This document shows, piece after piece, positions 1 to 14,849 of a DNA stretch of 14,849 nt. Position 1 is the first letter of the stretch. Every line of letters starts with the position of its first letter. The stretch is taken from contig JBNKUM010000052.1 of NCBI GenBank assembly GCA_050298595.1, forward strand, positions 1-14,849. Direction: 5' to 3'. Made by a program: the position numbers and the translations under genes. The notes beneath the pieces are model-generated. The model was not told the origin of the DNA and did not search any database. It worked only from the letters and a program-made list of their open reading frames with translations. The stretch is from Gammaproteobacteria bacterium. Its GTDB lineage: Bacteria; Pseudomonadota; Gammaproteobacteria; GCA-001735895.

Positions 1-445
1 GAAAGCCTTCATGAATCTCGGCTATGGGAAAACAGCCAGTTCACCCATTATTGCTCAGGATCTTGCCATGCTGCGCAACAATGACAGGTTCTTAATTAAC
101 CGCGATAGACTGCTGGACGCAGCAATACAGGCTGTTAACAACCCTGTAGAGCAACAGCAGTTTGAACGCCCTGCACTCAAAATGCCGGGTGAAGAACTAT
201 TTAATGAGATGCATCAATGGCTGGTAAAGGCACAACAAAAAGGAATATTCTACCCGCATGATGTTGTCGTCGGCACAGAAATCGCTCGAATCGTTACTGG
301 TGGTGAGATCCCTGCCGGAACCGTCTGGCATGAACAGGATTTTTACGATGCAGAACGTCGTGCATTTATAACACTGGCTTCAACACAGGCCACACGAGAC
401 CGTATTAACTCGATGCTAGATGGCGCAGGAAGTATAAGAAACTAA
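1..445 (+). CDS. 3' end of a 3-hydroxyacyl-CoA dehydrogenase/enoyl-CoA hydratase family protein (FadN-like), 5'-truncated by the window edge
   Basis: The frame is open from the window start (aaa gcc ttc atg...). The C-terminus ERRAFITLASTQATRDRINSMLDGAGSIRN and the HDVVVGTEIARIVTGG segment resemble FadN-type bifunctional beta-oxidation enzymes. The next gene is an acyl-CoA ligase. Confidence 0.8.
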   Translation, partial: KAFMNLGYGKTASSPIIAQDLAMLRNNDRFLINRDRLLDAAIQAVNNPVEQQQFERPALKMPGEELFNEMHQWLVKAQQKGIFYPHDVVVGTEIARIVTGGEIPAGTVWHEQDFYDAERRAFITLASTQATRDRINSMLDGAGSIRN

Positions 446-483
446 TGAGCAATCTATAAGTACGCGTCAGACCATCAGTAAAA

Positions 484-489
484 GAGGAG
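484..489 (+). promoter_or_regulatory. Shine-Dalgarno site for the acyl-CoA synthetase
   Basis: GAGGAG lies 6 nt upstream of ATG 496. Confidence 0.7.
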
Positions 490-495
490 CACAAA

Positions 496-2133
496 ATGAC
501 AATCGATTACGACCTGTTGTCAAAAAATGATGCAAACTTTATCTCACTGACCCCCATATCTTTTCTTCATCGCAGTGCAGATATCTATCCTCAGCGTGAA
601 TCCATTATCTATAACCAGAGACGATATACCTGGGCACGAACGCGCGAAAGATGTGTCCGTATAGCGTCTAGCCTGCATAGTCGTGGCATCGGTAAAAATG
701 ATACCGTGTCTGTATTCGCCTTCAACACGCCGGAAATGGTCGAAAGTCATTTCTCCATTCCTATGGCAGGTGCAGTATTAAATACCATCAACACCAGACT
801 CGATGCCGAAACAGTAGCTTATATTATCGACCATGGAGAATCCCGCATGGTCATGGTAGATCGTCAGTTATTGCCGGTATTACAAAAGGCTCTTGAAACT
901 GCCAACGGTTCACCCGAGATTGTGCTTATCGATGATGCTGATGCCGATGAGAAACCGGAATTACCTGGAGATATTACATTCACTCTATACGAAGATCTGG
1001 TCGATCAGGGAGATAAAAACTTTGACTGGCAGGGACCGGAAGATGAATGGCAGGCTCTGGCACTCAATTACACATCAGGTACTACTGGGCATCCAAAAGG
1101 AGTGGCATACCATCATCGTGGATCCTACCTGATGACCATGGGTACAGTTATTTCATGGTCCCTGCACTCTCATCCTGTTTACCTGTACACCGTACCCATG
1201 TTCCATTGTAACGGCTGGGGACATGCATGGACCATGGCTGCGGTTGCCGGAACCATAGTGTGCATCAGAGCCTTTTCACCAAAGCGCCTGTTCGACCTCG
1301 TTGAACAACACAGGGTTACTCATTTTGGAGGCGCTCCGATCATTCTCAATATGTTGGCGAATGCCTCTCCTGAAGAGCAGAAGAAATTCGACCACACTGT
1401 ACATGTTATGACCGCAGGTGCCCCTCCTCCAGCTAAGGTACTCGAAAGCATGAACCAGTTTAATTTTGAAGTGATTCATGTATACGGATTGACTGAAAGC
1501 TATGGTCATATCCTGCACTCAGCGGTTCAGGATGACTGGGCAGAGCAAAGTATCGAAAAACAGGCCGAGTTAAAGTCTCGACAGGGCGTACGCTTCGCCA
1601 TGACGGAAGCAGTAGATGTCATCAACCCCGAATCAGGTGAATCAGTACCCTGGGATGCGGAAACCATTGGTGAAATCGTGATCCGTGGCAATACCCTTAT
1701 GAAGGGTTATCTAAAAGATATTGAAGCCACTGCAAAGGTATTTAAAGATGGCTGGTTTTTTAGCGGAGACCTGGCTGTTATCCACGAAGATGGTTACATT
1801 CAGATCAAAGACAGGGCCAAGGATATTATCATCTCTGGTGGCGAGAATATTTCATCGGTTGAGATAGAAGGTATCCTGTATAAACACCCTTCTGTAGGAG
1901 AAGCAGCTGTAGTTGCTATGGGCGATGAGAAATGGGGCGAAGTACCCTGCGCATTCATCGAACTGAAATCAGGGCAACATGTAAGCGAGGAAGAGCTGAT
2001 AGACTTCTGCGCCGACCATATGGCGCGTTTTAAGAAACCCAAGAAAGTGGTGTTTGGAGAATTACCTAAAACAGCCACAGGCAAGATCCAGAAGAATGTA
2101 TTACGTGAACGTGTGAAAGATACGGCTGAATAG
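496..2133 (+). CDS. Acyl-CoA synthetase / AMP-binding enzyme (short/medium-chain fatty acid-CoA ligase type)
   Basis: 545 aa with the ANL motifs YTSGTTGHPKG, YGLTE, SGDL, DRAKDIIISGGENI and PKTATGKIQK. Confidence 0.93.
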   Translation: MTIDYDLLSKNDANFISLTPISFLHRSADIYPQRESIIYNQRRYTWARTRERCVRIASSLHSRGIGKNDTVSVFAFNTPEMVESHFSIPMAGAVLNTINTRLDAETVAYIIDHGESRMVMVDRQLLPVLQKALETANGSPEIVLIDDADADEKPELPGDITFTLYEDLVDQGDKNFDWQGPEDEWQALALNYTSGTTGHPKGVAYHHRGSYLMTMGTVISWSLHSHPVYLYTVPMFHCNGWGHAWTMAAVAGTIVCIRAFSPKRLFDLVEQHRVTHFGGAPIILNMLANASPEEQKKFDHTVHVMTAGAPPPAKVLESMNQFNFEVIHVYGLTESYGHILHSAVQDDWAEQSIEKQAELKSRQGVRFAMTEAVDVINPESGESVPWDAETIGEIVIRGNTLMKGYLKDIEATAKVFKDGWFFSGDLAVIHEDGYIQIKDRAKDIIISGGENISSVEIEGILYKHPSVGEAAVVAMGDEKWGEVPCAFIELKSGQHVSEEELIDFCADHMARFKKPKKVVFGELPKTATGKIQKNVLRERVKDTAE

Positions 2134-2182
2134 ATTGGGCGAAATCTTTTTAGGTGTATTTGGATCTTTGCGATGTGTTGCC

Positions 2183-2223
2183 ATAAGGTTGAGCTGTCAA
2201 GGATTCCTTGACAGTTGCCTTAT
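2183..2223. repeat. Strong palindrome/hairpin between convergent genes (possible terminator or REP-like unit)
   Basis: CTGTCAAGGA (2194-2203), t, TCCTTGACAG (2205-2214) is a perfect 10-bp inverted repeat. ATAAGG (2183-2188) and CCTTAT (2218-2223) extend it. There is no clear U-tract. Confidence 0.6.
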
Positions 2224-2275
2224 CTAGCAATTCACCATTGTCAAAATTGTTGGATGGCGATTTGCTTTCCTTAAC

Positions 2276-2401
2276 GTCGGAAGGCGCTCCGCTCGGCTCT
2301 GGCTTCCTGCTTCGCCCTACCACCTACGTCCATGTAGGCGTCGGCAACTGCTCCTGCGTTGCTCTACTCTCCGGCATCCCTGCCGGGATTTCCCGACCTA
2401 C
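2276..2401 (-). repeat. Composite GTAG-type REP-like element containing four tandem GGA-loop mini-hairpins
   Basis: The minus strand reads GTAGGTCGGGAAA...GCGGAGCGCCTTCCGAC (outer imperfect IR GTCGGGAA / CTTCCGAC). It encloses hairpins at 2371-2386, 2344-2362, 2323-2338 and 2295-2316. Confidence 0.6.
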
Positions 2402-2517
2402 GATTCCAGGTTACAGGTTTTACAACTCGTCCAACTGCGGATTCCAGGCTAAAGAGCCCTATGCATTACGCCAAAGTCATTACTATTTTATGTTTTTTGG
2501 ATTTCTATCGATTTTAG

Positions 2518-4017
2518 TCAGGCGGCTGCTTCCGAGTGAGGCGCGTTGGATGACATCAATAAAACCTGCCTGATCACTCTAATGATCTGGTCAATTTCTT
2601 CAGCGGTAATATTAAAATGAGGTGTGAAACGTAAAGCGTTTTTTCCACCATGAATAACGCCCACGCCCATTTTACGCATCCTTTCTTCTATTGAATCCTT
2701 ACCAAAACACTTTAAGCCCGAATGCAGCTTAAAGGATACTAGTAACCCTGTTCCCTGTACGTCAGTAATCAATCCATTCATTTCCTGTGATAGCTGTTGC
2801 AGGCGATCCACAAATTCTCTGCCTTTGAGCTTTATATTCTCTCTTACATCAGGCGTTATCATAGACAGAACCTGCGTTGCTACATCCAGAGCACGCGGGT
2901 TTGTGGTCATGGTGTTTCCATAAACGCCTTTTTTATAAAGTGCCGCAGCTCGTTTGTTCATGGCTAATACGGATAAAGGATACTGACCCGCATTCAGCGC
3001 CTTGGACCAGGTTTCCATATCCGGTGCCTGTATGCCTTCAAACCCAGGGTAATCTACAATAGACAGGCAGCCATGAGCACGCAGGCCAGCCTGTATAGAA
3101 TCAACCAGTAATAAAGCCCCATGCTGGCTGGTTAATTCACGGGCCAGATCATAAAAATCACGCTCAATGGCCAGTCCTGGGTTGCCTTCACCCATAACCG
3201 GTTCGATAAACATGGATTCAATAAAAATGCCATCCAGCCTCGCCTGTTCAAAAACCTGGCGTAACTGTTGTTGGTTATTGGGTTCAACCGTCAACAGATT
3301 GTCTCTGTCTCTAAAGCTGGCCAGATGTTTTTTATAAACAGATTGAGATGAGTCTGAGTATTGAGCGGGCCTGTCGGTACGGCCATGAAATCCGCCTTTA
3401 AGGGCAATATGTTTAATGATCTTTTTGGCATGTGGACCATCGTTTTCAGTAGACAGAGCGGCATGAATATCAGAGATTCTCGCAGCAACAGAAACCGATT
3501 CCGAACCTGAATTAACAAAAAGAAATCCCTCGTAAGGACAACAACCGGAAGAATGTCCGACTTCATGTTTCAATGCCTCAATCAAGCGATACTGTGAAAA
3601 ACTGGCTGTCATCACATTGGCCATTACCTGATGTTGATTCATGGCCTGCAATACGGGCTCGGGAGAATGACCAAACCCGAGCATTCCATAGCCCCCGTTA
3701 TCGTGAATCACTGCACCTTTGGCTGTAATAATCCAGGGACCGCGAGCAGCCAGCGCAACAAAGGGATTCACCACATCTTCATCATAAAAATTGACGATTC
3801 CTTTTTGCATAGCCCTTACTTGCATAGACTCGTCCAGTCTCATCAATGCAGGCTGTTGTTGTGATAACTCCAGAAAAACCTGATAAGCATCATTAACGGC
3901 ATCAACCAGAGAGGGATGGCTGACAGCAAACCGATTGATCACCTCATCATCCAGACCGACTGTTTCCGCTTGCCCGGAAAAATCACGCATCGCTTTTAGT
4001 TTTTGTATTACATCCAT
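2518..4017 (-). CDS. lat: Class-III PLP aminotransferase, L-lysine 6-aminotransferase (LAT) type
   Basis: 499 aa with motifs VNFY..D.V.PFVALAARGPW, GGYGMLGFGH, NSGSE, FHGRTDRPA, EPVMGEG, DSIQAG, SKALN (PLP Lys) and YGNTMTTNPRALDVA. These closely match my recollection of the Flavobacterium lutescens / Xanthomonadales LAT. AmaB and AmaA nearby support the call. Confidence 0.8.
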   Translation of the reverse strand: MDVIQKLKAMRDFSGQAETVGLDDEVINRFAVSHPSLVDAVNDAYQVFLELSQQQPALMRLDESMQVRAMQKGIVNFYDEDVVNPFVALAARGPWIITAKGAVIHDNGGYGMLGFGHSPEPVLQAMNQHQVMANVMTASFSQYRLIEALKHEVGHSSGCCPYEGFLFVNSGSESVSVAARISDIHAALSTENDGPHAKKIIKHIALKGGFHGRTDRPAQYSDSSQSVYKKHLASFRDRDNLLTVEPNNQQQLRQVFEQARLDGIFIESMFIEPVMGEGNPGLAIERDFYDLARELTSQHGALLLVDSIQAGLRAHGCLSIVDYPGFEGIQAPDMETWSKALNAGQYPLSVLAMNKRAAALYKKGVYGNTMTTNPRALDVATQVLSMITPDVRENIKLKGREFVDRLQQLSQEMNGLITDVQGTGLLVSFKLHSGLKCFGKDSIEERMRKMGVGVIHGGKNALRFTPHFNITAEEIDQIIRVIRQVLLMSSNAPHSEAAA

Positions 4018-4136
4018 ATCCGGCTCACATTTATAGATTGAATGCTTATTAAATCATTGTTAGTAGTCAATTCGTAGTTATATACTAACCAAAGTTTGTA
4101 GCTAACCTATGCAATTTAACTATATAAACAAACATA
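4018..4136. promoter_or_regulatory. AT-rich divergent promoter region between lat and the Lrp/AsnC regulator
   Basis: 119-bp divergent intergenic region with inverted repeat GTTAGTA (4059-4065) / TACTAAC (4083-4089) and recurring GTAGYYA units (4063, 4074, 4098). Confidence 0.5.
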
Positions 4137-4568
4137 ATGACTAATTACGATAAAGATAGAGAGCTTCTTGCGCTGCTCAAAGATAATGCGAGAATGCCCA
4201 TCAGCGAGCTTGCGCGAAAACTAAATGTATCTCGTACGGCTGCTCAAGCCCGCCTTAGCCGACTTGAACGTAGCGGGGTCATTAACGGCTATACCATCAG
4301 GCTATCTGACAGTTATCAGGAAAATAACATCAAGGCCATTATCATGATTAAATTACCGCCTAAAAAGCGTGCAAAGGTTGAACAGACCTTGAAAGCAATC
4401 CCCGAATTAACCTCGCTTTATTCTATTAGTGGCACTTTTGATTTGTCTGCTATCGTCACGGCACCATCGGTTCCTGAACTGGATAAGATCATCGATCAAA
4501 TAGGCGCTTTGGAAGGCGTAGAAGAAACTCAATCTTCAGTTATTCTTTCAACCAAGATCGATCGTTGA
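4137..4568 (+). CDS. Lrp/AsnC family transcriptional regulator
   Basis: 143 aa. N-terminal HTH DRELLALLKDNARMPISELARKLNVSRTAAQARLSRLERSGVINGYT, plus a C-terminal RAM domain (SISGTFDL...). Confidence 0.95.
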   Translation: MTNYDKDRELLALLKDNARMPISELARKLNVSRTAAQARLSRLERSGVINGYTIRLSDSYQENNIKAIIMIKLPPKKRAKVEQTLKAIPELTSLYSISGTFDLSAIVTAPSVPELDKIIDQIGALEGVEETQSSVILSTKIDR

Positions 4569-4681
4569 AATCGTCTTCTAATGACTCATGGAACCATGGC
4601 TCAGCAGCATTAAAGAGATTCAACAACAGCCTGCTATTGATGGATTCTATTTCTTATAAAACGAAATATTATCATTAGTAC

Positions 4682-4696
4682 ATGACAAAAACTCAT
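4682..4696. promoter_or_regulatory. Putative LysR-type binding box (ATGA-N7-TCAT, T-N11-A)
   Basis: ATGAcaaaaacTCAT dyad about 60 bp upstream of the LysR start, fitting the T-N11-A rule. Confidence 0.55.
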
Positions 4697-4756
4697 ACCC
4701 ATCAACATGGACATCAGTTATATTAGAGACTTCTGTTCACCTTTACTAAACTGCTC

Positions 4757-5662
4757 ATGGGTATGAACCAAAGAAGGCTACTGCCGTCAACCAGTATGCT
4801 GTCCGCGTTTGAATCAGCTGCCAGGCTGGGTAGTTTTTCGCGCGCGGCGTCTGAATTAAACCTCACACAAGGCGCTATCTCTCGACAGGTTCGAGCCCTT
4901 GAAGATCAGCTTGAACTCGAACTGTTTGATCGTACGCCTCAACATGTCTGCCTGACACACGCAGGGGTTCAATATGCAAAAGAAATCGCAACAGCCCTGA
5001 ATATCATCAGAACCGCCACCCTAAACATTATTACCAATCATGACGGTGGTGAATTCAGGCTCTCAATTCTACCGACCTTCGGCACCAAATGGCTGATTCC
5101 TCGACTTTCAGGCTTTCTTACACAAAATCCCGATATCAACATTAGCTTCAAGAGTCATTTCGCTCCATTTGATTTCAATACAGAAAACGTGGATGCCGCT
5201 ATTCATTATGGACAACCCGATTGGCCCGATGCGGAATGTAGCTTTTTAATGAATGAAACCGTGGTCCCTGTTTATGCACCGTCTTTGGAGAAAAAGTATG
5301 TGATAGCCCAGCTAGAGGATTTCAGGAATATCCCCCTGCTGCATCTGTCCACTCGAGATGATCACTGGACTAAATGGTTTCAGTTAAACGGAATACAAAA
5401 CGAAATATCACAGGGTATTACGTTCGAACAGTTTTCTTCAGTTGCACAAGCTGCCTGCGCAGGCCTGGGGGTTGCCCTCATGCCCAGACTGTTTGTTGAA
5501 AATGAACTGAAATCAGGGGCCTTGAAAACATTTGAGGCCGGAGAGTGTAAGAGCTCATCGTCCTATTATTTCGTCACTCCCAAGCACAGAAGTACCTACG
5601 CCCCGGTTAGAGCGTTTCGAGAATGGATCGTAGAAACCGCCAGGGATTATTACATTTCGTAA
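4757..5662 (+). CDS. LysR family transcriptional regulator (GcvA-like)
   Basis: 301 aa. HTH RRLLPS..MLSAFESAARLGSFSRAASELNLTQGAISRQVRALE, then PTFGTKWLIPRL and AACAGLGVALMP. The start may be ATG 4763. Confidence 0.95.
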   Translation: MGMNQRRLLPSTSMLSAFESAARLGSFSRAASELNLTQGAISRQVRALEDQLELELFDRTPQHVCLTHAGVQYAKEIATALNIIRTATLNIITNHDGGEFRLSILPTFGTKWLIPRLSGFLTQNPDINISFKSHFAPFDFNTENVDAAIHYGQPDWPDAECSFLMNETVVPVYAPSLEKKYVIAQLEDFRNIPLLHLSTRDDHWTKWFQLNGIQNEISQGITFEQFSSVAQAACAGLGVALMPRLFVENELKSGALKTFEAGECKSSSSYYFVTPKHRSTYAPVRAFREWIVETARDYYIS

Positions 5663-5772
5663 TACCCTTTTGAAAATCTGTCGTTAGCACCTTGTGCGTT
5701 TTTTAGCTTTACTTGTCATACATTCAGATCGCAATCAACGGTTGCGTCTTTTTCACCCGGTGAGGAAAAACA

Positions 5773-7458
5773 ATGTTAGACAAGGTAAGCGCTCAGGAGA
5801 TTAAAGTTGATGAAGTCATGCGTAAAGCTGACTTATCCAGTGAATCAACAGGGATTGATATTGAAACAGTCATGCATGAAGGCGGCTACCCGGAAGAGGC
5901 GCAGCAAATCGCGTTAAAAGAAAAGTTGTTACCTTCAGGGCTGGTGAATCGTTTACACAATATTTACCCCCACTATTCCATCCTCAGTCGTACAAGCAGG
6001 CCGATGTTTACCGAGCGTGAAAACTACACCGGATTGAAGGGCTTTCGTACCGTTTGTGCAACGCTTGCAGAACACGGTATTGACATCGGCCATATTGATG
6101 AGCGCGAGCTTTTTGTTGAGGTTTACCGTTTTCTGGCAACACGCCATACATTGAATAGTATTGACTGGGAAAACTACAGCAGCGATAGCGTATTTCAGCT
6201 GGTTTTCCCCCAACCGGGGATGATTCGCCAGGATATAGTAGATAAATATATTGCTGCCGGAGACAAACAATCTCGTACTCAGGTTGCGCTGGACTATATG
6301 CAGGAAACCAACCCGCATGACGGTAACCAGCTACTGAACAAACCCTGGTTTAAGAATGAGGATGGTGTACTTGAAGTGCTAGCAGGAAGCCAGCATAAAT
6401 ACCCGCAGACACAGCTAATTTTTGATAAATCAACGCAGCACTGTTTCTCTTTCTGTACCTACTGTTTTCGTCATGCTCAGGTACGCGGTGACGAAGATAT
6501 GTTTCTGCAAAAAGACATCAATCAAATTCACGAATACATGCGTCAGCATAAAGAAATCACCGACATGTTGATTACCGGCGGTGACGGTGGGTATATGCCT
6601 GCTGACCGGCTGATGCAATACGTTGAGCCACTATTCACCGATCCAGAGCTCATGCATATCCGCACTGTGCGTCTGGCAACACGCGCTTTAACCTTTCAGC
6701 CTGAACTGGTTCTGACCGCTAAATACGAAAAAATGCTGGCCGTTTTCGACAAGCTTCATGAAAACGGAATTCAACTGGCCTGGATGGCGCATTTCTCAAC
6801 ACCAAAAGAATTACTTAACCCGATGACTATTGCAGCAGTACGTCGTCTGCAACGACACGGAGTCGTCATTAGAAGTCAAAGCCCGATGATGAAACACATC
6901 AGCCTGTTCCCGAATGTCGATGGCAGCATCGATATCGATAAGTCTGCCCAGAACTGGATTGATCTGGCTCATATCCTTTGTACACTATCGATAGGCTTCC
7001 ACTCTATGTACTGCGCTCGTCCAACCGGTGAGCATCATTACTACACTGCGCCTTTAGCGGATGTGGTGAAGATTTTTAACAAAATCTACCGATCCCTGCC
7101 CTCTATCTCACGCCCCTCTCGCCATATCTCCATGACGACTTCGGCGGGCAAATTATCTTTGATGGGTCTGTCTGAAATCAATGGCGAAACCGTGTTTGCG
7201 CTGAAATTCAACGAAGCGCGCAACATGCAATGGATCGATAAAGTTTTCCATGCCAAATACAACCCAGACACCAATGATGTCAATCTACTTAATCCCATCG
7301 AAGGCGATAGCTTCTTCTTTGAAAACGAACTGCAACAGATTGAAGATGAACTGGGTGATTCACTAAAAGAAGCCATGGCAAGTGCGACCAGCGTTCATAT
7401 GGATGAAACTCTGCAGGAAGATCAATCCGCAGAAACAGATTTTCCAGCCGCTTTCTAA
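5773..7458 (+). CDS. KamA-family radical SAM / PLP-dependent 2,3-aminomutase (substrate probably not lysine; candidate 2-aminoadipate 2,3-aminomutase)
   Basis: 561 aa. HKYP is followed by CFSFCTYCFR (C224/C228/C231, R233). Further motifs are ITGGD, RTVRLATR, AHF..P.EL, RSQSP and SAGK460 (PLP-Lys equivalent). RBS GAGGA lies upstream. Confidence 0.88.
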   Translation: MLDKVSAQEIKVDEVMRKADLSSESTGIDIETVMHEGGYPEEAQQIALKEKLLPSGLVNRLHNIYPHYSILSRTSRPMFTERENYTGLKGFRTVCATLAEHGIDIGHIDERELFVEVYRFLATRHTLNSIDWENYSSDSVFQLVFPQPGMIRQDIVDKYIAAGDKQSRTQVALDYMQETNPHDGNQLLNKPWFKNEDGVLEVLAGSQHKYPQTQLIFDKSTQHCFSFCTYCFRHAQVRGDEDMFLQKDINQIHEYMRQHKEITDMLITGGDGGYMPADRLMQYVEPLFTDPELMHIRTVRLATRALTFQPELVLTAKYEKMLAVFDKLHENGIQLAWMAHFSTPKELLNPMTIAAVRRLQRHGVVIRSQSPMMKHISLFPNVDGSIDIDKSAQNWIDLAHILCTLSIGFHSMYCARPTGEHHYYTAPLADVVKIFNKIYRSLPSISRPSRHISMTTSAGKLSLMGLSEINGETVFALKFNEARNMQWIDKVFHAKYNPDTNDVNLLNPIEGDSFFFENELQQIEDELGDSLKEAMASATSVHMDETLQEDQSAETDFPAAF

Positions 7459-7487
7459 CAATAGTGAGCCAATATAGATAACTAATC

Positions 7488-8198
7488 ATGATAGATAAAC
7501 GCATATCTACCGTTGCTGAAGCCGTTGCCGATATTCCTGATGGTGCCACCATCATGATTGGCGGTTTTGGTGAAGCCGGCAGCCCTACCGAACTGATCCA
7601 TGCGCTGATCGACCAGGGAGCTAAAGAGCTGACCGTCATCAATAACAATACCGGCAATGGTGAAATTGGTCTGGCCGCACTCATTGGCAACGGCCAGGTG
7701 AGGAAAATGATCTGTTCCTACCCTCGCTCCAGTCACTCGAAGGTTTTTCCAGTGTTATACCGTAATGGAGACATTGAGCTCGAAATCGTTCCACAGGGCA
7801 CTCTGGCTGAACGTATTCGTGCAGGTGGTGCCGGCATACCCGCGTTTTATACCGCCACAACGGTGGGAACGGTACTGGCCGACGGAAAAGAAAAACGTGA
7901 ATTCGATGAGCGCGAGTACGTACTGGAATATGCGCTTAAGGCTGATTTTGCGCTGATTAAATGTGAACGAGCAGACCGCCTCGGTAACCTGATCTACAAC
8001 AAAACTGCACGTAATTTTAATCCGATTATGTGTACTGCTTCGACAACCACCATCGTACAGGCACACAAGATTGTAGAGCTTGGTCAGCTTGATCCAGAAG
8101 CAATCATTACGCCCAATGTTTTCGTTAATCGAATTGTTGAAGTGGAATCGCCTCTGATTGAATCTAAACTGATTGCCGAGGGAGTGAGCTACCCATGA
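7488..8198 (+). CDS. pcaI: 3-oxoadipate (3-oxoacid) CoA-transferase subunit A
   Basis: MIDK.I...AEAVADIPDGATIMIGGFG.AG.P.ELI.ALIDQGA, NNTGNG, CSYPR and PQGTLAERIRAGGAGIPAFYT are typical of PcaI. Confidence 0.88.
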   Translation: MIDKRISTVAEAVADIPDGATIMIGGFGEAGSPTELIHALIDQGAKELTVINNNTGNGEIGLAALIGNGQVRKMICSYPRSSHSKVFPVLYRNGDIELEIVPQGTLAERIRAGGAGIPAFYTATTVGTVLADGKEKREFDEREYVLEYALKADFALIKCERADRLGNLIYNKTARNFNPIMCTASTTTIVQAHKIVELGQLDPEAIITPNVFVNRIVEVESPLIESKLIAEGVSYP

Positions 8199-8866
8199 AT
8201 GAAGTCGCACAACAAATAGTTAAAGGCTGGTCGCGCGAACAGATGGCCGAACAGGTTGCTCTGGATATACCTGATGGCTCCTACGTCAACCTGGGTATCG
8301 GCATTCCTGAGCTGGTGGCAAAGTTTGCTCCCGAGGGACGTGAGTTCATCTATCACACCGAGAATGGCTTATTGGGTATGGGGCCAGAGCCAGCCACCGG
8401 TGAGCAGGATCATGAACTGATCAATGCTGGCAAAAAAGCCGTCACCATCATTCCTGGCGGCTGTTATTTCCACCATGCCGATAGCTTCACCATGATACGC
8501 GGTGGTCATATCGATGTCTGTGTGCTGGGAGCGATGCAGGTATCAGAAAAAGGCGATCTGGCTAACTGGTCGACTGGAGCGCCCGATGCCATTCCTGCCG
8601 TTGGAGGGGCAATGGATCTGGTCGCAGGTGTCAAAAACATATACGTCATAACCCAGCACACAACCAAAAATGGTGAGCCGAAGATCGTCAGGCAATGCAG
8701 CTATCCACTAACAGGCCCCGAAGTTGTTTCGCGCATCTACACTGATTTGTGCGTCATAGATGTAAGCGATCAAGGTCTTAAGGTATTGAAACTTGCCCCC
8801 GGTATCAGTTTTGATGAAGTCTGCGACAAAACCGATGCGCCATTAATTCCTCCCAAAGGAGTATAA
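8195..8866 (+). CDS. pcaJ: 3-oxoadipate (3-oxoacid) CoA-transferase subunit B
   Basis: YVNLGIGIP, HTENG (catalytic Glu), LINAGK, MIRGGH and GDLANWSTG..DAIPAVGGAMDL. ATGA overlap with subunit A. Confidence 0.88.
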   Translation: MNEVAQQIVKGWSREQMAEQVALDIPDGSYVNLGIGIPELVAKFAPEGREFIYHTENGLLGMGPEPATGEQDHELINAGKKAVTIIPGGCYFHHADSFTMIRGGHIDVCVLGAMQVSEKGDLANWSTGAPDAIPAVGGAMDLVAGVKNIYVITQHTTKNGEPKIVRQCSYPLTGPEVVSRIYTDLCVIDVSDQGLKVLKLAPGISFDEVCDKTDAPLIPPKGV

Positions 8867-8869
8867 GAA

Positions 8870-10180
8870 ATGAATTCCCCAATCAGTGCCGCTCTGTTTG
8901 AACGTGCACAAAAAGTCCTTCCAGGCGGGGTAAGCAGAGATACGCTGAAGCGTGGAGCACATCCCCTTTACGTAAGCCATGGCAAAGGTTGCATGGTTAC
9001 CGATGTCGATGGTGTTGAGCGCATCGATTTTGCCAACAATATGGCTTCCCATATCCACGGACATGCATTTGGACCCATCGTCGAAGCAGTCTCCAGGCAA
9101 CTACAACTTGGCACAGCCTTTACCATGGCGACAGAAGCAGAAGTACTGTTTGCAGAACAGCTATGTTCTCGCTGTGACAGCTTCGATAAGGTCCGCTTTA
9201 TGAATTCAGGCACCGAGGCCGTGATGGCCGGAATGAAGGCAGCACGAGCTTTTACCGGCAAACACAAAATTGCCAAGGTCGAAGGTAGCTACCACGGCGC
9301 CTACGACTATGCTGAAGTCAGCCAGGCTCCAACTCCCGGCAACTGGGGGTCACTGGATCATCCCAATTCGGTGCCACTAGCACAGGGGACGCCTAAATCG
9401 GTTGCTGAAGATATGGTGATCCTGCCCTTCAACGAGCCCGCCAAAGCCCTTGCACGGCTAGAGCAGCATAAAGATGAAATCGCCTGCGTGCTTATTGATC
9501 CTGTACCTCATCGCATCGGTATGTCTCAGGTTAACAGTGAATTTGTTGAGGCAATCGATCAATGGTGTAAAGCCAATAATTCATTATTCATGTTCGATGA
9601 AGTCATCACCTTCCGTACCGAATTTGGTGGTGCGCAACAACGTTTTAAGGTCACGCCAGATCTAACCTCAATGGGTAAAATGATCGGTGGTGGTTTTCCG
9701 GTCGGGGCACTGGCTGGTCGAGATGAGGTGATGCAAGTATTCAGCAATGGACGCCTGCCCCACTCAGGCACTTTTTCAGCCAACCCAGTTACCATGACAG
9801 CAGGTCGTGTTGCGATGGAATATTATGACCAGCAGGCCGTTGCCCGACTCAACCAACTGGGCGATTATGCTAGGGATTGCCTGAGGTCGGCGATTCAAAC
9901 CGCCGATGTCGCCGCAAGCGTAACGGGCGCAGGCTCTTTGCTAAGGCTGCACATGAAGCCAGAGGTTCCTGCTAACTTTCGCGAAGCACATACAAACAAC
10001 ATTGAAAAACAGGCACTCACCCAGTTCATTAATGATTTGTATGATGATGGCATCATGATGATCCATACCGGGGCAGCAGCGCTTTCAACAGCTATGGGTG
10101 AAGCAGAAATCGACCGTCTGGCCGAAGCTGTGCTTAAATCCTTACGTAATATCAAACCACTACTGACGCAGGCAGCATGA
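8870..10180 (+). CDS. Class-III PLP aminotransferase, glutamate-1-semialdehyde aminomutase-like fold (probable beta-amino acid transaminase)
   Basis: 436 aa with LPGGVSR, NSGTEA, GSYHG, FDEVITFR, GKMIGGGFPVGA (PLP Lys) and HSGTFSAN. It lacks the HemL GGVNSPVRA motif. Confidence 0.85.
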   Translation: MNSPISAALFERAQKVLPGGVSRDTLKRGAHPLYVSHGKGCMVTDVDGVERIDFANNMASHIHGHAFGPIVEAVSRQLQLGTAFTMATEAEVLFAEQLCSRCDSFDKVRFMNSGTEAVMAGMKAARAFTGKHKIAKVEGSYHGAYDYAEVSQAPTPGNWGSLDHPNSVPLAQGTPKSVAEDMVILPFNEPAKALARLEQHKDEIACVLIDPVPHRIGMSQVNSEFVEAIDQWCKANNSLFMFDEVITFRTEFGGAQQRFKVTPDLTSMGKMIGGGFPVGALAGRDEVMQVFSNGRLPHSGTFSANPVTMTAGRVAMEYYDQQAVARLNQLGDYARDCLRSAIQTADVAASVTGAGSLLRLHMKPEVPANFREAHTNNIEKQALTQFINDLYDDGIMMIHTGAAALSTAMGEAEIDRLAEAVLKSLRNIKPLLTQAA

Positions 10181-11385
10181 TGACTGAAGCCTATATATGT
10201 GATGCCGTACGTACCCCAATTGGTCGTTATGGCGGTAGTCTATCCTCTATACGTGCAGATGACCTGGGCGCCTTGCCGCTTAAGGCTTTGATGCAAAGAA
10301 ATCCTGACATGGACTTGCGCAGTATCGACGACGTAATCTTTGGATGTGCCAATCAGGCCGGTGAAGACAATCGAAATGTTGCGCGCATGTCCTCTCTGCT
10401 GGCTGGATTACCGGTCGATGCCTCCGCGATGACCATCAACCGACTTTGTGGTTCTGGTATGGATGCCGTGGGTACCGCAGCGCGCGCTATCAAGTCTGGT
10501 GATACACAGCTAATGATTGCCGGTGGTGTAGAAAGCATGACTCGTGCCCCTTTTGTTTTACCCAAGGCAAACGCGGCTTTTTCCCGCAGCAACGAGCTAT
10601 ACGACACGACCATGGGCTGGCGCTTTGTCAACCGGTTAATGCAACAGGAGTATGGTGTTGAATCTATGCCGGAAACAGCAGAAAACGTGGCCGAAGAATT
10701 TTCTATCTCACGCGCAGACCAGGATCTGTTTGCCTATCGCTCTCAAATGAAGACTGCCCGCGCTCAGGATGCCGGTATCCTAGCTGAAGAAATCATCCCG
10801 GTATCCATTGAGCAACGCAAAGCCGAGCCAATTATTTTTGATACCGATGAACACCCTCGTTCGGATACTAAGCTGGAAAAACTGGCTACCCTGAAAGCCC
10901 CCTTTCGTGAAGGTGGTTCTGTTACAGCGGGCAATGCCTCCGGCATCAACGATGGTGCCTGCGCTATTATCATCGCGTCAAAATCTGCGGCAGAGAAAAA
11001 TATGCTAACGCCCAAAGCTCGAATCGTCGCGATGGCATGTGCGGGTGTACCGCCCCGCATTATGGGGGTCGGCCCCATTAAAGCGGTGCAAAAAATCATG
11101 CATCAAACCGGTTTAACACTAACCGATATGGATGTCATTGAACTGAACGAGGCTTTTGCGGCTCAAGCCCTGGCATGTACCCGTGGTCTGGGTCTGGCTG
11201 ATGATGACGCTCGAATCAACCCGAATGGCGGTGCTATTGCACTGGGTCATCCTCTGGGTATGAGTGGAGCTCGTCTGATCTCTACAGCGACTTATCAGCT
11301 GCAGCGCACACAGGGACGATATGCCTTGTGCAGTATGTGTATTGGCGTTGGCCAGGGCATTGCAATCATCCTCGAACGTATTTAA
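10177..11385 (+). CDS. pcaF: 3-oxoadipyl-CoA thiolase (PcaF/PaaJ family)
   Basis: RTPIGRYGG, GCANQAGEDNRNVARM, NRLCGSG (catalytic Cys), DTTMGWRFVN, SMPETAENVA, NEAFA, GHPLGMSG and CIGVGQG. ATGA overlap with the upstream gene. Confidence 0.92.
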   Translation: MMTEAYICDAVRTPIGRYGGSLSSIRADDLGALPLKALMQRNPDMDLRSIDDVIFGCANQAGEDNRNVARMSSLLAGLPVDASAMTINRLCGSGMDAVGTAARAIKSGDTQLMIAGGVESMTRAPFVLPKANAAFSRSNELYDTTMGWRFVNRLMQQEYGVESMPETAENVAEEFSISRADQDLFAYRSQMKTARAQDAGILAEEIIPVSIEQRKAEPIIFDTDEHPRSDTKLEKLATLKAPFREGGSVTAGNASGINDGACAIIIASKSAAEKNMLTPKARIVAMACAGVPPRIMGVGPIKAVQKIMHQTGLTLTDMDVIELNEAFAAQALACTRGLGLADDDARINPNGGAIALGHPLGMSGARLISTATYQLQRTQGRYALCSMCIGVGQGIAIILERI

Positions 11386-11412
11386 TTTAACACCCTAACT
11401 CAGGAAAAAATT

Positions 11413-12915
11413 ATGTCTTATTCTGAAATTTTTAAAAACCTTGGTTTTGAATCGAGTGAATACCAGAGCGGTACTTTAAGTGTTCATTCCCCAATCGATG
11501 GAACTCTTATTGCGAACGTACCCGAGATCAGTTCGCAAGAAATGGAGGCTACTATTGAGCGATCCAGAGTCGCATTCGAAGAATGGAAAAGCGTACCCGC
11601 ACCCCGTCGAGGCGAGCTGGTGAGATTACTCGGCGAAGAATTGCGTAAATCGAAGGATGATCTTGGCAAACTGGTTACCCTGGAATGTGGAAAAATCTAC
11701 ACCGAAGGCCTGGGCGAAGTTCAGGAAATGATAGATATCTGTGATTTTGCCGTCGGACTTTCACGTCAGCTCTACGGTCTGACCATCGCATCCGAACGTC
11801 CTGGACATTCTATGCGTGAAACCTGGCATCCTCTTGGCCCGGTCGGGGTGATTAGCGCGTTTAACTTCCCGGTTGTCGTTTGGTCATGGAACACCGCAAT
11901 TGCCCTGGTTTGTGGCAACAGCTTAATCTGGAAGCCATCTGAAAAATCGCCATTGACAGCCATGGCCTGCGCAAAAATTCTCGAACGTGCTTTGGCCCGT
12001 TTCGGTGAGGCACCTGCAAACCTTCACCAGCTAGCCATAGGCGGACGTGAAGTCGGTGAAACCCTGGTAGCAAGCAACAAGGTCGCCCTGATCAGTGCAA
12101 CCGGCAGTACTCGCATGGGCAAGGCTGTTGGTCCTAAGGTTGCCGAGCGCTTCGGTCGCTCAATCCTTGAGCTGGGTGGTAACAATGCAATGATCGTGAC
12201 AGCTTCCGCTGATCTTGATATGGCCGTGCGCGCCATCCTCTTTAGTGCAGTCGGTACCTGTGGGCAACGCTGCACATCCCTGCGTCGCCTCATCGTACAC
12301 AAAGATGTTAAAGATCAACTGCTACCAAAAGTCAAAAAGGCTTACGCAAGCGTCAACATCGGTAATCCGCTTGATGGCGATAATCTGGTAGGCCCTCTGA
12401 TCGATGAGGATGCATACAAGGCTATGCAAAATGCCCTGCAAAATGCACAAAGTGAAGGCGCTACTGTTACGGGTGGTAGACGTACATTACTCGCCGAATA
12501 CCCAGAAGCCTATTATATCGAACCGGCCGTTGTCGAAATGCCGAGCCAGAGCGAAGTGGTCAAAAATGAAACCTTTGCCCCGATTCTGTATGTCATGGAA
12601 TACGAAGACCTTGATGATGCCATTCATATGCAGAATGATGTCCCGCAAGGCCTCTCCTCCTGCATCTTTTCAACCGATTTGCGTGAAGCTGAATACTTCA
12701 TCTCCGCAACAGGCTCCGATTGTGGTATTGCCAACGTGAATATCGGTCCCAGTGGCGCTGAAATCGGTGGAGCCTTTGGCGGTGAAAAAGAAACCGGCGG
12801 TGGTCGGGAATCTGGTTCAGATGCGTGGAAAGGCTATATGCGTCGGCAGACAAATACGGTAAATTACTCCCGAGAACTCCCATTAGCTCAGGGAGTGGAA
12901 TTTAATCTGGATTAA
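11413..12915 (+). CDS. amaB: ALDH7-family aldehyde dehydrogenase: piperideine-6-carboxylate / 2-aminoadipate semialdehyde dehydrogenase
   Basis: PAPRRGELVR, GEVQEMIDICDFAVGLSRQLYG, ELGGNN (ALDH7 signature), GTCGQRCT (catalytic Cys) and GAEIGGAFGGEKETGGGRESGSDAWK. Confidence 0.9.
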   Translation: MSYSEIFKNLGFESSEYQSGTLSVHSPIDGTLIANVPEISSQEMEATIERSRVAFEEWKSVPAPRRGELVRLLGEELRKSKDDLGKLVTLECGKIYTEGLGEVQEMIDICDFAVGLSRQLYGLTIASERPGHSMRETWHPLGPVGVISAFNFPVVVWSWNTAIALVCGNSLIWKPSEKSPLTAMACAKILERALARFGEAPANLHQLAIGGREVGETLVASNKVALISATGSTRMGKAVGPKVAERFGRSILELGGNNAMIVTASADLDMAVRAILFSAVGTCGQRCTSLRRLIVHKDVKDQLLPKVKKAYASVNIGNPLDGDNLVGPLIDEDAYKAMQNALQNAQSEGATVTGGRRTLLAEYPEAYYIEPAVVEMPSQSEVVKNETFAPILYVMEYEDLDDAIHMQNDVPQGLSSCIFSTDLREAEYFISATGSDCGIANVNIGPSGAEIGGAFGGEKETGGGRESGSDAWKGYMRRQTNTVNYSRELPLAQGVEFNLD

Positions 12916-12927
12916 TTAGGGCCTGTA

Positions 12928-13075
12928 CTGAATGGCACTTACTTAAGGGCAAAATGTCATCGCGAGCGTCAGCGCGGCGATCTCTAACCTTGTCGAAGCC
13001 TCACTGACGAAGAGATTGCCGCGTCGCAAGCTCCTCGCAATGACCGCATATCAGCCTTAAGTAAGTGCCATTCAG
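12928..13075. mobile_element. 148-bp MITE-like element with perfect 21-bp terminal inverted repeats and an internal palindrome
   Basis: CTGAATGGCACTTACTTAAGG (12928-12948) is the exact reverse complement of CCTTAAGTAAGTGCCATTCAG (13055-13075). The element has no coding capacity. Confidence 0.75.
12956..13044. repeat. Internal GTCATYGCGAG...CTCGCAATGAC palindromic repeat (resembles widespread RPE-like elements)
   Basis: GTCATCGCGAG (12956-12966) pairs with CTCGCAATGAC (13034-13044) with one mismatch. CGCGGCGATCTCT (12973-12985) pairs with AGAGATTGCCGCG (13011-13023) with one G-T pair. Confidence 0.7.
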
Positions 13076-13124
13076 GTCTGTTCGGTGTTAACACGTATTA
13101 ACAGGACCCAGGACGAAGTACGGT

Positions 13125-14405
13125 ATGACAACATTCAACGAGAAAAATTTATGGCGCGATAGCGCCCAGAATATCAACAGCTATACCGCTCTGGAGCAGG
13201 ACATAGATGTTGATGTGGTGATTATCGGTGGAGGCTTTAGCGGCCTGTCTGCGGCCTTGCGCCTGGCCGAAAACAAACACAGTGTTGCCGTGCTGGAAGC
13301 CCATGACATTGGTTATGGGGGCAGCGGACGCAATGTTGGACTGGTTAACGCCGGGCTATGGTTGAAGCCGGATGAGATAACGCAGCATATGGGGCAGCAG
13401 TATGGTGATCGACTCATCCACTTTTTGGGTAATGCACCGCAACAGGTATTTAAGATCATCGAAAAATATGGCATTGACTGCGAAGCACGGCATAACGGTA
13501 CGCTGCACTGTGCTGATAGTGAAAAAGCAAGAAATGAGCTGTTTCAACGCCAGCAGCAATGGTCAAAGTATGGGGTTTCGCTTGATTTACTCAGCCAGAA
13601 CGAAACAGAGCGATTAACCGGAACAGACAAATTCTGTGCTGCGTTGCATGATAAGCGAGCGGGAACTATTCAGCCTTTTAGTTACGCCTGTGGTCTGGCA
13701 CAGAATGCATCGGCTCTAGGGGCTTCTATCTTTTGTAATAGCCCCGTGCTTTCGGTTTCACGACAGGGCTCCAACTGGCAGGTCAAGACAGCCAGAGGCA
13801 GTGTCACTGCGCAAAAGATCATATCTGCTACCGGTACCTACGGCCAGAACACAGCAGACTATGAAGTACCAAAGACTACGGCGCTATACTTTTTCCAGAT
13901 GGCGACCGAACCCCTGAGCGATGCTTTACAAAAGGAAATACTACCCGAAAAGCATGGTGCCTGGGATACCCGGCAAGTTCTCTCCTCATTTCGAATGAAC
14001 GATGAAGGGCGTATGATTATCGGTAGTATTGGCAATCTGGATAATGCCTCATATGACGTTCATAGAGCCTGGGCCAGCCGTAAATTAGGTCAACTCTACC
14101 CACAGCTGAAAGGTGTGCCATTCACGCATGAATGGTACGGCAGGATCGGACTGACCAATAACAATATTCCACGACTAGCTCAGCCCCATCCCGACTGGTT
14201 ATCGATATGGGGATACAACGGCCGTGGTATAGGCCCCGGCACGGTGTTTGGACGTCTGCTCGCTGATCTGCTCATGTCTGGTAGTGTCGATGTCGAGCTT
14301 CCACTTCCGTACAGTAAACTCCAGGCTGAAAAATTTATCGGTCTGCAAAGCTTTGCCATCGAATTTGGCGCAACTGCCTACCATGCAGGGAAGGCTCGTT
14401 TTTAA
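13125..14405 (+). CDS. amaA: FAD-dependent oxidoreductase, DadA/DAO family; probable L-pipecolate oxidase/dehydrogenase
   Basis: DVVIIGGGFSG (FAD binding), GGSGRNVGLVNAGLW, DKRAGTIQP and GYNGRGIGPGTVFG. It follows amaB, as in known pipecolate clusters. Confidence 0.78.
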   Translation: MTTFNEKNLWRDSAQNINSYTALEQDIDVDVVIIGGGFSGLSAALRLAENKHSVAVLEAHDIGYGGSGRNVGLVNAGLWLKPDEITQHMGQQYGDRLIHFLGNAPQQVFKIIEKYGIDCEARHNGTLHCADSEKARNELFQRQQQWSKYGVSLDLLSQNETERLTGTDKFCAALHDKRAGTIQPFSYACGLAQNASALGASIFCNSPVLSVSRQGSNWQVKTARGSVTAQKIISATGTYGQNTADYEVPKTTALYFFQMATEPLSDALQKEILPEKHGAWDTRQVLSSFRMNDEGRMIIGSIGNLDNASYDVHRAWASRKLGQLYPQLKGVPFTHEWYGRIGLTNNNIPRLAQPHPDWLSIWGYNGRGIGPGTVFGRLLADLLMSGSVDVELPLPYSKLQAEKFIGLQSFAIEFGATAYHAGKARF

Positions 14406-14704
14406 TTAACATAGCTCTGTAGCAAAATCATGTTAAGTCATTTCTTATGGATACACTCACCCGACAAAGTCGATTCTTGGTTTACCTAAAAGTCGGATTA
14501 TTTTTGTTTTTCTAAAGGATAAAGATATGAACATGATTATTGAAACTACTAACCTGAATTTACGGTTCGAAATAGCAAAAAGCTGACATTTTAATGTTTA
14601 TCTCAGATATCTGCTATCAACCCTAAGTTGCCGTTTAGGAAACATAAAAGTGAGCTGTAATACTCGAAAAATACTTGATCATAAATCGAAGACCTGACCA
14701 TACA

Positions 14705-14849
14705 TTTTCCGTTATTGTCTCAAATACGTTTCAAGAAGCTGAACCCTTGATTTCTAGATTCTCGCTTAGGAATGTCAATAAACCGCGATCTGTCCCCTAT
14801 TATTGCTATTTCAGCTCAGATATCAGAGGCGGCTCCGGTGACCATATAC
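14705..14849 (-). pseudogene. Possible degraded short-chain dehydrogenase (SDR) N-terminal remnant
   Basis: The minus frame from 14848 reads YMVTGAASDI*AEIA...IDIPKRESRNQG...KRI*DNNGK. This resembles the SDR VTGAASGIGAEIA Rossmann motif, with in-frame TGA at 14816-14818 and 14720-14722. Confidence 0.4.

Follow-up and report, generated by a model that had tools for sequence, protein, structure and literature searches.

The window analysed here, an entire 14.8-kb contig (14,849 nt), raises the question of why a gene for a KamA-like radical-SAM enzyme should be followed by pcaIJF genes, a class-III aminotransferase gene and amaB, and of which substrate these enzymes might share. In our preferred reading, to which we give a probability of about one half, these genes form one operon that would turn 2-aminoadipate into succinate and acetyl-CoA without decarboxylation, via 3-aminoadipate and 3-oxoadipate. 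If true, this would be an undescribed way to burn 2-aminoadipate, a lysine breakdown product. A search of the accessible literature found no paper describing such a route, and the conversion of 2-aminoadipate to 3-oxoadipate is apparently unpublished.

Gene content of the locus

The ten genes in the stretch covered by the preliminary description were all confirmed by the list of open reading frames:

2518..4017, minus strand: 499-aa class-III aminotransferase, divergently placed (PF00202, 148.9 bits)
4137..4568, plus strand: Lrp/AsnC-family regulator (PF01037 and HTH_24)
4757..5662, plus strand: LysR-family regulator, GcvA-like, just upstream of the operon (PF03466 and PF00126)
5773..7458, plus strand: divergent KamA-like radical-SAM enzyme, 561 aa (CxxxCxxC; KamA family, 72.8 bits against 199.2)
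7488..8198, plus strand: PcaI/ScoA-family 3-oxoacid CoA-transferase subunit A (TIGR02429)
8195..8866, plus strand: PcaJ/ScoB-family 3-oxoacid CoA-transferase subunit B (TIGR02428)
8870..10180, plus strand: 436-aa class-III aminotransferase of the GSAM/beta-transaminase branch (PF00202, 201.3 bits)
10177..11385, plus strand: PcaF, 3-oxoadipyl-CoA thiolase (TIGR02430)
11413..12915, plus strand: AmaB, L-piperideine-6-carboxylate/2-aminoadipate-semialdehyde dehydrogenase (NF050084)
13125..14405, plus strand: AmaA-like FAD-dependent oxidoreductase (PF01266, 197.8 bits)

The five junction distances claimed for the genes from the aminomutase to amaB match the coordinates exactly: a 29-bp gap, a 4-bp overlap (pcaI/pcaJ), a 3-bp gap, a 4-bp overlap and a 27-bp gap between pcaF and the amaB start. 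This tight spacing is best explained if the genes between 5773 and 12915 constitute a single putative operon; the AmaA-like gene, on the same strand as amaB, starts 209 bp after it.

The family labels given earlier held to different degrees, with PcaF and AmaB passing curated NCBIfam cut-offs and the KamA-like, lat-like and amaA-like proteins falling below theirs. AmaB scores 826.6 bits against 730 on NF050084 and is the sole copy above the cut-off in the genome. The AmaA-like protein (472.6 against 600 on NF050086) is a possible L-pipecolate oxidase. All NCBIfam matches of the 499-aa aminotransferase are below cut-off (LAT_fam TIGR03251, 69.9 against 520.8). Its homologues are ∼500-aa gammaproteobacterial proteins, and the sole support for the label ‘lat-like’ is the UniRef name of one that is 61% identical, ‘Lysine 6-aminotransferase’, an activity that the protein could have. 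The Lrp/AsnC regulator reaches 99 bits against 180 on a LysM-like model, and a 60%-identical homologue lies between an aminotransferase gene and amaB in one related locus (L006). LysR genes that cluster with the one in the window adjoin the aminomutase gene in 26 loci, and those of a second type do so in 21.

A conserved five-gene module and its linkage to amaB

Conserved synteny of the KamA-like gene with pcaIJ, a class-III aminotransferase gene and pcaF, for which the preliminary description had proposed a search, was found in many phyla. Of the related loci, 64 extend 6.2 kb or more past the aminomutase start; in 42 of these, pcaI, pcaJ, the aminotransferase gene and pcaF follow the KamA-like gene on the same strand, complete and colinear, and in 53 at least part of this set is present. 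The hosts, largely marine or sediment bacteria, include Pseudomonadota, Bacteroidota, Sumerlaeota, Myxococcota-labelled MAGs, SAR324, Ignavibacteriota and others. The wider cluster envisaged earlier is not a conserved core: of 80 related loci, 7 have amaB, and none has the AmaA-like gene or the 499-aa aminotransferase gene. The best explanation is that the five core genes make up a mobile, self-contained module, to which amaB and the feeding genes are lineage-specific additions. What flanks the module differs between loci and points to no substrate; five loci (Motiliproteus, Halopseudomonas) have a BCCT transporter and a thioesterase ahead of it.

In seven of the 17 sampled genomes that have both, amaB and the module are no more than 10 kb apart (binomial tail ∼1e-12 at a chance expectation of 0.5%), and these cases occupy five or more separate positions on the aminomutase tree, with differing gene orders. 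One locus (L010) has a four-gene run of aminomutase, aminotransferase, amaB and a saccharopine/lysine-dehydrogenase-like gene; another (L050) also carries a DadA-like dehydrogenase, a PRK06148-like aminotransferase and a polar-amino-acid ABC transporter, and in a third (L066) a glutamate-family dehydrogenase gene lies immediately upstream. Adjacency of amaB and the module is thus far commoner than chance, and counts for 2-aminoadipate. Nevertheless, amaB above cut-off is absent from 33 of 50 module-bearing genomes, and was not found in any tested Shewanella, Photobacterium, Colwellia, Litorilituus or Pseudoalteromonas with the module. Among 251 genomes of one order, amaB and the aminomutase gene show no co-occurrence at the genome level (amaB in 7/18 genomes with the aminomutase and in 66/233 without it; one-sided Fisher p = 0.24).

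Enzymes of the module

PcaF scores 702.5 bits against 597 on TIGR02430, an equivalog model, is the single copy above this cut-off in the genome, and has P. putida beta-ketoadipyl-CoA thiolase (6pca–6pcd) among its best solved relatives. PcaI and PcaJ reach 353.8 bits against 128.5 and 294.3 against 243.55 on TIGR02429 and TIGR02428, respectively, subfamily models that also cover ScoAB and cannot tell 3-oxoadipate transferases from those for acetoacetate; the solved structures nearest PcaI are succinyl-CoA:3-ketoacid CoA-transferases. With two-subunit, overlapping pcaIJ genes and a PcaF over the equivalog cut-off, the locus resembles the lower segment of the beta-ketoadipate pathway, which elsewhere is fed by an aromatic ring. 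Profile searches of the source genome, however, gave no match to pcaH and no PcaD above cut-off, and among the 50 module-bearing genomes the PcaF cut-off is passed in 45 (650–744 bits), usually by a single gene at the module position, whereas that of PcaD is passed in only two. We therefore take pcaIJF here to have no part in the breakdown of aromatic compounds; in this setting, which lacks ring-cleavage and lactone genes, 3-oxoadipate would derive from an amino acid.

The nearest models to the 436-aa transaminase are those of GSAM, all below cut-off, and by its hemL score (324 against 527.3) it is not a GSAM. Its closest solved relative is 6k8h (E 9e-106), a Sphaerobacter thermophilus omega-transaminase that is described as used on beta- and gamma-amino acids. 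ForI (6ssd) comes next, then GSAMs and beta-transaminases (6iz9, 2yku, 4ao9), the Mesorhizobium (2yku) and Variovorax (4ao9) enzymes standing further down a range of E-values from 9e-106 to 1e-53. Aromatic or simple aliphatic beta-amino acids are the known substrates of the beta-transaminases in this GSAM-like branch, whereas we propose a dicarboxylic substrate for the 436-aa enzyme, as a 3-aminoadipate:2-oxoacid transaminase.

The 561-aa protein scores 48–73 bits on KamA-family models with cut-offs of 199–650, and at 72.8 bits on the KamA family model itself it is a divergent relative. It aligns with lysine 2,3-aminomutase of Clostridium subterminale (LAM, 2a5h) over a shared core of ∼270 residues (profile E 1e-37); because homologues align only from about residue 26–30, a later ATG may be the true start. 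Like the KamA family (LAM, AblA, EpmB, arginine and glutamate 2,3-aminomutases), it has the CxxxCxxC cysteines (C224/C228/C231), an Arg two residues beyond the last of them, GGD and, at the PLP position, a Lys, and is probably PLP-dependent. The known contexts of the family are lysine fermentation, osmolyte synthesis and EF-P modification, unlike the catabolic context with pcaIJF found here.

In the alignment to 2a5h, R233, R416 and K460 correspond to LAM R134, D293 and K337, and S453 to D330, the last equivalence coming from an ungapped 18-residue register rather than from structure. We take R134 to be the carboxylate Arg, the two Asp to hold the epsilon-amino group of lysine, and K337 to be the PLP Lys. 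R233, R416 and K460 are invariant in 76/76 orthologues, as are the Fe-S cysteines and the GGD motif across orthologues, and the D330 position is Ser in 66/76 and Thr in 10/76. Asp is kept at both positions in LAM, in canonical KamA-type proteins of the same genome set and in the organism's own EpmB; glutamate 2,3-aminomutase presumably has Lys/Asn there. The replacement of both Asp by Arg and Ser/Thr argues for an acidic substrate rather than lysine, and these residues would fit 2-aminoadipate, glutamate and other acidic amino acids alike. We propose that the enzyme is a 2-aminoadipate 2,3-aminomutase.

Candidate substrates of the module and exits for 2-aminoadipate

In the proposed route, piperideine-6-carboxylate, supplied by the AmaA-like oxidase and perhaps by the 499-aa transaminase, would be converted to L-2-aminoadipate by AmaB, a chemistry established for the family. 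The KamA-like radical-SAM/PLP enzyme would produce 3-aminoadipate by shifting the amino group from C2 to C3, and the GSAM/beta-transaminase-like enzyme would remove this group, leaving 3-oxoadipate. Activation with succinyl-CoA by PcaIJ, assigned at subfamily level only, and cleavage to succinyl-CoA and acetyl-CoA by PcaF, whose family assignment is shown, would follow known chemistry. The route is plausible and its substrate putative. This part of the preliminary description gains from the core synteny, the beta-type transaminase, PcaF, the acidic active site and the proximity of amaB; it is weakened by the position of amaB outside the core, its absence from many module-bearing genomes, the lack of enrichment in the order sampled and the presence of HglS in the genome.

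It is rather unlikely that the module serves another amino acid, either a longer dicarboxylic one such as 2-aminopimelate or an imported beta-amino acid, with the aminomutase forming a beta-to-alpha side branch and the amaB linkage reflecting only a shared amino-acid-scavenging regulon. PcaF/PaaJ-type thiolases are not restricted to a single dicarboxylic 3-oxoacyl-CoA, and the variable flanks and the BCCT transporter and thioesterase would be in keeping with such a role, but 2-aminoadipate agrees with the neighbouring amaB and lysine-dehydrogenase-like genes at least as well as any such substrate, and 157/561 near-invariant positions in the aminomutase across phyla point to one conserved substrate.

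It is quite unlikely, too, that the module carries out these reactions on another acidic alpha-amino acid, of which L-glutamate is the simplest case, or that it breaks down the marine osmolyte beta-glutamate: glutamate would pass via beta-glutamate to 3-oxoglutarate, and thence either by CoA transfer and thiolysis to malonyl-CoA and acetyl-CoA, or by decarboxylation to acetoacetate, which would be cleaved to two acetyl-CoA. The Arg at the D293 position suits any distal carboxylate, most module-bearing genomes lack amaB, without enrichment in the one order, beta-glutamate is common in the marine and sediment habitats of the hosts, and the PcaIJ models extend to acetoacetate transferases. However, the thiolase is a PcaF by score and does far less well on acetoacetyl-CoA thiolase models, glutamate can already enter the TCA cycle directly, the 561-aa protein reaches only 58 bits against 650 on the glutamate 2,3-aminomutase model, and the repeated amaB and lysine/saccharopine-dehydrogenase-like neighbours would be left unexplained.

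We regard it as improbable that the 561-aa protein is no aminomutase at all, and is instead a non-catalytic relative or a radical-SAM enzyme of KamA fold that carries out some other reaction on a compound related to 3-oxoadipate. Its scores far under all KamA-family cut-offs, its ∼100 extra N-terminal and ∼100 extra C-terminal residues (561 aa against 416 in LAM) and a Pfam result limited to a marginal Radical_SAM match (E 0.0013) would allow this, but the cluster cysteines, GGD, carboxylate Arg and PLP-position Lys are invariant, and its constant partner is a transaminase of the beta-amino-acid branch, as the product of an aminomutase requires.

The alternative order suggested earlier, in which the enzyme would be a lysine 2,3-aminomutase and beta-lysine would be transaminated at C6 and then oxidized by AmaB to 3-aminoadipate, has in its favour that lysine is the best-known substrate of the KamA family and that the window also encodes an aldehyde dehydrogenase and another class-III transaminase, but is very improbable given the loss of both lysine-binding Asp in all 76 orthologues, a conserved core without a C6 transaminase or aldehyde dehydrogenase, which makes this order unworkable in most hosts, and an AmaB that passes a model built for piperideine-6-carboxylate dehydrogenase.

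The preliminary description had noted that the usual exit is missing, which is true of the window, where there is no HglS or glutaryl-CoA dehydrogenase gene, but fails for the genome: another contig (C33) carries HglS (670 bits against 550) beside a YdiJ-like 2-hydroxyglutarate dehydrogenase, and 2-aminoadipate therefore already has a known exit here. In the genome, the highest score for a 2-aminoadipate transaminase is 448, under the cut-off of 650. P. putida-type lysine and pipecolate catabolism (AmaA, AmaB, 2-aminoadipate transaminase, HglS, 2-hydroxyglutarate dehydrogenase) shares with this organism AmaB, an AmaA-like protein and HglS with the YdiJ-like dehydrogenase, whereas the operon has the aminomutase, the beta-type transaminase and pcaIJF in place of 2-aminoadipate transaminase and HglS. 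Because the O2-dependent HglS route is also present in this genome, the module would most likely serve as a parallel exit for 2-aminoadipate that needs no oxygen, rather than as the sole one. The genome of the closest relative (G401) also has HglS.

Organization of the locus

The window spans an entire contig (14,849 bp), one of the 119 contigs of a 5.49-Mb genome, and carries the following genes (bit scores are set against the cut-off of the model).

Genes of the window
2–445, FadB-like, 3' fragment encoding the C-terminal 147 aa; the contig begins inside this gene
496–2133, acyl-CoA synthetase, PRK08162-type (828.6 versus 677)
2518–4017, minus, 499-aa class-III aminotransferase
4137–4568, plus, Lrp/AsnC regulator
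4757–5662, plus, LysR regulator
5773–7458, plus, 561-aa KamA-like protein
7488–8198, plus, pcaI (pcaI_scoA subfamily, 353.8 versus 128.5)
8195–8866, plus, pcaJ (pcaJ_scoB subfamily, 294.3 versus 243.55)
8870–10180, plus, 436-aa class-III aminotransferase
10177–11385, plus, pcaF (TIGR02430 equivalog, 702.5 versus 597)
11413–12915, plus, amaB (NF050084 equivalog, 826.6 versus 730)
13125–14405, plus, AmaA-like flavoprotein, 209 bp after amaB; DAO-family fold confirmed

The junctions from the 561-aa gene to amaB, taken from the ORF coordinates (29, −4, 3, −4 and 27 bp), match exactly those that led the preliminary description to propose a single operon. A simple promoter and terminator scan of the window yielded no more sites than were found in shuffled sequence, with no clear terminator within the operon, and searches of the window for Rfam families and tRNAs found none. 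The 561-aa gene may start downstream of the ATG at 5773, because its orthologues align only from about residue 26–30 and later in-frame Met codons are present (window 5773–5860). The final 444 bp (14406–14849) contain no ORF of more than 60 aa, no Rfam match and no tRNA. At the other end, the FadB-like and acyl-CoA synthetase genes (1–2133) lack a counterpart by the module in the 80 related loci; they probably belong to fatty-acid metabolism and have no connection with it.

The names first given to these genes fared unevenly. PcaF and AmaB pass equivalog cut-offs, and AmaB is the single copy in the genome that does so, whereas the genes called lat-like, amaA-like and KamA-like fall below theirs. 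The 499-aa aminotransferase is far under the L-lysine 6-transaminase model (TIGR03251, 69.9 versus 520.8), which it matches in its C-terminal half only; the sole indication that it is a lysine 6-aminotransferase is the name UniRef gives to a single homologue, 61% identical. The AmaA-like protein is under the L-pipecolate oxidase cut-off (NF050086, 472.6 versus 600). The PcaI and PcaJ models work at subfamily level and include ScoAB, so that 3-oxoadipate and acetoacetate specificity are not separated; the nearest solved structures are named succinyl-CoA:3-ketoacid transferases. The 436-aa aminotransferase belongs to the GSAM-like branch and is under the HemL equivalog cut-off (TIGR00713, 324 versus 527.3). 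Among solved structures the closest to it is 6k8h (E 9e-106), a Sphaerobacter thermophilus omega-transaminase used on beta-/gamma-amino acids; three structures named beta-transaminase or beta-phenylalanine aminotransferase rank lower.

A conserved five-gene module

A database search with the 561-aa protein returned more than 1,300 relatives. Among the best 120 listed, the few with names are annotated as ‘hypothetical protein’, ‘Radical SAM protein’ or ‘lysine 2,3-aminomutase’. The ESM Atlas had no entry for the window protein, and its homologue P0074 led there only to ‘hypothetical protein’ and lysine-aminomutase-like clusters, with no structure. We then compared 80 loci from species-representative genomes, in which the orthologues are 58–83% identical and the hosts range over Gamma- and Alphaproteobacteria, Rhodocyclaceae, MAGs labelled Myxococcota, SAR324, Bacteroidota, Ignavibacteriota, Balneolota, Gemmatimonadota and Sumerlaeota. 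In the 64 loci that extend at least 6.2 kb beyond the aminomutase start, pcaI, pcaJ, the aminotransferase gene and pcaF are colinear on the same strand in 42, and 11 more carry part of this set. The other 11, mainly from Colwelliaceae, have no partner within 7 kb; partners there can be 8–10 kb away. Around the module, a LysR regulator is the only further conserved gene, so the core is a self-contained five-gene unit. The amaB gene is present in seven of the 80, and the amaA-like gene and the 499-aa aminotransferase gene in none; these three genes of the window are add-ons to the core. The synteny expected in the preliminary description is thus borne out for the core but not for amaB.

The association of pcaIJF with this module is not a remnant of an aromatic pathway. 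In the genome carrying the window, there was no match to pcaH and no PcaD over cut-off, and the sole PcaF-type thiolase is the window copy. Among 50 module-bearing genomes, a thiolase over the PcaF cut-off occurs in 45, usually once and at the module position, and PcaD is over cut-off in just two. The closest structures to the window thiolase include the Pseudomonas putida beta-ketoadipyl-CoA thiolase. Because of this structural match, the PcaF-grade thiolase and the scarcity of PcaD, 3-oxoadipyl-CoA is the best-supported intermediate.

The flanks of the module vary. In the closest related locus (L003, 2046–7440), the LysR and aminomutase genes are preceded by an rnf-type operon, in which RnfC and RnfD were identified; low-potential electrons for a radical-SAM enzyme could come from it, or the two may be neighbours by coincidence. 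Three Shewanella loci (L017, L019 and L025) have two to three Usp genes directly upstream of LysR, and L017 has another after pcaF, which may hint at regulation by stress or anoxia. In five Motiliproteus/Halopseudomonas loci (L042, L048, L051, L055 and L059), genes for a BCCT transporter and a 4HBT thioesterase are immediately upstream of the aminomutase; the first four of these also encode, after pcaF, a protein of 445–472 aa with a class I/II aminotransferase domain, which may be a MocR-type regulator. The flanks of loci lacking amaB encode Usp proteins, a two-component system, an MCP, a benzaldehyde-dehydrogenase-like ALDH, carbonic anhydrase and an AraC regulator with an MFS transporter; the genes identified there gave no clue to the substrate.

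A sample of 400 genomes from the class to which the window belongs contained no orthologue of the aminomutase other than that in the window's own genome. A stand-alone paralogue of about 450–470 aa, 34–39% identical and under all KamA cut-offs, occurs in 44 of them (e.g. L085, 8190–9572). At four such loci there was no pcaIJ, aminotransferase gene or pcaF nearby, and one paralogue sits among the housekeeping genes uvrD, glmS, glmU and atpD; this sample said nothing about function.

Active site of the putative aminomutase and candidate substrates

The simplest account is that the module degrades 2-aminoadipate via 3-aminoadipate and 3-oxoadipate, a pathway to which we give a probability of about one half. 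The residues of the 561-aa protein were mapped by HMMER alignment to lysine 2,3-aminomutase (LAM; PDB 2a5h). C224, C228 and C231 of a CxxxCxxC motif align with LAM C125, C129 and C132, and R233 aligns with R134, the carboxylate-binding Arg. C224, C231 and R233 are kept in 76 of 76 orthologues, and C228 in 75, with one X; in all, 157 of the 561 positions are invariant or near-invariant in this set. If the HMMER alignment is carried on without gaps for 18 residues past its end, K460 would fall on K337, the Lys that forms the PLP aldimine, and S453 on D330; K460 lies within a GK motif conserved in 76/76.

The substrate pocket appears to differ from that of LAM, in which D293 and D330 hold the epsilon-ammonium of lysine. 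R416 aligns with D293 and is present in all 76 orthologues, and position 453 is Ser in 66 and Thr in 10; an Arg at the D293 position is also found in 23 of 41 distant relatives (alignment A1). Both Asp residues are present in 2a5h and absent from the 561-aa protein. Canonical KamA-type proteins from the same set of genomes (loci L088 and L090) and the EpmB of this genome have retained Asp where LAM has D293, and a second Asp immediately ahead of the GK motif. Because R416 and Ser/Thr453 replace the lysine-binding residues, we conclude that this is not a lysine aminomutase. From these residues, the enzyme probably binds a side-chain carboxylate, and a C6 substrate (2-aminoadipate) and a C5 substrate (glutamate) would fit alike.

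Of the two main rivals, one keeps the chemistry but has glutamate, or a different acidic amino acid, as its substrate. Ruzicka and Frey (2007) reportedly found Lys and Asn at the LAM D293 and D330 positions of glutamate 2,3-aminomutase. The 561-aa protein scores 58.2 bits on the glutamate 2,3-aminomutase model (TIGR04368) against a cut-off of 650, and no true glutamate 2,3-aminomutase was over cut-off in the 50 module-bearing genomes. The other main rival, a divergent KamA-like protein with a function other than that of an aminomutase, has on its side the family tests: the protein scores 72.8 bits against the 199.2 of the KamA family model TIGR00238, reaches 48–67 bits on lysine, arginine and glutamate aminomutase and EpmB models with cut-offs of 369–650, and is barely detected by Pfam. 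On the other side stand the invariant counterpart of R134 and the equally invariant putative counterpart of K337. The preliminary description had also offered an alternative order of steps via beta-lysine, which is disfavoured by the loss of both LAM Asp positions in 76/76 orthologues.

Links to 2-aminoadipate and the proposed route

Support for degradation of 2-aminoadipate comes from the genomic position of amaB. It is over cut-off in 17 of the 50 module-bearing genomes, and in seven of the 17 it is found in the 10 kb flanking the module (binomial tail ∼1e-12 at a chance expectation of 0.5%, which is indicative only because related genomes are not independent). In a quick maximum-likelihood tree of the aminomutase, the starred branches force at least five changes of the ‘adjacent’ label, and gene orders differ. 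One locus (L010) has the order aminomutase, aminotransferase, amaB and a saccharopine/lysine-dehydrogenase-like gene; the last, with Pfam saccharopine-dehydrogenase domains and 3abi as best structure match, is shared by L006 and L049. In L066, a glutamate-family dehydrogenase gene is directly upstream. In a SAR324 MAG (L050), amaB is accompanied by a DadA-like dehydrogenase, a polar-amino-acid ABC transporter and the C-terminal part of a PRK06148-type protein, a model in which a kinase is fused to a class-III aminotransferase-like domain. PRK06148-type relatives are hydroxylysine kinase/phospho-lyase enzymes that yield 2-aminoadipate semialdehyde. These neighbours of amaB are differing ways to 2-aminoadipate semialdehyde, each placed by the same module. 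The PRK06148-type gene in L050 (2–1225), which adjoins amaB, is truncated by the contig end and covers the C-terminal 395 of 1015 model positions.

Other observations weigh against this link. No amaB over cut-off was found in 33 of the 50 module-bearing genomes, including all tested Shewanella, Photobacterium, Colwellia, Litorilituus and Pseudoalteromonas, in samples with many incomplete MAGs in which no match does not equal absence. In 251 genomes of one order, amaB was found in 7/18 with the aminomutase and 66/233 without, an enrichment that is not significant.

It had also been argued that the usual exit for 2-aminoadipate is missing, and for the genome this fails. Contig C33 encodes HglS, the 2-oxoadipate dioxygenase/decarboxylase (670 bits versus 550), with a 967-aa YdiJ-like D-2-hydroxyglutarate dehydrogenase 3 bp downstream (∼43.8–48.1 kb; locus L083, 7786–12111). 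This pair is the known aerobic 2-aminoadipate exit, located elsewhere in the same genome, and HglS is also present in the genome of the closest relative. No 2-aminoadipate transaminase was over cut-off in this genome (best 448 versus 650), which leaves the entry step of the HglS route without such a gene. HglS is over cut-off in one of the 50 module-bearing genomes, a count that by itself speaks neither for nor against an anti-correlation. HglS depends on O2, and aminomutases of the radical-SAM type are as a rule sensitive to oxygen, so the two exits may serve oxic and anoxic conditions; such a division in this genome is speculation.

Under the 2-aminoadipate pathway, the module would in some cases, the window among them, be wired directly through AmaB to a local branch for lysine, pipecolate or hydroxylysine, and elsewhere it would be fed by 2-aminoadipate from uptake or from an unrecognized dehydrogenase. 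The broader proposal, held slightly less firmly than the pathway itself, is of a widespread O2-independent route for 2-aminoadipate, carrying carbon from lysine, pipecolate and hydroxylysine, in which a radical-SAM 2-aminoadipate 2,3-aminomutase and a 3-aminoadipate transaminase would lead to PcaIJF. It would be encoded by a mobile five-gene module found from marine Gammaproteobacteria to anaerobic Bacteroidota and Sumerlaeota, and here would be the anoxic counterpart of HglS.

Each component falls in a known enzyme superfamily; the novelty would lie in the route as such and in the class of substrate used by the aminomutase. The openly searchable full-text literature contained no 3-aminoadipate route, 2-aminoadipate aminomutase or this gene combination; the route may nevertheless have been described before. 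3-Aminoadipic or beta-homoglutamic acid is named in a few papers, which deal with metabolomics, meteorites or peptides. Enzymes linking 2-aminoadipate, 3-aminoadipate and 3-oxoadipate are steps missing from lysine-to-adipate designs. According to PMC7241714, no enzymes are known that deaminate beta-lysine, lysine or 2-aminoadipate.</replace><year></year><why>g, d, w: notes on access; uncited statement split from the citation</why></edit>
<edit><find>provide the first natural source and sink of 3-aminoadipate, and explain</find><replace>give 3-aminoadipate its first natural source and sink, and explain If true, the route would retain all six carbons of lysine or 2-aminoadipate (as succinate and acetyl-CoA) with no need for oxygen, add a new substrate class to the KamA family, provide the first natural source and sink of 3-aminoadipate, and explain ‘orphan’ pcaIJF in organisms without an aromatic pathway. 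Annotation would improve too, as pcaIJF in anaerobes is likely misread as an aromatic-pathway remnant. No RNA run was among the public runs listed for the operon. Four runs of a salt-marsh metagenome study contained 22–46% of the sampled words of the operon (window 5700–13000), a hint at habitat only.

Follow-up and report, generated by a model that had tools for sequence, protein, structure and literature searches.

What is the substrate of the enzyme encoded at positions 5773 to 7458 of this DNA? The window (the whole stretch analyzed here, 14,849 nucleotides) carries at this place a relative of lysine 2,3-aminomutase (LAM, KamA). An earlier sequence-only reading had suggested a 2-aminoadipate 2,3-aminomutase because the side-chain pocket appeared charge-reversed. 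We lean toward the same enzyme activity, the conversion of L-2-aminoadipate to 3-aminoadipate, as somewhat the better bet. The functional call rests mainly on the partner genes and not on the pocket residues. The name proposed earlier thus stands as the best reading of the gene neighbourhood, whereas the pocket residues lend it no such support.

Catalytic motifs, fold and substrate pocket

The ORF translates into 561 amino acids without an internal stop. The features discussed in this section are as follows.

5773..7458, + strand: divergent KamA-family radical SAM / PLP enzyme, 561 aa, proposed 2-aminoadipate 2,3-aminomutase
6442..6465, + strand: codons of the radical SAM [4Fe-4S] motif C224xxxC228xxC231, read from the translation
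6469..6471, + strand: R233, aligned with LAM R134 in the phmmer and profile alignments to 2A5H
7018..7020, + strand: R416, at the LAM D293 position in the profile alignment to 2A5H (column view)
7129..7131, + strand: S453, at the LAM D330 position by ungapped extension (equal 14-residue spacing to the PLP lysine)
7150..7152, + strand: K460, presumed PLP-binding lysine (LAM K337), from conservation and spacing

The KamA-type catalytic apparatus (CxxxCxxC, R233, the GGD motif and K460) is intact. The three cysteines, R233 and K460 are all where the sequence-only reading had put them, and YCAR and HISMTTSAGK occupy residues 413-416 and 451-460, which fixes S453 and K460. The cysteines are invariant in an alignment of 52 sequences (A1), in which K460 is at least 90% conserved. 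C224, C231, R233 and K460 are present in 73/73 orthologues, and C228 is present in 72, the remaining one having X.

Pfam gives no match to this ORF, and its scores are below every curated cut-off of the family: 72.8 bits vs. 199.2 for KamA family (TIGR00238), 60.7 vs. 525.4 for lysine 2,3-aminomutase AblA/KamA (TIGR03820), 58.2 vs. 650 for glutamate 2,3-aminomutase (TIGR04368), 61.2 vs. 600 for arginine 2,3-aminomutase (TIGR04468) and 47.7 vs. 369.3 for EpmB (TIGR03821). The enzyme therefore belongs to a superfamily branch outside the curated KamA family as it is drawn; within the KamA family in the wider sense, this branch is probably a deep one that carries no name. A comparison of an AlphaFold model with the LAM structure, proposed earlier as a check, gave a LAM-like fold. 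The AF2 model (pLDDT 89.1, pTM 0.89) matches LAM 2a5h_A with Z 29.0, rmsd 2.9, 323 aligned residues and 18% identity (VIA), while the next entry has Z 11.9; Foldseek also finds the LAM-like fold (E 6e-15). The structural match runs from residue 73 to 486 of the model and from 3 to 390 of LAM; about 70 N-terminal residues are extra and the C-terminus differs as well.

The extra N-terminal residues, the different C-terminus and the scores below all KamA cut-offs would suit a protein that is not a free-amino-acid aminomutase. It might catalyze another radical SAM/PLP reaction, or make a beta-amino acid for a modification like EpmB, with neighbours that merely co-localise; a sister family found in housekeeping-like contexts points the same way. 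However, the catalytic residues are conserved, and the gene order described below is kept across phyla with genes that overlap or nearly abut. In addition, every characterised KamA-family member is, to our knowledge, a 2,3-aminomutase. We regard this explanation as unlikely.

In LAM, D293 and D330 bind the epsilon-amine of lysine, R134 binds the alpha-carboxylate and K337 binds PLP. When the single sequence was searched against PDB with phmmer, the match covered only LAM 106-266 and stopped short of the D293/D330 region. A profile of 52 relatives aligned to 2A5H with E 1.3e-54 over LAM 103-323, and LAM D293 fell on the profile Arg that is R416, which confirms the earlier by-eye placement of YCAR416 opposite D293. 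The earlier placement of HIS453 to K460 opposite LAM D330 to K337 is supported by equal spacing and by the conservation of K460, but the direct HMM alignment ends at LAM 323. The pairing of D330 with S453 and of K337 with K460 is made by ungapped extension, because 14 residues separate the common SG(Y/L)x from the PLP lysine in both proteins. The spacing from the D293-equivalent to the PLP lysine is also the same. The extension is supported by the at least 90% conservation of K460 and by the span of the structural match. Acidic residues at these two positions, which the sequence-only reading had named as evidence against itself, are not there; the residues are Arg (by profile) and Ser (by extension). 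Non-acidic residues at both LAM side-chain positions are observed, together with the fold and the cofactor motifs.

R416 is found in 73/73 orthologues, and the S453 position holds Ser in 70 and Thr in 3 of them. The same genome holds a canonical KamA-family paralogue (309 bits with TIGR00238), which served as a control; where the aminomutase has R416, this protein has Asp. We then compared KamA-like representatives from outside the orthogroup whose PLP lysine could be aligned, 59 in all. Arg is at the D293 position in 41 of them and Ser or Val is at the D330 position in 48. Among these are four proteins which pass the general KamA model, as well as P0146, an N-monooxygenase fusion. Moreover, the Arg/Ser pair recurs in a sister family whose genes adjoin Zn peptidase or pyruvate dehydrogenase genes and have no catabolic cassette. 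The "charge reversal" is thus a clade-wide, ancestral state. The Arg/Ser pair rules out a lysine pocket of the LAM type, but it does not by itself point to a dicarboxylate. Since the pair is clade-wide and also occurs in unrelated gene contexts, the pocket argument for a dicarboxylic substrate, on which the earlier proposal was built, is weak; the caveat attached to it, that other KamA-like subfamilies may carry Arg, was correct. The Asp that follows this Arg in most relatives ("xRD") is gone in the orthogroup ("ARP").

A lysine (or arginine) 2,3-aminomutase that opens the beta-lysine route is extremely improbable. Homologues are called "L-lysine 2,3-aminomutase" in some sources, and the nearby AmaB and AmaA are lysine-pathway genes. 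Against this, Arg and Ser replace both acidic residues, and the AblA and arginine aminomutase scores (60.7 and 61.2 bits) fall far below their cut-offs. No beta-lysine-pathway enzyme was seen among the window neighbours (Pfam/NCBIfam) or in the sampled flanking ORFs of related loci.

The gene row and a putative route from 2-aminoadipate

The aminomutase gene heads a row of genes on the same strand, behind a regulator.

4757..5662, + strand: LysR-family regulator (GcvA-like), Pfam HTH_1 and LysR_substrate, ending 110 nt before the aminomutase gene
7488..8198, + strand: 3-oxoacid CoA-transferase subunit A (PcaI/ScoA family), TIGR02429 353.8 bits vs. 128.5
8195..8866, + strand: 3-oxoacid CoA-transferase subunit B (PcaJ/ScoB family), TIGR02428 294.3 bits vs. 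243.55
8870..10180, + strand: class III aminotransferase (Aminotran_3) of the GSA-aminomutase / beta-transaminase branch, proposed 3-aminoadipate transaminase
10177..11385, + strand: 3-oxoadipyl-CoA thiolase (PcaF), TIGR02430 702.5 bits vs. 597 and NF006551 721.7 vs. 605
11413..12915, + strand: AmaB, L-piperideine-6-carboxylate (2-aminoadipate semialdehyde) dehydrogenase, which makes 2-aminoadipate, NF050084 826.6 bits vs. 730
13125..14405, + strand: AmaA-like FAD oxidase (L-pipecolate oxidase family, below cut-off), Pfam DAO, NF050086 472.6 bits vs. 600

The intergenic gaps from the aminomutase gene to amaB are 29, -4, 3, -4 and 27 nt. The two CoA-transferase genes overlap by 4 nt, the thiolase gene and amaB are 27 nt apart, and 209 nt separate amaB from amaA. 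The AmaB neighbour invoked by the sequence-only reading is real. That reading had missed stronger evidence, namely the PcaIJ-type CoA-transferase, the beta-transaminase-like enzyme and the PcaF thiolase which lie between the aminomutase and AmaB. Scans for promoter-like sites (11 vs. 15.7 expected from shuffles) and terminator-like sites (16 vs. 9.8 expected) gave no useful excess. The LysR regulator scores 282 bits with NF008352 (cut-off 288); a LysR gene adjoins the aminomutase gene in 30/80 related loci by tblastn, and two clusters of LysR proteins are represented in 26 and 21 loci.

The CoA-transferase is assigned at the level of the PcaIJ/ScoAB family only, and neither subunit has a paralogue in the same genome (E<=1e-15, >=60% cover), so it is single copy. 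The class III aminotransferase is below the HemL cut-off (330 vs. 398). Its matches in PDB are 6k8h (9e-106), ForI (3e-97), the beta-transaminases 6iz9, 2yku and 4ao9 (1e-56 to 1e-54) and GSA aminomutases (about 1e-60); its branch thus holds solved beta-amino-acid transaminases. The thiolase call is at the equivalog level, and the equivalent thiolase passes the PcaF cut-off in 8/8 other loci tested, with scores of 650-695.

These identities suggest the following route; what we infer in it is the substrate, which way the pathway runs, and all that its first two enzymes catalyze. The AmaA-like oxidase and AmaB would convert pipecolate, via piperideine-6-carboxylate, to 2-aminoadipate. The aminomutase would move the amino group from C2 to C3 to give 3-aminoadipate, which the GSA-aminomutase-like class III aminotransferase would turn into 3-oxoadipate. 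The PcaIJ-type CoA-transferase, with succinyl-CoA as donor, would form 3-oxoadipyl-CoA, and PcaF would cleave it to acetyl-CoA and succinyl-CoA, thereby regenerating the donor. The net reaction would be 2-aminoadipate + amino acceptor + CoA to succinate + acetyl-CoA, with no need for oxygen. A literature search on a 2-aminoadipate aminomutase, a 3-aminoadipate intermediate or the proposed route brought up nothing relevant, only unrelated papers and reviews on aminotransferases or synthetic pathways.

The same row might instead serve a neutral amino acid (leucine, 2-aminobutyrate or norvaline), with R416 playing a structural part in the clade and the beta-keto acid being activated by a ScoAB-type transferase and cut by the thiolase. 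Transferases of the ScoAB type act on acetoacetate too, as the family-level assignment would allow, and Arg at the R416 position is clade-wide, also in families of unrelated context. Nevertheless, the thiolase is of the PcaF type, AmaB is linked in at least four lineages, and the change from "xRD" to "ARP" in the orthogroup leaves the positive charge uncompensated. A neutral substrate is in our view very unlikely.

Distribution of the cassette

Sixty related loci have 5.5 kb or more of DNA downstream. In 37 of them PcaI, PcaJ, the aminotransferase and PcaF lie directly downstream of the aminomutase gene on the same strand, and part of the set is found in 14 more. The remaining 9/60, all from Colwelliaceae, have no cassette directly downstream. 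The hosts belong to Gamma-, Alpha- and Deltaproteobacteria, SAR324, Sumerlaeota, Fermentibacterota, Bacteroidota, Fibrobacterota and Gemmatimonadota. AmaB is encoded in 8 other loci with at least 56% identity. In the aminomutase tree, a quick IQ-TREE tree, these loci are spread over four lineages or more. In one of them (L008), saccharopine dehydrogenase comes next after AmaB.

AmaB passes its cut-off in 13/40 cassette-bearing genomes tested, and in four of these 13 it adjoins the cassette. As possible further support, we compared these 13/40 with a class-wide sample, in which AmaB is present in 31/150 genomes (30/149 without genome G181), and the two frequencies show no clear association of AmaB with the cassette at the genome level. 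All 15 genomes tested from the Shewanella / Photobacterium / Pseudoalteromonas clade carry the full cassette and lack AmaB. An AmaA-like gene adjoins the gene row in 0/80 related loci. The flanking genes of related loci give no hint of the substrate: neither a transporter nor another telling gene is repeatedly found beside the cassette, and the flanks hold lineage-specific genes only (MCPs, Usp, BCCT, thioesterase).

The 27/40 cassette genomes without AmaB bring up another acidic amino acid as substrate: glutamate, which would go through beta-glutamate to 3-oxoglutarate, or 2-aminopimelate, which would give 3-oxopimelate, with the CoA-transferase and thiolase handling the matching 3-oxo-dicarboxylate. 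An unpaired Arg at the D293 position suits any distal carboxylate, and the CoA-transferase is known only to family level. On the other hand, the thiolase scores above the equivalog cut-off for 3-oxoadipyl-CoA thiolase here and in all eight other loci, and AmaB is repeatedly adjacent. We also infer that only a C6 substrate would return succinyl-CoA to the transferase and so make the five genes self-sufficient. For glutamate, the 58.2 bits vs. 650 with the glutamate 2,3-aminomutase model speak against it as well. We consider another acidic substrate fairly unlikely.

The source of 3-oxoadipate and the known outlet of 2-oxoadipate were also checked. No PcaD enol-lactonase passes cut-off in the 5/5 genomes tested, this one included, so the classical aromatic source of 3-oxoadipate was not found there. 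HglS is the known outlet for 2-oxoadipate; it scores above its cut-off in just 1/40 cassette-bearing genomes and in 1/13 of those with AmaB. The present genome does encode HglS (670.1 bits vs. 550) and a YdiJ-like D-2-hydroxyglutarate dehydrogenase, both outside the gene row; therefore, the cassette is not needed to close the pathway there.

Taken together, a 2-aminoadipate aminomutase is favoured by the intact KamA-type catalytic residues, the missing LAM-type lysine pocket, the tight gene row, the PcaF-type thiolase and single-copy CoA-transferase, the beta-transaminase branch of the aminotransferase, the lack of a PcaD above cut-off in the five genomes, the rarity of HglS among cassette hosts, the conservation of the cassette across phyla and the linkage of AmaB in at least four lineages. 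It is weakened by the presence of AmaB in only 13/40 genomes, the unspecific Arg/Ser pair, HglS elsewhere in the genome, the nine loci without the cassette, the 0/80 count for an AmaA-like gene and the lack of a recurring telling transporter. The wider proposal is that a new radical SAM 2-aminoadipate 2,3-aminomutase leads a widespread, oxygen-independent five-enzyme module which degrades 2-aminoadipate to succinate and acetyl-CoA and which, joined here with AmaB and AmaA, carries pipecolate to central metabolism. It would add a fourth substrate class to KamA, a new terminal branch to bacterial lysine catabolism and a non-aromatic feed for the beta-ketoadipate end enzymes in bacteria that lack the aromatic pathway. 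For this proposal as a whole we judge the balance to be even.

If true, radical SAM aminomutases would have a new substrate specificity, and the lysine intermediate 2-aminoadipate would have an unrecognised, anaerobically feasible outlet in many phyla, cultured marine Shewanella, Photobacterium, Pseudoalteromonas and Colwellia among them. It would explain PcaIJ/PcaF genes in organisms without the aromatic beta-ketoadipate pathway, and would correct the labels "lysine 2,3-aminomutase" or "hypothetical protein" on more than 1000 database entries. As a natural metabolite, 3-aminoadipate would then become interesting for C6 diacid biotechnology.

Comparison with known systems

LAM from Clostridium subterminale (PDB 2A5H) shares with the aminomutase the fold, the CxxxCxxC motif, an Arg two residues after the third Cys, GGD and an equally spaced PLP lysine. 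The aminomutase differs from LAM in having Arg and Ser at both Asp positions and the additional N-terminal residues, with only 18% identity in the structural alignment, and its gene context is unlike that of LAM. Its last Cys lies no later than residue 414; therefore, it lacks the C-terminal Cys/Zn site that LAM has. Glutamate 2,3-aminomutase from Clostridioides difficile (TIGR04368) is a KamA-family enzyme that accepts an acidic substrate and has basic or neutral residues in place of both Asp; the two lysine-binding Asp are replaced by Lys and Asn. The pocket logic is analogous, but this enzyme sits on another branch and has no PcaIJ/PcaF partners.

Clostridial lysine fermentation uses KamA, KamDE, Kdd and Kce. 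The strategy is the same as that of the proposed cassette, in that the amino group is moved to the beta carbon and a beta-keto intermediate is cleaved to acetyl units, but the substrate and the downstream enzymes are different. A general Pfam and NCBIfam scan assigned no B12 aminomutase or Kce-type cleavage enzyme among the window neighbours.

The end steps of the beta-ketoadipate pathway employ PcaIJ and PcaF, enzymes of the same family and equivalog as those found here, and the chemistry from 3-oxoadipate on is presumably the same. The source is aromatic in that pathway, whereas the proposed cassette would draw 3-oxoadipate from an amino acid. The Pseudomonas putida route starts from the same proposed substrate with the same upstream AmaA and AmaB. 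As described in a preprint, its outlet for 2-aminoadipate consists of the PP_4108 aminotransferase, HglS/PP_5260 and PP_4493, and runs through 2-oxoadipate and D-2-hydroxyglutarate to 2-ketoglutarate (bioRxiv 10.1101/450254). That route includes a dioxygenase-type step, to judge from the NCBIfam name of HglS, whereas the route proposed here would be oxygen-independent and end in succinate and acetyl-CoA.

Fold, motifs and pocket of the aminomutase

The open reading frame at 5773-7458 (+) encodes a 561-aa protein (P0001) with no internal stop. A script placed the motifs at C224xxxC228xxC231, R233, YCAR 413-416 and HISMTTSAGK 451-460, hence S453 and K460, exactly where the sequence-only reading had them. 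The only cysteines outside CxxxCxxC are C95, C403 and C414; thus P0001 lacks a C-terminal Cys cluster, whereas in lysine 2,3-aminomutase (LAM) such a cluster binds zinc. A Pfam search of P0001 gave no match. With NCBIfam models it falls weakly in the KamA family (TIGR00238, 72.8 bits; cut-off 199.2) and is roughly equidistant from every named subfamily: AblA-like 2 (66.7 bits; cut-off 396.25), arginine 2,3-aminomutase (61.2; 600), AblA lysine 2,3-aminomutase (60.7; 525.4), glutamate 2,3-aminomutase (58.2; 650) and EpmB (47.7; 369.3). Its more than 1,351 database relatives are mostly unnamed or labelled lysine 2,3-aminomutase. The AlphaFold2 model, with a 52-sequence alignment as input, is confident (mean pLDDT 89.1, pTM 0.89). 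Its best PDB match is LAM, 2A5H (Foldseek E 6e-15); VIA-align gave Z 29.0 and rmsd 2.9 over 323 residues (model 73-486 on chain 3-390), and the runner-up PDB entry Z 11.9. As modelled, P0001 has the KamA fold; some 70 residues are added at its N-terminus, and its C-terminus differs. A chemistry other than that of a free-amino-acid aminomutase is quite unlikely.

Single-sequence phmmer aligned only P0001 203-377, to LAM 106-266, so the C-terminal alignment previously made by eye had to be tested. The 52-sequence alignment (P0001, 12 orthologues, 35 distant KamA-like representatives and 4 proteins passing the general KamA model) gave a profile matching 2A5H with E 1.3e-54 over LAM 103-323. It confirmed the pairing of LAM D293 with R416, a conserved Arg of the profile. 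The HMM alignment stops at LAM 323, and from its end to the PLP lysine there are exactly 14 residues in both proteins; this equal spacing points to D330/S453 and K337/K460 as equivalent by ungapped extension. Conservation of K460 (at least 90% in the alignment) and the structural match, which extends to LAM 390, are both consistent with this, and the by-eye pairings probably hold. We take D293 and D330 to bind the lysine epsilon-amine and K337 to be the PLP lysine. The alignment with its ungapped extension places no acidic residue of P0001 at the two Asp positions, and a control, the canonical KamA-family paralogue of the same genome (G000; TIGR00238 309.2 bits), carries Asp at the R416 position. 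In glutamate 2,3-aminomutase, Lys and Asn replace the two LAM Asp.

R233, R416 and K460 are present in 73/73 orthologues (the window's and, of 74 clustered locus ORFs, the 72 that reach 480 aa); at the S453 position 70 have Ser and the other 3 Thr. We then joined 33 more representatives to the alignment and counted residues in the 59 proteins that are not orthologues and whose PLP lysine aligns; these include the fusion protein P0146 and four TIGR00238-passing proteins. Arg occupies the 416 position in 41/59, and the 453 position is Val in 29 and Ser in 19. A sister family (P0129-like; 'xARD', 'GPSMS') is present in 13/301 sampled genomes of the phylum, with loci L094:6879-8270, L095:7212-8627 and L096:7075-8463 at 55-61% identity to P0129. 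In three annotated loci its genes lie beside a Zn_peptidase_2 gene (2) or pyruvate dehydrogenase E1/E2 (1), standing alone with no catabolic cassette. Because the Arg/Ser pair occurs outside the orthogroup, including this sister family in unrelated contexts, the earlier caveat that other KamA-like subfamilies may carry Arg here was correct, and the argument from D->R and D->S to a dicarboxylic substrate is weak. Judged from the aligned sequences, the pair rules out a LAM-type lysine pocket and by itself cannot indicate a dicarboxylate. Lysine or arginine as the substrate, the former being the label of some database relatives, is hardly credible. Specific to the orthogroup are loss of the Asp after the Arg ('xRD-TG' in most relatives, here 'ARP-TGEHHY'), 'FHS' in place of 'PYY', and His451; the Asp loss would leave R416 without charge compensation.

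P0146 (882 aa) is a natural fusion: an N-monooxygenase, which scores 259 bits and under the cut-off with the histamine N-monooxygenase model, is joined to a KamA-like domain bearing Arg at the 416 position. The fusion could be part of a siderophore-type beta-amino acid pathway.

The gene row and its conservation

The aminomutase gene is followed on the same strand by a cassette of four genes and by amaB (score and cut-off in brackets):

110 nt upstream of the aminomutase gene: LysR gene
5773-7458 (+): aminomutase, P0001
downstream of it, same strand: 3-oxoacid CoA-transferase subunit A, PcaI (TIGR02429, 353.8; 128.5)
after subunit A, same strand: subunit B, PcaJ (TIGR02428, 294.3; 243.55)
after PcaJ, same strand: class III aminotransferase (HemL models below cut-off)
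after the aminotransferase, same strand: 3-oxoadipyl-CoA thiolase, PcaF (TIGR02430, 702.5; 597)
after PcaF, same strand: AmaB, the 2-aminoadipate-forming dehydrogenase (NF050084, 826.6 bits; 730), a neighbour already named from sequence
209 nt after amaB: AmaA-like oxidase (472.6; 600, below cut-off)

Intergenic gaps from the aminomutase gene through amaB are 29, -4, 3, -4 and 27 nt. The closest solved relatives of the aminotransferase are 6k8h (9e-106) and ForI (3e-97), followed by glutamate-1-semialdehyde (GSA) aminomutases (about 1e-60) and the beta-amino-acid transaminases 6iz9, 2yku and 4ao9 (1e-56 to 1e-54). No paralogues of PcaI and PcaJ were found in G000.

A scan of species-representative genomes gave 137 relatives, and 80 loci from many phyla were retained at 57-83% identity. 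These were searched by tblastn with the window neighbours (E<=1e-20, at least 60% cover; many loci end early), which found the aminotransferase in 62/80, PcaI in 59/80, PcaJ in 58/80, PcaF in 45/80 and LysR in 30/80. AmaB matched in 9/80: eight of these matches share at least 56% identity, and the ninth, in L012, is a generic aldehyde dehydrogenase at 27%. AmaA was found in 0/80. In the window the cassette is joined directly with the AmaB and AmaA genes. Sixty loci extend 5.5 kb or more downstream; in 37 of them all four cassette genes follow directly on the same strand, in 14 some do and in 9 none. All nine of the last are Colwelliaceae (L018-L020, L025, L031, L033, L034, L038, L041), and in L025 and L033 the opposite strand carries the aminotransferase and PcaF at a distance of 8-10 kb. 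The cassette thiolase passed the PcaF cut-off in 8/8 further loci. A neutral amino acid as substrate, which would call for a ScoAB-type end, is very unlikely.

Several other genes were seen near the cassette or elsewhere in G000. Downstream of the Colwelliaceae aminomutase genes are AraC, MFS, LysR, cytochrome b561 and YceI genes. Possible chemoreceptors for the substrate are 4HB_MCP-sensor methyl-accepting chemotaxis proteins, whose genes flank the cassette in a Shewanella (L026:16729-18480) and a Photobacterium (L017:6688-8874). Lineage-specific additions are a glutamate dehydrogenase directly upstream (L053:8206-9753), a class I/II aminotransferase immediately behind PcaF (L049:15728-17125; Motiliproteus/Halopseudomonas, 4 loci) and a 4HBT thioesterase (7 loci; L049:9095-9508, L078:15554-15937). 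A weak KamA-family match in G000 (L083, C100:7712-8032; 30.6 bits, two in-frame TAA stops) may be a gene remnant or an unrelated radical SAM gene. The window also holds:

2-445 (+): C-terminal end of a FadB-like protein, not conserved beside the cassette
496-2133 (+): acyl-CoA synthetase (NF006020, 828.6; 677), likewise not conserved there
2518-4017 (-): divergent 499-aa class III aminotransferase
4137-4568 (+): Lrp/AsnC regulator, head-to-head with it (best match LysM, 99 bits; 180)

The 499-aa protein is not LAT; the models that match it best are argD-like (130 bits), all far under cut-off. Neither member of this pair is present among the 80 related loci; the two may be lysine-related.

A candidate route from 2-aminoadipate

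The analysis shows the fold, the motifs, the non-acidic residues at the pocket positions and which neighbours there are and how far they are conserved; we infer the substrate, the direction and the aminomutase and transaminase reactions as follows. P0001 would convert free 2-aminoadipate to 3-aminoadipate by a radical SAM/PLP 1,2-amino shift, and the GSA-aminomutase-like transaminase would yield 3-oxoadipate. PcaIJ would then form 3-oxoadipyl-CoA with succinyl-CoA as donor, and PcaF would release acetyl-CoA and succinyl-CoA, closing the cycle. The five genes would be stoichiometrically self-sufficient with no substrate other than a C6 dicarboxylic amino acid. We lean somewhat towards this 2-aminoadipate 2,3-aminomutase mechanism. 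No description of such an enzyme or of biological 3-aminoadipate was found in open-access PMC and bioRxiv. The PcaD cut-off was passed in 0/5 genomes (G000, a Shewanella, a Photobacterium, a Pseudoalteromonas and a Fermentibacteraceae MAG), so the classical aromatic supply of 3-oxoadipate was not found there; in the control it was passed in 2/14.

In favour of a link to 2-aminoadipate, AmaB lies within the locus in 8 loci besides the window, and by well-supported branches of a quick maximum-likelihood aminomutase tree the AmaB-bearing loci need at least 4 separate changes. It is beside the cassette in 4/13 tested genomes possessing AmaB, far above the approximately 0.5% that we estimate at random in a 4-Mb genome. 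L008 has a saccharopine dehydrogenase next after AmaB, and HglS (2-oxoadipate dioxygenase/decarboxylase), the established outlet for 2-oxoadipate, passed its cut-off in only 1/40 cassette-bearing genomes. Against the link, AmaB passed in only 13/40 of these, showing no clear enrichment over the class-wide sample without G000 (31/150; 30/149 without genome G181, unpublished). In the Shewanella/Photobacterium/Pseudoalteromonas clade (15 genomes tested) the cassette is complete and AmaB is absent, and no transporter or other telling gene was found recurring beside the cassette in the related loci. That P0001 acts on another acidic amino acid is unlikely.

Also against 2-aminoadipate as the substrate, G000 has HglS (670.1 bits; cut-off 550) on a contig other than the window's, away from amaAB, with a YdiJ-like D-2-hydroxyglutarate dehydrogenase directly after it (987.5 bits; cut-off 1350), the pair at C33:43785-48110 (= L085:8786-13111). 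In bioRxiv 10.1101/450254, an HglS-type outlet for 2-aminoadipate is the route of P. putida; G000 carries the HglS and YdiJ-like genes of that route too, coexisting with the cassette.
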